Of a stretch of 64,000 nucleotides of DNA, positions 1-64,000 are shown one piece after another (position 1 is the first letter of the stretch; each line of letters begins with the position of its first letter). Under the pieces are notes generated by a model. The model was not told where the DNA came from and ran no database searches. It worked only from the letters and a program-made list of their open reading frames with translations. The translations under genes and the position numbers were made by a program. This stretch comes from an uncultured Actinomycetes bacterium (GTDB lineage Bacteria > Actinomycetota > Thermoleophilia > Gaiellales > Gaiellaceae). The stretch spans positions 160,100 through 224,099 of the forward strand of contig CAWHYL010000003.1 in NCBI GenBank assembly GCA_963833655.1, given 5' to 3'.

Positions 1-492
1 GAGAACGCCGAGAAGGTGGGCCTCCGGAAGGTGATCGGCGAAGACATGGTCAAGGTCGTCGTCAAGGCACTGACCGGCGGCGGCACGCAGATGCCGAAGA
101 ACTGGAACCGGCGCTTCAAGCACAACCGCGACAAGATGAAGACCGGCGACATCCTCGAGCTCGCGGAGGTCGTCCGGAACCTGTCGCTGCGCGACCACGA
201 GAAGGGCCTGTCCACCGGCGAGAAGCAGATGTTCGTGAAGGCGAAGAAGATCCTCGCCAGCGAGCTGATGTACGCCAAGGACATGGACGAGGAGGAGGCC
301 GCCGAGTGGCTCGACGGCGTCCTCGTCTCGAGCGCGAACGGCACGGCGAACGGTCGCAAGACGACGGCGAAGCCGGCAAAGGTTGCGTCGAAGACGACCG
401 CGGCCAAGCCCGCGGCAGCTCGCAAGCCGGCCGCGCGGAAGGCCCCGGCGAAGCCCGCACCGAAGACGAAGGCGCGCAGCGCCTCGAGGTGA
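1..492 (+). CDS. carD: CarD/CdnL-family RNA-polymerase-binding regulator, 5' end cut by the window edge, with a Lys/Ala/Pro-rich basic C-terminal tail
   Basis: Reading frame of ORF 16..492 is open from base 1. C-terminal CarD-like motif RDHEKGLSTGEKQMFVKAKKIL. Lies upstream of ispD, as in many Gram-positive genomes. Confidence 0.85.
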   Translation, partial: ENAEKVGLRKVIGEDMVKVVVKALTGGGTQMPKNWNRRFKHNRDKMKTGDILELAEVVRNLSLRDHEKGLSTGEKQMFVKAKKILASELMYAKDMDEEEAAEWLDGVLVSSANGTANGRKTTAKPAKVASKTTAAKPAAARKPAARKAPAKPAPKTKARSASR

Positions 493-1151
493 GCGCGTGG
501 GCCGTCCTCGCTGCAGCCGGTAGCGGGGAGAGGCTCGGCGCAGACCGGCCCAAGGCGTTCGTCCGCCTCGGCGAGCAACCGCTCCTCGCGGAGAGCCTCG
601 CGCGGCTCGACGCGTCCGACTGGATCGACGCGATCGTCGTCGCAGCGCCCCCCGGCTGGGAGGAGCCGGCGATCCTGCTCGCAGAGGAGCTCGGCTGCGG
701 CAAGGTCAGCGCCTGCGTGACGGGCGGAGCGACGCGAACCGACTCGGTCCGCGTCGGCGTCGCCGAGGTTCCGCCTGATGCGGCCGTCATCCTCGTCCAC
801 GACGCGGCGCGCCCGCTGCTCGACGACTCCGTCGTCGAACGTGTCGTGACGGCGCTCGGCGACGGCTGGGACGGGGCGGTGCCCGCGCTGCGGGTTGCCG
901 ACACCGTAAAGCGTGTCGACGGCGAACGCATCGTCGAGACGCTGCAGCGCGACGAGCTCAGGACGGTGCAGACGCCGCAGGCGTTCGTTGCCGACGTCCT
1001 GCGCGGTGCTCTTGCCTCCGGCTCCGCGTGGACCGACTGCGCGGCGGCCGTCGAGGCGGCGGGCGGTCGGGTGCGCGTCGTCGCCGGCGACCCACGGCTG
1101 CTGAAGGTCACCGACGCGGCCGATCTCGACCGCGCGGCTGCGCTCCTGTGA
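489..1151 (+). CDS. ispD: 2-C-methyl-D-erythritol 4-phosphate cytidylyltransferase
   Basis: In-frame GTG at 489 inside ORF 306..1151. Shows AVLAAAGSGERLG (P-loop-like), VLVHDAARPL and VQTPQAF motifs typical of IspD. Confidence 0.9.
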   Translation: MSAWAVLAAAGSGERLGADRPKAFVRLGEQPLLAESLARLDASDWIDAIVVAAPPGWEEPAILLAEELGCGKVSACVTGGATRTDSVRVGVAEVPPDAAVILVHDAARPLLDDSVVERVVTALGDGWDGAVPALRVADTVKRVDGERIVETLQRDELRTVQTPQAFVADVLRGALASGSAWTDCAAAVEAAGGRVRVVAGDPRLLKVTDAADLDRAAALL

Positions 1152-1948
1152 TCGTCGACTACCACATGCACCTGCGCAACGAGCGCGAGGAGATCGCGCA
1201 CGACGCGCCGTCGGTCGAGCCGTTCGTCGCTGCGGCGCGTGCGGCAGGCGTCGACGAGATCGGCTTCACCGAGCACGCGTACTACTTCACACAGCTGCGC
1301 ACGCTCTGGTCGGTGCCGTACCAGATGGAGCGCTGCGTCTACGACCTCGACGCGTATGTCGGCGCGGTGCTGCACGCGCGCGAGCGCGGTCTCCCGGTCA
1401 AGCTCGGCCTGGAGGTCGACTACGTGCCCGGCCGCGAGGACGAGACGCGCGCGCTGCTTGCGTCGTATCCGTGGGACTACCTGCTCGGGTCGGTGCACTT
1501 CGTCGACGGGCTCGGGATCGACGGCGCGCCGCGCCTCGCCGACGAGGTGGGCGTGGAGGGGATGTGGCGGCGCTACTTCGAGCTGCTCGCGCGCGCGGCG
1601 CGCAGCCGCCTGTTCGACTCGCTGTCGCACCCGGATCTCGCGAAGGTGTTCGGCGACCGCATCGCGTTCGACTACACGGCGATCTCGGACGCGATCGCGG
1701 AATCGGGCGTCGCCGTCGAGGTCTCGACGGCGGGCCTGCGCAAGCCCGTCGGCGAGCTCTACCCGCATCCCGACTTCCTCGGCGCGTGCCGGGAGCGCGG
1801 CGTTCCGGTCACGACCGGATCGGACGCTCACGTTCCGGAGCTCGTCGGACGGGACTTCGACCGCGCGCGGGAGCTGCTGCGGGCCGCCGGCTACGAGACG
1901 GTTACCGTGTTCGAGGGGCGACGGGCTCGCCAGGAGCCGATCGGGTGA
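1148..1948 (+). CDS. PHP-family histidinol-phosphatase-like phosphoesterase
   Basis: GTG 1148 overlaps the ispD stop (GTGA). Starts VDYHMHL, then TEHAYY, LGLEVDY, GSVHF and SDAH metal-ligand motifs of HisJ/PHP enzymes. Confidence 0.8.
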   Translation: MIVDYHMHLRNEREEIAHDAPSVEPFVAAARAAGVDEIGFTEHAYYFTQLRTLWSVPYQMERCVYDLDAYVGAVLHARERGLPVKLGLEVDYVPGREDETRALLASYPWDYLLGSVHFVDGLGIDGAPRLADEVGVEGMWRRYFELLARAARSRLFDSLSHPDLAKVFGDRIAFDYTAISDAIAESGVAVEVSTAGLRKPVGELYPHPDFLGACRERGVPVTTGSDAHVPELVGRDFDRARELLRAAGYETVTVFEGRRARQEPIG

Positions 1949-2415
1949 GCTACCGCGTCGGGCTGGGCGTCGACGCCCACGCATTTGCCGACGGCGTGCC
2001 GCTCGTGCTCGCCGGCGTGCCGTTCGACTCCCCGCGGGGGCTCGCCGGGCACAGCGACGGAGACGTGATCACGCACGCACTGATCGACGCAGTCCTCGGT
2101 GCAGCCGGCCTCGGCGACATCGGCTCGCTGTTCCCGTCCGATACCTCGACGCCGGAGGGCATCTCGTCGCTCGAGCTGCTGCGCGGTGCGCTCGAGCAGG
2201 TGCGCGGCGCGGGTTACGCCGTCGCCAATGCGGACTGCATCCTCATCGGTGAGGAGCCGCGCATCTCGGGCCGGCGACAGGAGCTCGAGCGGACGCTGTC
2301 GGATCTCGTCGGGGCGCCGGTGACGGTGCGCGCGACCACGACCGACAAGCTCGGGTTCACCGGCCGCGGCGAGGGGCTCGCGGCAGAAGCGGTCGCGCTG
2401 CTCACGCGGATCTGA
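1945..2415 (+). CDS. ispF: 2-C-methyl-D-erythritol 2,4-cyclodiphosphate synthase
   Basis: GTG 1945 overlaps the PHP gene stop (GTGA). YRVGLGVDAHAF...GHSDGDV...HAL.DA..GA motifs are diagnostic for IspF. Confidence 0.93.
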   Translation: MSYRVGLGVDAHAFADGVPLVLAGVPFDSPRGLAGHSDGDVITHALIDAVLGAAGLGDIGSLFPSDTSTPEGISSLELLRGALEQVRGAGYAVANADCILIGEEPRISGRRQELERTLSDLVGAPVTVRATTTDKLGFTGRGEGLAAEAVALLTRI

Positions 2416-3526
2416 GCAGCTCCTCCGCGCGCGGCGCGGTACGGATCGTGCGCGACAGGCTTGCCGCGAGCCCGACCGCGGCGGCGAGGGCGGCGACGAC
2501 GAGGATCGTCTTGACGGGGCCGATGTGCTCCAGCAGGAGTCCGGCTGCCAGCTGCCCGAGCGGGATCGCGCCCCACGCCACGACGAGCGCCGCGCTGCCG
2601 ACACGCGCGAGCAGCCGGTCGGGGACGAGCGCGTACCGGTACGTCGAGAACGCGACGTTGAAGATCGGCCCGAAGACACCGCCGACGGCCCAGACCGCGC
2701 CGAGCGCGTACGGGCTCTTCAGGAACGCGCTGATGAACGCCCCCAGCGCCCAGACCCAGAAGGAGCCGATCATGATCACCTTCGCGTGCACGCGGCGCTG
2801 CACCCACGGTGCGACGAGGGAGCCGACGATCGCGCCGCCGCCGAGGAAGGCGAGCATCACGCCGACCGTCGCGGACGAGGCACCGAGGCTCTTCGCGCGC
2901 ACGATGAGCGCGAGGATCATTGCGCTGAACGCGAAGTTCGAGCCGGCGACGAGCAGGACGCCCACGCGCATGAACGGCTGGTGCCAGAGCCAGCGGACCC
3001 CTTCGAGCATCTCGGCGCGCAGCCTTGTCACCGAGCGCGGCCGCTCCTCCTGGAACGCCGTGCGGACGAACAGGAGCGAGACCACCGAGACCGCGTACGA
3101 GATCGCGTCCGCCGCGAACGGGAGCAGGCGGCTGATCCCGAACAGCGCGCCGCCGAGCGGCTGGCCGACGAGATCGGCGCCCTGGATCCGCGCCTGATTC
3201 TGCGCGACCGCCGTCGCGAGCTGCTCCTTCGTGACGACCTGCGGCAAGGCCGCGGACTCCGACAGGCTGAAGAACACGAACATGCATCCCTCGACGAACG
3301 CGACGACGATGACCTGCGCGAACGTGAAGTCGTGGAGCGCGAGCGCGGCGGCGAGGCTCGCGAGCGCGAGCGTGCGGACGACGTCGGCGACGATCATCGT
3401 GCGTTTGCGGTCCCAGCGGTCGACGAGCGCGCCGGCCGGAAGGTAGAAGAGCATGTACGGCAGCGTCTGCGCGAAGCCGACGATGCCGGCCTTCGCAGGC
3501 GACTGCGTCTCGGCGAGGACGAGCAA
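2402..3526 (-). CDS. MFS transporter; true start uncertain and probably upstream of the first canonical start
   Basis: ORF 2402..3526 is polytopic and hydrophobic with an MFS-like DRWDRKR loop. A conserved-looking N-terminus (PLWRNRDFILLWSGQ) continues in frame upstream to 3631 without any ATG, GTG or TTG. Confidence 0.8.
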   Translation of the reverse strand: MLVLAETQSPAKAGIVGFAQTLPYMLFYLPAGALVDRWDRKRTMIVADVVRTLALASLAAALALHDFTFAQVIVVAFVEGCMFVFFSLSESAALPQVVTKEQLATAVAQNQARIQGADLVGQPLGGALFGISRLLPFAADAISYAVSVVSLLFVRTAFQEERPRSVTRLRAEMLEGVRWLWHQPFMRVGVLLVAGSNFAFSAMILALIVRAKSLGASSATVGVMLAFLGGGAIVGSLVAPWVQRRVHAKVIMIGSFWVWALGAFISAFLKSPYALGAVWAVGGVFGPIFNVAFSTYRYALVPDRLLARVGSAALVVAWGAIPLGQLAAGLLLEHIGPVKTILVVAALAAAVGLAASLSRTIRTAPRAEELLRSA

Positions 3527-3627
3527 CGGGTACGCGACACCGGTGACGCGCGTGCCGATCGTGGAGACGACCTGGCCGCTCCACAGCAGGATGAAGTCGC
3601 GGTTACGCCAGAGCGGCCGGTGCTCGC

Positions 3628-4029
3628 CTACCGGCGGCGGCCCTTCTTCGCGCGCTCCATCTGACGCTTCATCTGCCTGTTCATCGGGATCGCGTCAGCC
3701 TGCTGCGACGTCGCGTCGAGGTACGCGGCGCGCTCCTCACGCGTGAGGCGCGAGATGGCCTGCGCCGCCCGCTGCGGGTCCTTGTCGACCCCGGCCCGCT
3801 CCATCTTCTTGACGGCGCTTGCCAGCTCCGGGTTCTGCCGCTCGAGTGCCGCCTGCGACATCTTGCGCATCCCCTTGCCGACGAGCGGGAGCCTCATCAG
3901 GAAGCCGACGATCGGCTTGAGGTACTTGCCGCCGGCGATCCTCCCCAGCAGCGCGAAAATGCCGAACACGATCAGCAGCGCGGCGAGCACGTAGAGCGGG
4001 ATCAGGATGATCCAGATGTTGGCGATCAC
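3628..4029 (-). CDS. Hypothetical small membrane protein (N-terminal TM helix, basic C-terminal tail)
   Basis: ORF 3628..4029. GTG start overlaps the mutY stop (GTGA). Has the TM segment IWIILIPLYVLAALLIVFGIFALL. No family recognised. Confidence 0.55.
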   Translation of the reverse strand: MIANIWIILIPLYVLAALLIVFGIFALLGRIAGGKYLKPIVGFLMRLPLVGKGMRKMSQAALERQNPELASAVKKMERAGVDKDPQRAAQAISRLTREERAAYLDATSQQADAIPMNRQMKRQMERAKKGRRR

Positions 4030-4760
4030 GCGCGGATCGTAGCCTCTCGCGGGAGCGCCACGACGCCGTCGTCGACCTCGACCAGGCCGTCACGCGCGAG
4101 CGACTCCACGGCTTCGGCGTCGCAGTGCGCGAGCGGCCGCTCGGCCGCCGCGACGAGGCGCAGCGTCCGGGCGCGACGCTCCCGGAACGAGCCCTCGAAA
4201 CGGGACTGCTTGCGCAGCGGTTCGTAGCGCCGCCCGCGCGACGGGCAGCCCGCGGCGAGCGGGCAGATGCCGCAGCGCGGAACGCGCGCGAGGCACACGG
4301 TTGCGCCGAGGTCCATCAGCGCCTGCGCGGCGACGGGCGAGAACGTCCCGGCCGTCCGCTCCTGCACACGGCGCACGTTGGTGTCGATCGGGAGGACGGC
4401 GCGGCCGAAGGCGAAGTTCGAGACGGCCGCAGCCGTGTAGGGACCGACGCCCGGGAGCGCGGTCAGGTCGTCGGGCCAGCCGTGCGCGGCGACGTGCTGC
4501 GCCGCCCGGTGCAGGTTGATGCCGCGTCGGTTGTAGCCGAGCCCCTGCCACGCCCGGATGACGTCGGCGGCCGGCGCCGTCGCGAGCGCGTCGACCGTCG
4601 GCCAGCGCGCGAGCCACTCCTCGTAGCGGGGAATGACGCGCTCCACCTGCGTCTGCTGCAGCATGACCTCCGACACGAGGATCGCATACGGGTCTCGGGT
4701 GCGGCGCCACGGGAGCTCGCGGCGGTGTCGTCCGAACCAGGCCAGCAGGAGCTCTTCCAC
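4026..4760 (-). CDS. mutY: A/G-specific adenine DNA glycosylase (MutY-type HhH-GPD with 4Fe-4S loop), short form without an obvious NUDIX-like C-terminal domain
   Basis: In-frame GTG at 4760, 10 nt after the upstream gene stop. Shows LPWRRTRDPYAILVSEVMLQQTQV, GLGYNRR, LPGVGPYTA and the cluster motif C-x6-C-x2-C-x5-C (CLARVPRCGICPLAAGC). Confidence 0.85.
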   Translation of the reverse strand: MEELLLAWFGRHRRELPWRRTRDPYAILVSEVMLQQTQVERVIPRYEEWLARWPTVDALATAPAADVIRAWQGLGYNRRGINLHRAAQHVAAHGWPDDLTALPGVGPYTAAAVSNFAFGRAVLPIDTNVRRVQERTAGTFSPVAAQALMDLGATVCLARVPRCGICPLAAGCPSRGRRYEPLRKQSRFEGSFRERRARTLRLVAAAERPLAHCDAEAVESLARDGLVEVDDGVVALPREATIRA

Positions 4761-4770
4761 CGCCGGCAGC

Positions 4771-7020
4771 CTAGGGATTCTCGACACCGGGGCCGGCCAA
4801 CGCCTCGACCCAGTCGAGCGTTCGTCCGCACAGCGCCGCCGCGTTCGGCGGCGCCTCAAGGCGGGTGCCCGACTCGGGCTGGAGGAGGAGCGGGCCCAGC
4901 GGGAATCCGCCGCCGCCGGTGCCCGGGCGAAGCGCGGGGAGCGCCAGCGTTAGCGTGATTCGGTGTGGCCCCGCCGCGAGGGCGGCCGAGCCGACATCGA
5001 GCCACTGGCCGGCGTTCTGGAGCTGCGTCGATACGCGACCGAGCTTTGCTCCGTCGATACCGGCCGTCAGCGTGCCGCGCACCGAGCCGCCGACCCAAAG
5101 CCGATACGGGCCGGCGCGCGGCAACCGGATCGTCAGTGCCGCCGTCCCGGATCCGCTCGGGATCACAGCTCCGCCGCTCGGGAGCCAGGTGGCCGGCTGG
5201 GTCGCCGAGTCGAGGGGCCAGATCAGGTTCGTCGGTCGCGACGCCGCTTCCGCGCGACCCAGCCGTGCGAGGCGGACGACGCCGCGGCAGGGCGTGACGG
5301 CGCCGGGCTCGAGCTGTCCTCCGAGCGGCAGATGCGCGAGGACGCCTGCCCCCGGCCGGCGCTGCCAGACCTCGTACCAGCGGCCCGCCCACGCCAGGCG
5401 ATAAGGAGCCGGAGGACGCGACTCGGTCGGCGAGCGACGCAGGACGAGCGTGCGGTACACGAGCAGCGCGCTCAGCTGGACCCGGTCGACGTCGACGTAC
5501 TGGCCCTTTGCCGCTACGCGCCCGTCGCGGAGGAGGATCGGACGCCTCCGCAGCTCCGACGTGCCCTCCGCGTCGAGCCTCCGCAGGAAGTGCCTCACGC
5601 CGTACGGCTCGTACTCCGTCATCAACGCCGGTCCCTGGCCCGCGAAGTCCTTGCCGATCCGCTCGAGCTCCGCGAGCTGGGCACGGGGTGCGAGATCGAC
5701 GTCGTGGTAGGCGAGCGCGTTCGAAGACACGACGCCGAGCGCGAGCGCGGCTCCCGCACCGATGCCCGCGACGAGCGCGGCGCGGCGACGTGCTCCACGA
5801 GGCGAGGCGAGGCCCGCGCAGCCGACGAACGCGCTCAGGAGCACGAGCGGCGACCCGATCGCGAGCGCCTTCGCCGCGAACCACGGCGCTCCGAACACGA
5901 CGAACACGACGGTGCCGAGGAGCGCGCTCGCAACGCCGAGCTCGAGTGACCACGCCCGGCGCGTCACGGCCACGAGCACGCCAACGCACGCCATGGCGGC
6001 GGCGACGGCCAAGAGCAATCCCGTCACGAGCCGGTGTGACGGATCGGTGCGGAAGTCGCCGCTCGGCCACACACCAAGGAGCTGCAGCGGCCGCAACGGT
6101 CGAACGAGGTTCCCGAGCTCGGCGCCGTTCTCGAAGATCGCGCGGTTGTCGCCTCCGAGGAAGGCGCCGATCGCGAGCAGCGCCGGGAGCGCGAGCACGG
6201 CGGTTGCGGCAGTCGCGGTCGCCGCCGCGGCGCGCGCGCGAGGGGCGAGGAGCGCTAGCGGAACGAGCAGTGGGATGAGCCATACCGCGCCACCGCCGCT
6301 GACTGTGTCGAGCAGCGCGGCGAACGCGATTGCGACGGGAACGAGGCTCCGCGGCGCGGTCGAGGGTCGGATCGTGCCCAGGAGCGCGGCGGACGTCGCC
6401 AGGATCGCCGCCGTCGCCAGCTCCTTTACGCCGCCCCACATCGCGAAGCCGAAGAGCAGCGCCGACTGCGCCGCGAGGAACGCGACGACCGCACGCGCGG
6501 GTCGCGCTCGGATCAGCGGCGACGCGATCGCGTACAGCGATAGCGCAAGCATCGCGCCGCAGAACGACAGCCACGGCTGGTAGAGCCATGCGGCATCCGT
6601 TCGGACGAGCTCGTGCCCGATGCCGAGCGGCATGAGAGATCCGAGCGGATAGCCGTGCGCGAGGTTGATTGCGAGCGTCGCCTCGTAGCTCGAGGGCGCG
6701 AGCCCGGCGAGGCTGCGGCCGTGCTCCATCACGCGATCGGTCAGCGCGAGGAATGTTGCTGTGTCGTCGAGCTTGACGTACCCGGCGAACGTCGCCGTCC
6801 CCGACAAGAGGATCGGGGCGCCGTAGACGAGGAAGACGGCGGCCGCGGCGGCGAGCGCCCAGATGTCGAGGCGCACCCTGCGCGCAAGGACGAAACCGGC
6901 GGCCGCAAGTGCCGCGACCAGTGGTGTCGTGAAGGGCGCGGTCGAGGGAAGGCTGACCGTCAGCGAAGAGACGACCACGATCGTGCACAGCCCGAGCGGC
7001 AGCACGACGACCGGCCCCAC
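4771..7020 (-). CDS. Large polytopic membrane protein with a roughly 300-aa C-terminal extracytoplasmic domain; possibly a GT-C-type glycosyltransferase
   Basis: ORF 4771..7020, 749 aa. More than 10 hydrophobic segments, a DD motif in the first loop (YVKLDDTATF) and a soluble C-terminal part. The family assignment is inference only. Confidence 0.7.
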   Translation of the reverse strand: MGPVVVLPLGLCTIVVVSSLTVSLPSTAPFTTPLVAALAAAGFVLARRVRLDIWALAAAAAVFLVYGAPILLSGTATFAGYVKLDDTATFLALTDRVMEHGRSLAGLAPSSYEATLAINLAHGYPLGSLMPLGIGHELVRTDAAWLYQPWLSFCGAMLALSLYAIASPLIRARPARAVVAFLAAQSALLFGFAMWGGVKELATAAILATSAALLGTIRPSTAPRSLVPVAIAFAALLDTVSGGGAVWLIPLLVPLALLAPRARAAAATATAATAVLALPALLAIGAFLGGDNRAIFENGAELGNLVRPLRPLQLLGVWPSGDFRTDPSHRLVTGLLLAVAAAMACVGVLVAVTRRAWSLELGVASALLGTVVFVVFGAPWFAAKALAIGSPLVLLSAFVGCAGLASPRGARRRAALVAGIGAGAALALGVVSSNALAYHDVDLAPRAQLAELERIGKDFAGQGPALMTEYEPYGVRHFLRRLDAEGTSELRRRPILLRDGRVAAKGQYVDVDRVQLSALLVYRTLVLRRSPTESRPPAPYRLAWAGRWYEVWQRRPGAGVLAHLPLGGQLEPGAVTPCRGVVRLARLGRAEAASRPTNLIWPLDSATQPATWLPSGGAVIPSGSGTAALTIRLPRAGPYRLWVGGSVRGTLTAGIDGAKLGRVSTQLQNAGQWLDVGSAALAAGPHRITLTLALPALRPGTGGGGFPLGPLLLQPESGTRLEAPPNAAALCGRTLDWVEALAGPGVENP

Positions 7021-7698
7021 CCGCGCGTCCGCGACCTCCTCGACGAGCAGCCCGCAGCCGAGCGAGAGCGCCAGAAGGAGCAGCGGGAACAGAAGCCAGG
7101 GAACGAGCAGCGTCAGCGGAGACCGACTCGCTCACACGGCGACGGACGCAGCAAGGAGCCGACGATAAACGTGCCGTCTGACGAGGCCGACCCGGCGGAA
7201 TTGCGCCGTCCAGCGCCGTCTCTAGACTCGCCCGCGTGGCTGTGATGCCCCGCGCCGCGCGTTTCGCATTGCTCGCGTCGGCGACGGCGCTCTGCGTGGC
7301 TGCGCTCACTGCGCCGGCGCAGGCCGCGCGGATGCAGTCCGGCGTCATCTACACGTGCGGCGCTGTCAGCACAGGCGTCTTGCGAGTCCAGTCGGGGCCG
7401 GAGCGCTGCGCGAGCGGCCAGATCGCAGCGAACTGGTCGTCGTCCGACCCACACGCGACGAAGCCCGCATTCGGCTGCGCGGCAAGCCCGAACGGCGTGC
7501 TGCACACCTACACCGCAGACCGGACTTGTCCGAGCGGCCAGACGAAGGAGAGCTGGCTCGCGCTCGCCGACGGGAACACGACCGTCGACATCCACGTCTG
7601 CGTCAACCGCACCACGCACGTGACGCAGCTCGTCAATCCGCTGCAAGCTTGCAAGCGGACACAGTTCCGGCTCGCCTGGCCGCAGCTCCTCGCGGGCG

Positions 7699-9069
<1,371 letters not shown>

Positions 9070-9079
9070 AGGAGGAACG

Positions 9080-9715
9080 ATGATCGAGACCACCACCGCG
9101 ACGCCGGCGACAGGACGGCCAGCTCGTCCCCGCAGCGGAGCGCGGCGACGCCGTGGAGCTGCTGCGATCGTCGTTGCGCTGATCGTCTTCGTGGCCGTCG
9201 GAGCGCTCGTCTGGTTCCTCTCGTCCACCGACTCGATGGGCTCGACGGAGCCGATCGCGCCGGCAGTCGCGGCAAGCGGCCCCGTTCACGGCGTCGCGGC
9301 GAAGGTCGTCTCGGTCCAGGCGCTGCACCGACTCGTCCGCGCGAACGGCCGGCCGCTGTACTGGGCCGGCGCGCGCCGCGCGACGCGGATCGAGTACACG
9401 CGCCGAACCGACGGGACGACGTTCGTCCGCTACCTGACGGGTCACGCGAAGGCCGGCGACCCGAGTGCCGGCTACGTCGTCGTCGCCACCTACTCGCAAC
9501 CCGACGCGTACCGGCGCGTGTCGGCGATCGCCTCCCGCAGCCACCTCACGGAGGTGCGGCTCGGGGACGGCGGCGTCGCGATCACGCGCCCCGGCCGGCC
9601 GCAGAACATCTATCTCGTCTACCCGAAGCGTCCGTACCAGATCGAGGTGTACGCGCCGACTCCGCAACGGGCGCGCCGGCTCGTGTTCGCGGGCGCGATC
9701 AAGCCCGTCGGCTAG
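9080..9715 (+). CDS. Hypothetical membrane-anchored protein (Arg-rich N-terminus, one TM helix, extracytoplasmic domain)
   Basis: ORF 9080..9715. ATG lies 10 nt after the collagen gene stop, preceded by the SD GAGGAGGA. TM segment is AAAIVVALIVFVAVGALVWFL. Confidence 0.6.
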   Translation: MIETTTATPATGRPARPRSGARRRRGAAAIVVALIVFVAVGALVWFLSSTDSMGSTEPIAPAVAASGPVHGVAAKVVSVQALHRLVRANGRPLYWAGARRATRIEYTRRTDGTTFVRYLTGHAKAGDPSAGYVVVATYSQPDAYRRVSAIASRSHLTEVRLGDGGVAITRPGRPQNIYLVYPKRPYQIEVYAPTPQRARRLVFAGAIKPVG

Positions 9716-9747
9716 CACCGGCGGCAGGCCCCTAGACTGGGCCGCAG

Positions 9748-10737
9748 ATGAAGCGTGTGCGTTTTGCACCGAGCCCGACCGGCTCGCTCCACGTCGGCAA
9801 CGCCCTCAGCGCAGTCGCGAACCGCGAGTTCGGCGACTGGATGCTGCTGCGGATCGACGACACCGACGCGACGCGCAACGTGCCGGGCGGGGAGGAGGAG
9901 ATCAGCCGCGACCTCCAGTGGCTCGGTATCGAATGGGACGAGGGGCCGGTGTGCCAGAGCGACCGCGCCGACCGGCATCGCGAGGCCGGCGGTCAGCTCG
10001 GCGACCGCTTTGACGGCATCACGCTGCTGCGACCCGACGGGAGCCCGACATACCAGCTGGCGACCGTCGTCGACGACATCGACTTCGGGATCACGCACAT
10101 CGTGCGCGGCTCCGACCACCGCCCGAACGAGGCGGTGCACCGCCGGCTGTTCGAGGCACTCGGGGCGGAGCCGCCGGAGTTCGTCCACCACGGGCTGATC
10201 CTCGGCGAGGACGGGAAGAAGCTCGCGAAGCGGGCGCCCGGCGCGACGGTTGCCTCCTTGCGCGCTGCCGGTATCCCGGGTGTCGCGGTGCGGCGCTATC
10301 TCGAGAAGCTCGGTGTGCCGCAGCACGACGTCCACTACGACCTGCCGCGGATCCGCAGGCTCGCGATCGAGGCGATCGAATCGATGAGCGACGAGGAGCT
10401 CGCGGCCGCCGCAGACGCGCCGCTGGCGGTCGTTCCGGCGCTGCGCGGCGCACGCGACCTGAACGAAGCACGCGAGTACGCGGGCGCGATTCTCGCGCCG
10501 CCGCCGCCCGCGCAGGTCGACGCACCCGAGACGCTCGAGCGCTTCCGCGAGCTGCTCGAGCGGAGCAACGGCAACGTCGACGCGCGCGTGCTCGTCCGCG
10601 AGCTGAAGGCCGTCGGCGGGAACCTCCGTGCGCTGCGGGTCGCGCTGACCGGACGCGAGCGGGGCCCGGAGCTCTGGACGGTGATCGCAGCGCTGCCGCG
10701 CGACGAGACGCTGCGCAGGATCGATGCGGCTCTTTGA
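9748..10737 (+). CDS. Glutamyl-tRNA synthetase family protein, strongly shortened (329 aa)
   Basis: Shows FAPSPTGSLHVGN (HIGH), WDEGP.CQS.R, DGSPTYQLATVVDD..GITHIVRG, KKLAKR (KMSKS-like) and a GluRS-type C-terminus LRVALTGRERGPEL. HIGH-to-KMSKS spacing is only about 145 aa. Confidence 0.8.
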   Translation: MKRVRFAPSPTGSLHVGNALSAVANREFGDWMLLRIDDTDATRNVPGGEEEISRDLQWLGIEWDEGPVCQSDRADRHREAGGQLGDRFDGITLLRPDGSPTYQLATVVDDIDFGITHIVRGSDHRPNEAVHRRLFEALGAEPPEFVHHGLILGEDGKKLAKRAPGATVASLRAAGIPGVAVRRYLEKLGVPQHDVHYDLPRIRRLAIEAIESMSDEELAAAADAPLAVVPALRGARDLNEAREYAGAILAPPPPAQVDAPETLERFRELLERSNGNVDARVLVRELKAVGGNLRALRVALTGRERGPELWTVIAALPRDETLRRIDAAL

Positions 10738-11986
10738 CACGCTGACGAAGACGAAGGTCGAGCTACCCGAGCCGCCGGCGCGGATCGGCATGTACACGTG
10801 CGGCCCGACCGTCTACCAGCGCGTCCACATCGGCAACGCGCGGCCGTACGTCATCTCGCTCTGGTTGAAGCGCTGGCTCGAGTCGCGCGGCTACGACGTG
10901 ACGCTGGTCGAGAACATCACGGACGTCAACGACCGCATCTACGAGGCGGCGCCGAACCACAGCGCCGAGCTCGCGGCGCAGGCTGCGCAGTGGTACGTCG
11001 ACGACACGAACGGGCTCGGGCTCGGGCGGCCGGACCACGAGCCGAAGGCGACGGAGACGGTCGCCGAGATCATCCGGCTGATCGAGGAGCTCATCCGCGA
11101 CGGCTACGCGTACGAGGCGGGCGGCGACGTCTACTTCCACGTCGCCAAGTTCGCGGACTACGGCCGCCTCTCCGGCCAGCGTGCGGACCACGTCGAGGAG
11201 CAGGAGCCGAACCCGCTCAAGGGGGACCCGCGCGACTTCTCGCTGTGGAAGGCGAACAAGGAGGGCGAAGACACGTGGTGGGACTCTCCCTGGGGGCGCG
11301 GCCGTCCCGGCTGGCACATCGAGTGCTCGGCGATGGCGGAGAAGTTCCTCGGCCCGGCGTTCGACATCCATCTCGGCGGGCTCGACCTCGTGTTCCCGCA
11401 TCACGAGAACGAGCGCGCGCAATCGCAGGCCGCCGGCCGCGACTTCGCGCGCATCTGGATGCACAACGGCCTCTTGCAGCTCGACCGCGAGAAGATGTCG
11501 AAGTCGGTCGGCAACATCGCGTCGCTCCAGCAGGTGCTCGAGCGGTGGGGAAGAGAGGCGGTACTGCTCTTCTTCATGACGGGCCACTGGTCGAAGCCGA
11601 TCGACTTCTCCGACGAGGTCATGGAGGCGGCGCAGGCGCGGGTCGAGCGCTTCCGCGAGATCTTTCGCGCCGACTCACAGCCCGTCGGCGACTGGGAGGA
11701 GCTCGTGCGGGCGCTCGAGGACGACTTCAACACACCGGAGGCGCTCGCCGTGCTGCACGGCTGGCGCGACCACGAGCTCCTGCGGCGCGCGCTCGAGATC
11801 TTCGGGCTCGCGTCGCTTGCCGAGTCGGCCGACGCGCCGCCCGAGATCGTCGAGCTGGCCGAACGGCGCCGCGAGGCGCGTGCGGCGCGCGATTTCGACG
11901 AGGCCGACCGGCTGCGCGCCGAGATCGAGGCGGCCGGCTGGGAAGCGCGCGACGTCGCCGACGGCTTCCAGCTCGTCCGGAAGTGA
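10724..11986 (+). CDS. cysS: Cysteine--tRNA ligase
   Basis: ORF 10724..11986 shows MYTCGPTVYQRVHIGNARP (HIGH), CSAM, HHENE and KMSKSVGN. Confidence 0.93.
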   Translation: MRLFDTLTKTKVELPEPPARIGMYTCGPTVYQRVHIGNARPYVISLWLKRWLESRGYDVTLVENITDVNDRIYEAAPNHSAELAAQAAQWYVDDTNGLGLGRPDHEPKATETVAEIIRLIEELIRDGYAYEAGGDVYFHVAKFADYGRLSGQRADHVEEQEPNPLKGDPRDFSLWKANKEGEDTWWDSPWGRGRPGWHIECSAMAEKFLGPAFDIHLGGLDLVFPHHENERAQSQAAGRDFARIWMHNGLLQLDREKMSKSVGNIASLQQVLERWGREAVLLFFMTGHWSKPIDFSDEVMEAAQARVERFREIFRADSQPVGDWEELVRALEDDFNTPEALAVLHGWRDHELLRRALEIFGLASLAESADAPPEIVELAERRREARAARDFDEADRLRAEIEAAGWEARDVADGFQLVRK

Positions 11987-12693
11987 CGCGGGAACAGGTC
12001 TACGGCCGCCGCCCGGTGCACGAGGCGCTTCGCGGCCGGCGAGAGGTCCTCGAGCTGTGGGCGACCGACCGCGCCCAGAAGACGGAGGCATGGCTCCGCG
12101 ACGCCGAGCGCCCGCGCGTGCAGACGAAGCTGGAGCGCGAGCTGAGCGATTCAGCCGGCACACGCGACCACCAGGGCGTGCTCGCCTGGTGCGAGCCGTA
12201 CAGGTACGCCGACGGCTGGGAGCTCGCCGCCGCGGAGCGGCCGCTGCTCGCGTGTCTCGACCAGGTGACCGACCCGCGCAACCTCGGCGCCGTCATCCGC
12301 AGCGCGGACGGCGCCGGCGCCACGGGCGTCGTCGTGCCCGCGCACGGCGCCGCGACCGTGACGCCCGCCGTCTGCCGCGCGTCTGCGGGCGCGGTCGAGC
12401 ATGTGTCGGTCGCCGTCGTCCCGAACCTTGCGCGCTATCTCGGCGACGTGAAGCGGGGGGACCTGTGGGTGTTCGGCGCGGTCGGCGACGGCGCCCAACC
12501 CCTGTGGCAGACGGATCTCAGCGGCGGCGTCGCGTTCGTGTTCGGCGCCGAGGGCAAAGGGCTGCGTCCGCTCGTCCGCAAGACCTGCGACGAGCTCGTC
12601 TCGATCCCGATGGCGGGCCACGTCGAGTCGCTCAACGTCAGCGTGGCTGCCGCGGTCCTGTTGTACGAGGCGAAGAGGCAGCGCGATGCCTGA
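11983..12693 (+). CDS. rlmB: 23S rRNA (guanosine-2'-O)-methyltransferase, SpoU/TrmH family (RlmB-like)
   Basis: In-frame GTG 11983 overlaps the cysS stop (GTGA). Shows DQVTDPRNLGAVIRSA, FGAEGKGLR and ESLNVSVAAAV SpoU motifs. Confidence 0.9.
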   Translation: MTREQVYGRRPVHEALRGRREVLELWATDRAQKTEAWLRDAERPRVQTKLERELSDSAGTRDHQGVLAWCEPYRYADGWELAAAERPLLACLDQVTDPRNLGAVIRSADGAGATGVVVPAHGAATVTPAVCRASAGAVEHVSVAVVPNLARYLGDVKRGDLWVFGAVGDGAQPLWQTDLSGGVAFVFGAEGKGLRPLVRKTCDELVSIPMAGHVESLNVSVAAAVLLYEAKRQRDA

Positions 12694-13117
12694 GCCGACG
12701 CTCTACCTCTTCGACGGCCACAACCTCTTTCACGCGGGCAACTACGAGGACCTGCGCCAGCTGCGCGACGAGCTCGCCAGCTTCGTCGCGCTCAAGGGCG
12801 CGCGCGGCGTGCTCGTCTTCGACGGCAGCGGTGCCGACGAGGCGTACGGGCCGCTCGAGGTCCGCTACGCACCGAACGCCGACTCGTTGCTCGAGCGGCT
12901 CGCGGCCGAGAACCGCGCGGCCGAGGAGGTGTGCCTCGTCTCCTCGGACCTCGCCGTTCGCGGCACGTCGGGACAAGAGGTGCAGAAACGGTCGTCGGCG
13001 ACGTTCCTGGGCGACATGGAAGCGGCGGTCCACAGGGAGGACCGTCCGCATCATCTCCGGGACACGCTCGACCCCGAGACGCGGGCGAAGCTCGAGCGGC
13101 TCCGCCGCGGCGGCTAG
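12686..13117 (+). CDS. YacP/Rae1-like NYN-domain RNA-binding/ribonuclease protein
   Basis: ORF 12686..13117 starts LYLFDGHNLFH, then LVFDG and VRYAP. It sits after rlmB, as yacP does in Bacillus. Confidence 0.8.
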   Translation: MPEPTLYLFDGHNLFHAGNYEDLRQLRDELASFVALKGARGVLVFDGSGADEAYGPLEVRYAPNADSLLERLAAENRAAEEVCLVSSDLAVRGTSGQEVQKRSSATFLGDMEAAVHREDRPHHLRDTLDPETRAKLERLRRGG

Positions 13118-13593
13118 TCGACCGAGCAGCTGTCCCGGTCGGCGGCGTCGTGCGGCAGCCGACCGAGCAGCGTGGCCAGCTGCTCGAGCTCCTCGTGGCT
13201 GTAGCGGGTCTCGAAGTACGTCCGCAGATCGGCGACATGGCTGTTCGAGGCCTCCTGCAGCTTCGAGTACCCCTCGTCGGTGAGCACCGCGTAGGTCACG
13301 CGCCGGTCGCTGGCGCAGTTGGCGCGATCGACCCATCCCTCCTGCTCGAGACCGTCGAGCAGGCGGGTCACCCCGGAGGCGGTGAGGATCAGCTGCTCCG
13401 CCAGGTCGACGCGGCGCATGCGCCGCTCTTCGGCCCGCGCGAGCAGGAGGAGGCACTCGTAGTCGTTGATCGTGAGCCCGTGGTCGGCCACGAGGCGGGC
13501 GTTGATCGCCCCGACGGCAGCCGAGTGGCCCCGGATCAGGTTGATCCACGCCTCGACGGCAGGTGCTTGCTCTCTCAATACTTGACTAGACAA
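13114..13593 (-). CDS. MarR-family transcriptional regulator (start at TTG 13593 or 13578)
   Basis: ORF 13114..13683. Winged-helix core is LTINDYECLLLLA...RRMRRVDLAEQLILTASGVTRLLDGLEQEGWV.R...DRR. The longest start would overlap the divergent yceI-like gene, so an internal TTG is preferred. Confidence 0.85.
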   Translation of the reverse strand: MSSQVLREQAPAVEAWINLIRGHSAAVGAINARLVADHGLTINDYECLLLLARAEERRMRRVDLAEQLILTASGVTRLLDGLEQEGWVDRANCASDRRVTYAVLTDEGYSKLQEASNSHVADLRTYFETRYSHEELEQLATLLGRLPHDAADRDSCSVD

Positions 13594-13627
13594 TGTTTCC
13601 TCGCTACCATTGCTTGTGTAGTCAACT
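13580..13627. promoter_or_regulatory. Imperfect 14-bp inverted repeat (candidate MarR operator) in the divergent promoter region
   Basis: ACTTGACTAGACAA (13580-13593) matches the reverse complement of TTGTGTAGTCAACT (13614-13627) at 12 of 14 positions. The stretch is locally AT-richer. Confidence 0.4.
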
Positions 13628-13652
13628 ATAGCGCACTCAAGGAGGAGTGGAA

Positions 13653-14189
13653 ATGGCAGTTTTGACAGAGGGCCGGACGGCACTGCCGACCGGAACCTGG
13701 GCGCTCGACCCGGTGCATTCGACGATCGGCTTCGAGCTCCCGTACCTGGCCGGCATCTTCCGCGGCCACTTCACGGACGTCGACGGTACGCTCACGCCGC
13801 ACGGCCTGACGGGGTCGGCGCGGGTGGCCAGCGTCGACGTCAAGGACGAGAACCTTGCCGCTCACCTGCAGTCGCCGGAGTTCTTCGACGTCGAGCGGTA
13901 TCCCGAGCTGACCTTCGCGTCGGACTCGGTCGAGCGGTCGGGTGATGAGCTGAAGGTTCAGGGCGAGATCACGATCCGCGGGATCACGAAGTCCGTCGAG
14001 CTGACGGGCACGATCGCCGATCCGATGACGGACGCGTTCGGCAACGAGCGCGTGAACGTCAGGCTCGAGACGATCGTCGACCGCACCGACTTCGGCCTGA
14101 ACTGGAACATGCCGCTGCCGACCGGCGAGCCGGCGCTGCAGAACGAGGTCAAGCTCGTCGCCGAGCTGTACTTCGTGCGGGGGGCGTAG
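13653..14189 (+). CDS. YceI-family (polyisoprenoid-binding-like) protein
   Basis: ATG 13653 lies 7 nt after the SD AAGGAGGA (ORF track starts at GTG 13647). Shows W.LDP.HS.IGF...HF and LTF.S...G.ITI.G motifs typical of YceI. Confidence 0.85.
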   Translation: MAVLTEGRTALPTGTWALDPVHSTIGFELPYLAGIFRGHFTDVDGTLTPHGLTGSARVASVDVKDENLAAHLQSPEFFDVERYPELTFASDSVERSGDELKVQGEITIRGITKSVELTGTIADPMTDAFGNERVNVRLETIVDRTDFGLNWNMPLPTGEPALQNEVKLVAELYFVRGA

Positions 14190-14194
14190 GGGCC

Positions 14195-14755
14195 GTGAAG
14201 GTTCTCGGGATCTCGGGCAGCCTCCGCCGGGACTCGTACAACACGAAGCTCCTCCGCGCCGCGGGGGAGCTTCTCCCTCCTTTCGCCGAGCTCGAGATCT
14301 GGGACGGGCTGAAGGCCGTGCCGCCGTTCGACGAGGACGACGAAGCCGCGCCGGCGCCCGCTCCCGTGGCGTCGTTGCGGGAGGCCGTGGCCTCGGCCGA
14401 CGTCGTGCTGTTCGCGACGCCGGAGTACAACGCCTCGGTTCCGGGCCAGCTCAAGAACGCCGTCGACTGGCTCTCGCGCCCCGTCGCGACCAGCGTCCTG
14501 CGCGGCAAGCCCGCGCTGGTCGTCGGCGCGAGCACCGGCGCGTTCGGCGCCGTGTGGGCGCAGGCGGAGCTGCGGAAGGTGCTCGCCACCGCGGGCGCCC
14601 GCGTCGTCGAGGCAGAGACGGCGGTCGGCCACGCTGCGGCCAAGTTCGACGCGGAAGGACGGCTGGTCGACGACGAGATCATCGAGCAGCTGGAAGAGGC
14701 GTTGGCCGTGCTGCTGGCGGACGAACCCGCTCGGCTCCTGGCGCTCGCGGTCTAG
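14195..14755 (+). CDS. NADPH-dependent FMN reductase family oxidoreductase
   Basis: ORF 14195..14755 shows KVLGISGSLRRDSYN, ADVVLFATPEYNASVPGQLKNAVDWLSRP. Confidence 0.85.
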   Translation: MKVLGISGSLRRDSYNTKLLRAAGELLPPFAELEIWDGLKAVPPFDEDDEAAPAPAPVASLREAVASADVVLFATPEYNASVPGQLKNAVDWLSRPVATSVLRGKPALVVGASTGAFGAVWAQAELRKVLATAGARVVEAETAVGHAAAKFDAEGRLVDDEIIEQLEEALAVLLADEPARLLALAV

Positions 14756-14799
14756 AAACGAACATACGTTCGTAACATCCTGGGTCCACTGCAAACCTC

Positions 14800-14828
14800 T
14801 TGTAAAGAGCGGCGGACCTTGCTATGGT
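14800..14828 (+). promoter_or_regulatory. Candidate sigma-70-type promoter for the sigH-like gene
   Basis: TTGTAA (14800-14805), a 17-nt spacer, then TATGGT (14823-14828), about 55 nt upstream of ATG 14884. Sequence pattern only. Confidence 0.3.
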
Positions 14829-14883
14829 CTCCCTCAACCTAAGGGTGAGGCTTACGTCTCGCCCCTGACCCCGGGGGACGCCG

Positions 14884-15543
14884 ATGGCCGCACGGCCCGC
14901 CGCAACAGCCGCGCAGAAGGCCCAACGAGAGCTCGAAGACCTGCAGTTGGTGCTGCGCGCGCGCAACGGCGACGGCGGTGCGCTCGACGTCTTGATCCGC
15001 CGCTACACCGGGTTCGTCCGGCTGAAGGCGAGCTCGTATTTCCTCGCCGGCGGCGACTCCGAGGACCTCGTCCAGGAGGGTCTGATCGGCCTCTACAAGG
15101 CGGTCCGCGACTTCCGGCCGGACAAGGAGACGTCGTTCCGGAGCTTCGCCGAGCTCTGCGTCACCCGCCAGATCATCACGGCGATCAAGACCGCGACGCG
15201 GTTCAAGCACGCTCCGCTGAACAGCTACGTCTCCTTCAGCCATACGCCGGCGGGCCAGGACTCCGACAGCGAGTGCACGCTCGGCGACGCGTTGCCGGGG
15301 CCGAGCGTCGACGATCCCTCCGTCTGCGTCATATCCACGGAGGAGCTCCAGAGCTTAGTCTTCACACTCGGAAGCGGTCTCTCCCAACTAGAAGCCGATG
15401 CTCTTCGTCTCTACTTGGAGGGGTCGTCCTACGAGCAGATGGCCGAGGAGCTGGGCTGCGACACGAAGACCATTGACAACGCGCTGCAGAGGGTCAAACG
15501 GAAGATCCTGACCCACCAAAAATCCAGGCAAGTCCTGTCGTAG
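14884..15543 (+). CDS. sigH: RNA polymerase sigma factor, SigH (Bacillus sigma-H) type
   Basis: Closely resembles B. subtilis SigH as recalled: VQEGLIGLYKAVRDF, SF.SFAELCVTRQIITAIKTATR.KH.PLNSY, IDNALQRVKRK. Conserved position after yacP. Confidence 0.85.
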   Translation: MAARPAATAAQKAQRELEDLQLVLRARNGDGGALDVLIRRYTGFVRLKASSYFLAGGDSEDLVQEGLIGLYKAVRDFRPDKETSFRSFAELCVTRQIITAIKTATRFKHAPLNSYVSFSHTPAGQDSDSECTLGDALPGPSVDDPSVCVISTEELQSLVFTLGSGLSQLEADALRLYLEGSSYEQMAEELGCDTKTIDNALQRVKRKILTHQKSRQVLS

Positions 15544-15652
15544 TAAGGAATACAGGGCCTCCGGAAAGCGTTTTAAATGGTGTCGGCGCCGCCCAGGCGC
15601 CCGTTCTTTGCAGATGAAGAAGGAGTGAACAGAACTGACCAAGCTTGCTGAA

Positions 15653-16690
15653 ATGGAACCCCGCGCCTTCATCGAGGAGGCGGAGGAGCTCGGAGAGCTC
15701 GAGGAGGAGATCCTCGAGGCCTACGCGCACGAGCACGAGCTGGAGGACGAGGAGATCGCCGCCCTCCGCGCCGAGCTCGAGGAGCGCGGCGTCGAGCTGA
15801 TCTCGGCACCCCACGCCGAGCCGGTCGTCCGTGCGACGGCTCCGGTGAGCGGCGCGACCGACAGCCTCACGCTCTTCATGAACGAGGCCGGCCGCTATCC
15901 GCTGCTCACCGCGGCGGAGGAGGTCGCGCTCGCGAAGCGCGTCGAGCGCGGCGACCTCGCGGCGAAGGAGCGGATGATCAACTCGAACCTGCGCCTCGTG
16001 GTCTCGATCGCCAAGCGCTACCAGGGCCACGGCCTGCAGCTCGGCGACCTGATCCAGGAGGGCGTGATCGGACTGAACCGCGCCGTCGAGAAGTTCGACT
16101 GGCGCAAGGGCTTCAAGTTCTCGACCTACGCCACCTGGTGGATTCGCCAGGCCTGCCAGCGTGCGGTCTCGAACCAGTCCGCGACGATCCGCGTTCCGAC
16201 GCACGTCCACGAGCGGCGCGTGAAGCTCAACCGTGCCCGCCAGCGGCTCCAGGCTGCGAGCGGCGACGAGCCGACGCAGGAGGAGCTCGCGAAGGCGACC
16301 GGTCTCGAGCTGCGCTACGTCGAGGAGGCGCTCGGTGCGGTCGAGGCGTCGGTCTCGCTCAACCAGGCGGTCGGCTCCGACGGCGAGGGCGAGCTCGGCG
16401 ATCTCTTCGCCGACCCGAACTCCGTCGACCCGGAGTCCGAGGCGGCCGAGGCGCTGCGTGCGCGCTCGGTGCGCGAGGCCGTCCGGAACCTGCCCGAGCG
16501 CGAGCGCCGCGTGCTGGAGCTCCGCTTCGGCTTCGACGGCGAGCCCACGTCGCTCGAGCAGATCGGCCGCGAGCTGAAGATCAGCCGCGAGCGTGTGCGG
16601 CAGGTCGAGCGCGACGCTCTCGCAGCGCTCGAGATGCAGTTGGCCGACGTCGTCGCCATCTCCGGCGACGATCTCGTCCACGCGGCTTAG
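15653..16690 (+). CDS. RNA polymerase sigma-70 family factor, group 1/2 (RpoD/SigA-like), 345 aa
   Basis: Acidic N-terminus, then [43 protein letters not shown] and a region 4 helix-turn-helix [18 protein letters not shown]. Confidence 0.9.
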
Positions 16691-16707
16691 CCGCGCGGAC
16701 GGGGTAC

Positions 16708-16880
16708 CCGCTTCGCGGAGAAACGGGCGCGGGCTCAGCCCGCGCCCTTCTTTTCCGGGTGGCGATTCTCCTCTGCCGTGCGGCGTGCGCAGGCTGCGCG
16801 TGCGCGCGCCGCATCAGTTCGCCTGCGCGTAAGCCGCGCTTCGCGCTGGCTTACGCGCAGGCCTTGAGGGGTTTGAACCG
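16708..16880 (+). repeat. Structured intergenic repeat, copy A (three GC hairpins; family also at 19411-19557, 37785-37932 and 58071-58221)
   Basis: Shares CCGCTTCGCGG, GCGCGGGC-loop-GCCCGCGC, CCGTGCGGCG.GCGCAGGCTGCGCGTGCGCGCGCCGCATCAGTTCGCC, a variable stem and GGCCTTGA with the other copies. Confidence 0.8.
16725..16754 (+). terminator. Rho-independent terminator downstream of the sigma gene (also hairpin 1 of repeat copy A)
   Basis: Perfect 10-bp stem GGGCGCGGGC / GCCCGCGCCC with a 3-nt loop, followed by TTCTTTTCC. Confidence 0.6.
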
Positions 16881-16924
16881 AACGCGTCTTTTCAAGCGTT
16901 GACGGCGGTACTCTGGGCGTCAGC

Positions 16925-16997
16925 GCCGGAGTAGCTCAGCTGGTAGAGCAACGGTTTTGTAAACCGTGGGTCGTCGGTTCGAATCCGGCCTCCGGCT
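16925..16997 (+). tRNA. tRNA-Thr (anticodon TGT)
   Basis: Hand-folded cloverleaf. Acceptor GCCGGAG/CTCCGGC, D-arm GCTC-AGCTGGTA-GAGC, anticodon arm ACGGT-TTTGTAA-ACCGT, T-arm GTCGG-TTCGAAT-CCGGC. CCA is not encoded. Confidence 0.9.
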
Positions 16998-17007
16998 CCT
17001 GAGATGC

Positions 17008-17037
17008 GAAGCGCCCCGGCTCTCGCCGGGGCGCTTC
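17008..17037. terminator. 13-bp GC hairpin between the convergent tRNA-Thr and MMPL gene (possible bidirectional terminator; no clear U-tract)
   Basis: GAAGCGCCCCGGC-TCTC-GCCGGGGCGCTTC, located 11 nt after the tRNA and 26 nt after the MMPL stop. Confidence 0.45.
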
Positions 17038-17062
17038 TGTCTGAGCGAAGGAGTTGCGGGTG

Positions 17063-19282
17063 CTACGCGGCGGCGGGAGCCGGCGCGGGCGCCGGGTCGT
17101 GCTCGAGCCGCGGCAGCCACTGGAGCCAGTTCGGCAGGTACCAGTTCCAGTCGCCCAGCAGCTTCATCGTCGCCGGCAGCAGCACCGCCCGGACGATCGT
17201 GGCATCGATCAGCACCGCCGCGGCGAGGCCGATGCCCATCTCCTTCATGTCGAGGATCGGCATGAGCGCGAAGACCGCGAAGGCACCGACCATGACGAGC
17301 GCGGCCGACGAGACCACACCGGCGGTCGTCGAGATGCCGTACTCGACTGCGTCCTCCGTCTTCATGCCGCGGTCGTATGCCTCCCGGACGCGGCTCAGGA
17401 TGAACACGTGGTAGTCCATCGAGAGCCCGAACAGGATCACGAACATGAAGATGGGCAGCCACTGCGCGATGCCGCCGTTCGAGGTGAAGCCGAGCAGGCC
17501 CGCGCCCCAACCCCACTGGAAGACCGCGACGAGCACGCCGTAGGCGGCGCCGACGGAGAGGAGGTTGAGGACGATCGCCTTCGCAGCCACGACGAGCGAG
17601 CGGAAGGTCACGAGCAGCAGCAGGAACGCGAACACGAGCACGAAGCCGAAGACGATCGGCGCCTTCGCCTTGAGCAGCGCGTTCTCGTCCGCCGACTGCG
17701 CCGTCGGGCCGGTCACGCCGTACTCGGCGGTGTCGAGCTTGCCGACGGTCGCCGGGAGGACGTTGTCGCGGAGCGTGCGCAGCGCGTTCATCGACGCGGC
17801 GTCCGTGCCCTCGCCGACGAGCGGGATGTCGACACGGGTGACCGTGTGGGACGGGTTCACCTCCGTGTCGATCGTGCCGGCCGTGATCCCGGCGGCGATC
17901 GCCTTCGTCTTCAGCGCGGCGATTGCATGCCGCGTCGCCGGTGCATCGGCGTCCGCCTTGATCGCGACGAGGCTCTGAGCGGCCGTGCCGCTGGAGAACT
18001 CGTTCTGCACCTTCTTGATCGTCGCCACCGTCGGCGCGCTGTTCGGCAGCGCGTCGAGGCCGCTCTGCGCGGTGTGCAGATGCAGCACCGGCACGGCCAT
18101 GAGCAGCAGCGCACCACCGGCGACGGCGGCGGCGATGCCGGGACGCCGCATCGCCGGCGTCAGGATCTTCTTCCAGAACCGGTTCTCGCCACCTTCGCGG
18201 CGCAGCCGGTGCACGAACGGGATCTGGCCCTTGTCGACGCGGTCGCCGAGCTTCGAGAGGAGCGCGGGCAGAACCGTGAGCGAGCCGAGCATTGCGATCC
18301 CGACGACCATCATCGTCGCGATCCCGAAGCCGAGATAGCTCTTGTCGCCGGAGAACATCATCCCGGCCATCGCGATCATCACGGTGAAGCCGGAGATGAG
18401 CACCGACCGGCCGGACGTTGCCGCTGCGGCCTCGATCGCCGCCCGCGAGCTCTTGCCGGCCGACCGCTCCTCACGCTCGCGCTTGAGGTAGAAGAGCGAG
18501 TAGTCGACGCCGACCGCGAGGCCGATGAGCAGAATCACGGCCGACACGTTCTGGTCCATCGGGACGATGTGGCTCGGCAGTGCGACCAGACCGATCGTCG
18601 CGATCACGCCCGAGAGCGCGAGCAGCAGCGGGACCCCGACGGCGATGAGCGCGCCGAACACGAGCAGCAGCACGACGATCGTGATCGGAATCGAGCGCTC
18701 ACCGGCCAGCTTCAACTGGTCGTTGAACATCTTGTCGAGCGCCTTGCCGGAGCTGATCGCGCCGGCCTCGCCGACGTAGAAGCCCGGATGGTCGGCCGCA
18801 ACCTTCGCCACGGCGGCCTCGATCGGCGCGATCTTCTTCGTCGCGTCGTCGTACTTGCCCTTCATCTCGAACGTGACCATCGCCGTGCTGCGGTCCTGCG
18901 ACACGAGATCCGGGTGCGCCGGGTCGAGCGGGCTCTTGAGGTTCTTGAGGTTCGGGTTGTCCTTCACCGCACCGACGACGTCGTTGATCGTCGAGCGGAA
19001 GGCCGCAGCGTTCACCGAGAGCTTCGAGCTCTGCACGAGCACGAACTCGGTCTGCGGGCTCCGATCGGGCTCCGGAAAGCCCTGCTTGAGGATCAGGTCG
19101 GCCCGGTGCGACTGGCCGGTGCTGGTGTCCTCGTCGGAGAGGTTTTTCGTGCCGACCTTCGCGCCGATCATGAAGGCGACGACGACGAACGCGAGCCAAC
19201 CGAACACTGCGATCTTCCAGTGACTCGCGCTCCAGCGGCCCATGCGGGCCGCGATGTTGTTCGAGCGCTTGAGGGGTGACAT
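17063..19282 (-). CDS. MMPL-family (RND superfamily) membrane transporter
   Basis: ORF 17063..19282, 739 aa. Two 6-TM bundles each follow a large soluble loop, with the duplicated motif GVDYSLFYL / GLSMDYHVFIL typical of MMPL proteins. Confidence 0.9.
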   Translation of the reverse strand: MSPLKRSNNIAARMGRWSASHWKIAVFGWLAFVVVAFMIGAKVGTKNLSDEDTSTGQSHRADLILKQGFPEPDRSPQTEFVLVQSSKLSVNAAAFRSTINDVVGAVKDNPNLKNLKSPLDPAHPDLVSQDRSTAMVTFEMKGKYDDATKKIAPIEAAVAKVAADHPGFYVGEAGAISSGKALDKMFNDQLKLAGERSIPITIVVLLLVFGALIAVGVPLLLALSGVIATIGLVALPSHIVPMDQNVSAVILLIGLAVGVDYSLFYLKREREERSAGKSSRAAIEAAAATSGRSVLISGFTVMIAMAGMMFSGDKSYLGFGIATMMVVGIAMLGSLTVLPALLSKLGDRVDKGQIPFVHRLRREGGENRFWKKILTPAMRRPGIAAAVAGGALLLMAVPVLHLHTAQSGLDALPNSAPTVATIKKVQNEFSSGTAAQSLVAIKADADAPATRHAIAALKTKAIAAGITAGTIDTEVNPSHTVTRVDIPLVGEGTDAASMNALRTLRDNVLPATVGKLDTAEYGVTGPTAQSADENALLKAKAPIVFGFVLVFAFLLLLVTFRSLVVAAKAIVLNLLSVGAAYGVLVAVFQWGWGAGLLGFTSNGGIAQWLPIFMFVILFGLSMDYHVFILSRVREAYDRGMKTEDAVEYGISTTAGVVSSAALVMVGAFAVFALMPILDMKEMGIGLAAAVLIDATIVRAVLLPATMKLLGDWNWYLPNWLQWLPRLEHDPAPAPAPAAA

Positions 19283-19410
19283 GGCCTTCTGACTCCTTCG
19301 CTGGTAGACCCAACGACAGTCGCATTACGGCGATCAACCTGAAATCCGGCCAGCAGGCGTTTCAAGGGTGTGGCAGGCCACACCGAAGACGGCGTGAATT
19401 ACGCCCGCAC

Positions 19411-19557
19411 GAAGGCCGGAGGCTAAGCCGGGCTTAGCCGGAGGCGAACTGATGCGACGCGCGCACGCGCAGCCTGCGCGCGCCGCACGGAAGAAAACAA
19501 CCGCCCACCACCACGAGAGCGCGCGGGCTTTGCCCGCGCGCGTTCCCCGCGAAGCGG
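19411..19557 (-). repeat. Structured intergenic repeat, copy B (reverse orientation)
   Basis: The reverse complement aligns over its whole length with copies A and D and keeps all three hairpins. Confidence 0.8.
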
Positions 19558-19569
19558 CGTACCTAGACG

Positions 19570-19634
19570 CTTGTGGGTCTGGCCCGCAGGGCCAGACCCA
19601 CAAGAAGAAGACCGCCGGGGGAGCGGCGGTCTTC
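19570..19634 (-). terminator. Two adjacent perfect hairpins (16-bp and 11-bp stems); candidate terminator of the signalling operon
   Basis: CTTGTGGGTCTGGCCC-GCA-GGGCCAGACCCACAAG (19570-19604) and GAAGACCGCCG-GGGGAG-CGGCGGTCTTC (19607-19634). On the minus strand the second is followed by TTCTT. Confidence 0.45.
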
Positions 19635-19825
19635 AGGAGGAGGGAGGAGTGGTGTGGTGGGGTCTAAGCGTCCGACCGTTGCCACAGCACATGAACCTGC
19701 GAGTCCATGGCGGCTCCGCTGCGAACGAAGCGCTCCGTCAACGTGTCGAATCCCATGCCTGAAGGATCGCTGCCACGGCAGTGCTGAACCATGGGGTTCG
19801 CTGGCGTCTCGAGGTGCGGAAAACC

Positions 19826-21031
19826 CTACGACCGCAGATACGTGAGGACTGCCAACACGCGCCTGTGGTCCTCGGCCGTGGCCGACAGCCGGAGCTTCCC
19901 GAAGATGCTCGTGACGTGCTTCTCGACGGCGCGGAGCGTGATCACGAGCCGCTCGGCGATCGCCTGGTTCGACTTGCCCTCGGCCATCAGCTCCAGCACC
20001 TGCCGCTCGCGCGGTGTCAGATCCTCGAGCGGGTCGTCGCGGCGCCGGCGGCCGACCAGCTGCGAGACGACGGCGGGATCGAGCGCGGATCCGCCCTCGG
20101 CGACGCGGCGCACCGCCGCGGCGAACTCGTCCACGTCCGACACCCGGTCTTTGAGCAGGTAGCCGACGCCCTCGGCGTTCTCGCCGAGCAGCTCCATCGC
20201 GTACGCCGGCTCGACGTACTGCGACAGGACGAGCACGCCGGTGTCCGGCCAGCGCTCGCGGATCTCCTGTGCGGCCCGCAGGCCCTCGTCGGTCTGCGTC
20301 GGCGGCATGCGGATGTCGATCAGCGCGACGTCGGGCTTGTGCATGCCGACGTGCCGTAGGAGGTCGTCGGCGGTGCCGCTCTGCGCGACGATCTCGAAGC
20401 CGGCGTCCTCGAGCAGCCGTGCGATTCCCTCGCGCAGCAGCACGGAGTCGTCCGCGAGGACTACGCGCACGCCGCGAAAGCCTCTCCGGGCCGTGCTGAG
20501 CGGCGGGAACCGCGTCGCGAGGCCGGGCGCCTTGAGCTGGAAGAGCCGCTCCGGCGCGTCGATCCCGGGCAGCTGGTGGTCGCCGAGATCCTCGACCTCG
20601 TGCTCGGAGTCCAGCGCCTCGCGCGTGCGCGCGGAGAGCAGGATCTGCCCGCCGCTGCCGGCCTGGCAGATGCGGGCCGCCCGGTGGACGTCGAGCCCGA
20701 AGTACGTCCCGTCGCGGATGTTCGGCTCGCCTGTGTGCAAGCCCATCCGCACGCGCAGGTCGACGCCGCCCGGCCACTCGTGGTCGACGAAGGCGCGTTG
20801 CGCCGCGACGACGCTCGTCGCAGCGGCGCGGGCGTCCGCGAACACGACGAAGAACTCGTCGCCGCGCTGGTCGATGACGATGCCGTTGCCGGCCTCGACC
20901 GCCTCGCGGAAGAGCCGCCGGTGGTCGTCGAGCACGTGTGCGTATCGGTCACCCAGCCGCTGAAGCAGCTGCGTCGACCCCTCGACGTCCGTGAAGACGA
21001 GTGTGACGGTGCCATGTGGAAGATCCGGCAT
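19826..21031 (-). CDS. Cyclase-homology domain / REC / LuxR-HTH fusion response regulator
   Basis: N-terminus VTLVFTDVEGST...GDEFFVVF...RMGLHTGEP...GLDVHRAARI (class III cyclase fold). NarL-type receiver (VVLADDS..DIRMPP..GYLLKD). GerE helix-turn-helix (LTPRERQVLELMAEGKSNQAIAERL). Confidence 0.85.
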   Translation of the reverse strand: MPDLPHGTVTLVFTDVEGSTQLLQRLGDRYAHVLDDHRRLFREAVEAGNGIVIDQRGDEFFVVFADARAAATSVVAAQRAFVDHEWPGGVDLRVRMGLHTGEPNIRDGTYFGLDVHRAARICQAGSGGQILLSARTREALDSEHEVEDLGDHQLPGIDAPERLFQLKAPGLATRFPPLSTARRGFRGVRVVLADDSVLLREGIARLLEDAGFEIVAQSGTADDLLRHVGMHKPDVALIDIRMPPTQTDEGLRAAQEIRERWPDTGVLVLSQYVEPAYAMELLGENAEGVGYLLKDRVSDVDEFAAAVRRVAEGGSALDPAVVSQLVGRRRRDDPLEDLTPRERQVLELMAEGKSNQAIAERLVITLRAVEKHVTSIFGKLRLSATAEDHRRVLAVLTYLRS

Positions 21032-21037
21032 CGCAGC

Positions 21038-23110
21038 CTACTCCAGTGGGATCTCGGCGCGGACTCGGGTTCCGGCGCCGGGCGGGCTCTCGACGTCGAG
21101 CTCGCCGCTCAGGGCTGCCACGCGGTCCGCCAGCCCGCGCAGCCCGGAGCCGCGGACGGGGTCGGCGCCGCCGACGCCGTCGTCCGCCACCTCGACCACC
21201 GCTACTCCGTTCATCCGCTCGACCGTAACCTCTACGGCTGAAGCCTGGGCGTACTTCGTCACATTTGCAAGCGCCTCCGACACGACGTAGTACGCCGCGG
21301 CCTCGACCGGGGCCGGCAGCTCGCACGAGGCGCCCTTGACCTCGACCGGCAGCGGCGACCGTGCCGCGAGCGCCTCGAGCGCGGCCTCGAGCCCGCGGTC
21401 GGTCAGGACGGCGGGGTGGATGCCACGCGCGAGCTCACGCAGCTCCTCCAGCGCCTGCGCGAGCTCCTCGCGCGACGCTTCGAGGAGATCCTCGGCGCCG
21501 CCGGGGTCGGTCCTCAGCCGGCCTTGCGCCAGCCGGAGCGACAGCGAGAGCGAGACCAGCCGCTGCTGCGCGCCGTCGTGGAGGTTCCGCTCGAGCTTGC
21601 GCCGCTCCTCGTCGCCCGCGGCGACGATCCGCGCCCGCGACGCCTCGAGCTCCTCCTGCTGCCGCTTGCGCTCGGTGATCTCGCGGACGATCATCAGGAA
21701 CTCGTCCTCGCCGCTCGCCGCGAAGCGGGCCTCGTAGTTCCGCGTCTCGCCGGCGAACTCCAGCTCGTACTCGATCATCTGCGGCGTGCCGCGATCGACC
21801 GCGGCCTGACCTGCCTCGAGCACACGGTCGGCGAGCTCCGACGGCAGCCGGTCGTGAACGCGCGCGCCGATGAACACCTCGCCGACGAGATCGTCCGGAT
21901 TCGGCGCGTTGAAAGCCCGGTACCGGCCGTCGCGGGAGATGCGGAACATCAGGTCGGGCAGAGCCTGCAGCAGCGCGCGGTAGCGCTCGACCCGCGCCTT
22001 CACCTCGACGAGGAGCTTGTCGCGCTCGAGCGCGATGCGCGCGGCGCTCGTGATCGCGTCGAGCAGCTCGGGCTCCTCGCGCAGCGCCGCGTCGTGGATG
22101 ATCGCCGCCACCGGCGTGTCGGCGTAGTCCAGGCGCGTCACGACGCGGTGCCGGGTGTCGTCGGGCAGATCGAAGTGGTTGCCGTCGACGTCGACGTAGT
22201 GGTCGCCCTCGTCGTACCAGTACGCCACCTGGACGGTCGGGTCGCGCAGAGCCTCGCGGAGGGAGTCCTGGACCTCGCTCGGGCTCGCACGTTCGGGGAG
22301 GGTCGTGAAGATCGCGCCGAAACCGGCGCTGCGAGCGAGTGTCGTGCCGAGCAAGCCGGCCAGGAAGAGGAACGGGACGGCGGTGAAGGTCACGATCAGC
22401 GCGACGCTGACGATCGTGTTCCCGACGCCCGAGAACGGCGTGACGATGAATCCCACCGCGAGCAGCAGCACGCTCAGGCCGCCCGCGAGGTAGACCGGCC
22501 GCAGCTGGCGTCGCAGCGCCGGCGTCCCGCGGCGCCAGCGTCCGATCAGCAGCCAGAACGCCGCGGCGAAGAGGACGACGCCGATGGTCGTCCAGGTCGC
22601 GGTCGACGCGACGTGCGCCGTGTGGTCGTACGAGACGAAGACGAGGTTGTCGGGGCACGCGTGCGGCTTGCAGGTCTGCCGCTGTGGGAACATCGCGTCG
22701 AGCAGCGGCGCGAGGAACGCCGCGATGTATGCGCACACGACGATCGTGCGGCCCGCGCGGCTGATCAGCCGGCCGCTCGGATACGCGAGCAGCAGGTGAA
22801 GGAACGCCGCGATGAAGAGGCTCCCGAACAGCTCGCCGAGCGTGTACGGCACCGAGTCGTTCGCCTCGTAGAGGCTCGCCGCGAGCACGCCGAAGCCGAC
22901 GGCGACCATGAGCATCCCCGTTCGGTTCCACGGCCGGCGCGACCAGCCGATCAGGCCGGCGATGACGAACGACATGCTCACGAAGAGCAGCAGCGCCGTC
23001 GTCAAACCAGGATGCTCCTCGTGGTTGCTCGTGAGCGTGAGGACGACGGCGGCAGCACCGGCGAGCGCCGCCGCCGGCGCGAAGAAGAGCCAGGGCCGAC
23101 GCAGGATCAC
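21038..23110 (-). CDS. Polytopic membrane sensor histidine kinase (PAS, HisKA_3, HATPase_c; NarX/LiaS type)
   Basis: In-frame GTG 23110 overlaps the REC gene stop (GTGA). Has about 8 TM segments, a PAS domain, the H-box ERRKLERNLHDGAQQRL and the ATPase G-boxes DDGVGG and GLRGLADR. Confidence 0.85.
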   Translation of the reverse strand: MILRRPWLFFAPAAALAGAAAVVLTLTSNHEEHPGLTTALLLFVSMSFVIAGLIGWSRRPWNRTGMLMVAVGFGVLAASLYEANDSVPYTLGELFGSLFIAAFLHLLLAYPSGRLISRAGRTIVVCAYIAAFLAPLLDAMFPQRQTCKPHACPDNLVFVSYDHTAHVASTATWTTIGVVLFAAAFWLLIGRWRRGTPALRRQLRPVYLAGGLSVLLLAVGFIVTPFSGVGNTIVSVALIVTFTAVPFLFLAGLLGTTLARSAGFGAIFTTLPERASPSEVQDSLREALRDPTVQVAYWYDEGDHYVDVDGNHFDLPDDTRHRVVTRLDYADTPVAAIIHDAALREEPELLDAITSAARIALERDKLLVEVKARVERYRALLQALPDLMFRISRDGRYRAFNAPNPDDLVGEVFIGARVHDRLPSELADRVLEAGQAAVDRGTPQMIEYELEFAGETRNYEARFAASGEDEFLMIVREITERKRQQEELEASRARIVAAGDEERRKLERNLHDGAQQRLVSLSLSLRLAQGRLRTDPGGAEDLLEASREELAQALEELRELARGIHPAVLTDRGLEAALEALAARSPLPVEVKGASCELPAPVEAAAYYVVSEALANVTKYAQASAVEVTVERMNGVAVVEVADDGVGGADPVRGSGLRGLADRVAALSGELDVESPPGAGTRVRAEIPLE

Positions 23111-23505
23111 GCCACGAGAAACGCCGCTATCGCGGCGCCGGACAGATCTGCCTTCGGAACGAAGCCGTGGGCGCCGCACATCCCGATGCAAGGCCCGTAG
23201 TCGGCGCCGTCACGGCTCGAGGTGAGGATCACGATCGGCGGATCCTCGAGCTTCCGGAGCTGGTCGGCGACGTGGAAGCCGTCGATTCCCGGGAGCTGGA
23301 CGTCGAGCAGAACGAGGTCGGGATGAAGCCGCTCGGCGGCCTCGACCCCGGTCTCCCCGTCCTCGGCCTCGCCGACGACGTCGTACCCCTCCGCTTCGAG
23401 CAGCGTTCTGGCGCTGGCCCGGAAGCTCGGGTGATCGTCGACGATGAGAACTGTCACAGCCACAGTCTCGTACCCGCTCGGCCGGCGCCGAATACGGTTA
23501 CCCAC
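23107..23505 (-). CDS. Stand-alone receiver (CheY-like) response regulator
   Basis: ORF 23107..23505 shows VLIVDDH, LVLLDVQLPGIDG, ILTSS and FVPKA. No output domain. The start may be an internal GTG. Confidence 0.8.
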   Translation of the reverse strand: MGNRIRRRPSGYETVAVTVLIVDDHPSFRASARTLLEAEGYDVVGEAEDGETGVEAAERLHPDLVLLDVQLPGIDGFHVADQLRKLEDPPIVILTSSRDGADYGPCIGMCGAHGFVPKADLSGAAIAAFLVA

Positions 23506-23510
23506 ACTCT

Positions 23511-25883
23511 TTACTGCCTAGAAGCCGCCAACTGACCCGTTTGGGTCAGGTCCACGGCGGCCCCCGCAGGGATCTCGACGTGGAAGACGGAGCCGCCCCC
23601 GTCGTTCGGCTCGACCCAGATCCGTCCGCCGACGCGGCGCACGAGCTCGCGGGCGATGTAGAGGCCGAGGCCGGTGCCGCCGATCCCGCCGGTCATGTCG
23701 GGATCGAGGCGGTAGAACTTCTGGAAGATGCGCTCCTGCTCCGCCGGCGGGATCCCGAGGCCGTGGTCGGCGACGGAGAAGCGGACGGCGCCGTCGACCG
23801 CCTCGACGGCGAGGCGGACGTCGCCGCCGGCCGGCGAGTACTTGATCGCGTTGTCCAGCAGGTTGTCGAGCACCTGCCGCAGCTGCGACTCGTCGGCGGC
23901 GACCGGCGGGACATCGGCTGCGACAGGGTCGACCTCGACGCGGACGCCGTCAGGGAGGTGCGTGCGCGCGGCCTCGGCTACGCCGGCGGTCAGCTCGCGC
24001 GCGTCGCACGTCTCGATGCGGACGTCGAGCCGGCCGGAGTCGAGCTGGCTCGCGACGAGGAGGTCGTTGACGATCGTCGTCAGCCGCGTCGATTCCTCGA
24101 CGATGATGCTCAGAAGCCGGGCGCTGATCTCCTCCGGAAGCTCCACGTCGTCGCGGCCGAGGGTCATCGCCGAGCCGTAGATGGCGGCCAGCGGCGTCCG
24201 CAGCTCGTGCGACACGGTTGCGACGAGGTCCTGGCGGATCCGTTCGAGCGCACGCTCCTCGGTGATGTCCTGGAACGCGTAGACGATTCCGTCGTCGAAC
24301 GCGACGCCGGAGATCGACACCCAGTGCTCGTGCCCGTCGCGGTCCAACGGCAGCGTCTCGGCACGAGCCTGCACGCGCTTCCAGCCCGAGAGCAGGTCGT
24401 CGAGCCGGCGGCCGACGATCTCGTCGCGCCGGATCCCGGAGATCGTCTCCGCGGCGCGGTTCCAGAGGCGCACGACGCCGTTGTTGTCCACGAGGAAGAC
24501 GCCGTCGCCGACCGTCTCGAGCACGCGTGCCGCCTGCGCGCGTTCCTCCACCTCGCGGTAGAGCTTCGCGTTCTCGACGGCGGTGCCGGCGCGGCGTGCG
24601 AGCTCCTCTGCGACCGCCAGGTCCTCGGGCCCGTAGCGTCGTCCCGACTCCGCCGCGACGAACGAGATGACGCCGAGCACGTCGCCGTGCGCGACGAGCG
24701 GCACGCACATGTAGCTCTGCACACCCAGCTCGCGGACGAGGCCAAGGTGGAAGTCGTCCTGCGCCAGCTCCGCGAGCCGCGCCTCGCCGATTTCGGTGAC
24801 GAGCTCGCTCCGGCCGGTGCGGCGGACGACCGGCGGGCCCTGCACCGCCTCGGGGTTCTCGGGATATCGCCGAGCCAGCTCGTATGCGAGCTCGACCTTC
24901 TTCGGGTCGACGTGCTCGACGGCGAGCGTGTGCAGGCGTCCGTCCTCGAGGATGTCGACGCGGGCCCAGTCTGCGACCCGGGGCACCGCGAGCTTCGCAA
25001 CGGCGGCAAGGGTGCTCCGGTAGTCGAGCGACGCGGCGAGCGCGGCGCCGGCGTCGACGAGGAAGCGCTGTGCCTCCTCGGCGCGCTTCTGGTCGTGGAT
25101 GTCGATGTTCGAGCCGAACCACTTGACCGCCGCGCCGCTCTTGTCCGTCATCGGGACCGCGCGTGTGAGGTGCCAGCGGTACGCGCCGTCGGCGGCACGC
25201 CGGAAGCGCAGCTCGTTGTCGTAGGGCTGTCCGGTCGCGAGCGCCGTCTGCCAGCGGTCGAGCATGCGGCGGAGATCCTCCGGATGCACCACCTCCGTCC
25301 AGCCCTTCTCGACCAGCGCGGAGAAGGAGGTCCCGAAATAGTCGAGCGCGCGCTGGTTGACGTAGTCGAGCTCGCCGTTCGGCAGCGCCGTCCAGATCTG
25401 CTCCGGCTGCGCTTCGGCGAGGAAGCGGTACCGCTCCTCGCTCTCGCGGCGCAGCTCGGACAGCTCTTGCTCCTTCAGCTGCTCTGCCTGCCGCCGCAGC
25501 TGCTCGTTCTTCTCGTGCAGCTCGATGAAGACCGCGACCTTCGACCGCAGCACGTCGGGATTGAACGGCTTGAAGACGTAGTCGACGGCGCCGGCGGAAT
25601 AGCCGCGGAAGACCTGTTCCTCCTCCTTCGAGATCGCCGTCACGAAGATGATCGGGACGTGACTCGTGCGGTCGCGCTGCTTGATCAGCTGCGCCGTCTC
25701 GAACCCGTCGAGGTCCGGCATCTGGACGTCGAGCAGGATGACGGCGACCTCGTGGCGCAGCAGCTGCCGCAGCGCGTCCTCACCTGAGCTCGCGTAGACG
25801 AGCGTCTCGCCGAGCGGCTCGAGGATCGCCTCGAGCGCGAGCAGGTTCTCGGGCCGATCGTCGACGAGGAGGATCTTCGCCAT
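23511..25883 (-). CDS. REC-PAS-GAF-PAS-HisKA-HATPase_c hybrid response regulator/histidine kinase
   Basis: ORF 23511..25883, 790 aa. Shows KILLVDDRPENL..ILLDVQMPDLDG, two PAS-like segments, a GAF-like segment, the H-box VSHELRTPL and G-boxes DHGLGI and GGTGLGL. Confidence 0.9.
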   Translation of the reverse strand: MAKILLVDDRPENLLALEAILEPLGETLVYASSGEDALRQLLRHEVAVILLDVQMPDLDGFETAQLIKQRDRTSHVPIIFVTAISKEEEQVFRGYSAGAVDYVFKPFNPDVLRSKVAVFIELHEKNEQLRRQAEQLKEQELSELRRESEERYRFLAEAQPEQIWTALPNGELDYVNQRALDYFGTSFSALVEKGWTEVVHPEDLRRMLDRWQTALATGQPYDNELRFRRAADGAYRWHLTRAVPMTDKSGAAVKWFGSNIDIHDQKRAEEAQRFLVDAGAALAASLDYRSTLAAVAKLAVPRVADWARVDILEDGRLHTLAVEHVDPKKVELAYELARRYPENPEAVQGPPVVRRTGRSELVTEIGEARLAELAQDDFHLGLVRELGVQSYMCVPLVAHGDVLGVISFVAAESGRRYGPEDLAVAEELARRAGTAVENAKLYREVEERAQAARVLETVGDGVFLVDNNGVVRLWNRAAETISGIRRDEIVGRRLDDLLSGWKRVQARAETLPLDRDGHEHWVSISGVAFDDGIVYAFQDITEERALERIRQDLVATVSHELRTPLAAIYGSAMTLGRDDVELPEEISARLLSIIVEESTRLTTIVNDLLVASQLDSGRLDVRIETCDARELTAGVAEAARTHLPDGVRVEVDPVAADVPPVAADESQLRQVLDNLLDNAIKYSPAGGDVRLAVEAVDGAVRFSVADHGLGIPPAEQERIFQKFYRLDPDMTGGIGGTGLGLYIARELVRRVGGRIWVEPNDGGGSVFHVEIPAGAAVDLTQTGQLAASRQ

Positions 25884-26452
25884 CAGACGCGCTCGACGCA
25901 GAGCTCGTAGAGGTACTCACCGATTTCCTCGACCGGCAGCACCGCATCGGCAACCGTCGCGGCGATCGCCGCGTCGGGCATCGTCCGGCGCTCGGCGCCG
26001 CCGGGCTCCTGCACGATCGCGACGCCGCCGCGTTCCTTGACGGCCGCGAGGCCCGCCGCGCCGTCCTCGTTCGCGCCGGTGAGGATGATGCCGATCAGGG
26101 TCGGCCCGTAGGCGATCGCCGCCGACTCGAAGAGGACGTCGATGGACGGCCGTGCGAACTGCACGCGCTCGTCGACGGAGAGCGCGAAAGATCCCGGCTC
26201 GACGAGGAGGTGGTAGTCGGGCGGTGCGATGTACACGTTGCGCGGCTCGATCGCCATCTTGTCGTCGACGTCGCGCACGGGACGCCTGATCCGCAGGTGG
26301 AGCAGATCCGCGAGCCCGCCGGGCGCCGCGCTGGTGTGGCGATGCTGCGCGATGACGATCGGCTGCTCGATGCCGTCCGGGATGTCCGCCAGCAGCCGCC
26401 CGACGGCGTCGAGGCCGCCCCACGAGGCGCCGACCACGATCAGCTCGTACAT
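25883..26452 (-). CDS. cheB: Protein-glutamate methylesterase/glutaminase, CheB catalytic domain only (no receiver domain)
   Basis: ORF 25883..26452, 189 aa. Shows VVGASWGG, IVIAQH, PSIDVLFES and ILTGANEDGA, the catalytic Ser/His/Asp context of CheB. Confidence 0.9.
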   Translation of the reverse strand: MYELIVVGASWGGLDAVGRLLADIPDGIEQPIVIAQHRHTSAAPGGLADLLHLRIRRPVRDVDDKMAIEPRNVYIAPPDYHLLVEPGSFALSVDERVQFARPSIDVLFESAAIAYGPTLIGIILTGANEDGAAGLAAVKERGGVAIVQEPGGAERRTMPDAAIAATVADAVLPVEEIGEYLYELCVERV

Positions 26453-27304
26453 CTACTGCACCTTCTTGAACACGCGCTCGGTCGCGTCGAGCTCTTCGTA
26501 GCACTGCTCGAAGGGGCTGAAGTGGATCGACTCCTTGGCACCGAGGACGAGCACGCCGAACATCATCAGGCTCTCGTAGAAGAGGCGGTGGACGCGGTCC
26601 TGCAGGGCGCGGTCGAAGTAGATCATCACGTTGCGGCAGATGATCACGTTGAACTCGTTGAACGACCCGTCCGAGACGAGGTTGTGCTGCGCGAAGACGA
26701 CGTTCTCGACGAGCGAGCGCTGGAATTGCGCGCCGTCGTACTTGGCCAGGTAGTACTCCGAGAACGCGCGCGTGCCGCCGGCCTTGATGTAGTTCTGCGT
26801 GTACTCGCGCATCTTCTCGAGCGGGAAGACACCGCCTCGCGCGCGCTCGAGCACAGACTCGTTGATGTCGGTCGCATAGATGCGCGCCCGCTCGTACACG
26901 CCTTCCTCCTCGAGCAGGATCGCCAGCGAGTAGACCTCCTCGCCGGTCGAGCAACCGGCGATCCAGATCCGCGTGAAGGGGTAGGTCCGCAGCAGCGGCA
27001 CGACCTGCTTCCGGAAGGTGGCGTAGAAGCTCGGGTCGCGGAACATCGCCGTGACGTTGATCGACAGGTCGAGCAGGAGCCGCTCCATGCACGCGGGGTC
27101 GTGGAGGAGCTTGTCCTGGAGCGCCGAGATGGTGGAGAGGCCTTCGGCCTGGACGCGGCGCCAGACGCGCCGGCGGAGCGACGCCGGCGCGTACTCGCGG
27201 AAGTCGAAGCCGTAGCGCCGGTAGACGCCTTCGAGCAGGAGCGCGAGCTCGATCTCGTCGACTCCGTCGCGCTCGGCCGTGTCCTGCTCGACCTCGAAAG
27301 CCAT
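26453..27304 (-). CDS. cheR: Protein-glutamate O-methyltransferase CheR
   Basis: ORF 26453..27304 shows the CheR N-terminal helices, TAMFRDP, RIWIAGCSTGEE.YSLAI, ATDI and ICRNVMIYF. Confidence 0.9.
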   Translation of the reverse strand: MAFEVEQDTAERDGVDEIELALLLEGVYRRYGFDFREYAPASLRRRVWRRVQAEGLSTISALQDKLLHDPACMERLLLDLSINVTAMFRDPSFYATFRKQVVPLLRTYPFTRIWIAGCSTGEEVYSLAILLEEEGVYERARIYATDINESVLERARGGVFPLEKMREYTQNYIKAGGTRAFSEYYLAKYDGAQFQRSLVENVVFAQHNLVSDGSFNEFNVIICRNVMIYFDRALQDRVHRLFYESLMMFGVLVLGAKESIHFSPFEQCYEELDATERVFKKVQ

Positions 27305-27309
27305 GTGAG

Positions 27310-32382
<5,073 letters not shown>

Positions 32383-32398
32383 TCCTTTGTGCGAGGTA

Positions 32399-32414
32399 GG
32401 TCCACCGGTGGACC
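32399..32414. promoter_or_regulatory. Perfect 16-bp palindrome just upstream of the signalling operon start
   Basis: GGTCCACCGGTGGACC lies 17 nt upstream of the GTG at 32382, or 23 nt upstream of the better-spaced TTG at 32376. Confidence 0.3.
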
Positions 32415-32468
32415 GTTGGGCGACGTCTTCCCGGCTAGGAGGGGCCTTCGCCCCCGGACGCGCGAATC

Positions 32469-33437
32469 TTACTTGTGTGCAGGGAAATCGAGGGCCTGAT
32501 TCAGGTCCGCCCAGAGCTCCTCGGGTGACTCGAGACCGACGCTGAGCCGGAGCAGTCCGGCCGGCACGCGCTTTGGCTCCCAGCGGGCGCGGGACTCCAG
32601 GACCGAGTGCACCCCGCCGAGGCTCGTCGCATTGGCGATCACGTGCAGCGACGTCTCGACGTGCCGCGCCGCGTCGGCGTCGGCGACGTCGAACGACAGC
32701 AGCCCACCGATCCCCGCATAGCGGACGGTCTGCACCGCCCGGTGCTCACGCAGCCGCCGCGCCAGCTCCGTCGCCGTCTCCGTCTGGCGGCGGACGCGCA
32801 CCTCGAGCGTCTTCAGCCCTCGAAGGAGCAGGTACGCCGGATCCGGCGCTGCGGCGATGCCCGTGCGCGTGCGGAGCTGGTGCAGCCGCTCCGCGTCCTC
32901 GTCGCGCTTGCAGACGACGGCGCCGAGCAGGGCGTCGTCGTGGCCGGCCAGGTACTTGGTCGCGCTGTGCAGAACGAAGTCGGCGCCGTGCTCGAGCGGC
33001 CGCAGGTAGACGGGCGTCGCGGCCGTCGCGTCCACGAGCACCCGCGCCGGGTGGGCGGCTGCCGCTTCCAGATCGGGCATCGTCAAGAACGGGTTCGAGG
33101 GCGCCTCGAGCCACACGAAGTCGGCGCCCTCGGGCGGGGGCCCGGTCTGGTCGAACTCGACGTAGCGAAGGCCCCAGCGCTCGAGCTCCCCGAAGAGGAC
33201 GCTCGTCCCGAAGTACGCGCCCTCGGCGAGGGCGATCGTGGCTCCGGGCGAGAGGAAGGCGAGGACGACGGCCGTCGCCGCGCCGGTGCCCGACGAGAAG
33301 AGCAGCGCGCTTCCGCCGTCGAGCCGGCCGAGCTCGCGCTCCGCCTCGGCGCCGGTGGGATGGCCGTCCCGCTGGTAGTAGAAGGGGCCCGGCGTCCCCT
33401 CGCGATACGGCCAGATCGTGGCGCGGTCGACGCTCAC
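32469..33437 (-). CDS. Cys/Met-metabolism PLP-dependent enzyme (cystathionine gamma-synthase/beta-lyase family), short form
   Basis: ORF 32469..33437 shows SSGTGA, DATAATP, the PLP-lysine motif [10 protein letters not shown] and LGGV.S. Confidence 0.85.
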
Positions 33438-33494
33438 GGAGCGACTTTACTGGCGCTTTACCGCCGCTTGGGAGCCCGGGTGGATGCTGGAGCC

Positions 33495-34832
33495 ATGATC
33501 ACTCTCAAGCTCGCACTCGCACTCGTCGCCGCCGCCGGCTGGCACCCGCTTCCGGCCGCTCCGATCACTCCCGACTGGAACGCCCGCACGAGCGTCTGGA
33601 CCGGCAGGCAGATGATCGTCTTCGGTCGCGACCAGCAGACGGCGCTCGACTCGCGGGGTCAGTCGTACGCGACCGGCGCCGTCAACGTCGCAGCTTCGTA
33701 CGATCCGGTCTCCCACGCGTGGCGGAAGCTCTCGCCGCCGGCGAAGACCTCCGGTTTCACGGCGCTGAGCTCCGTCTGGACCGGCAGGGAGATGCTCGTC
33801 TGGGGTCAGGGCACGCGCCTCGCGTACAACCCGGCGGCCGACACGTGGCGGCAGCTGCCGCCCTCGCGCCTGCTCCGCGTGCACGACGGCTTCGGCGCCG
33901 TGGTGTGGACCGGCAAGGAGCTGCTCGGCTGGGGCGGCGGTTGCTGCGGCGACGCCTTCTCCGACGGCGTCGCCTACAGCCCGGCGACGAACAGCTGGCA
34001 TGCACTCCCGCGGGCGCCGCTGCGCGGGAGCCAGCACCCGCTCGGAGTCTGGTCGGGGAAGGAGTACATCGTCGTCGCCGGCTCGCGCGCGGCCGCGTAC
34101 GACCCCGGCCGCGGGACGTGGCGCCGCCTTCCTGCACCTCCCGCGCACTCCGTGAACGCGACGGCAGCCTGGGCGGGGAGCGCGATGGTCGTTGCGGGCG
34201 GAACGCGTGCGGCGATCGCGTACAGCCCGGCTCGGAACCGCTGGCGTGTGCTGCCGTCGCTGCCGGCGGGGCGAGCTCCGAAGGTGCTCGTGTTCGACGG
34301 CGCGCGAGTGCTCGGCTGGGGCGGGACGCGCGGCGGCGCCACCCTCGTCCTCGGGGCGAAGCGGTGGACACCGTTTGCGTACGGGCCGCTCCCGGCGCGG
34401 CTCGAGCCGGCCGCGGTGTGGACGGGCGCCTCGATGATCGTCTGGGGCGGCGCGGCGACGAAGACCTGGGGCCACTACGACGAGGCCGGGGCCGTCTACA
34501 CGCCGCCCTCCCTCGCGCTCGGCTGCGGCGACGACTGGATGGGGGAGAACATGCGCGTCACGCCCCAGGTGAAGGAGGCGTTGCGCGTCGCCGTCCACGC
34601 GAACCGCGCGCCGCTCGGCGGCCACACGTACTACGGCATGTACTCAGGGACGTCCTACGCGCTCGCGACGTTCGCACGCTGGCCGGTGGTCTTCCGCGCC
34701 GATGCGCGCGGACGGTGGCACGTGCGTGCGACCACCGCCGGGCGGATCTGTGGCACCGTCGTCCCGACAGAGCTGCTGAAGGTGTGGTCGTTGCGTAGCG
34801 CCGGCGGCGGCTGCTACGTGGAACCGCGCTAG
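33495..34832 (+). CDS. Secreted Kelch/beta-propeller-like repeat protein
   Basis: In-frame ATG 33495 and signal-like MITLKLALALVAAAG. Repeated W(T/S)G.E(M/L).(V/G)WGG...YDP...W..LP blades. Confidence 0.75.
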   Translation: MITLKLALALVAAAGWHPLPAAPITPDWNARTSVWTGRQMIVFGRDQQTALDSRGQSYATGAVNVAASYDPVSHAWRKLSPPAKTSGFTALSSVWTGREMLVWGQGTRLAYNPAADTWRQLPPSRLLRVHDGFGAVVWTGKELLGWGGGCCGDAFSDGVAYSPATNSWHALPRAPLRGSQHPLGVWSGKEYIVVAGSRAAAYDPGRGTWRRLPAPPAHSVNATAAWAGSAMVVAGGTRAAIAYSPARNRWRVLPSLPAGRAPKVLVFDGARVLGWGGTRGGATLVLGAKRWTPFAYGPLPARLEPAAVWTGASMIVWGGAATKTWGHYDEAGAVYTPPSLALGCGDDWMGENMRVTPQVKEALRVAVHANRAPLGGHTYYGMYSGTSYALATFARWPVVFRADARGRWHVRATTAGRICGTVVPTELLKVWSLRSAGGGCYVEPR

Positions 34833-36121
34833 AACTCGCGGGCGTGCCACGTGCGGCGGCCGAAGCTCGCGGCGAGCGGGTTGAAGGCCGTGAGAAAGCG
34901 GAGCTTCAGCGCCGTTGCCCGCGCATCCGCCCGTCGCGCTGCGGCGGGCGGCTTCCTGCCGCGAACGCACGACGTCTTCGCCCGGAGCCAGTCCCGGTAG
35001 ATCCAGTCTGCGGCGATCGACGCGTGGCTCGCCTTCTGGAAACGATCGGAGACGAGCAGTGCCCGCTCGCCGTCGGGGACGTGCAGCGCGGCGAGCTGCT
35101 CGAGCAGGCTTTGCCGGTTCTCCTGGACGCTGTCGAGCTGCGCCGCCGCGACCTGCGGCGACAGGCTGCAGTCGAAGGCGCCGGCAAGCACCTGCGTGAC
35201 CTCTGCCCGTCCCTCGTGCGACTGTTGCAGGAAGTTCTCGAGCGTGTACACGAAGGAGCGGAGCTGCGGATCGGCGGCCGTCGTGCCTGCGGAGGTGCTG
35301 TCGCCGTTCCGCGCGAGCAGCGCCGCGGTGACGCCTGCGGCGGCGAGCACGACCAGTGCCAACGCGGCGAGCAGCCACCTGCGGCGGCGCCGAGGCGCGG
35401 TCGTCTGCTCGTGTGCGACGGCCTGCAGCCGCAGGTCCGTGTCCTGGCGCAGCATCGCCTGCTCCAGGTCGCGGAGCTCCGGCCCCGGCTCGATCCCGAG
35501 CTCCTCGACGAACAGCTCGCGCGTGCGCCGGAAGAGCTCGAGCGCTTCGGCCTGTCGTCCCGAGCGGTACAGCGCAAGCATCAGCAGCGCGCGCGGGTGC
35601 TCGCGGAGCGGCTCCCGCACGACGAGCTCCTCGAGCTGCGGGATGACACCGTCGCCCGACTCGACCGATGCATGCAGCCAGTCCTCGTACGCGGCCTCGC
35701 GTAGCTCGTCGAGGTGGGCCGCGACGGGCTCGGGCGGGCCGCGCCACAGCGCAAGCGCCTGCCGGAGCGTGTCGCGCGCCTCGCGCGGCGGCAGCGAACC
35801 CGCTTCGGCCGTCAGCTGCTCGAACCGTTCGAGGTCGAGCTCGCCCTCCTCGACGCGGAGCAGGTAGCCGGGCGGTTGTGTGACGAGCCGCTCCGGGCCG
35901 AGCGCTTTGCGCAGCTGCGAGACGTAGACCTGCAGCGTCTTCGTCGCCTGTCCGGGCGGCGCCTCACCCCACAGCTCGTCGATCAGCCGCTCGTTCGAGA
36001 CGACGTGGTTGCGCTCGAGCAGGAGGAGCGCGAGGAGCGCCCGCGGCTTCGCCGCCGCGAGCTGCACGGGCTTCCCGTCGACCACCGCCTCGAGCGGGCC
36101 CAGGAGCCGGAACTCGTCCAC
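34829..36121 (-). CDS. SARP/AfsR-type regulator (OmpR-like winged helix plus BTAD) with a TM segment and an extracytoplasmic C-terminal domain
   Basis: In-frame GTG 36121. Shows FRLLGPLE...G.PV.L...K.RALLALLLL..N..VS...LID.LWG, a BTAD (ALALWRG.P...REHPRALLMLALYRSGRQAEAL) and the TM segment WLLAALALVVLAAAGVTAALL. Confidence 0.8.
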   Translation of the reverse strand: MDEFRLLGPLEAVVDGKPVQLAAAKPRALLALLLLERNHVVSNERLIDELWGEAPPGQATKTLQVYVSQLRKALGPERLVTQPPGYLLRVEEGELDLERFEQLTAEAGSLPPREARDTLRQALALWRGPPEPVAAHLDELREAAYEDWLHASVESGDGVIPQLEELVVREPLREHPRALLMLALYRSGRQAEALELFRRTRELFVEELGIEPGPELRDLEQAMLRQDTDLRLQAVAHEQTTAPRRRRRWLLAALALVVLAAAGVTAALLARNGDSTSAGTTAADPQLRSFVYTLENFLQQSHEGRAEVTQVLAGAFDCSLSPQVAAAQLDSVQENRQSLLEQLAALHVPDGERALLVSDRFQKASHASIAADWIYRDWLRAKTSCVRGRKPPAAARRADARATALKLRFLTAFNPLAASFGRRTWHAREF

Positions 36122-36145
36122 GCACAGCCATACTAGGCTCCGCCC

Positions 36146-37720
36146 ATGGCGACAACGGACGACCGCGCCGACTCGACGCAGGCGAAGCTCGACCAGCTCC
36201 AGCAGCTGCGCGACGAGGCGGAGCACAGCGCGAGCGACAAGGCGGTCGAGCGCCAGCGGCAGCAGGGCAAGCTGCTCGCGCGCGAGCGGCTGGTCGAGCT
36301 CCTCGATCCGGGCTCCTTCGTCGAGCTCGACCGCTACGTCCGTCACCGGGAGTCGAACTTCGGGATGCTCGAGCGCCGGCCGTACGGCGACGCTGTCGTC
36401 ACGGGCTACGGAACGATCTTCGGCCGCAAGGTCTTCGTGTTCTCGCAGGACTTCGCCGTCTTCGGCGGGTCGTTGAGCGAGGTGTTCGCCGAGAAGATCT
36501 GCAAGGTGATGGACCTCGCGCTGAAGTACGGGTGCCCGCTGATCGGCATCAACGACTCCGGCGGCGCGCGGATCCAGGAAGGCGTCGTCTCGCTTGCCGG
36601 ATACGCGGAGATCTTCTGGCGCAACGTGCAGTGCTCGGGCGTGATCCCGCAGATCTCGCTCGTGATGGGGCCGTGCGCGGGCGGCGCCGTCTACTCGCCC
36701 GCGATCACGGACTTCATCTTCATGGTCGAGGGCTCGTCGTACATGTTCATCACCGGCCCCGACGTCGTGAAGACGGTGACAGGGGAGGAGGTGACGTTCG
36801 AGGAGCTCGGCGGCGCGGCGACTCACGCGTCGAAGTCCGGCGTCGCGCAGTTCATCTCACCTGACGAGCAGTCGTGTCTCGAGGACGCGCGCTACCTCCT
36901 GTCGTTCCTGCCGCAGAACAACGTCGATCCGCCGCCGTACGCGGAGCCGTCCGATCCGCGCCACCGGGAAGAAGCCGATCTCGACACGCTCATCCCCGAC
37001 AACCCGAACAAGCCGTACGACATGCACGAGGTCGTCCGCCGGGTCGTGGACGACGGTGAGTTCTTCGAGGTGCACGAGCTGTGGGCCGAGAACGTCGTCT
37101 GCGGCTTCGCGCGCCTCGGCGGCCGTCCGGTGGGTGTGGTCGGGAATCAGCCGCGCTCGCTCGCGGGCGTGCTGGACATCGACTCGTCGGAGAAGGCGGC
37201 GCGGTTCGTGCGCTTCTGCGACGCGTTCAACATTCCGCTGGTGACGTTCGTCGACGTCCCCGGCTTCCTGCCGGGGACGCAGCAGGAGTGGGGCGGGATC
37301 ATCCGCCACGGCGCGAAGCTCCTGTACGCCTACGCAGAGGCGACGGTGCCGAAGCTGACGGTGATCACGCGGAAGGCGTACGGCGGCGCGTACGACGTCA
37401 TGAGCTCGAAGCACATCCGCGCGGACTTCAACTTCGCGTGGCCGACCGCCGAGGTCGCGGTGATGGGGCCCGATGGCGCGGTGAACATCATCTTCCGGAA
37501 GGAGCTGGAAGAGGCCGACGACCCCGACAAGCGCCGCGAGGAGCTCATCGACGACTACCGCGAGCGCTTCGCGAATCCGTATGCCGCCGCCGAGCGCGGC
37601 TACGTCGACGAGGTGATCGAGCCCCGCCGCACGCGCCCGGTCCTCATCGACGCGCTCGAGACGGCGCTGACGAAGCGCGAGCTGCGCCCCCGCCGCAAGC
37701 ACGGCAACATCCCGCTGTAG
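36146..37720 (+). CDS. pccB: Acyl-CoA carboxylase carboxyltransferase beta subunit (propionyl-CoA carboxylase beta / AccD5-like)
   Basis: ORF 36146..37720, 524 aa. Shows [54 protein letters not shown]. Confidence 0.92.
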
Positions 37721-37727
37721 AAAGACA

Positions 37728-37755
37728 GGGTCTGACCCCTGCGGGGTCAGACCCC
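37728..37755. repeat. Pair of GGGGTCWGACCCC palindromic units (REP-like)
   Basis: GGGTCTGACCCC-TGC-GGGGTCAGACCCC starts 8 nt after the pccB stop. Related pairs lie at 43063, 55764 and 58222. Confidence 0.8.
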
Positions 37756-37784
37756 GCAGGTCGGCGCCGGAAGCCCGACACGAC

Positions 37785-37932
37785 AAAGGCCTTCGGCCAA
37801 GCGACGCTTAGCCGAAGGCGAACTGATGCGACGCGAGCACGCGCAGCCTGCTCGCGCCGCACGGAAGCGGTCAACCGCCCAGCACCGCTAGAGCGCGCGG
37901 GCTCTGCCCGCGCGCGTTTCACCGCGCAGCGG
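37785..37932 (-). repeat. Structured intergenic repeat, copy C (reverse orientation); its 5' end overlaps the stop of the GGDEF/HD-GYP gene
   Basis: The reverse complement aligns with copies A, B and D. Stem 2 carries a compensatory C-G to A-T change and stem 3 has a different sequence but still pairs. Confidence 0.8.
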
Positions 37933-39754
37933 CGACCAGTTCTCGTCGCGGAACCGCAGGTTTCGCGACGACATCGATGACGCCAAGCTCCTCCGTGAAC
38001 GCCGCGACGATCGTGGGGTCGAACTGGGTGCCCGCGCAACGGTGCACCTCAGCCAAGGCCGCCTGCGGAGAGCGCTTCGCGCGGTAGCTGCGATCCGACG
38101 TCATCGCGTCATACGCGTCCGTGACGAAGATGATCCGTGCGCCGATGGGGATCTGCTCGCCGGCGAGGCCGTCGGGATAGCCGAGGCCGTCCCAGCGCTC
38201 GTGATGGCGGAGCACGAGCTCGGCCACAGGGTCGACGCCGAGGCTGTCCAACATCCTGAACCCGATCTGCGGATGACGCTGGAGCACGAGCCGCTCCGAG
38301 TCCGTCAGCGCACCCGGCTTGCGGAGAAGCTCCTCCGGGATCGCGAGCTTGCCGAGGTCGTGCAGCTGCCCGGCGAGCCGGATCAGCTCGACCTGCTCGG
38401 GATCGAGGCCGACACGCTTCGCGACACGCGCCGCGAGGTCGCCGACGCGGTCCGAATGATCCCCCGTGTATGTGTCGCGGGCATCGACGGCCTGCGCCAG
38501 CGACGCCGCGGCGCGATAGCGCGCGGCCTTGTCCGGGCCGGCAGCGAGACGCTTGAGCTCCGCAAGTTCGACGACCGCGGGCCGATACAGCCGCACGCGG
38601 TTCTTCCCGTGCTCCTTCGCCCAGTAAAGCGCGCTGTCCGCGAGGCGGATCAGCTCGTCACGGCCGTGTCCCTGCACGGGGAACGTGGCGAGCCCCGCGC
38701 TGACCGTGGCGTGGCCCACGTGCTCGAGGTCCAGCGACGCGATCCGCTCGACTACCGAATTCGCAGCGGTGAGCGCGGTCGCCTCGTCGTGGTCGGCCAG
38801 CAGCAGCGCGAACTCGTCGCCGCCCAGCCGGAACGCCTCGCCGCCCTGGCGCAGCCGTCCCGCCACCTGCGAGAGCACGCGGTCGCCGGAGGGGTGGCCG
38901 AAGCGGTCGTTGATCCTCTTGAAGTCGTCGATGTCGACGAAGCACAACGTCAGCGGCACGCGCTCCTCCTCGGCGCGCAGCAGCTCGCGCTGCAGGCGCT
39001 CGTGGAAGTGGCGGTGGTTGCCGAGGCCGGTGAGCGGATCCGTCAGCGCGAGCCGCATCGCGCGCAGCTCGCGATGTGTCGACCGCTGGTAGAAGGAGAT
39101 CGCGAGCAGCGGGCCGATCAGGGCGAGCGCGAGCACAGGCGAGCGCTGCCAGAGCACGACGAGCATCAGCGCCGCCGACGCCATGAACGCGAACGGCGTG
39201 ATCGTCGCGCGCAGGTTCGCGGGGACGAGCCGCTTGTAGCGCTGGCCCGTGCTCAGCGCGATCGCACCCGAGATGAAGAGGATGTTCACGACCGAGTTCG
39301 CGGTCGCGGCGATCAACACGGCGCCGATCAACCCGCCGACGGTGTCCTTGTCGATCGGCAGGATCAGCAGCCCTGCCGTGAGCGCGACGATGGCCATCAC
39401 CGCGACGTTGAACGCGATGCGCTCGAACGGGCGGTGCTGTGCCCCGTGGATGACACCGGTCGCCACGAGCAGGAGCAACGCGCCTGCGGCCCAGCCGTAC
39501 AGCACGATCGCGGCGACGGCGAAGACGAACGTCAACGAGACGACGCCGCCGCTCCCCTCCGCGTTGATCGGGACCGGGAACCGCTCGGCGAGCGTGGCCG
39601 CTGCCGTCAGCGCGACGAGCGAGACGAGCGTGCGCCAGCTGTGCGCCGTGGTGGCGAACTCGTACGCGGCTGCAATCAGGATCGCGAGCCCGGCCGCGCA
39701 GACCGGTGCGATCAGGAGAGAGAGCCGGCGGGGCGTGACCGCCTGTGCGCTCAC
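37919..39754 (-). CDS. Membrane sensor with GGDEF diguanylate cyclase and HD-GYP phosphodiesterase domains
   Basis: ORF 37919..39754 has about 7 TM segments, then DPLTGLGNHR, RLGGDEFALLL, HDLGKLAIP and HHERWDGLGYP. Confidence 0.88.
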   Translation of the reverse strand: MSAQAVTPRRLSLLIAPVCAAGLAILIAAAYEFATTAHSWRTLVSLVALTAAATLAERFPVPINAEGSGGVVSLTFVFAVAAIVLYGWAAGALLLLVATGVIHGAQHRPFERIAFNVAVMAIVALTAGLLILPIDKDTVGGLIGAVLIAATANSVVNILFISGAIALSTGQRYKRLVPANLRATITPFAFMASAALMLVVLWQRSPVLALALIGPLLAISFYQRSTHRELRAMRLALTDPLTGLGNHRHFHERLQRELLRAEEERVPLTLCFVDIDDFKRINDRFGHPSGDRVLSQVAGRLRQGGEAFRLGGDEFALLLADHDEATALTAANSVVERIASLDLEHVGHATVSAGLATFPVQGHGRDELIRLADSALYWAKEHGKNRVRLYRPAVVELAELKRLAAGPDKAARYRAAASLAQAVDARDTYTGDHSDRVGDLAARVAKRVGLDPEQVELIRLAGQLHDLGKLAIPEELLRKPGALTDSERLVLQRHPQIGFRMLDSLGVDPVAELVLRHHERWDGLGYPDGLAGEQIPIGARIIFVTDAYDAMTSDRSYRAKRSPQAALAEVHRCAGTQFDPTIVAAFTEELGVIDVVAKPAVPRRELVAAAR

Positions 39755-39764
39755 GGTGTGGCTG

Positions 39765-39875
39765 CTACCAGGTGAACTGGTCGGCGAACGCTTCCCACGT
39801 GAACTGCCCCAGGAAAGCGGCGATCAGCACCAGGACAACCACGACGGTGATCAGCTTTGTCTTCCACTGCAACAT
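39765..39875 (-). CDS. Candidate 36-aa single-TM small protein immediately upstream of the GGDEF/HD-GYP gene
   Basis: ATG 39875 follows the SD GGAGGGG with an 8-nt spacer. By hand count 32 of 36 codons end in G or C, like real genes here. Sequence: MLQWKTKLITVVVVLVLIAAFLGQFTWEAFADQFTW. Stop lies 10 nt before GTG 39754. Confidence 0.5.
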   Translation of the reverse strand: MLQWKTKLITVVVVLVLIAAFLGQFTWEAFADQFTW

Positions 39876-39939
39876 CTGAGAGTCCCCTCCGGTTGACGGC
39901 CAGACGCGCGGGATTTTCGTAGGTCGCGCGCGGTGCAGG

Positions 39940-39959
39940 AATCCCCCGGCCGGGGGATT
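39940..39959 (-). terminator. Perfect 20-nt palindrome downstream of the NlpC/P60 gene (hairpin, no U-tract)
   Basis: AATCCCCCGGCCGGGGGATT lies 15 nt after the stop at 39974. Confidence 0.4.
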
Positions 39960-39973
39960 ATGCGGAATACGGC

Positions 39974-41002
39974 TTAGGAGCCCGAAACGAGGGATGCCTC
40001 GGCCAGCGGCCGCCGCGCCCACGCGAACCGCTGCGCGTACCACCCGGTCAACGGCGCGACGGCGACGCCGTAGGCCGACGAGTGGATGAACCAGCCGTTG
40101 CCGAGGTAGATGCCCATGTGGTCGACCTGCGCCGGCTTCGACTCCGGGCCGGCGGCGCCGAAGAAGATCACGTCGGCGGGCTGGAGCTTCGCGAACGGGA
40201 TCCGCTTCGTGGCGGGCACCTCGCCGCTCATCGTGTACGTCGTCCGTCCTCTCAGCACTCCGGCGAGGTTCCCTTCGTTCGGATACGCCTGGAGCTTGTA
40301 GACCCGCCACACGAACCCGGAGCAGTCGAAGCCGCCGTGCACCTGAGGCCCGTACGGCGATGTCGTCGTCTCGCTCTCGCCGCCCCAGACGTACGGAAAG
40401 CCGATGAACCGGACGGCCGTGTTCAGGATCTGCTTCTGCCACGGCGTGTACGTGGAAAGGACGAACGTCTGTGCAGCCGCTTCCGCGGACGCGACGTCCC
40501 ACTCATCGAACTTGAGGATGCGCGCCGCCGAGTACGCAGCCTCGGCGTGCGTTGCCGGCTCGCCCGGCGAGAGCTCGATGCTGTCGAGCGCGGCCGGATG
40601 ATTCGTGCGCAGGCCGAGCAGTCGCGCAACGGCCTCGTTCCCGAACCGCGACGGCACGGTCAGGCCCGCAGACTTGGCGTTCTGCGTGAACAGCTGCGCG
40701 GTCTCGGCGAGCCCGAGTGTGGTCACGAGCTTCGCGTCGAGGCCCGCCATCGTGACGGTCGCCGTCGGTGCAGCCGGCGTGGTCGGCACGGAGTGCAGCA
40801 GGCCGGCGCTGATCGTCTCGAGTTCGGTGCGCGTGAGCGGAGCCTGTGGGTGCGCCGCCGTTTCCTTGGCCATGAGGCCGGCAGCAACCACTGCCCTCAG
40901 CTCGGCCTGTGCCCACGAGATCGTCGGTTTGGCGGCGGCGTCCGACGACCAAGCGAGGAGCGTGACGAGCATGCAGACATGCGGAAGGAAACGGCGGCGC
41001 AT
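39974..41002 (-). CDS. Secreted NlpC/P60 (C40) cell-wall peptidase
   Basis: ORF 39974..41002 has a signal peptide. The C-terminal domain shows PYVWGG, GFDCSGFVWRVY and VDHMGIYLGNGWFIHSS (Cys/His catalytic context). Confidence 0.85.
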   Translation of the reverse strand: MRRRFLPHVCMLVTLLAWSSDAAAKPTISWAQAELRAVVAAGLMAKETAAHPQAPLTRTELETISAGLLHSVPTTPAAPTATVTMAGLDAKLVTTLGLAETAQLFTQNAKSAGLTVPSRFGNEAVARLLGLRTNHPAALDSIELSPGEPATHAEAAYSAARILKFDEWDVASAEAAAQTFVLSTYTPWQKQILNTAVRFIGFPYVWGGESETTTSPYGPQVHGGFDCSGFVWRVYKLQAYPNEGNLAGVLRGRTTYTMSGEVPATKRIPFAKLQPADVIFFGAAGPESKPAQVDHMGIYLGNGWFIHSSAYGVAVAPLTGWYAQRFAWARRPLAEASLVSGS

Positions 41003-41122
41003 ACCCCTCCCTATCGGCGGTCGCGCAGAGGGCTTTAATGCGTGCGGATGGCGGTCGAAATCACGCCGGAGCCCAGTGACGAGGAGCGCAAGGCGATCCT
41101 CGCGGCGCTCGCCGCGGAAGAC

Positions 41123-41665
41123 TCAGGCGGGCGCGGAGCCACGCCAGAGGCGTGGGGCGACCCGCACATAGTCGAGCCCGGAGATCCACGTGAGCACCAG
41201 CGCGACGAGTAGCGCCCAGTAGGCGAAGTCGTCTCGCCAGGCGCCGGCCGCGGCGAAGCCGCCGATCGCCGCGGCGAGCGCCTGCGACCACGTCTTGAGC
41301 TTGCCGAGGTCGCGCGCGTGCAGGACGACGCCCCGTTCCAGCGCTGCGAGGCGCAGCGCGGTGACAAGGAACTCGCGGACGACGATCAGCGCGACCATCC
41401 ACCCCGGTGCGACCTGCTGGTCGACGAGCATGATCAGCACCGCGAGGACGAGGATCTTGTCCGCGGCCGGGTCGAGCAGCGAGCCGAGCTGCGACGAGCG
41501 CCCCCGGCTGCGGGCGATGCGCCCGTCGAACCAGTCCGTGGCCATCGCAGCCGCGAAGAGGGCCGTCGCCCAGTAGTTGTGACCGGGGAAATCCCAGGCG
41601 TAGAGAAGGATGACGAACGGGACCGAGGCCGCTCGGGCGACCGTCAACGCATCCGGAAGGCTCAC
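41123..41665 (-). CDS. pgsA: CDP-alcohol phosphatidyltransferase (PgsA-like)
   Basis: In-frame GTG 41665. Carries the motif D-x2-DG-x2-AR-x8-G-x3-D-x3-D (ATDWFDGRIARSRGRSSQLGSLLDPAADK). Confidence 0.85.
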   Translation of the reverse strand: MSLPDALTVARAASVPFVILLYAWDFPGHNYWATALFAAAMATDWFDGRIARSRGRSSQLGSLLDPAADKILVLAVLIMLVDQQVAPGWMVALIVVREFLVTALRLAALERGVVLHARDLGKLKTWSQALAAAIGGFAAAGAWRDDFAYWALLVALVLTWISGLDYVRVAPRLWRGSAPA

Positions 41666-41686
41666 CGTCTGGAGAATACGAGAGCA

Positions 41687-43441
41687 GTGGCCGCCTTCAG
41701 CAAAGTGCTGGTCGCCAACCGGGGCGAGATCGCGATCCGCGTGTTCCGCACGCTGCGCGAGCTCGGCATCGGCACCGTCGCTGTTTACGCCGAGGCCGAC
41801 CGCAGCTCCGCGCACGCCGCCTACGCCGAGGAGGCCTACGCGCTCGAGAGCTACCTGAACGTCGACGAGCTGCTCGCGGCGGCGCGCCGCGCGGGTGCGG
41901 AGGCGATTCACCCAGGTTACGGCTTCCTTGCCGAGAACGCGCCGTTCGCGCGTGCCTGCCTCGATGCGGGCATCGTCTGGATCGGCCCACCGCCCGACGC
42001 GATCGAGGCGATGGGGTCGAAGATCGAGGCGCGCGAGCGGATGCGCGCCGCGGGCGTGCCGATCGTCCCCGGCGTGACCGAGGCGGTGACGTCGGCCGAC
42101 GAGGTGCGCCGGCTCGGCGACGAGCTCGGCTGGCCGATCGCGATCAAGGCGTCGGCCGGCGGCGGCGGCAAAGGACTGAAGGTCGTGCGCAGCGCCGAGG
42201 AGGCGGGGCGCGCGCTCGAGTCGGCGCAGCGCGAGGGCGAGGCGTACTTCTCGGACGCGGCGGTGTACGTCGAGCGGTATCTCGAGGACCCGCGCCACGT
42301 GGAGGTGCAGGTGCTCGCCGACTCCACCGGCAACGTCATCCACCTCGGCGAGCGCGACTGCACGATCCAGCGCCGGCATCAGAAGCTCGTCGAGGAGACG
42401 CCGTCACCGGCGGTCGACGGCGAGCTCCGCGAGCGCATCGGCGCGATCGCCGTCGACGCCGCGCGCGCGGTCGGCTACCAGAGCGCCGGGACGATCGAGG
42501 GCCTGCTCTCGCGCGACGGCGAGTACTTCTTCCTCGAGATGAACACGCGCATCCAGGTGGAGCACACGGTGACCGAGCTCGTGACCGGGCTCGACCTCGT
42601 CCGCGAACAGGTGCTGATCGCCGCCGGTGAGCCGCTCTCGCTGCGGCAGGAGGACGTCCGCCTGAACGGGCACGCGATCGAGTGCCGGATCAACGCCGAG
42701 GACGTCGGCAACGGCTTCCTCCCGGCGCCGGGCACGATCACCGCGTACCGCGAGCCGAGCGGGCCCGGAGTCCGCGTCGATTCCGGCGTCGTCGCAGGCA
42801 GCGAGATCTCGCCGCTCTACGACCCGATGATCGCGAAGCTCGTCGTGCACGGCGTCGACCGTGAGCACGCGCGCCGGCGCATGCTGCGCGCGCTCGACGA
42901 GCTCGTCGTCGGCGGGGTGAAGACGCTGATCGGGTTTCACAAGGCGCTGCTCACGCACCCGTGCTTCATCGAGGGAGAGACGTGCCACGGCCTCGTCGAG
43001 TCCGAGCTCATGGCGGCGCGCGCAGCCGAGCTCGAGAACGGGCTCGCGAAAACCGAAGGGCTGGGGTCAGACCCCTATCGGGGTCAGACCCCCGCAGTTC
43101 GGGTTGTCGAAGTCGAGGGGAAACGCTTCGAGGTCCGCGTGCTCCGTCCCGAACCGCCCTGGGCCGAGCTCGCCCGGCGACGGCACGAGCGCAAGCGCGC
43201 GCGTGCCGGCGGCGGCGCCGGCAAGGACGCGGTCGTCAGCCCGATGCAGGGAACCGTGCTCGCGGTCGAGGTCGCAGAGGGCGACGAGGTGCAGGCGGGT
43301 CAGGTCATCTGCATCGTCGAGGCGATGAAGATGGAGAACGAGGTACATGCGCATCGCGCCGGCCGCGTCGCCGAGCTGTCGGTCGCGCCGGGGCAGCCGG
43401 TCAAGACGGGGCAGGTCGTCTGCGTCGTCAGCGGCGACTAG
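41687..43441 (+). CDS. Acetyl/propionyl-CoA carboxylase alpha subunit (biotin carboxylase plus C-terminal biotinyl carrier domain)
   Basis: In-frame GTG 41687. Shows KVLVANRGEIAIR, ATP-grasp GGGGKG, EMNTRIQVEH and the biotinylation motif EAMKMENEV. Confidence 0.92.
   Translation: MAAFSKVLVANRGEIAIRVFRTLRELGIGTVAVYAEADRSSAHAAYAEEAYALESYLNVDELLAAARRAGAEAIHPGYGFLAENAPFARACLDAGIVWIGPPPDAIEAMGSKIEARERMRAAGVPIVPGVTEAVTSADEVRRLGDELGWPIAIKASAGGGGKGLKVVRSAEEAGRALESAQREGEAYFSDAAVYVERYLEDPRHVEVQVLADSTGNVIHLGERDCTIQRRHQKLVEETPSPAVDGELRERIGAIAVDAARAVGYQSAGTIEGLLSRDGEYFFLEMNTRIQVEHTVTELVTGLDLVREQVLIAAGEPLSLRQEDVRLNGHAIECRINAEDVGNGFLPAPGTITAYREPSGPGVRVDSGVVAGSEISPLYDPMIAKLVVHGVDREHARRRMLRALDELVVGGVKTLIGFHKALLTHPCFIEGETCHGLVESELMAARAAELENGLAKTEGLGSDPYRGQTPAVRVVEVEGKRFEVRVLRPEPPWAELARRRHERKRARAGGGAGKDAVVSPMQGTVLAVEVAEGDEVQAGQVICIVEAMKMENEVHAHRAGRVAELSVAPGQPVKTGQVVCVVSGD
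43063..43093. repeat. GGGGTCAGACCCC pair located inside the carboxylase coding sequence
   Basis: GGGGTCAGACCCC-TATC-GGGGTCAGACCCCC followed by GCAGTTCG, the same module as the intergenic pairs. Translated in frame as GLGSDPYRGQTPAV. Confidence 0.8.
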
Positions 43442-44024
43442 CCGCTTCGACGAGCCGGCACATCAACCTCGCCGCCTCCTCCCGCGCGAGCCGCTGCTCC
43501 TGCGTCAGCGAGTACCACGTGGAGAATGCCAGCGCGTGGCCGATCGCCGCGCGCGTCCGTTGCGTCGGCCGCCCGCGCCCGGCCAGCAGCACCTCGCGTG
43601 CCGAGCGGAGATACGCATGGAAGTCGGCCAGCCGCTTCGCGACGCTCGGGACGAGCGTCTCGTCGCGGAGGAGGCTCTCGTACATCCGGTGCGTCCGCCC
43701 GTAGAACGCGTAGAGCTCGCGGAGCGCCGTTGCCGTCCGCGCGGTCGGATCCTCGATCGCCGCCCAGGCGGCCGGCTCGGGCGGCGGGTTCTGCGCGCGG
43801 AAGTGAGCGGAGCAGGCGGCGAACAGCGCGTCGTCGTCCGGGAAGTGGCGGTAGACCGTCGAGCGCCGGACACCCGCGAGCTCCGCGATGGCGCTGACCG
43901 ACGTCTGTGCCGGGCCGAGCTGCTCGTGCAGCGCGACTGCACTCTCCGTGATCCGCCGCCGTGTCTCCTCCTCCAGCTCGGCACGGCGCTTCATCCGGTA
44001 GGGGCGCTTTTGATCGGACATCAC
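43428..44024 (-). CDS. TetR-family transcriptional regulator
   Basis: ORF 43428..44024 has an N-terminal helix-turn-helix (ETRRRITESAVALHEQLGPAQTSVSAIAELAGVRRSTVYRHF). It is divergent from the cupin gene. Confidence 0.88.
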   Translation of the reverse strand: MMSDQKRPYRMKRRAELEEETRRRITESAVALHEQLGPAQTSVSAIAELAGVRRSTVYRHFPDDDALFAACSAHFRAQNPPPEPAAWAAIEDPTARTATALRELYAFYGRTHRMYESLLRDETLVPSVAKRLADFHAYLRSAREVLLAGRGRPTQRTRAAIGHALAFSTWYSLTQEQRLAREEAARLMCRLVEAASRR

Positions 44025-44101
44025 GTCTCTTCAATATTGACACACGCGCCGGAGTCTGCATAGATTTCGTGCGACATCATGTCCGATCAAAGGAGAAAGC
44101 G

Positions 44102-44632
44102 ATGCAACTGACAGCCGCAGCTCCCAGAACCATCTCGCCGACGGAGGGGGCCGAGGGCTTCCTCGGCAGCATCGGCGTCCGCTTCCTGATCGACGGAGCG
44201 GACGCAGCAGAGCGGTTCTCGCTCGTCGAGCATCCGATGTCGCCACGGGCGCTCGCGGCGCCGCTGCATCTGCACACGCGCGAAGACGAGTACAGCTTCG
44301 TGCTCGAAGGACGCATGGGCGCGCTGCTCGGCGACGACGTCGTCGAGGCCGGCCCCGGCGATCTCGTCTTCAAGCCGCGCAACCAATGGCACACGTTCTG
44401 GAACGCCGGCGACGAGCCGTGCCGGATCCTCGAGATCATCGCGCCGGCCGGGTTCGAGCGGTTCTTCCGCGAGCTCTCCGACATGGGCGGCGCCCTCAGC
44501 GCCGATCCCGCGGAGCTCGCCACCCTCAACGGCCGCTACGGGCTCGAGATGCAACCGGAGACGGTTCCCGACCTGCTCCAGCGCTTCGGGCTGCAGATCG
44601 GCGAGCCGCTCCGCGGCGGCTGGAAGCCGTAA
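44102..44632 (+). CDS. Cupin-domain protein
   Basis: In-frame ATG 44102 follows the SD AAAGGAGAA. Cupin motifs are H.H..EDE.....G and P....H.F.N. Confidence 0.75.
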   Translation: MQLTAAAPRTISPTEGAEGFLGSIGVRFLIDGADAAERFSLVEHPMSPRALAAPLHLHTREDEYSFVLEGRMGALLGDDVVEAGPGDLVFKPRNQWHTFWNAGDEPCRILEIIAPAGFERFFRELSDMGGALSADPAELATLNGRYGLEMQPETVPDLLQRFGLQIGEPLRGGWKP

Positions 44633-44682
44633 CGCCGACTGCACCGTTCCGCGGCCGCGCGTGAGTACACTCGCGCGCGGCC

Positions 44683-45825
44683 GTGGATCTCTACGAGTAC
44701 CAAGGCAAGGAGCTGTTCAGGCGCTTCGGGCTTCCCGTTTCGGAGGGACGGCTCGCGACGACGCCGGACGAGGCGCGCGCGGCCGCGGCGGCGCTCGGCG
44801 GGCCGGTCGTCGTCAAGGCGCAGGTACTCACGGGCGGCCGCGGGAAGGCCGGCGGCGTCAAGCTCGCCGGCGATCCCGACGACGCACGCGCCAAGGCGGA
44901 CGACATTCTCGGTCTCGACATCAACGGCCACGTCGTGCGCAGGCTCTGGATCGAGCGCGCATCGGACATCGCGAAGGAGTACTACCTCTCGATCACGTTC
45001 GACCGCGGCGTCAAGCAGCCGCTGTACATGCTGACGACGGAGGGCGGCGTCGAGATCGAGCAGGTCGCCGACGAGAAGCCGGAGGCGCTCGCGCGCCTCC
45101 ACGTCGATCCACTCGAGGGCTTTCAGCCGTACCAGGCCCGGCGCCTCATCTACGGCGCAGGGATCGACGATCCGAGCGAGCAGAAGCAGGTGCTCGCGAT
45201 CGTCGAGAAGCTGTACCGCTGCTTCGTCGAGTCCGACGCGATGCTGACGGAGATCAACCCGCTCATCGTCACGCCCGACGGCGAGGTGCGCGCGCTCGAC
45301 TCGAAGTTCACGGTCGACGACAGCGCGCTCTTCCGCCATCCGGACATCGCGGAGATGCGCGATGTCGCCGCGGCCGACCCGCAGGAGGCCCTCGCCCGCG
45401 AGAAGGGCGTCACGTACGTGAAGCTCGACGGGACGGTCGGGATCCTCGGCAACGGCGCCGGGCTCTCGATGTCGACCGTCGACGTGGTCGTGGTGGCGGG
45501 CGGACGGCCGGCGAACTTCTGCGACCTCGGCGGCGGCGGTGACGCGCAGGGCGTGGTCGACGCACTCGAGGTGATCACGAGCGACGACCAGGTTCGCTCG
45601 ATCTTCTTCAACATCTTCGGCGGGATCACGCGCTGCGACGAGGTCGCGCGCGGCATCCTGACTGCGCTCGACCAGATGAAGATCGAGCTGCCCATCGTCG
45701 TCCGCCTGGACGGCACGAACTCGGAGGAGGGACGGCAGATCCTCGCCGCTGCCGCGCCGACGAATCTCTACGTCGAGCCGACCATGCTCGAGGCGGCGCA
45801 GCGCGCGGTGGAGCTCGCGAGTTGA
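44683..45825 (+). CDS. sucC: Succinate--CoA ligase (ADP-forming) beta subunit
   Basis: ORF 44683..45825 shows DLYEYQGKELF, VVKAQVLTGGRGKAGGVK, INPL, GNGAGL.M.T.D and FGGI.RCD. Confidence 0.95.
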   Translation: MDLYEYQGKELFRRFGLPVSEGRLATTPDEARAAAAALGGPVVVKAQVLTGGRGKAGGVKLAGDPDDARAKADDILGLDINGHVVRRLWIERASDIAKEYYLSITFDRGVKQPLYMLTTEGGVEIEQVADEKPEALARLHVDPLEGFQPYQARRLIYGAGIDDPSEQKQVLAIVEKLYRCFVESDAMLTEINPLIVTPDGEVRALDSKFTVDDSALFRHPDIAEMRDVAAADPQEALAREKGVTYVKLDGTVGILGNGAGLSMSTVDVVVVAGGRPANFCDLGGGGDAQGVVDALEVITSDDQVRSIFFNIFGGITRCDEVARGILTALDQMKIELPIVVRLDGTNSEEGRQILAAAAPTNLYVEPTMLEAAQRAVELAS

Positions 45826-46475
45826 CGGACGTCTGGTCGCAGCGCGCGGACGCCTTCCGTGAGAGCCCGACGCATCGCGAGGGGCCAGACCTCGACCTGC
45901 TCGTCGAGTGGTGCGAGCCGGGCGACGGCGCGAAGGTGCTCGACGTCGCGACCGGCGGTGGCCACGTCGCCCGCCGGCTCCGCGGGGAAGGCTGCACCGT
46001 CGTCACGGTGGATCCTGCGCCTGGGATGAAGGCCGACGTCGTTGCGCCGGCCGATCACCTGCCGTTCCAGGACGGCAGCTTCGACGTCGTCACGTGCCGG
46101 ATCGCGGCGCACCATTTCCCGGACGTCGCCGCCGCCGTCGCGGAGATGGCACGTGTGAGCAACCGCCTGCTCGTGATCGAGGACAACGTGTTCCGCGGCG
46201 AGCACGTCGAGGAGGCCGAGCGTCTGCGCGACCCGACGCACGTGCGCTGCTACTCGCAGGACGAGTGGAAGAGCTTCATCGCGGACGCGGGCTTCGAGGT
46301 CGAGCAGGTCGAGAACTTCTCGCGCCGGCAGAGCGTCGACCGCTGGCTGGAACGCGTCGAGACGCCCGCGGCCGACGCTGCGCGCGTTCGCGAGCTGCTC
46401 GCCGACCGGATCGACGATAACGGCATGGTCGAGCTGAGCTCGATCGTGCTGAAGGCACGGAGGAGCCAGAAGTAG
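45822..46475 (+). CDS. Class I SAM-dependent methyltransferase (Methyltransf_11-like) inserted between sucC and sucD
   Basis: TTG 45822 overlaps the sucC stop (TTGA) and its stop overlaps the sucD GTG (TAGTG). SAM motif I is VLDVATGGG and motif II is FDVVTC. Confidence 0.8.
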   Translation: MTDVWSQRADAFRESPTHREGPDLDLLVEWCEPGDGAKVLDVATGGGHVARRLRGEGCTVVTVDPAPGMKADVVAPADHLPFQDGSFDVVTCRIAAHHFPDVAAAVAEMARVSNRLLVIEDNVFRGEHVEEAERLRDPTHVRCYSQDEWKSFIADAGFEVEQVENFSRRQSVDRWLERVETPAADAARVRELLADRIDDNGMVELSSIVLKARRSQK

Positions 46476-47356
46476 TGGCGATCATCGTCGACAACGACAC
46501 GCGGCTCGTCGTCCAGGGCCTGACGGGAAGCGAAGGCCGCTTTCACGGCCTGCGCAACCGCAACTACGGTACGAACGTGGTTGCGGGCGTGACGCCTGGC
46601 AAGGGGGGCCAGGACGTCGAGGGGATCCCGGTGTTCGACACCGTCGCCGACGCGGTCGGCGAAGCGGGTGCGAACACGACCCTGATCTTCGTCCCCGCGC
46701 GCTTTGCGACAGATGCCGTGTACGAGGCGGTCGACGCCGGCATCGGGACGGTGATCTGCATCACCGAGCACATCCCGGCGCACGACATGCTGCGTGTCTA
46801 CACATACATCCGCGGCAAGGGTGTCACGATGATCGGCCCCAACTGCCCCGGCGTCCTCTCGCCCGGCAAGGCCAACGTCGGGATCATCCCGGCAGAGATC
46901 TTCTCCGAAGGCGCGATCGGCCTCGTGTCGCGGTCCGGGACACTGACGTACCAGATCGGGCACGAGCTGACGCAGCTCGGCCTCGGCAACTCGACGATCG
47001 TCGGCATCGGCGGCGACCCCGTGGTCGGCTCGTCGTTCATCGACATCCTCGAGCGCTTCGAGGCCGACCCCGAAACGGAGCTGATCGTCCTCGTCGGCGA
47101 GATCGGCGGCGACGAGGAGGAGAAGGCGGCCCGCTACGTGCAGGAGAGCGTGACGAAGCCTGTGCTCGCGTACATCGCCGGCTTCTCGGCGCCGCCGGGG
47201 AAGACGATGGGGCACGCCGGCGCGATCATCTCGGGCTCCGCGGGGACGGCGCAGGCGAAGAAGGAAGCGCTGGAGGCCGCCGGCATCCAGGTCGGCACGA
47301 CGCCGACCGAGGTCGCGCAACTGGTCGCCGAGCGCTTCGGCGCGCGCACCACTTAA
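46475..47356 (+). CDS. sucD: Succinate--CoA ligase alpha subunit
   Basis: ORF 46475..47356 shows [28 protein letters not shown] and the GHAGAII phosphohistidine loop. Confidence 0.95.
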
Positions 47357-47392
47357 AGAATCTTTATCTCCGCCGCGTAGGCTCGCCGATCG

Positions 47393-48838
47393 GTGCGACC
47401 CCTCCTCGCGCTCTGCGGCATCGCTCTTGTCCTCTGCGCCCCGGCGGCCGGGTCGACGGGTAGCGACCCGAACTCGTGGACGAGCTACGGGTTCGACAAC
47501 CAGCTCAGCAACGGGTTCCCGAGCGGCACCTTCACGCTGAAAGCGGTCACGGACATGCGGCTTGCGTGGTCACACCAGCTCGACGGACCTGTCTTCGCGT
47601 CTCCGTTGTCCGCCAACGTCGGCGGCGTGCAGCTCGTCTTCGCCGCGACCGAGAACGGCAGCGTCTACGCGATCCACGCCGGCAGCGGCAACGTCGCCTG
47701 GCAGCGCGAGCTCGGTGCGGTCGAGACACCGCAGTGCGGCCGCTGGGGCATCACCTCGACGGGGGCCATCGACCTCGCTCGGAGTGTCCTCTACGTCGTC
47801 AACGCCGACGGGCTGCTGCACGCACTCGACCTCGCGACCGGCGCCGAGAAGGCGGGGTACCCGCTCGTCGTCGTACCGAACAATCTCTACGAATACGTCT
47901 GGGGCGGCCTGCGCATCGCGAACGACCACCTCTACATCGGCGTCGCGTCGTACTGCGACGTCGGGCCGCCCGGCGGCCCGATGCCCGAGGGCCGCCTGAT
48001 CTCGATCCCCCTTGCCTCGCCGGGCGAGGCGGCGGTCTGGGATCCCGTTCCGGGCCCTGGGAACATGGGCGGCATGTGGGGCTGGGGCGGAGTCTCGGTC
48101 GACCCGACGAACGGACACGTCTTCACGGCCACCGGCAATTCGTATGCGCTTTCGCCGGAGTGCAACTGCTACGTCGACAACGCCGGTTACGGCGACCACG
48201 TCGTCGCGCTCGCCCCGGACCTTTCATCGGTCCTGGGCTCCGACGATCCCGGCATTCCGGAGACGGGCGACTCGGACTTCGGTGCTGCGCCCCTCCTGTT
48301 CCATCCGACCGCCTGTCCGGCGCTCGCCGCGGCGAACAACAAGGACGGCGCGCTCTATGTCTGGAACCGCAACCGGCTCTCCGACGGCCCGATCCTGAGG
48401 CTGCCGCTCGGCGACGGCCAGGCCGCGTTCGTGGGCTCGCCCGGCTGGTCGGAGACGAAGCAGATGGTCTACGTGGCGCAGTCCGTGATCAGGGCGGACG
48501 GGCAGCGGCTCGGCAACGGCGTCACCGCCTGGCATGTCGACCCGGGCTGTGGCTTCCGGCCGATCTGGCAGGTGGCACTCGGCGACGGCAACCAGGCGAC
48601 GCCGGTCGTGCTGGGCAACGTGCTCTTCGCGACCGGAGGCAAGCCGGGCGGGTTCTACGCGCTGGACGCCGCGAACGGCACCAAGCTGTGGAGCTTCGCG
48701 ACGCCCGGCCGAACGGTCGCAGGGATGACGAGCGCTGCCGGACAGCTCTACGGTGCCGACGCCTCCGGCGTCGTGTACGCGTTCCGGACGCCGCGGCCCA
48801 TCGGCCGGTCGTGCACGCTCGGCTGCCTGCGCAGCTAG
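47393..48838 (+). CDS. Secreted PQQ-like/BamB-like beta-propeller repeat protein
   Basis: ORF 47393..48838 has a signal peptide. Repeated motifs include G.VYA....G...W, LHALD..TG and FYALDAANGTKLW. Confidence 0.75.
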   Translation: MRPLLALCGIALVLCAPAAGSTGSDPNSWTSYGFDNQLSNGFPSGTFTLKAVTDMRLAWSHQLDGPVFASPLSANVGGVQLVFAATENGSVYAIHAGSGNVAWQRELGAVETPQCGRWGITSTGAIDLARSVLYVVNADGLLHALDLATGAEKAGYPLVVVPNNLYEYVWGGLRIANDHLYIGVASYCDVGPPGGPMPEGRLISIPLASPGEAAVWDPVPGPGNMGGMWGWGGVSVDPTNGHVFTATGNSYALSPECNCYVDNAGYGDHVVALAPDLSSVLGSDDPGIPETGDSDFGAAPLLFHPTACPALAAANNKDGALYVWNRNRLSDGPILRLPLGDGQAAFVGSPGWSETKQMVYVAQSVIRADGQRLGNGVTAWHVDPGCGFRPIWQVALGDGNQATPVVLGNVLFATGGKPGGFYALDAANGTKLWSFATPGRTVAGMTSAAGQLYGADASGVVYAFRTPRPIGRSCTLGCLRS

Positions 48839-48867
48839 GGATCTGACCCCGCCTCTACACTCGGGGC

Positions 48868-49956
48868 ATGGACACGATCTCGCTCGCGCGCGGCGTGCCG
48901 GCGCCGGAGTGCATCCCCGTCGGGGAGCTCGCCGACTGCGCCCGCGCGGCGATCGACCGCGACGGCACGACCGTCCTCTCCTACGGGCCGGTCGGCGGCT
49001 ATGCGCCGCTGCGGGAGTGGATCGCGGAGCGGCACGCCGTCGACCCGTCGCGGGTGCTCGTCACCAACGGGTCGCTGCAGGGGCTCGCGTTCCTGGCCGA
49101 CCGCTTCGCCGGAGCGCGCGTTCTCGTCGAGCGGCCGACGTACGACCGCCCGCTGAAGCTGCTCGCCGCGCGCGGCGCCGACGTCACGGCGGTGACGATG
49201 GACGACGACGGGCTCGACGTCGACGCCCTCGAGCAGGCGCTCGACGACGGCCCGAAGCCGGCGTTCCTCTACACCATTCCGACGTTCCAGAACCCGAGCG
49301 GCCGCACGCTCGGCACCGAGCGGCGCAAGCGACTGGTCGAGCTGGCTCGAGAGCGCGACCTGCTCGTGCTCGAGGACGATCCATACGGCCTCGTCCGCTA
49401 CGAGGGTGAGCCGCCGCCCACGCTGTTCGAGCTCGACGGCGGCGAGCACGTCGTCTACTCCTCGTCGTTCTCGAAGACGGTCGCGCCGGGGCTGCGGGTC
49501 GGGTACTTCGTCCTGCCGCCGGCGCTCGACGCGGAGCTCGAGGCTCTGGCCGTCTCCACGTACATCACGCCGGTGCTGCTCGGCCAGGCGACGGTCTACG
49601 AGTTCCTGCGGCGCGGCAATTTCGACTCGAACCTCGAGCGCGTCCGCGGGCTCTTGCGCGTTCGGCGCGACGCGATGCTCGGGGCCCTCGAGGAGGAGCT
49701 ACCTGACGCGACGTGGAGCCGCCCGGAAGGCGGCTACTTCATCTGGCTCGAGCTCGACCGCGAGGTCGAGGACGTGCCGGGCGTGAGCTTCGTCAAGGGA
49801 ACGGACTTCGGTGCCGCGCCGAACACGGCGCGGCTCGCGTTCAGCTACGTGTCGCCCGAGGAGATCCGCGAGGGGATCAGACGGCTGAGCGAAGCGGGCG
49901 CGGGACCAGGCGCGGCTGCCGCGGCGGCACCAGCGAGCCGCGGCTATGCAGCCTGA
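48868..49956 (+). CDS. PLP-dependent aminotransferase, class I/II (2-aminoadipate/LysN-like)
   Basis: ORF 48868..49956 shows ISLARG.P, Y....G, TNGS.QGL, P.FQNPSG, EDDPYG and the PLP-lysine motif SSFSKT.APGLR.G. Confidence 0.85.
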   Translation: MDTISLARGVPAPECIPVGELADCARAAIDRDGTTVLSYGPVGGYAPLREWIAERHAVDPSRVLVTNGSLQGLAFLADRFAGARVLVERPTYDRPLKLLAARGADVTAVTMDDDGLDVDALEQALDDGPKPAFLYTIPTFQNPSGRTLGTERRKRLVELARERDLLVLEDDPYGLVRYEGEPPPTLFELDGGEHVVYSSSFSKTVAPGLRVGYFVLPPALDAELEALAVSTYITPVLLGQATVYEFLRRGNFDSNLERVRGLLRVRRDAMLGALEEELPDATWSRPEGGYFIWLELDREVEDVPGVSFVKGTDFGAAPNTARLAFSYVSPEEIREGIRRLSEAGAGPGAAAAAAPASRGYAA

Positions 49957-50178
49957 AGGTCGGGCACGGCGAATCCGTGGGCAGCGCGCAGAGCCCGGCG
50001 CGCCGGAAGTAGCAGTCGTCGCACGTCTGTTGGGTCCGCTTGCTCAATTGCTCCTACCTGCCTCGGAGGGGCCGCAGTGACAAGCGGGGATACTACGAGG
50101 GCAGCCGCGAGAGACAAGAGTTGCCGCCGCTGAAAACTACGCATTTTCCTGCAGTTTCGAAACTGCCGAAAACTGCCT

Positions 50179-51204
50179 CTAGCTCAGTTTTCGCGGCAGC
50201 GTTGCCAGTGCCCGCAACGCCTGTTGAAAGTTCTTCACAGGGATGATCCGCAGGCCATGCGCGTAGCGTTGCGCGACCTTCGCGTTGTCCCCATCCACCG
50301 GGACGAGGAAGGCGTCGACGCCGGCCCGGCGCGCTCCGATCGTCTTCTGCTTCACGCCGCCGATGCTCGTCACCGACCCGTCGAGCTGGATCTCGCCGGT
50401 TGCCGCGAGCCTGAGCCCGCGGTCGATGTTGCGCCCGCGCCGCTCCATGATCTCGAGCGCGAACGCCAGCCCCGCCGAGGGCCCACCGACGTCGCGCTCG
50501 AGGTTGAAGCGCACCGGCACCGGCAAGCGCGCCTTCACGACCTCGAGCGGCGCGAATCCGATCAGCGGGCGTTTCGGGTTGAAGCTGTCGGCGATCGTCT
50601 TGACCTTGAAGACGAGCCGCCTGGCGCCGCGAAGGACGCCGAGCCGCACCGCGTCACCGGGCCGGTGCCGCGAAAGCGCGTTGTAGAGGTCGAGCGCCGT
50701 CGCGACCTTGTGGCCGTCCGCGGCGACGACGATGTCGTTCGGCCGGAGCACGCCGCGGGCCTTCGAATCCGAGTTGATCGCGGCCACTCGAACGCCTCCC
50801 TCGCGCGCCGGGAACTTGAGCCCGAGCGCTCGTAGCGCGACGACGGCGGCCTTTTGCTGCGAGACCTTCATCGTCTCCTGGTCGACCTTGAGCTGCTGCG
50901 CATAGGTCAAGCCGCTCGGCACGAAGTCGCCCTGCGGGATCAGGTCGGCGCCGTCGGGCCGGAAGAGCTTGAAGGACGACTGCAGCAGCGAGGCCTTCTG
51001 CAGGAGGACGTCGACGTAGTAGATACCGCCCTTGTCCGCTTGCCGCTTCCCGCCCGGAACCTCGATCAGGCCTGCGAGCGGGTGCGCCTTGTCCGGCACC
51101 TCGAGCAGCTTGTCGCTCTTCTGCGTGACCATGTAGGCGGCGACCGCGACGAGCAGGATCAGCCCCACGGTCAGGAGCCGCAGCGGCGACAGCAGGCGCC
51201 GCAT
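50179..51204 (-). CDS. Membrane-anchored PDZ-domain Lon-like (S16) serine protease (SdrC/YlbL type)
   Basis: In-frame ATG 51204 overlaps the SDR stop (ATGA). Has an N-terminal TM helix, a PDZ domain (DIVVAADGHKV) and the Lon catalytic motif GPSAGLAFALE...GGV..K. Confidence 0.85.
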   Translation of the reverse strand: MRRLLSPLRLLTVGLILLVAVAAYMVTQKSDKLLEVPDKAHPLAGLIEVPGGKRQADKGGIYYVDVLLQKASLLQSSFKLFRPDGADLIPQGDFVPSGLTYAQQLKVDQETMKVSQQKAAVVALRALGLKFPAREGGVRVAAINSDSKARGVLRPNDIVVAADGHKVATALDLYNALSRHRPGDAVRLGVLRGARRLVFKVKTIADSFNPKRPLIGFAPLEVVKARLPVPVRFNLERDVGGPSAGLAFALEIMERRGRNIDRGLRLAATGEIQLDGSVTSIGGVKQKTIGARRAGVDAFLVPVDGDNAKVAQRYAHGLRIIPVKNFQQALRALATLPRKLS

Positions 51205-51947
51205 CACAGCAGCCCGCGCGTGAGGCCGCCGTCGACCACGACCGTCGTCCCGGTGACGTAGCGCGCGCGGTCGGACGCGAGGAAGCACGCCACGTCGCCG
51301 AATTCCTGCGCCGTGCCCCAGCGTCCCAGCGGAATCGCCTTCAGGTCGTCGGCTGTGGGCCCGTCCGGGTACAGGTGCGCGAGCCGCGCGGTGTCGATGC
51401 GGCCCGGTGCCACACAGTTCACCGTCACGCCCTGTGGCCCGAGCTCGTTGGCGAGCGTCTTCGCGTAGCCGGTGACGCCCGGCCTGATCGTGTTCGAGAG
51501 CGCGAGATGGTCGGTCGGCTCGAGGACGGCGCTCGACGTGAAGACGAGGATGCGCCCGCCCGCGCTCTGCACGAGGTACGGGAGGCACAGCGCGACGAGC
51601 CGGACGAGCGGCGCGAGCAGGAGCTCGACCGCCTCCTCGATGCTCTCCGGCGTGACCGAGGTTCCCGCGCCCGGCGGGGGGCCGCCGCTGTTCCAGACGA
51701 GGATGTCGAGCCCGCCGAAGGCTTCGACCGTCCGCTGGACGACGGTCGCGAGATCGCGCGGGCTCGTCACGTCGCCGCGGACTGCGAGCGCGCCGATCCG
51801 ATCGGCCTCGCGCTCGAGCACCTCGCGGCGGCGCGCGAACATCGTCACGTTCGCGCCTTCCGCGGCGAGCGCCTCGGCGGTTGCGAGCCCGAGGCCGGAC
51901 GACGCGCCGCAGACGATCGCCGTGCGCCCCTTGAGCCCGAGGTCCAT
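51204..51947 (-). CDS. Short-chain dehydrogenase/reductase (FabG-like)
   Basis: ORF 51204..51947 shows TAIVCGASSGLG, N.GG, Y...K-like context and PG.I.T. Confidence 0.88.
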   Translation of the reverse strand: MDLGLKGRTAIVCGASSGLGLATAEALAAEGANVTMFARRREVLEREADRIGALAVRGDVTSPRDLATVVQRTVEAFGGLDILVWNSGGPPPGAGTSVTPESIEEAVELLLAPLVRLVALCLPYLVQSAGGRILVFTSSAVLEPTDHLALSNTIRPGVTGYAKTLANELGPQGVTVNCVAPGRIDTARLAHLYPDGPTADDLKAIPLGRWGTAQEFGDVACFLASDRARYVTGTTVVVDGGLTRGLL

Positions 51948-52050
51948 CTCCTAAGGCACCGCTTGCGGTGCCGACGTCAGGACGCACGAGCTTTGCTCGT
52001 GAGTCCGTCTGAAATGACCGGTCGGCCCGATTGAACTGGTCACAACGGTG

Positions 52051-52974
52051 CTACGTCGTGAGGACGCCGACGACGTCGCGCACCGCGTCGGCGGATTCGT
52101 GCAGCGCTTGCTGCTCGGCGTCCGTCAGCTCGAGCTCGACGACCTCCTCCAGGCCGCCTGCACCGAGCTTGACCGGTACGCCCATGTAGAGGCCGTCGAT
52201 GCCGTACTCCCCCTCGAGGTAGGCGGTGCACGGCAGCACCCGCTTCTCGTCCAGCATCACGGAGTGCACCATCTGCGCGGTCGCCGCGCCGGGCGCGTAC
52301 CACGCCGACGTCCCGAGGAGGTTGACGACCTCGCCGCCACCCTTCGCGGTGCGCTCGACGATCTCGTCGATGCGGTCCTGCGGGACGAGCTTCGCGAGCG
52401 GCACGCCGCCGACGGTCGTCGCCGAGACGACCGACACCATCTGGTCGCCGTGCCCGCCGAGAACGAGCGCCTGCACGTCCTTGACCGACGACTTCGTCTC
52501 CCACGCGATGAACGTGCGGAACCGCGCCGTGTCGAGGACGCCTGCCTGGCCGAAGACGCGCTCCTTCGGGAAGCCCGAGACGTTCTTGGCGACGTGGCAC
52601 ATCGCGTCGAGCGGGTTCGAGACGACGATCAGGATCGCGTCCGGCGACTGTGCGATCGCCTGCTCGGTCACCGACCCGACGATCTTCTCGTTGGTCGTCA
52701 CGAGGTCGTCTCGGCTCATGCCCGGCTTGCGCGGCACCCCGGCGGTGACGACGACGACCGTCGATCCCGCCGTCTCCTCGTAGCCGTTCGACCCGACGAC
52801 GTTGGCCTCGTAGCCGAGCACCGGGCCTGCCTCGTTGATGTCGAGCGCGATGCCCTGCGGCAGGTTCTCGACGATGTCGACGATGACGACGTCGGCGTAG
52901 TCGCGCCGCGCAACCTCCTGCGCAACCGTGCGGCCGACCATCCCGGCGCCGATCACGGTGACCTTCCTACGCAA
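52051..52974 (-). CDS. mdh: Malate dehydrogenase (LDH-like MDH)
   Basis: ORF 52051..52974 shows KVTVIGAGMVG, DIVEN.PQG.ALD, GVPRKPGMSRDDL and VLGGHGD.MV. Confidence 0.93.
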   Translation of the reverse strand: MRRKVTVIGAGMVGRTVAQEVARRDYADVVIVDIVENLPQGIALDINEAGPVLGYEANVVGSNGYEETAGSTVVVVTAGVPRKPGMSRDDLVTTNEKIVGSVTEQAIAQSPDAILIVVSNPLDAMCHVAKNVSGFPKERVFGQAGVLDTARFRTFIAWETKSSVKDVQALVLGGHGDQMVSVVSATTVGGVPLAKLVPQDRIDEIVERTAKGGGEVVNLLGTSAWYAPGAATAQMVHSVMLDEKRVLPCTAYLEGEYGIDGLYMGVPVKLGAGGLEEVVELELTDAEQQALHESADAVRDVVGVLTT

Positions 52975-54061
52975 CGCGCGCTCCGAGCTTCTCGATGATC
53001 GCGTCGGCGACCTCGCTCGTCCCGACGGACGTCGGGTCGTCGCGCGTCGGCTTCATGTCGTACGTGACGCTCCGGCCCTCGTGGATGACCTCCGCGATCG
53101 CCTGCTCGAGGCTGTCCGCGGCTTCGGTCTCGTCGAGGTGTCGGAGCATCAGCATGCCGGACAGGAGCTGCGCCATCGGGTTGACCCTGTTCTGGCCGGC
53201 GTACTTCGGAGCGGAGCCGTGCGTCGGCTCGAAGATGGCGATTCCTTCGCCGAAGTTGGCGCCGGGGGCAAGGCCGAGGCCGCCGATCATCCCGGCGCAG
53301 AGATCGGAGAGGACGTCGCCGTACAGGTTCGGCAGCACGAGGACGTCGTACTCCTCCGGACGCTGCACGAGCTGCATGCACATGTTGTCGACGATGCGGT
53401 CGTCGAACTCGATGTCGCCGTTCTCCGCCGCGACCTCGCGCGCGACATGCAGGTACAGCCCGTCCGAGAACTTCATGATGTTCGCCTTGTGCACGGCGGT
53501 CACCTTCTGACGGCCGTTGCGGCGGGCGTAGTCGAACGCGAACTGGACGATGCGGCGCGTCCCGGTGATCGAGATCGGCTTGATCGAGATCCCGGCGTCG
53601 TCGTGGGCGAGCTTCCCGCCCTTCGACTTGATCCAGGCGATCAGCTCCTCCGCTTCCGGCGATCCCTGCTCGTACTCGATGCCGACGTACAGGTCCTCCG
53701 TGTTCTCGCGGACGACGATCAGGTCGACGTCCTCGAAGCGCGTGCGCACGCCCGGATACGTCTTGCAGGGGCGCACCTGCGCGTAGAGGTCGAGGCTCTT
53801 GCGGAGCGCGACGTTGACGGAGCGAAAGCCGCCGCCCACAGGCGTCGTGATCGGCCCTTTGAGCGCGACGCCGCTGTCGCGGACGGCCTCGAGCACCTCG
53901 TCGGGTAGCGGGTTCCCGCCGTATTTGTCCATCACGTCGGCGCCCGCCTCGCGGACGTCCCAGTCGAAGTCGACGCCCGTCGCCTCGAGGACGCGGCGCG
54001 TTGCCTCTGTCAGCTCGGGGCCGGTGCCGTCGCCGGGGATGAGCGTCACGCGATGGGCCAC
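52967..54061 (-). CDS. icd: Isocitrate dehydrogenase (isocitrate/isopropylmalate dehydrogenase family, about 360-aa type)
   Basis: ORF 52967..54061 shows LIPGDG.GPE, RS.NV.LR, VRENTE.LY, NLYGD.LSD and GGLGLAP.AN. It overlaps the mdh start by 8 nt. Confidence 0.9.
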   Translation of the reverse strand: MAHRVTLIPGDGTGPELTEATRRVLEATGVDFDWDVREAGADVMDKYGGNPLPDEVLEAVRDSGVALKGPITTPVGGGFRSVNVALRKSLDLYAQVRPCKTYPGVRTRFEDVDLIVVRENTEDLYVGIEYEQGSPEAEELIAWIKSKGGKLAHDDAGISIKPISITGTRRIVQFAFDYARRNGRQKVTAVHKANIMKFSDGLYLHVAREVAAENGDIEFDDRIVDNMCMQLVQRPEEYDVLVLPNLYGDVLSDLCAGMIGGLGLAPGANFGEGIAIFEPTHGSAPKYAGQNRVNPMAQLLSGMLMLRHLDETEAADSLEQAIAEVIHEGRSVTYDMKPTRDDPTSVGTSEVADAIIEKLGARVA

Positions 54062-54165
54062 GGCGGCGCATGGTACTGACAGCGGCGTCGCTCGCGACGC
54101 CTGATCAGGGTCGCGCGCCTCCGAGGCAAGCGGCCGTCTCGAGCCTGATCTAGCATGCCGCCGCT

Positions 54166-54666
54166 ATGACCCTCACCGAGGCTGCGGCGCAGGCCGACGA
54201 GCTTGCGCAGTCGGGCTCCGAGCGCGAGCTGGCGACGCTGCGCCAGCAATGGGACGAGGAGGTCGAGGCGGCCGCCCGCAGCGGCGACTATCGCGAGCGC
54301 GCCGTCGCCTACCGGGCGATCGGCCAGTTCCGCTTCCGGCAGAAGCTCGAGCTGTTGCGGCGCGGGCTGGAGGACGAGAGCCCCGCGGTGCGCGGCTCGG
54401 CGCTCGTCTCCGTCCAGCAGCTCTCGCGGGACGCGCCGGGGCTCGTCAACTCGATGCGGCCGCTGCTGCACGACCTCGCCTCGAGCGACCCGAATCAGGC
54501 GGTGCGCCGGCTCGCGATCGTGTGCCTGCGCAACGGCTCGCCGCAGCGCGAGACGATCGTCCTGCTCAACGGCCTGGCGGAAGACGACGAGCAGGAGCCG
54601 GCGTTGCGGCAGGCTGCGCGTGCCGTCGCTTCGGACTTGAGAAAGCGGGCGGCCTCGAAGCCCTAG
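54166..54666 (+). CDS. HEAT-repeat protein
   Basis: ORF 54166..54666 has repeated D..P.VR..A helix pairs (DESPAVRGSAL, DPNQAVRRLAI, EQEPALRQAA). Confidence 0.65.
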   Translation: MTLTEAAAQADELAQSGSERELATLRQQWDEEVEAAARSGDYRERAVAYRAIGQFRFRQKLELLRRGLEDESPAVRGSALVSVQQLSRDAPGLVNSMRPLLHDLASSDPNQAVRRLAIVCLRNGSPQRETIVLLNGLAEDDEQEPALRQAARAVASDLRKRAASKP

Positions 54667-54836
54667 GAGCCCGCGCAGCGAGTGCAGACGCGTGCCTCGA
54701 TCACGCGTCCGCAGCTCGGGCAGTGCCGTCCCGTCCTCCGCCACTCGAGCATGCTCTTCTGGATGCCGGCGACCACCATCAGGTAGCCGACGCTGGAGGT
54801 GAGGAGGGCGAGGATGATGATGTGGAGGTTGTTCAT
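54663..54836 (-). CDS. Candidate 57-aa protein: N-terminal TM helix plus C4 zinc ribbon
   Basis: ATG 54836 lies 2 nt after the upstream recombinase stop. Codons mostly end in G or C. Sequence: MNNLHIIILALLTSSVGYLMVVAG...HCPSCGRVIEARVCTRCAGS (C-x2-C-x9-C-x2-C). Confidence 0.5.
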   Translation of the reverse strand: MNNLHIIILALLTSSVGYLMVVAGIQKSMLEWRRTGRHCPSCGRVIEARVCTRCAGS

Positions 54837-54838
54837 CG

Positions 54839-55726
54839 TCACGTCGTCTTGCGCCGTCCGTGCGGGTGCGCCTGGAAGTACAACTCCCGACGACGCCGAT
54901 CGGATACGTGGGTGTACAGCTCGGTCGTCGCGAGGTCCGCGTGGCCGAGCATCTCCTGCACCGAGCGCAGGTCGGCGCCACCTTCGAGCAGGTGTGTGGC
55001 GAACGAGTGCCGCAGCAGATGCGGATGGACGCGCTCCGGCTCCAGCCCGGCCTTCGCGGCGAGCCGGCGCAGGATCAGGAACGCGCCGGCGCGCGTGAGG
55101 CCGCCGCCCTTCGCGTTCAGGAACAGCTCCGGCCGGTGCCGCGCGTCGAGGAACGGCCGGCCGCGGGACAGGTAGCGGCGCAGCGCCTGCACCGCCTGGC
55201 GGCCGACCGGCACGACCCGCTCCTTGGAGCCTTTGCCGATGCAGCGGACGAGCCGGCCCTCGAGGTCGACGCTCGACTTGTCGAGCCCGACCGCCTCGCT
55301 GACGCGCAGGCCCGCGCCGTAGAGCAGCTCGACGAGCGCGCGGTCGCGGAGGTCGCGAGGCGTCGTGCCCGCTGCCGCCTCGACCAGGCGCTCCGCCTCT
55401 GCCGGCGACAGCGTGCGCGGCAGGGTGCGACGGCGGCGCGGGAGGTCCAGCTCGGCGGCCGGGTTGTCGGCGCGCGCGCCGAGCAGCATCTGGTGCCGGA
55501 AGAAGGAGCGGATCGCGGCGACGCGGCGGGCGATCGTCGCCGGCGAGCGGCCGGCCGCGCGCAGCTCCGCGAGGTAGCGCTCGAGCTGCTCGGTCGTGAT
55601 CTTGCCGATCGGCTCGCCGAACCATTCCCCGAGCGCCGCGAGGTCGCGCCGATACGCCTCGACCGTCTTCGGCGCGCGGCGGGTCGCGAGCAGCGCGAGA
55701 AAGCCTTCGACCTCGGGATCGACCAC
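54839..55726 (-). CDS. Tyrosine recombinase, XerC/XerD family
   Basis: ORF 54839..55726 shows the catalytic signature R...GKGSKER.VP...HPH.LRHSFATHLLEGGADLR.VQE.LGH....TT..YTH. Confidence 0.9.
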   Translation of the reverse strand: MVDPEVEGFLALLATRRAPKTVEAYRRDLAALGEWFGEPIGKITTEQLERYLAELRAAGRSPATIARRVAAIRSFFRHQMLLGARADNPAAELDLPRRRRTLPRTLSPAEAERLVEAAAGTTPRDLRDRALVELLYGAGLRVSEAVGLDKSSVDLEGRLVRCIGKGSKERVVPVGRQAVQALRRYLSRGRPFLDARHRPELFLNAKGGGLTRAGAFLILRRLAAKAGLEPERVHPHLLRHSFATHLLEGGADLRSVQEMLGHADLATTELYTHVSDRRRRELYFQAHPHGRRKTT

Positions 55727-55763
55727 CCGTGACCTTTCGCGTCAGAAGGCGCGCGTCCTACAA

Positions 55764-55793
55764 GGGGTCTGACCCCGACAGGGGTCTGACCCC
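55764..55793. repeat. GGGGTCTGACCCC pair between the two recombinase genes
   Basis: GGGGTCTGACCCC-GACA-GGGGTCTGACCCC followed by AGCAGTTCG. Confidence 0.8.
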
Positions 55794-55815
55794 AGCAGTT
55801 CGAAGTGATCCCGCG

Positions 55816-56661
55816 TCAGCTACGCGGGTGCGCGCGGTCGTAGACGCGCCGCAAGCGGCGGCCGTCCACGTGGCTGTACAGCTGCGTCGTCGAGAGCGAG
55901 CTGTGGCCGAGCAGCTCCTGGATCGTGCGCAGGTCGGCGCCGCCTTCGAGCAGGTGGGTGGCGAACGCGTGCCGCAGACGGTGCGGGTGCGCGAAGACGC
56001 GGCGCAGCGTCGAGGTGTCGAGCCGCTTCCCGCGGGCCGAGACGAACACGGCGTTCTCGGCGCCGCGCACGAGCTTCGGCCGCGTCTCGTGCAGGTAGCG
56101 CGCGAGCAGGTATGCCGCTTCCTCGCCGAGCGGGACGATCCGCTCCTTGCCGCCCTTGCCGCGGACGTGCAGCTGCTCGCGGTCGAAGTCGACGTCCGCG
56201 AGGTCGAGCCCGACGGCCTCCGACGAGCGCAGGCCGGCGGAATAGACGAGCTCGACGAGCGCCCGGTTCCGAACTGCCAGCGGTCCGTCGCCGGCGAGCG
56301 ACTCGAGCGCCGCCTCGACCTCTGCCGGTTTCGGGGTGTCGGGTAGGCGGCGCCGGCGGCGCGGCGCCAGCGCCGCGTCCGGAACGTTGGTCGGCCCCAG
56401 CGTGAAGCGAAGGAAGCTCCTGACGGCGGCGATCTTCCGGGCGATCGTCGCCGGCGCGAGCTTGCGCGGTCGTGCGCGTCCGAGCTCGGTGACGTACTGC
56501 ATCAAGACGCGCACATCGATATCGGCGAGCGTGAGCCTGCGGTCGTCGAGCCACCGGCCGAACTCCTCGACGTCGCCGCGGTACGAGCGCCGCGTCGCCT
56601 CGCCGAGCCGCGGCGAGTCGAGAAAGCGATCGATTTCGGCTTGCGCCCGCACGCCCACCAC
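55816..56661 (-). CDS. Tyrosine recombinase, XerC/XerD family (second, tandem copy)
   Basis: ORF 55816..56691. An internal GTG at 56661 is preferred because the longest start overlaps the divergent aminopeptidase start. Shows GKGGKERIVPLG, HRLRHAFATHLLEGGADLR and LGHSSLSTTQLYSH. Confidence 0.88.
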   Translation of the reverse strand: MVGVRAQAEIDRFLDSPRLGEATRRSYRGDVEEFGRWLDDRRLTLADIDVRVLMQYVTELGRARPRKLAPATIARKIAAVRSFLRFTLGPTNVPDAALAPRRRRRLPDTPKPAEVEAALESLAGDGPLAVRNRALVELVYSAGLRSSEAVGLDLADVDFDREQLHVRGKGGKERIVPLGEEAAYLLARYLHETRPKLVRGAENAVFVSARGKRLDTSTLRRVFAHPHRLRHAFATHLLEGGADLRTIQELLGHSSLSTTQLYSHVDGRRLRRVYDRAHPRS

Positions 56662-56689
56662 TTCGCGCCGCGGATAGCATCGCCTTCCC

Positions 56690-57883
56690 ATGAACGACAG
56701 CCTCGAGCGCTACGCCGACCTGATCGTCAACTTCGGGGTCAACGTCCACCCCGGCCAGATCCTCGACCTCGGCAGCGGGCTCGGGAAGGAGGAGCTGACG
56801 CGCGCGATCGCGGCCAGCGCCTACAAGCGCGGCGCGAAGTTCGTCGACGTCAACTACTGGGACCCATGGCTGAAGCGCGCGCGCGTGCAGTACGCGGCCG
56901 ACGACGTGCTCGACTTCGTGCCGTCGTGGTACGCCGACCGAACGCTGCAGCTCGGCGAGGAGCGCGCCGCGACGATCCTGCTCAGCGGCCCGCTCGCGCC
57001 GCACCTCTACGACGACCTCGACCCGGCGCGGCTGGGACGGGACGTGTTCCCGCGCATCAAGGAGTGGACGAAGGTCATCAACGAGCGCACCGTCAACTGG
57101 TGCATCGCGCCGGGGCCGTCGGACAAGTGGGCCGGGCTCGTCCATCCGCAGCTCGAGCCCGCGGAGGCGCTCGAGAAGCTGTGGGAGCAGGTGCTCCACG
57201 TCTGCCGCATGGACGAGGCCGACCCGGAAGCCGCGTGGCGCGAGCGCAGCGATGCGCTGAAGGGCGTGGCCGAGCGCCTGACGGAGCGCCACTTCGACGC
57301 GATCCACCTGCAGGGCGGCGGCACCGACGTGACGATCGGCCTGCTGCCGACGTCGAGGTGGGTGGGAGGCGGCGAGGAGACCGTCGACGGCATCCAGCAC
57401 ATGGCCAACCTGCCGACGGAGGAGGTCTTCACGACGCCCGACCCGGAGCGTGCCGACGGCATCGTGCGTGCGACCAAGCCGCTGTTCAGCCAGGGCCGCA
57501 TCATCACGGGGCTGACCGTCCGCTTCGAGGGCGGCCGCGCCGTGCAGATCGACGCCGACTCGGGCGCGGAAACGCTGCGGGCCCTCGCCGAGCAGGACGA
57601 GGGCGGGAGTAGGCTCGGCGAGCTCGCGCTCGTCGACCGCGAGGGGCGCATCGGCCCGCTCGACACGGTCTTCTACGACACGCTGCTCGACGAGAACGCC
57701 GCCAGCCACGTCGCGCTCGGCTCGGCGTACGAGGCGGCGGTCGCGCCCGAGGAGTTCGACCGCATCAACCGCTCCTCCGTCCACATCGACTTCATGATCG
57801 GCTCCGCCGACGTCGACGTGACCGGCATCACGCGCGACGGCGAGCGCGTGCCGGTTCTGCGCCAGTCGGTCTGGCAGATCTGA
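56690..57883 (+). CDS. M29-family aminopeptidase (AmpS/PepS-like)
   Basis: ORF 56690..57883 shows LERYADLIV..GVNV..GQ, NLPTEEVFT.P, HVALG and HIDFMIG. Confidence 0.88.
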   Translation: MNDSLERYADLIVNFGVNVHPGQILDLGSGLGKEELTRAIAASAYKRGAKFVDVNYWDPWLKRARVQYAADDVLDFVPSWYADRTLQLGEERAATILLSGPLAPHLYDDLDPARLGRDVFPRIKEWTKVINERTVNWCIAPGPSDKWAGLVHPQLEPAEALEKLWEQVLHVCRMDEADPEAAWRERSDALKGVAERLTERHFDAIHLQGGGTDVTIGLLPTSRWVGGGEETVDGIQHMANLPTEEVFTTPDPERADGIVRATKPLFSQGRIITGLTVRFEGGRAVQIDADSGAETLRALAEQDEGGSRLGELALVDREGRIGPLDTVFYDTLLDENAASHVALGSAYEAAVAPEEFDRINRSSVHIDFMIGSADVDVTGITRDGERVPVLRQSVWQI

Positions 57884-58070
57884 GCACCGCGCCGCCCGAG
57901 CGAGGTCTGCGGCTACCTCGCCCAGGCGGGCGCGATCTGGACTGCGGGACATTCACTGCGCTCCGGGCCAAAGGGGAGGACGGCCCGGGCGAGCGGCCCA
58001 CGCTCCCTACATCGGGTTAGGCCTCGCGGCCCCTGAGTCCCTCGTTCGAGGGACTCAGGAACTAGGTCCG

Positions 58071-58221
58071 CCGCTTCGCGGTGAACGCGCGCGGGCGGAG
58101 CCCGCGCGCTCTAGTGGTGCTTGGCGGCTGTTTCCTTCCGTGCGGCGCGCGCAGGCTGCGCGTGCGCGCGCCGCATCAGTTCGCCTGCGCGTAAGCCTGC
58201 GGCTTACGCTCCGGCCTTGAC
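58071..58221 (+). repeat. Structured intergenic repeat, copy D
   Basis: Aligns with copies A to C. Stem 2, GCGGCGCGCGCA / TGCGCGCGCCGC, is perfect. A GGGGTCTGACCC pair follows immediately. Confidence 0.8.
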
Positions 58222-58250
58222 GGGGTCTGACCCGCCAGGGGTCTGACCCC
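58222..58250. repeat. GGGGTCTGACCC(C) pair
   Basis: GGGGTCTGACCC-GCCA-GGGGTCTGACCCC ends 11 nt before the pckA stop. Confidence 0.8.
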
Positions 58251-58260
58251 GGCCTTTCGC

Positions 58261-59793
58261 CTACCGAACGGCTGCGACGATGTCTTCCGAGAGGCTCGGG
58301 AAAGCCTCCAAGAACTCCGAGCGCTCGCGCTTGAGCCGCTCGACGTGCGCCTCGTACTCGGCAACGCGGCCGGTTCGTGCGTAGAGCTTGCGCGGCTGCA
58401 GCACCTCCTCGTCGTCGATGCCCGGGACCGACGACGCGACGAAGTAGCCGAAGTCGGGATCGCGCTCCCACTCGATCGTGCCTTCGGCGATGCCTTTGAC
58501 GATCGCGGACGAGTGCTTGATGCGCACCTTCTTCGAGCGCTCCTCCTCGTCGCCGCCGCCGACGCGGCCGGTGTTCAGGATGAACACCTCGAGCGGGTGC
58601 ACCTCGAGCAGCTCGAGGAAGCGGTTGCCCTGCAGGTCGTGCGGCATCGGGAAGAACGGGTTCGTTCCGGGCACGCGGAGCGCCTTGCCGATCTCGTCCA
58701 CGCCGCCGGCCGCCGTTCCCTTCGTCTCGCCGAGCATGAAGAAGGCCGCTGCCTGCGGTCCCTCGAGCTTCGCGACTGCGGGAATGACGTTGTCGTTCTT
58801 GTTCAGGACGAGCAGGAAGTCGGCGCCGTCGATCTCTCGGTCGGCCGCAGACTCGATCACGTCGAACGAGAACGTCGCCCGGCCGTTCTGCGTGTAGCTC
58901 TCGTCGTAGAAGTCGACCTCGTCGCCGTGCTGCGACACGTTCTCGAGGTAGGAGTCCGGCTGCGTGACCGCGCCGTAGACCGTCGGCTCGTCCTGCGGGT
59001 TCAGCCCATAGGTCTTCGCGAAGCAGCCGTTCTCGGTGACGTAGATGCGGCCGTCGGACATCCACGCGACGAAGTCGTCCTGCACCGGCAGCGAGCCGTT
59101 CTGGCGCGTGAACGTCGTCGTCGTCTTCCCCGTGCCGGAGAGACCGACGGTGAGGCAGACCTTGTCGCCGGTCGCGGTCGGGATGATCTTGCAGCCGGCG
59201 TGCAGCGGCAGCCCGCCGCGGTCGTAGACGAGCTTGTTCCACATCCGCAGCCCGCCCTTCTTCGACTCGCCGAAGTAGTCGGAGTTGAAGACGCGCGTGA
59301 CGCCCTGCTCGAGGTCGACCATGATCAGCCGGTCGTCCGGGAAGCCCTCGGCCTTCAGGTTCGGCGTGTAGACGACGGTCAGCTCCGGCTCGAAGTCGTC
59401 TTCCGGCGGTCCGAAATAGAGCTCCTGCTGCATCCCCGCGATGTTCGCGTTCGCAGCCTCGACGAAGAGGCGCGCCGGCGTGCGGAACTCGGGGTCGTTG
59501 CCGATGTAGCCGTCGATCTGGACCATCTCCTGGTCCGCGATGTACGCGTCCTGGAGCTCGGCCCACTTCGCGCCTTCGTCGGTCGGGATCGACTGGTTCT
59601 GACCGTCAGGCTCGTCGGTGACCAGGTAGGTCGAGCCCTTCGAGCGTGCCAGCACCTTCGTCTGCACGTTGAGGTTGCCGTACTTCGTCGGGCGCGCGGT
59701 GCGCATCTTCGCGGCGAGCTCCTTGACCTCCTCAGGGCTGGGATTCGCGATGACGCGCTTTGCCTGCGGAAGCCGGAACAGCATTTTCGCCAC
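58261..59793 (-). CDS. pckA: Phosphoenolpyruvate carboxykinase (ATP type)
   Basis: In-frame GTG 59793 (SD GAGAGGAG upstream) or ATG 59784. Shows the kinase-1a loop GLSGTGKTT, DDFVAW and GCFAK. Confidence 0.9.
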   Translation of the reverse strand: MAKMLFRLPQAKRVIANPSPEEVKELAAKMRTARPTKYGNLNVQTKVLARSKGSTYLVTDEPDGQNQSIPTDEGAKWAELQDAYIADQEMVQIDGYIGNDPEFRTPARLFVEAANANIAGMQQELYFGPPEDDFEPELTVVYTPNLKAEGFPDDRLIMVDLEQGVTRVFNSDYFGESKKGGLRMWNKLVYDRGGLPLHAGCKIIPTATGDKVCLTVGLSGTGKTTTTFTRQNGSLPVQDDFVAWMSDGRIYVTENGCFAKTYGLNPQDEPTVYGAVTQPDSYLENVSQHGDEVDFYDESYTQNGRATFSFDVIESAADREIDGADFLLVLNKNDNVIPAVAKLEGPQAAAFFMLGETKGTAAGGVDEIGKALRVPGTNPFFPMPHDLQGNRFLELLEVHPLEVFILNTGRVGGGDEEERSKKVRIKHSSAIVKGIAEGTIEWERDPDFGYFVASSVPGIDDEEVLQPRKLYARTGRVAEYEAHVERLKRERSEFLEAFPSLSEDIVAAVR

Positions 59794-59890
59794 GTTGGAA
59801 CGCTCCTCTCGCTCGCCGGGACGGCCGGATTCTACCCGCGCGACGCGTAACGAAGCCCATCCCGATGCCGTTTCGATAGCTTGCTCTGTA

Positions 59891-61576
59891 GTGGAAGCCA
59901 AGCACGACGTTCTCATCGTCGGTGCGGGCTGCGCGGGCATGCGCGCGGCCATCGAGGCGTTCGATGCCGGCGCCGACGTCGCGCTTCTCTCCAAGATCCA
60001 TCCCGTCCGGAGCCACTCCGGGGCCGCCGAGGGCGGGATCAACGCGGCGCTCGGGAACGCCTCCGAGGACAACCCGGAGATCCACGCCTTCGACACGGTC
60101 AAGGGGTCGGACTACCTCGGTGACCAGGACGCGATCGAGATCCTGTGCGACGAGGCGCCCGGCGACGTCTACCAGCTCGAGAACTGGGGGGCCGTGTTCT
60201 CGCGGACCGAGGACGGCCGGATCGCGCAGCGTCCCTTCGGCGCGGCCGGCGCGCCCCGCACGGCGTACGCCGCCGACATCACGGGCCACGTGCTCGTCCA
60301 CGTCCTCTACGAGCAGGTGATGAAGCGGGAGATCCCGGCGTACGAGGAGTACTTCGCCTGGAAGCTCGTCATGAACGACGGCCGCTGCCAGGGTGTGATC
60401 GCGTGGGACCTGCTCAACGGCGGGCTCAAGTCGATCGGCGCCAAGACCGTCATCCTCGCGACCGGCGGCGCCGGACGCCTCTACGTCGGCACGACGAACG
60501 CATACTCGTGCACCGGCGACGGCATGGCGCTGGCGCTGCAGGTCGGCGTGCCGTTGAAGGACATGGAGATGATGCAGTTCCACCCGACGACGCTCGCGCC
60601 GACGGGGGTGCTGATCACGGAGGGCTGCCGCGGCGAGGGCGCCTACCTCCTCAACTCGGAGAACGATCGCTTCCTGAAGCGCTACGCGCCGAACGCGATG
60701 GAGCTCGCGTCGCGCGACGTGATCTCACGCGCGGAGCAGACCGAGATCGACGAGGGCCGCGGCGTCGACGGCAACGTCCTGCTCGACCTGCGCCACCTCG
60801 GCGCCGACCGCATCCTCGAGCGGCTGCACGGCACGCGTGAGCTGTCGATGACGTTCGCGGGCGTCGACCCGATCTACGAGCCGATCCCGGTGCGCCCGGG
60901 CTCCCACTACCACATGGGCGGTGTCGACACCGATGTCTGGGGACGCACGAACATCGAGGGCCTGTACGCCGCGGGTGAGTGCGCGTGCGTGTCCGTCCAC
61001 GGCGCGAACCGTCTCGGCGGCAACGCGCTGATGGAGACGATCACCTACGGCAAGCGAACCGGCCGGCACGCTGCCGAGTGGGCGCTCGCCAACACGACGG
61101 TCGAGGTGCCGCCGTCCACCGAAGCCGATGCGGAGCGCGAGCTGAAGGAGCTGCTCGACCGCGCGCAGGGCGAGCGGCCGTGGAAGATCCGCGACGAGCT
61201 CGCGCAGACGATGCACGAGAACTTCGGCGTCTTCCGGCGCGAGGACCAGATGGAGCAGCAGGGGGAGATCGTCCGCGGGCTGCGCGAGCGCTACGAACGA
61301 GTCGTCGTCGAGGACAAGGGGCACGTCTTCAACAACGACCTGACGCAGGCGCTCGAGCTCGGCTTCCTGCTCGAGCTCGCGCAGTGCATGGTCGTCGCCG
61401 GTCTCGCCCGCAAGGAGAGCCGCGGCGCGCACGCGCGTCCCTACGACTTCCCCGACCGCGATGATGAGAACTACATGAGGCACACGCTCGTCTCCCTCGA
61501 CGCCGACGGACGGCCCGAGCTGGAGTGGCGCGACGTCACGGTCACGAAGTGGCAGCCGCAGGAACGGACGTACTAG
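59891..61576 (+). CDS. sdhA: Succinate dehydrogenase/fumarate reductase flavoprotein subunit
   Basis: In-frame GTG 59891. Shows DVLIVGAGCAGMRAA, SHSGAAEGGI (FAD-histidine context), FHPT, CRGEG and HGANRLGGN.L. Confidence 0.93.
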   Translation: MEAKHDVLIVGAGCAGMRAAIEAFDAGADVALLSKIHPVRSHSGAAEGGINAALGNASEDNPEIHAFDTVKGSDYLGDQDAIEILCDEAPGDVYQLENWGAVFSRTEDGRIAQRPFGAAGAPRTAYAADITGHVLVHVLYEQVMKREIPAYEEYFAWKLVMNDGRCQGVIAWDLLNGGLKSIGAKTVILATGGAGRLYVGTTNAYSCTGDGMALALQVGVPLKDMEMMQFHPTTLAPTGVLITEGCRGEGAYLLNSENDRFLKRYAPNAMELASRDVISRAEQTEIDEGRGVDGNVLLDLRHLGADRILERLHGTRELSMTFAGVDPIYEPIPVRPGSHYHMGGVDTDVWGRTNIEGLYAAGECACVSVHGANRLGGNALMETITYGKRTGRHAAEWALANTTVEVPPSTEADAERELKELLDRAQGERPWKIRDELAQTMHENFGVFRREDQMEQQGEIVRGLRERYERVVVEDKGHVFNNDLTQALELGFLLELAQCMVVAGLARKESRGAHARPYDFPDRDDENYMRHTLVSLDADGRPELEWRDVTVTKWQPQERTY

Positions 61577-62238
61577 TGCGGCGCGCGCTCGCCCTGCTCC
61601 TGGTCGTCCTCCCGCTCGCAGCGTGCGGCGGAACCGCGAACCTGGCGTCGCTCGACCCGCTCCAGCAGGCCGCGGACAAGACGACGAACGTCGCCGGCGC
61701 GCACTTCCAGCTCTCCGCGCGCATCGCCGCGCTCGGCCAGAGCATGCCGGTCAGTGGCACGGGCGAGATCGCCGACCACGGCCGGAAGCTGCACATGCGT
61801 CTCTCCGTGCCGAACGCGTCTGCGCCGCTTGAGGCCGTCGCCGCCGACGGGTCGTTCTACGTGCGCGGCGGCCCCGTCGACATGTTCGCGAACGGCAAGT
61901 GGCTTCGCGTCAAGGCCGACGACCGAAGCTTCGACCTCGGCCAGGCTGATCCGGCGAAGCTGCTCGAGTACCTCCGGTCGTCGGCGGCGGTCGAGCAGCG
62001 CGGACAGGCGACCGTCAGGGGTGTGCAGACGACCCACTACGTCGCTCGCGTCCGCGTCGGCACGAACCGGGTGCCGCTCGACGTCTGGGTCGACGGCCAG
62101 GGGCTCGTCAGGCGCCTGAGCGTGAACTGGCAGAACGCGAACGCGTCCGTCGACCTGTTCGACTTCGGCGACGTGAACGTCGCCGTGCCGGCAGCTTCGG
62201 ACACGGTTGATCTCTCGAACATGCTTGGAGGCGGATGA
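61576..62238 (+). CDS. Lipoprotein (LolA/LppX-like fold suspected) inserted between sdhA and sdhB
   Basis: GTG 61576 overlaps the sdhA stop (TAGTG) and its stop overlaps the sdhB ATG (ATGA). Signal peptide plus lipobox: RRALALLLVVLPLAAC. Confidence 0.7.
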   Translation: MRRALALLLVVLPLAACGGTANLASLDPLQQAADKTTNVAGAHFQLSARIAALGQSMPVSGTGEIADHGRKLHMRLSVPNASAPLEAVAADGSFYVRGGPVDMFANGKWLRVKADDRSFDLGQADPAKLLEYLRSSAAVEQRGQATVRGVQTTHYVARVRVGTNRVPLDVWVDGQGLVRRLSVNWQNANASVDLFDFGDVNVAVPAASDTVDLSNMLGGG

Positions 62239-63347
62239 GCACCAACGTTGCGCCGGCGCCCGGCTCGACCACGATCGAGCTCGCGCTGAAGATCTGGCGG
62301 TACGACGCCGAGACGGGCGAGAAAGAGCTGAAGCGCTACGAGGTCGAGGCGCCCGACTGGGTGACGCTGCTCGACGTCCTCGACATCATCAAGGACCAGC
62401 AGGACGGGTCGCTCGCGTACCGCAAGAGCTGCCGCATGATGATCTGCGGCTCGTGCGGCATGCGCATGGACGGCGCGGCCGTGCTCGCGTGCAAGACGCG
62501 CATGTACGACATCGCGAAGGCCGGTCACGAGCCCGTCATCTCGCCGATGGGGAACCTGCCGGTCGTCAAGGACCTCGTCGTCGACATGGATCCGTTCTGG
62601 GGGAAGATCCGGTCGGTCAAGCCGTGGCTCGACCCCGGCTACGACGAGGTCGCCGAGAAGGAACGAATCGTCTCGCAGCAGCAGATGAACGTCATCCACA
62701 AGGAAGCGCTCTGCATCATGTGCGGCTGCTGCGTCTCCGAGTGCAACTCGATGGAGTCCGATCCGGAGTTCCTCGGGCCGGCGGCGCTCGCGAAGGGGAT
62801 GCGCTTCGTCGGCGACGCGCGCGATCACGCCGACGTCGAGCGGCTCAACTCGTACAACCAGGAGCACGGGATCTGGGACTGCACGCGCTGCTACTTCTGC
62901 AACGAGCGCTGCCCGAAGGGCGTCGACCCGCGTGATGCGATCGCGAAGCTCGGCGCCGAGTCGATCAAGCAGGGCGTCGACCACGACATGGGCGCCAAGC
63001 ACGCGAAGTGGTTCGTCCGCTCGGCGCTGACGACGGGCTGGCTGCGCGAGACCGAGCTCGTGCCGAAGACGCAGGGGATCGTGTCGGCGATCAAGCAGAC
63101 GAAGTTCGCGCTCGGTCTCGCGAAGAAGGGCAAGGTCCCGCCGCCGTTCCCGCCGCACGTCGCCAAGGACGTCGGCGAGTCGCGGGCGCTCTACAACCTC
63201 GTGAAGGAGCAGGGCCGCGACGGCGCGCTCGGGATCGTCCAGGGCGAGCATGCGCTCGGCCGCATCGAGTTCACCGAGGAGGCGGGCGCGCGCGAGAACG
63301 CGCCGGAGATCCAACCCGGCGTGGAGCCGCCGCACGCAGAGGGATGA
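62235..63347 (+). CDS. sdhB: Succinate dehydrogenase/fumarate reductase iron-sulfur subunit with a roughly 120-aa C-terminal extension
   Basis: 2Fe-2S motif CRMMICGSCGM...C, 4Fe-4S motif CIMCGCCVSEC, and a third cluster motif CTRCYFCNERCP (C-x2-C-x2-C-x3-CP). Confidence 0.9.
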   Translation: MSTNVAPAPGSTTIELALKIWRYDAETGEKELKRYEVEAPDWVTLLDVLDIIKDQQDGSLAYRKSCRMMICGSCGMRMDGAAVLACKTRMYDIAKAGHEPVISPMGNLPVVKDLVVDMDPFWGKIRSVKPWLDPGYDEVAEKERIVSQQQMNVIHKEALCIMCGCCVSECNSMESDPEFLGPAALAKGMRFVGDARDHADVERLNSYNQEHGIWDCTRCYFCNERCPKGVDPRDAIAKLGAESIKQGVDHDMGAKHAKWFVRSALTTGWLRETELVPKTQGIVSAIKQTKFALGLAKKGKVPPPFPPHVAKDVGESRALYNLVKEQGRDGALGIVQGEHALGRIEFTEEAGARENAPEIQPGVEPPHAEG

Positions 63348-64000
63348 GGCGCGTCGCGTACTACAAGGGGTGCCTCGCCTCGCTGTCCGCGAAGGAGCTG
63401 GACTCGTCGACGCAGGCGCTGGCGCCGAAGGTCGGGCTGGAGCTCGTCGAGCTCGAGTCGGTCACGTGCTGCGGCGCCGGCGACATCCACGAGGCCGAGC
63501 CGGACTACTACCTGCATCTGAACTCGCGGATCCTGGCGTACGCCGAGGCGGCCGGGTGCGACACGCTGCTGACGATCTGCAACGTCTGCACGCTGAACCT
63601 GAGGCAGGCCAACTGGCAGCTGAAGAACGACGACGCGCTGCGGCAGCGGGTCAGCGACAACCTGGAGCGCGTCGGCGTGCCGCCGTACAGCGGCGGCGTC
63701 GAGGTGCGGCACCTGCTCTGGGAGATCGCCGACGGCGAGGGCTTCGAGCTGCTCAAGCAGGCGGCGCACAAGGGCCTGAAGGGCCTGAAGGTGGCGCCGT
63801 TCTACGGCTGCCAGATCCTGCGCCCGTCGAAGATCCTCGGCTTCGAGAATCCCGACCGGCCGTGGTCGCTCGAGCGGATCATCGAGGCGTGCGGCGGCGA
63901 GGCGATCGACTACCCGGCGAAGGTCAAGTGCTGCGGCTTTCCGATCATCCAGGCCCGCGAGGAAACGGCCCTCGCCGAGCTGATCCAGCCGATCGAGCAG
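63344..64000 (+). CDS. CCG-domain (HdrB-like) subunit, SdhE-type partner of non-classical succinate:quinone oxidoreductases; 3' end cut by the window edge
   Basis: My own translation from ATG 63344, which overlaps the sdhB stop (ATGA), is open to base 64000. Two CCG motifs are present (VTCCGAG and KVKCCGFP). Not in the ORF track because no stop is reached. Confidence 0.85.
   Translation, partial: MRRVAYYKGCLASLSAKELDSSTQALAPKVGLELVELESVTCCGAGDIHEAEPDYYLHLNSRILAYAEAAGCDTLLTICNVCTLNLRQANWQLKNDDALRQRVSDNLERVGVPPYSGGVEVRHLLWEIADGEGFELLKQAAHKGLKGLKVAPFYGCQILRPSKILGFENPDRPWSLERIIEACGGEAIDYPAKVKCCGFPIIQAREETALAELIQPIEQ

Follow-up and report, generated by a model that had tools for sequence, protein, structure and literature searches.

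What is the structured repeat that recurs beside the genes of an uncultured Gaiellaceae bacterium, in which molecule does its fold matter, and how did it come to lie at gene ends? The Gaiellales are an abundant, little-cultured group of soil Actinomycetota, and to our knowledge almost none of their non-coding biology has been described. A first-pass annotation of the stretch analysed here (the window, by which we mean the whole 64 kb; its G+C content is 70%) had recognised four copies of a repeat of roughly 150 nt, placed always just 3' of a co-oriented gene, and had interpreted them as a transcribed 3'-UTR RNA structure rather than a DNA site. That reading overlooked three things: the copies belong to a large, mosaic and formerly mobile family, a further, upstream hairpin built on the end of the gene is part of the element, and copies C and D are followed by a 3' repeat of their own. 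We view the element as a formerly mobile unit that would now be selected as a 3'-UTR module, capping gene ends with a stable stack of hairpins, an explanation whose chances of being right and wrong we hold to be about equal.

Four copies and the family they represent

All four copies were recovered with the order of modules originally described, at 16701-16865 (copy A, + strand), 19412-19566 (copy B, - strand), 37786-37940 (copy C, - strand) and 58060-58218 (copy D, + strand). A profile of the family matches them with E-values of 1e-33 to 1e-40, the next match lying at E = 0.02, and the 64-kb window contains the anchor GCATCAGTTCGCC exactly four times; neither the profile nor the anchor scan gave a fifth copy. 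The core of copy A starts 10 nt past the stop codon of a sigma-factor gene and runs from GGGGTAC through hairpins P0 (16708-16718), P1 (16725-16747) and P2 (16778-16814), the motif CATCAGTTCGCC (16812-16823) and hairpin P3 (16821-16862) to a terminal GGCCTT, with a tRNA-Thr gene beyond it at 16925-16999. Its 5' hairpin (16676-16700, + strand), GTCCACGCGGCT-T-AGCCGCGCGGAC, uses the last codons of the sigma factor as its 5' arm and the same sequence inverted as its 3' arm, so that the stop codon TAG (16688-16690) sits on the axis. The named homologues of this sigma-factor protein are annotated Gaiellaceae MAG proteins.

The other copies vary this plan. The core of copy B, from CTAGGTAC to GGCCTT, is flanked on one side by a short unannotated stretch that has its own terminator and on the other by an MMPL gene, and its 5' hairpin (19573-19601, - strand), GTGGGTCTGGCCC-tgc-GGGCCAGACCCAC, is a variant of the GGGTCTGACCC repeat directly preceded by an intrinsic terminator (19607-19634). 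The 5' hairpin of copy C (37945-37969, - strand), GTCGCGAAACC-tgc-GGTTCCGCGAC, falls within the end of a GGDEF/HD reading frame whose stop codon, TGA (37919-37921), is reached only in the P0-P1 linker of the core. Downstream of this core comes a terminator-like hairpin (37727-37755, - strand), GGGGTCTGACCCC-gca-GGGGTCAGACCC then GTCTTTCT, that belongs to a second repeat family. Copy D has a 5' hairpin (58032-58059, + strand) of the form CCTGAGTCCCTCG-ttc-GAGGGACTCAGG, a core from AACTAGGTCC to GGCCTT and a 3' module (58222-58260, + strand), GGGGTCTGACCC-gcca-GGGGTCTGACCCC then GGCCTTTCGC, which adjoins the stop codon CTA (58261-58263) of a convergent PEPCK gene. The 3' repeat shared by copies C and D can be written GGGGTCTGACCCC-N3-4-GGGGTC(T/A)GACCCC with a short T-rich tail, and repeats of this type also stand alone at 43064-43091 and 55765-55792. 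Together with its flanking hairpins (233 nt), copy D is predicted to fold with -155 kcal/mol (z = -8.4 against dinucleotide shuffles). The statement that the element always lies just 3' of a co-oriented gene holds tightly for copies A and C and only loosely for the other two: the LuxR-type gene upstream of copy B ends about 260 nt away, with the short unannotated stretch and terminator in between, and copy D lies about 180 nt beyond an M29 aminopeptidase gene.

Pattern scans brought the family to at least about 125 relatives. A strict pattern found 8 loci in species-representative genomes, all from Gaiellaceae or unclassified Actinomycetota MAGs, and a looser one found at least 120 metagenome loci, of which about 100 are true members. 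The named records among the relatives are likewise all Gaiellaceae or unclassified Actinomycetota MAGs, the remainder being metagenome contigs, many of which break within or beside a copy as expected of a multicopy repeat. A profile search over all the DNA fetched gave 131 hits, and the density in the window is four copies per 64 kb. The comparison with Rfam proposed earlier matched the element to no family: at the gathering score, Rfam 15 recognised only tRNA in the whole window, and at E up to 10 copy D drew only four chance hits, whose 9-19 bits fall short of the gathering scores (45-74). A blastn search of a plasmid collection gave no match to the element, a scan of viral contigs gave a single chance hit inside a coding region, and the literature on Gaiella repeats and actinobacterial REP-like elements held nothing relevant that we could find. 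The family is a previously undescribed one of structured intergenic repeats of soil Gaiellaceae and related Actinomycetota.

Its full anatomy comprises a 5' hairpin at or over the gene end, a G-rich linker whose last bases are GGTAC, the P0-P3 core (about 165 nt) and, often, a GC-rich, terminator-like hairpin on the 3' side. The unit common to non-orthologous copies, from the start of the commonest 5' hairpin (called X below) to GGCC, is about 200 nt long and comprises four or five distinct hairpins. Between the 5' hairpin and P0 the motif is variable (GGGTAC, GGGAAC, GGGGAC, GGTTC and GGTCC all occur), and a metagenome sub-family carries an extension of 130 nt bounded by its own inverted repeats; a sigma-54 promoter suspected in this long form (TGGCAC...TTGC) was rejected by eye on account of its wrong spacing. 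Near-identical paralogues were not seen, and paralogues within one genome are 80-89% identical, all with the fold kept. Because even the closest non-orthologous copies reach an identity of only 93-95%, the family appears to be old and to have had no recent burst.

One could imagine that the core is a guide-RNA scaffold, such as the omega RNA of TnpB or IscB or the bridge RNA of IS110, carried by derivative elements that have lost their protein. Its length of about 150 nt, its several hairpins, its high conservation and its place at the end of an element that lacks inverted repeats, with a variable flank beyond, would all suit such a scaffold. We consider this highly improbable, however, as Rfam offered nothing beyond chance hits with the threshold relaxed to E = 10, what follows many copies is a fixed repeat and not a unique flank, and no TnpB-type protein appears among the 25 Pfam families given for the 73 genes upstream, so that no copy was seen 3' of such a gene.

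The fold, its selection and the strand that carries it

Evidence for the fold comes from a profile HMM and explicit pair counting on an alignment of 83 sequences. Four hairpins, P0-P3, account for the alignment with 98.3% of cells in standard pairs, and double-sided changes occur in 18 of the 37 pairs (205 cells). Not one of 500 column shuffles scored as high as the real covariation, and controls in which the partners were slid by 1-3 columns scored 4-9 times lower. The covariation suspected from the four copies is therefore strong across the family, and the two cases from which it had been suspected are borne out: the third hairpins of copies A and C are unlike in sequence and both pair, and the second hairpin of copy C does carry a double change from C-G to A-T. 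Across the family P2 alone takes the forms GCGCGCA/TGCGCGC, GCGGCGA/TCGCCGC, GCGAACA/TGTTCGC, GCGGCCA/TGGCCGC and GTGTCGA/TCGACAC. The invariance of CCGTGCGGCG and CATCAGTTCGCC carries little meaning, both having been fixed in the search patterns; in a diverged orthologous copy that was found by synteny (locus L137), both are slightly changed while P2 and P3 have been re-paired.

Orthologous loci on different contigs reveal how the element changes where it sits. Over 19 such comparisons, changes in the stems were compensatory doubles in 42 cases, wobbles in 6 and disruptive in 19, and the change per site is 7.9% at paired against 21% at unpaired positions, that is, stems evolve 2.7 times more slowly. 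Identity of the core between orthologues is 0.76-0.93, about that of the flanking coding sequence. The excess of compensatory over disruptive changes at orthologous sites means that the fold is selected at the place where each copy lies, which argues against inert relics of a transposon. According to that alternative, the copies would be decaying remains of a selfish, non-autonomous transposon of no use to the host, and their similarity would merely reflect common descent. It would accommodate the insertion polymorphism, internal deletions and truncated pieces described below, the mosaic architecture with other repeats nested within, and the heterogeneity of the host genes. It is hard to square with the slow stems and the balance of compensatory and disruptive changes, with the retention of the fold in every one of the diverged paralogues of a single genome and with the lack of any sign of recent bursts, and we regard it as improbable. 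The part of the original interpretation that set a structured element against a duplex DNA site thus stands, resting on strong covariation that is maintained at orthologous loci. Given that the fold is selected at many unrelated genes, the family probably does something for them.

The question of which molecule folds is harder, and here the original argument does not survive. It held that every mismatch becomes a G-U wobble when the element is read in the orientation of the gene. Among 114 family members, the consensus pairs on the gene strand have 41 A·C against 19 G·U mismatches (the excess is weaker, 21 against 14, when counted by column), and the third hairpins of copies B and D contain a 3x3 internal loop with T/C mismatches. 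Other observations favor the gene strand. Its predicted fold is the better one in 72 of 83 copies (-90.6 against -84.8 kcal/mol), in part because of its G+T-rich composition, and it offers a possible extra helix, Px, with alternation of G·U with A-U and of U·G with C-G. Hits to a terminator consensus fall only on the element's own strand, in P1 of copy A, P3 of copy C and the 3' module of copy C; copies B and D have none within them. A reverse-strand reading frame starting at the ATG of GAACTGATGCG was considered and rejected, since the lengths of the indels are not divisible by three and the changes in the stems are of a compensatory and not a synonymous kind.

Alternatively, each copy could be a small-RNA gene in its own right, read from the opposite strand and with a terminal hairpin that overlaps the neighboring gene's final codons and stop codon in antisense. 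Such an arrangement would account for the larger number of wobble-compatible mismatches on the opposite strand and for the complementarity between the 5' hairpin and the coding sequence's end. Against it, promoter-like sites were found on neither strand of the four copies, convergent gaps usually leave no room for a promoter and the opposite strand folds less well, and we think it slightly less probable still than the inert relics.

More serious is the idea that the active form is single-stranded DNA, probably the strand opposite the gene, whose hairpins would serve as recognition sites either for a primase or replication factor or for an enzyme of the HUH type (an IS200/IS605 TnpA, say, or a REP-associated RAYT). 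In X, P0, P2 and P3 the apical sequence is GCTNCGC on the gene strand and hence GCGNAGC on the other, with all four bases observed at N. GCGNAGC is the consensus of a DNA mini-hairpin of extraordinary stability, far above that of its RNA form (PMC13037366), and three to four apices in each element match it exactly on the opposite strand. The predominance of A·C over G·U on the gene strand also places the wobbles on the opposite strand, although this argument loses force in the weaker count by column. In addition, the element has hairpins at both ends and neither terminal inverted repeats nor target duplications, as in IS200/IS605-derived elements. However, compensatory evolution at old loci would not be expected of transposon ends that no longer move, and conservation extends over the whole 165 nt instead of being confined to the ends. 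We think this reading rather unlikely, if clearly stronger than either of the last two, and the same holds for its corollary that the polarity of the copies arises from strand-specific insertion or use and not from transcription. What we still hold most likely, judging from the sequences, is a transcribed 3'-UTR RNA; of the earlier claim, the structured element is retained and the wobble argument for an RNA strand is given up.

Gene ends, insertion sites and the 5' hairpin

The position of the copies was assessed with conservative, GC3-based gene calls, a liberal GC3 re-call having been set aside because antisense frames can pass its filter. A co-oriented gene lies upstream in 85 of 102 callable cases, and in about 80-90% of copies overall; polarity is tied to the flanking gene, as had been supposed from the window alone. 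The distance from stop codon to core peaks at 29-35 nt, which is the length of hairpin X. In the fetched loci, occupied gaps number 44 of 94 among convergent genes, 26 of 360 among tandem genes and 1 of 81 among divergent genes. Since co-orientation is automatic in convergent gaps, where most copies lie, the tandem gaps are the informative class. By the conservative calls these hold 20 co-oriented against 10 anti-oriented copies, figures that inspection changed to roughly 20 against 3-6, so that the bias there is real but moderate. Most of the apparent exceptions to the orientation rule have a missed small reading frame or a co-oriented terminator nearby, and genuine ones, such as L014 and L054, lie beside gene starts. 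A link to one gene family was rejected, as the 73 non-redundant upstream genes span 64 Pfam families; no transposase family is among the 25 listed for them.

Where a stop codon adjoins the 5' end, it is TAG in 49 of 74 cases, compared with 39% in the background (Fisher p = 1.6e-5). For the single-stranded DNA reading this hints at a short target motif, while the sequence adjoining the 5' end is not constant: 0-10 variable nucleotides often separate the stop codon from hairpin X, and the copies beside gene starts do without the TAG. Nor does the list of 25 Pfam families for the 73 upstream genes contain the enzymes which that reading would call for, of the Y1/HUH or TnpB type.

Some orthologous sites are filled in one locus and empty in another, and the family is thus polymorphic for insertion. 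Four comparisons of filled with empty sites (L047/L095, L115-L113/L116, L057/L017 and window-L129/L138) showed no target duplications. Terminal inverted repeats are also absent, the best local match of the 5' 50 nt to the reverse-complemented 3' 50 nt scoring 6.9 in 102 copies and 5.8 in shuffles, and the element is in both respects unlike a classical MITE, a match to which would have spoken against the original interpretation. Among the orthologues of the copy B site, L137 has a full but diverged copy, L129 has a 50-nt remnant of P2, and L133 and L134 have nothing. Deletions or truncated tandem pieces are seen in L141 (hairpin and P0 only), L013, L057, L081 and L122. No mobilising enzyme was found, in that Y1/HUH transposases and TnpB are absent from the listed upstream families, and gene context across the roughly 0.8 Mb of fetched loci disclosed no autonomous relative with tnpA or tnpB and the same ends.

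The 5' hairpin, often a palindrome, is an unexpected feature of the family. A hairpin of at least 8 bp lies between gene end and core in 70 of the 74 non-redundant copies with an adjacent stop codon, and such a hairpin is found at the stop of 75% of element-adjacent genes, compared with 3.2% of 507 element-free genes and 0.6% after shuffling. In 44 of the 70, it is the family-wide hairpin X, CCGAGCGAAAGC-ttc-GCTTTCGCTCGG, which begins at or just past the stop codon, whose outer pairs covary and which never occurs in the fetched loci without at least part of a core. The remaining 26 are specific to their locus, the 5' arm being the last 9-15 nt of the gene itself and the 3' arm an inverted copy of it. 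The axis of the palindrome lies between -0.5 and +1.5 nt from the first base of the stop codon in 10 of these 26 (binomial test on 10 of 25, one mis-assigned locus being excluded, about 1e-7).

Four independent comparisons of sequence show the 5' arm to be native to the gene and the 3' arm to arrive with the element. At the sigma site, the window and L129 carry the inverted copy and core between stop codon and tRNA-Thr, whereas in L138, which has the same synteny, the stop codon is followed directly by a native hairpin and the tRNA; the inverted copy is missing from the element-free orthologues L133, L134, L137 and L138 alike. In the empty site L095, the counterpart of the filled site L047, two convergent stop codons abut. 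One orthologous gene ends in a perfect 13-bp palindrome of ...ACCACCGCGCGC-TAG in L056, in hairpin X in L011 and L098, and in only 4 bp of pairing in L087 and L123. At the GGDEF/HD site, element-free proteins end in ...PALAS and element-bearing ones in ...PAVPRRELVAA(A/S)R, the new tail being encoded by the 3' arm together with P0 (GCC GCT TCG CGG = AASR).

These comparisons bear on why the axis should so often fall on the stop codon. It is unlikely that the element targets terminator hairpins that were already there, as hairpins occur at only 3.2% of element-free stops and the 3' arm is missing from empty sites. The notion that translation somehow senses the stop codon is weakened by the GGDEF site, where the palindrome lies inside the reading frame and the tail of the protein has been replaced. 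More likely, the axis marks the insertion junction, and selection keeps those junctions that lie at or very near a stop codon. Fold-back or template-switch synthesis may have produced the inverted copy during integration, or it may have arisen afterwards, through the template-switch perfection of quasi-palindromes. We put forward only tentatively, and would sooner expect it to fail than to hold, the specific proposal that each integration makes an inverted copy of 9-15 nt of the target's left flank (a target-site inverted duplication) and so builds a hairpin from the last codons of the host, selection leaving the axis on or next to the stop codon. If correct, it would point to integration by fold-back or template switching, driven for example by a reverse transcriptase or a polymerase, and to a new kind of domesticated gene-end module. 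We know of no bacterial repeat or transposon family that makes junctions of this type.

A likely role and the relation to known systems

How might the history and the present role of the family fit together? On the explanation we favor, that of a formerly mobile and now selected 3'-UTR module, the unit would once have spread as a non-autonomous mobile element, inserting at the extreme 3' ends of genes and leaving neither terminal inverted repeats nor target duplications. The copies would by now be old, kept in place by selection and most probably transcribed together with the gene that reads into them, as its 3' UTR. In that position, the hairpin stack could serve as a 3'-end module of the transcript, as a barrier to exonucleases and/or as a terminator between closely spaced, mostly convergent genes, and it might be bound by a specific factor. 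A simple barrier leaves the strong conservation of the linker sequences unexplained, and these count against so limited a role.

Whatever its precise function, the family is an easily modelled target for the mining of metatranscriptomes and, with reporters in high-GC bacteria, for tests of whether it stabilises 3' ends or terminates transcription. The host-templated junction palindrome is its most unusual feature, and palindromes made at the junction from host sequence may reveal an undescribed mechanism of insertion or palindrome formation. The element also matters for annotation, as it rewrites the C-termini of proteins (the '...AASR' tails of the GGDEF/HD orthologues).

Set beside known systems, the family fails the defining tests for REP elements (unit size and GTAG), for classical MITEs, for group II introns and for every Rfam family. 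Integron attC sites resemble it in that structure is conserved directly 3' of a co-oriented gene, the folded form of attC being the bottom strand as single-stranded DNA. Unlike attC sites, the Gaiellaceae copies are dispersed, have several independent hairpins and strong conservation of primary sequence, and show to the eye no RYYYAAC/GTTRRRY boxes in the core consensus. Group II introns of class C also insert just past hairpins or terminators and in the sense of the upstream gene, but the present element is only about 165 nt long, has no intron domains (no Rfam intron hit) and comes with the 3' arm of its hairpin instead of finding it in place. The PATEs of the IS200/IS605 group, which move by 'peel and paste', share the lack of inverted termini and target duplications, the subterminal hairpins and the strand-specific orientation, and a PATE-like insertion next to a short motif would explain co-orientation if the stop codon were used. 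They differ from the Gaiellaceae family in that its 5' flank is not constant, its whole interior is conserved and selected, its copies are old and the TnpA and TnpB families are absent among the 25 listed for the upstream genes.

Repeats such as ERIC/IRU, BOX, RUP, Correia/NEMIS and bcr1 come nearer. They have a similar size (100-200 nt), a stable predicted fold and transcribed intergenic sites, and they can supply stop codons or terminators. For some repeats of this type, effects on neighboring mRNAs that depend on orientation are reported. No sequence relation to them emerged from the Rfam, phage and plasmid searches, and Correia, RUP and bcr1 have the inverted termini and target duplications that the Gaiellaceae element lacks; we know of no repeat of this type with an inverted copy of the host flank. 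The REP/BIME elements of proteobacteria are similarly abundant extragenic, GC-rich hairpins that combine into mosaics and lie at the 3' ends of genes and in convergent gaps, have neither inverted termini nor target duplications and have been proposed to act as mRNA 3' stabilisers or terminators. A REP unit is, however, a palindrome of 20-40 nt, whereas the Gaiellaceae unit has 165-230 nt and four to six distinct hairpins, no conserved GTAG (its GGTAC-like motif is variable) and no alternating orientation. REP sequences are species-specific and REP/REPIN systems have a cognate RAYT, whereas the present family is conserved across species, builds its 5' hairpin from host coding sequence and, in the 25 families listed for its 73 upstream genes, shows no Y1 transposase. 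Even with these differences, the REP/BIME and ERIC-like structured intergenic repeats are the closest known kind.

Presence and absence of the repeat at the sigma-gene site

In three relatives, a convergent gene of the PDDEXK_5 nuclease family lies immediately 3' of the sigma gene (L133 10313-10795, L134 10894-11355 and L137 11098-11565), whereas the same position in the window (16700-17000) and in locus L129 is occupied by the repeat and tRNA-Thr. The difference is a presence/absence rearrangement of small size, and synteny is otherwise conserved.

A second repeat family is present in the window, built on the near-palindrome GGGGTCTGACCCC, which occurs as a doublet with 3-4 nt between the two palindromes and is followed on its 3' side by AGCCTTTCG or AGCAGTTCG. 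The doublet forms a terminator-like hairpin, and 19 matches were found versus 1.5 expected. It stands alone between genes at 43064-43091 (-) and 55765-55792 (+), and is a module of three window copies of the gene-end repeat: B (19573-19601), C (37727-37755) and D (58222-58260). At L137, a doublet repeat is placed 3' of the sigma gene.

Extensions and truncations of the core

Eleven loci (L013, L014, L025, L038, L054, L070, L072, L096, L111, L120 and L123) carry an extension of ~130 nt 3' of the four-hairpin (P0-P3) core. The inverted repeats GGACGTGTC...GACACGTCC form its borders; it contains 11-nt GGACATGTCY units (2-5 in tandem) and has a GGGTCTGACCCC motif near its end. The extension probably represents an inverted-repeat element in its own right, small and nested at the core 3' end. 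L129 and L138 have a related GACATGTC hairpin on the 5' side of tRNA-Thr, and at L141 such a hairpin adjoins the truncated copy.

Partial pieces were also observed in tandem, immediately 5' of a full copy, at L013 (1131-1230), L057 (rc, ~100-170), L081 (1248-1360) and L122 (138-200). They comprise hairpin X, the family-wide 5' hairpin, plus P0, or extend as far as the P1 loop. The same break points recur, directly after GCTTCG and GGGCTCG, and this recurrence suggests insertion or slippage repeated at the same spots.

The element as a protein tail

At the GGDEF/HD site, translated element sequence forms the C-terminal tail of the GGDEF/HD-domain proteins, ...PAVPRRE(L/A)(V/Y)AA(A/S)R, both in the window (37919-37969) and in several related genomes (proteins P0122, P0126, P0132 and P0174). 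At L141, only this coding part (5' hairpin and P0) is left of the whole element.

Other repeats within the window

A direct repeat of 166 nt (54862-55027 and 55824-55989, 76% identical) has its two copies in two adjacent genes on the same strand, which are probably tandem paralogues. At 30295-31974, a 276-nt unit is present in six tandem copies, 77-80% identical, within an ORF of ~1800 codons (27310-32745, -); the unit is a 92-residue repeat domain of a very large protein. Finally, a long run of GGC/GGG-rich repeats with a 9-nt period (7700-8730) fits a coding repeat of the collagen-like Gly-X-Y type.
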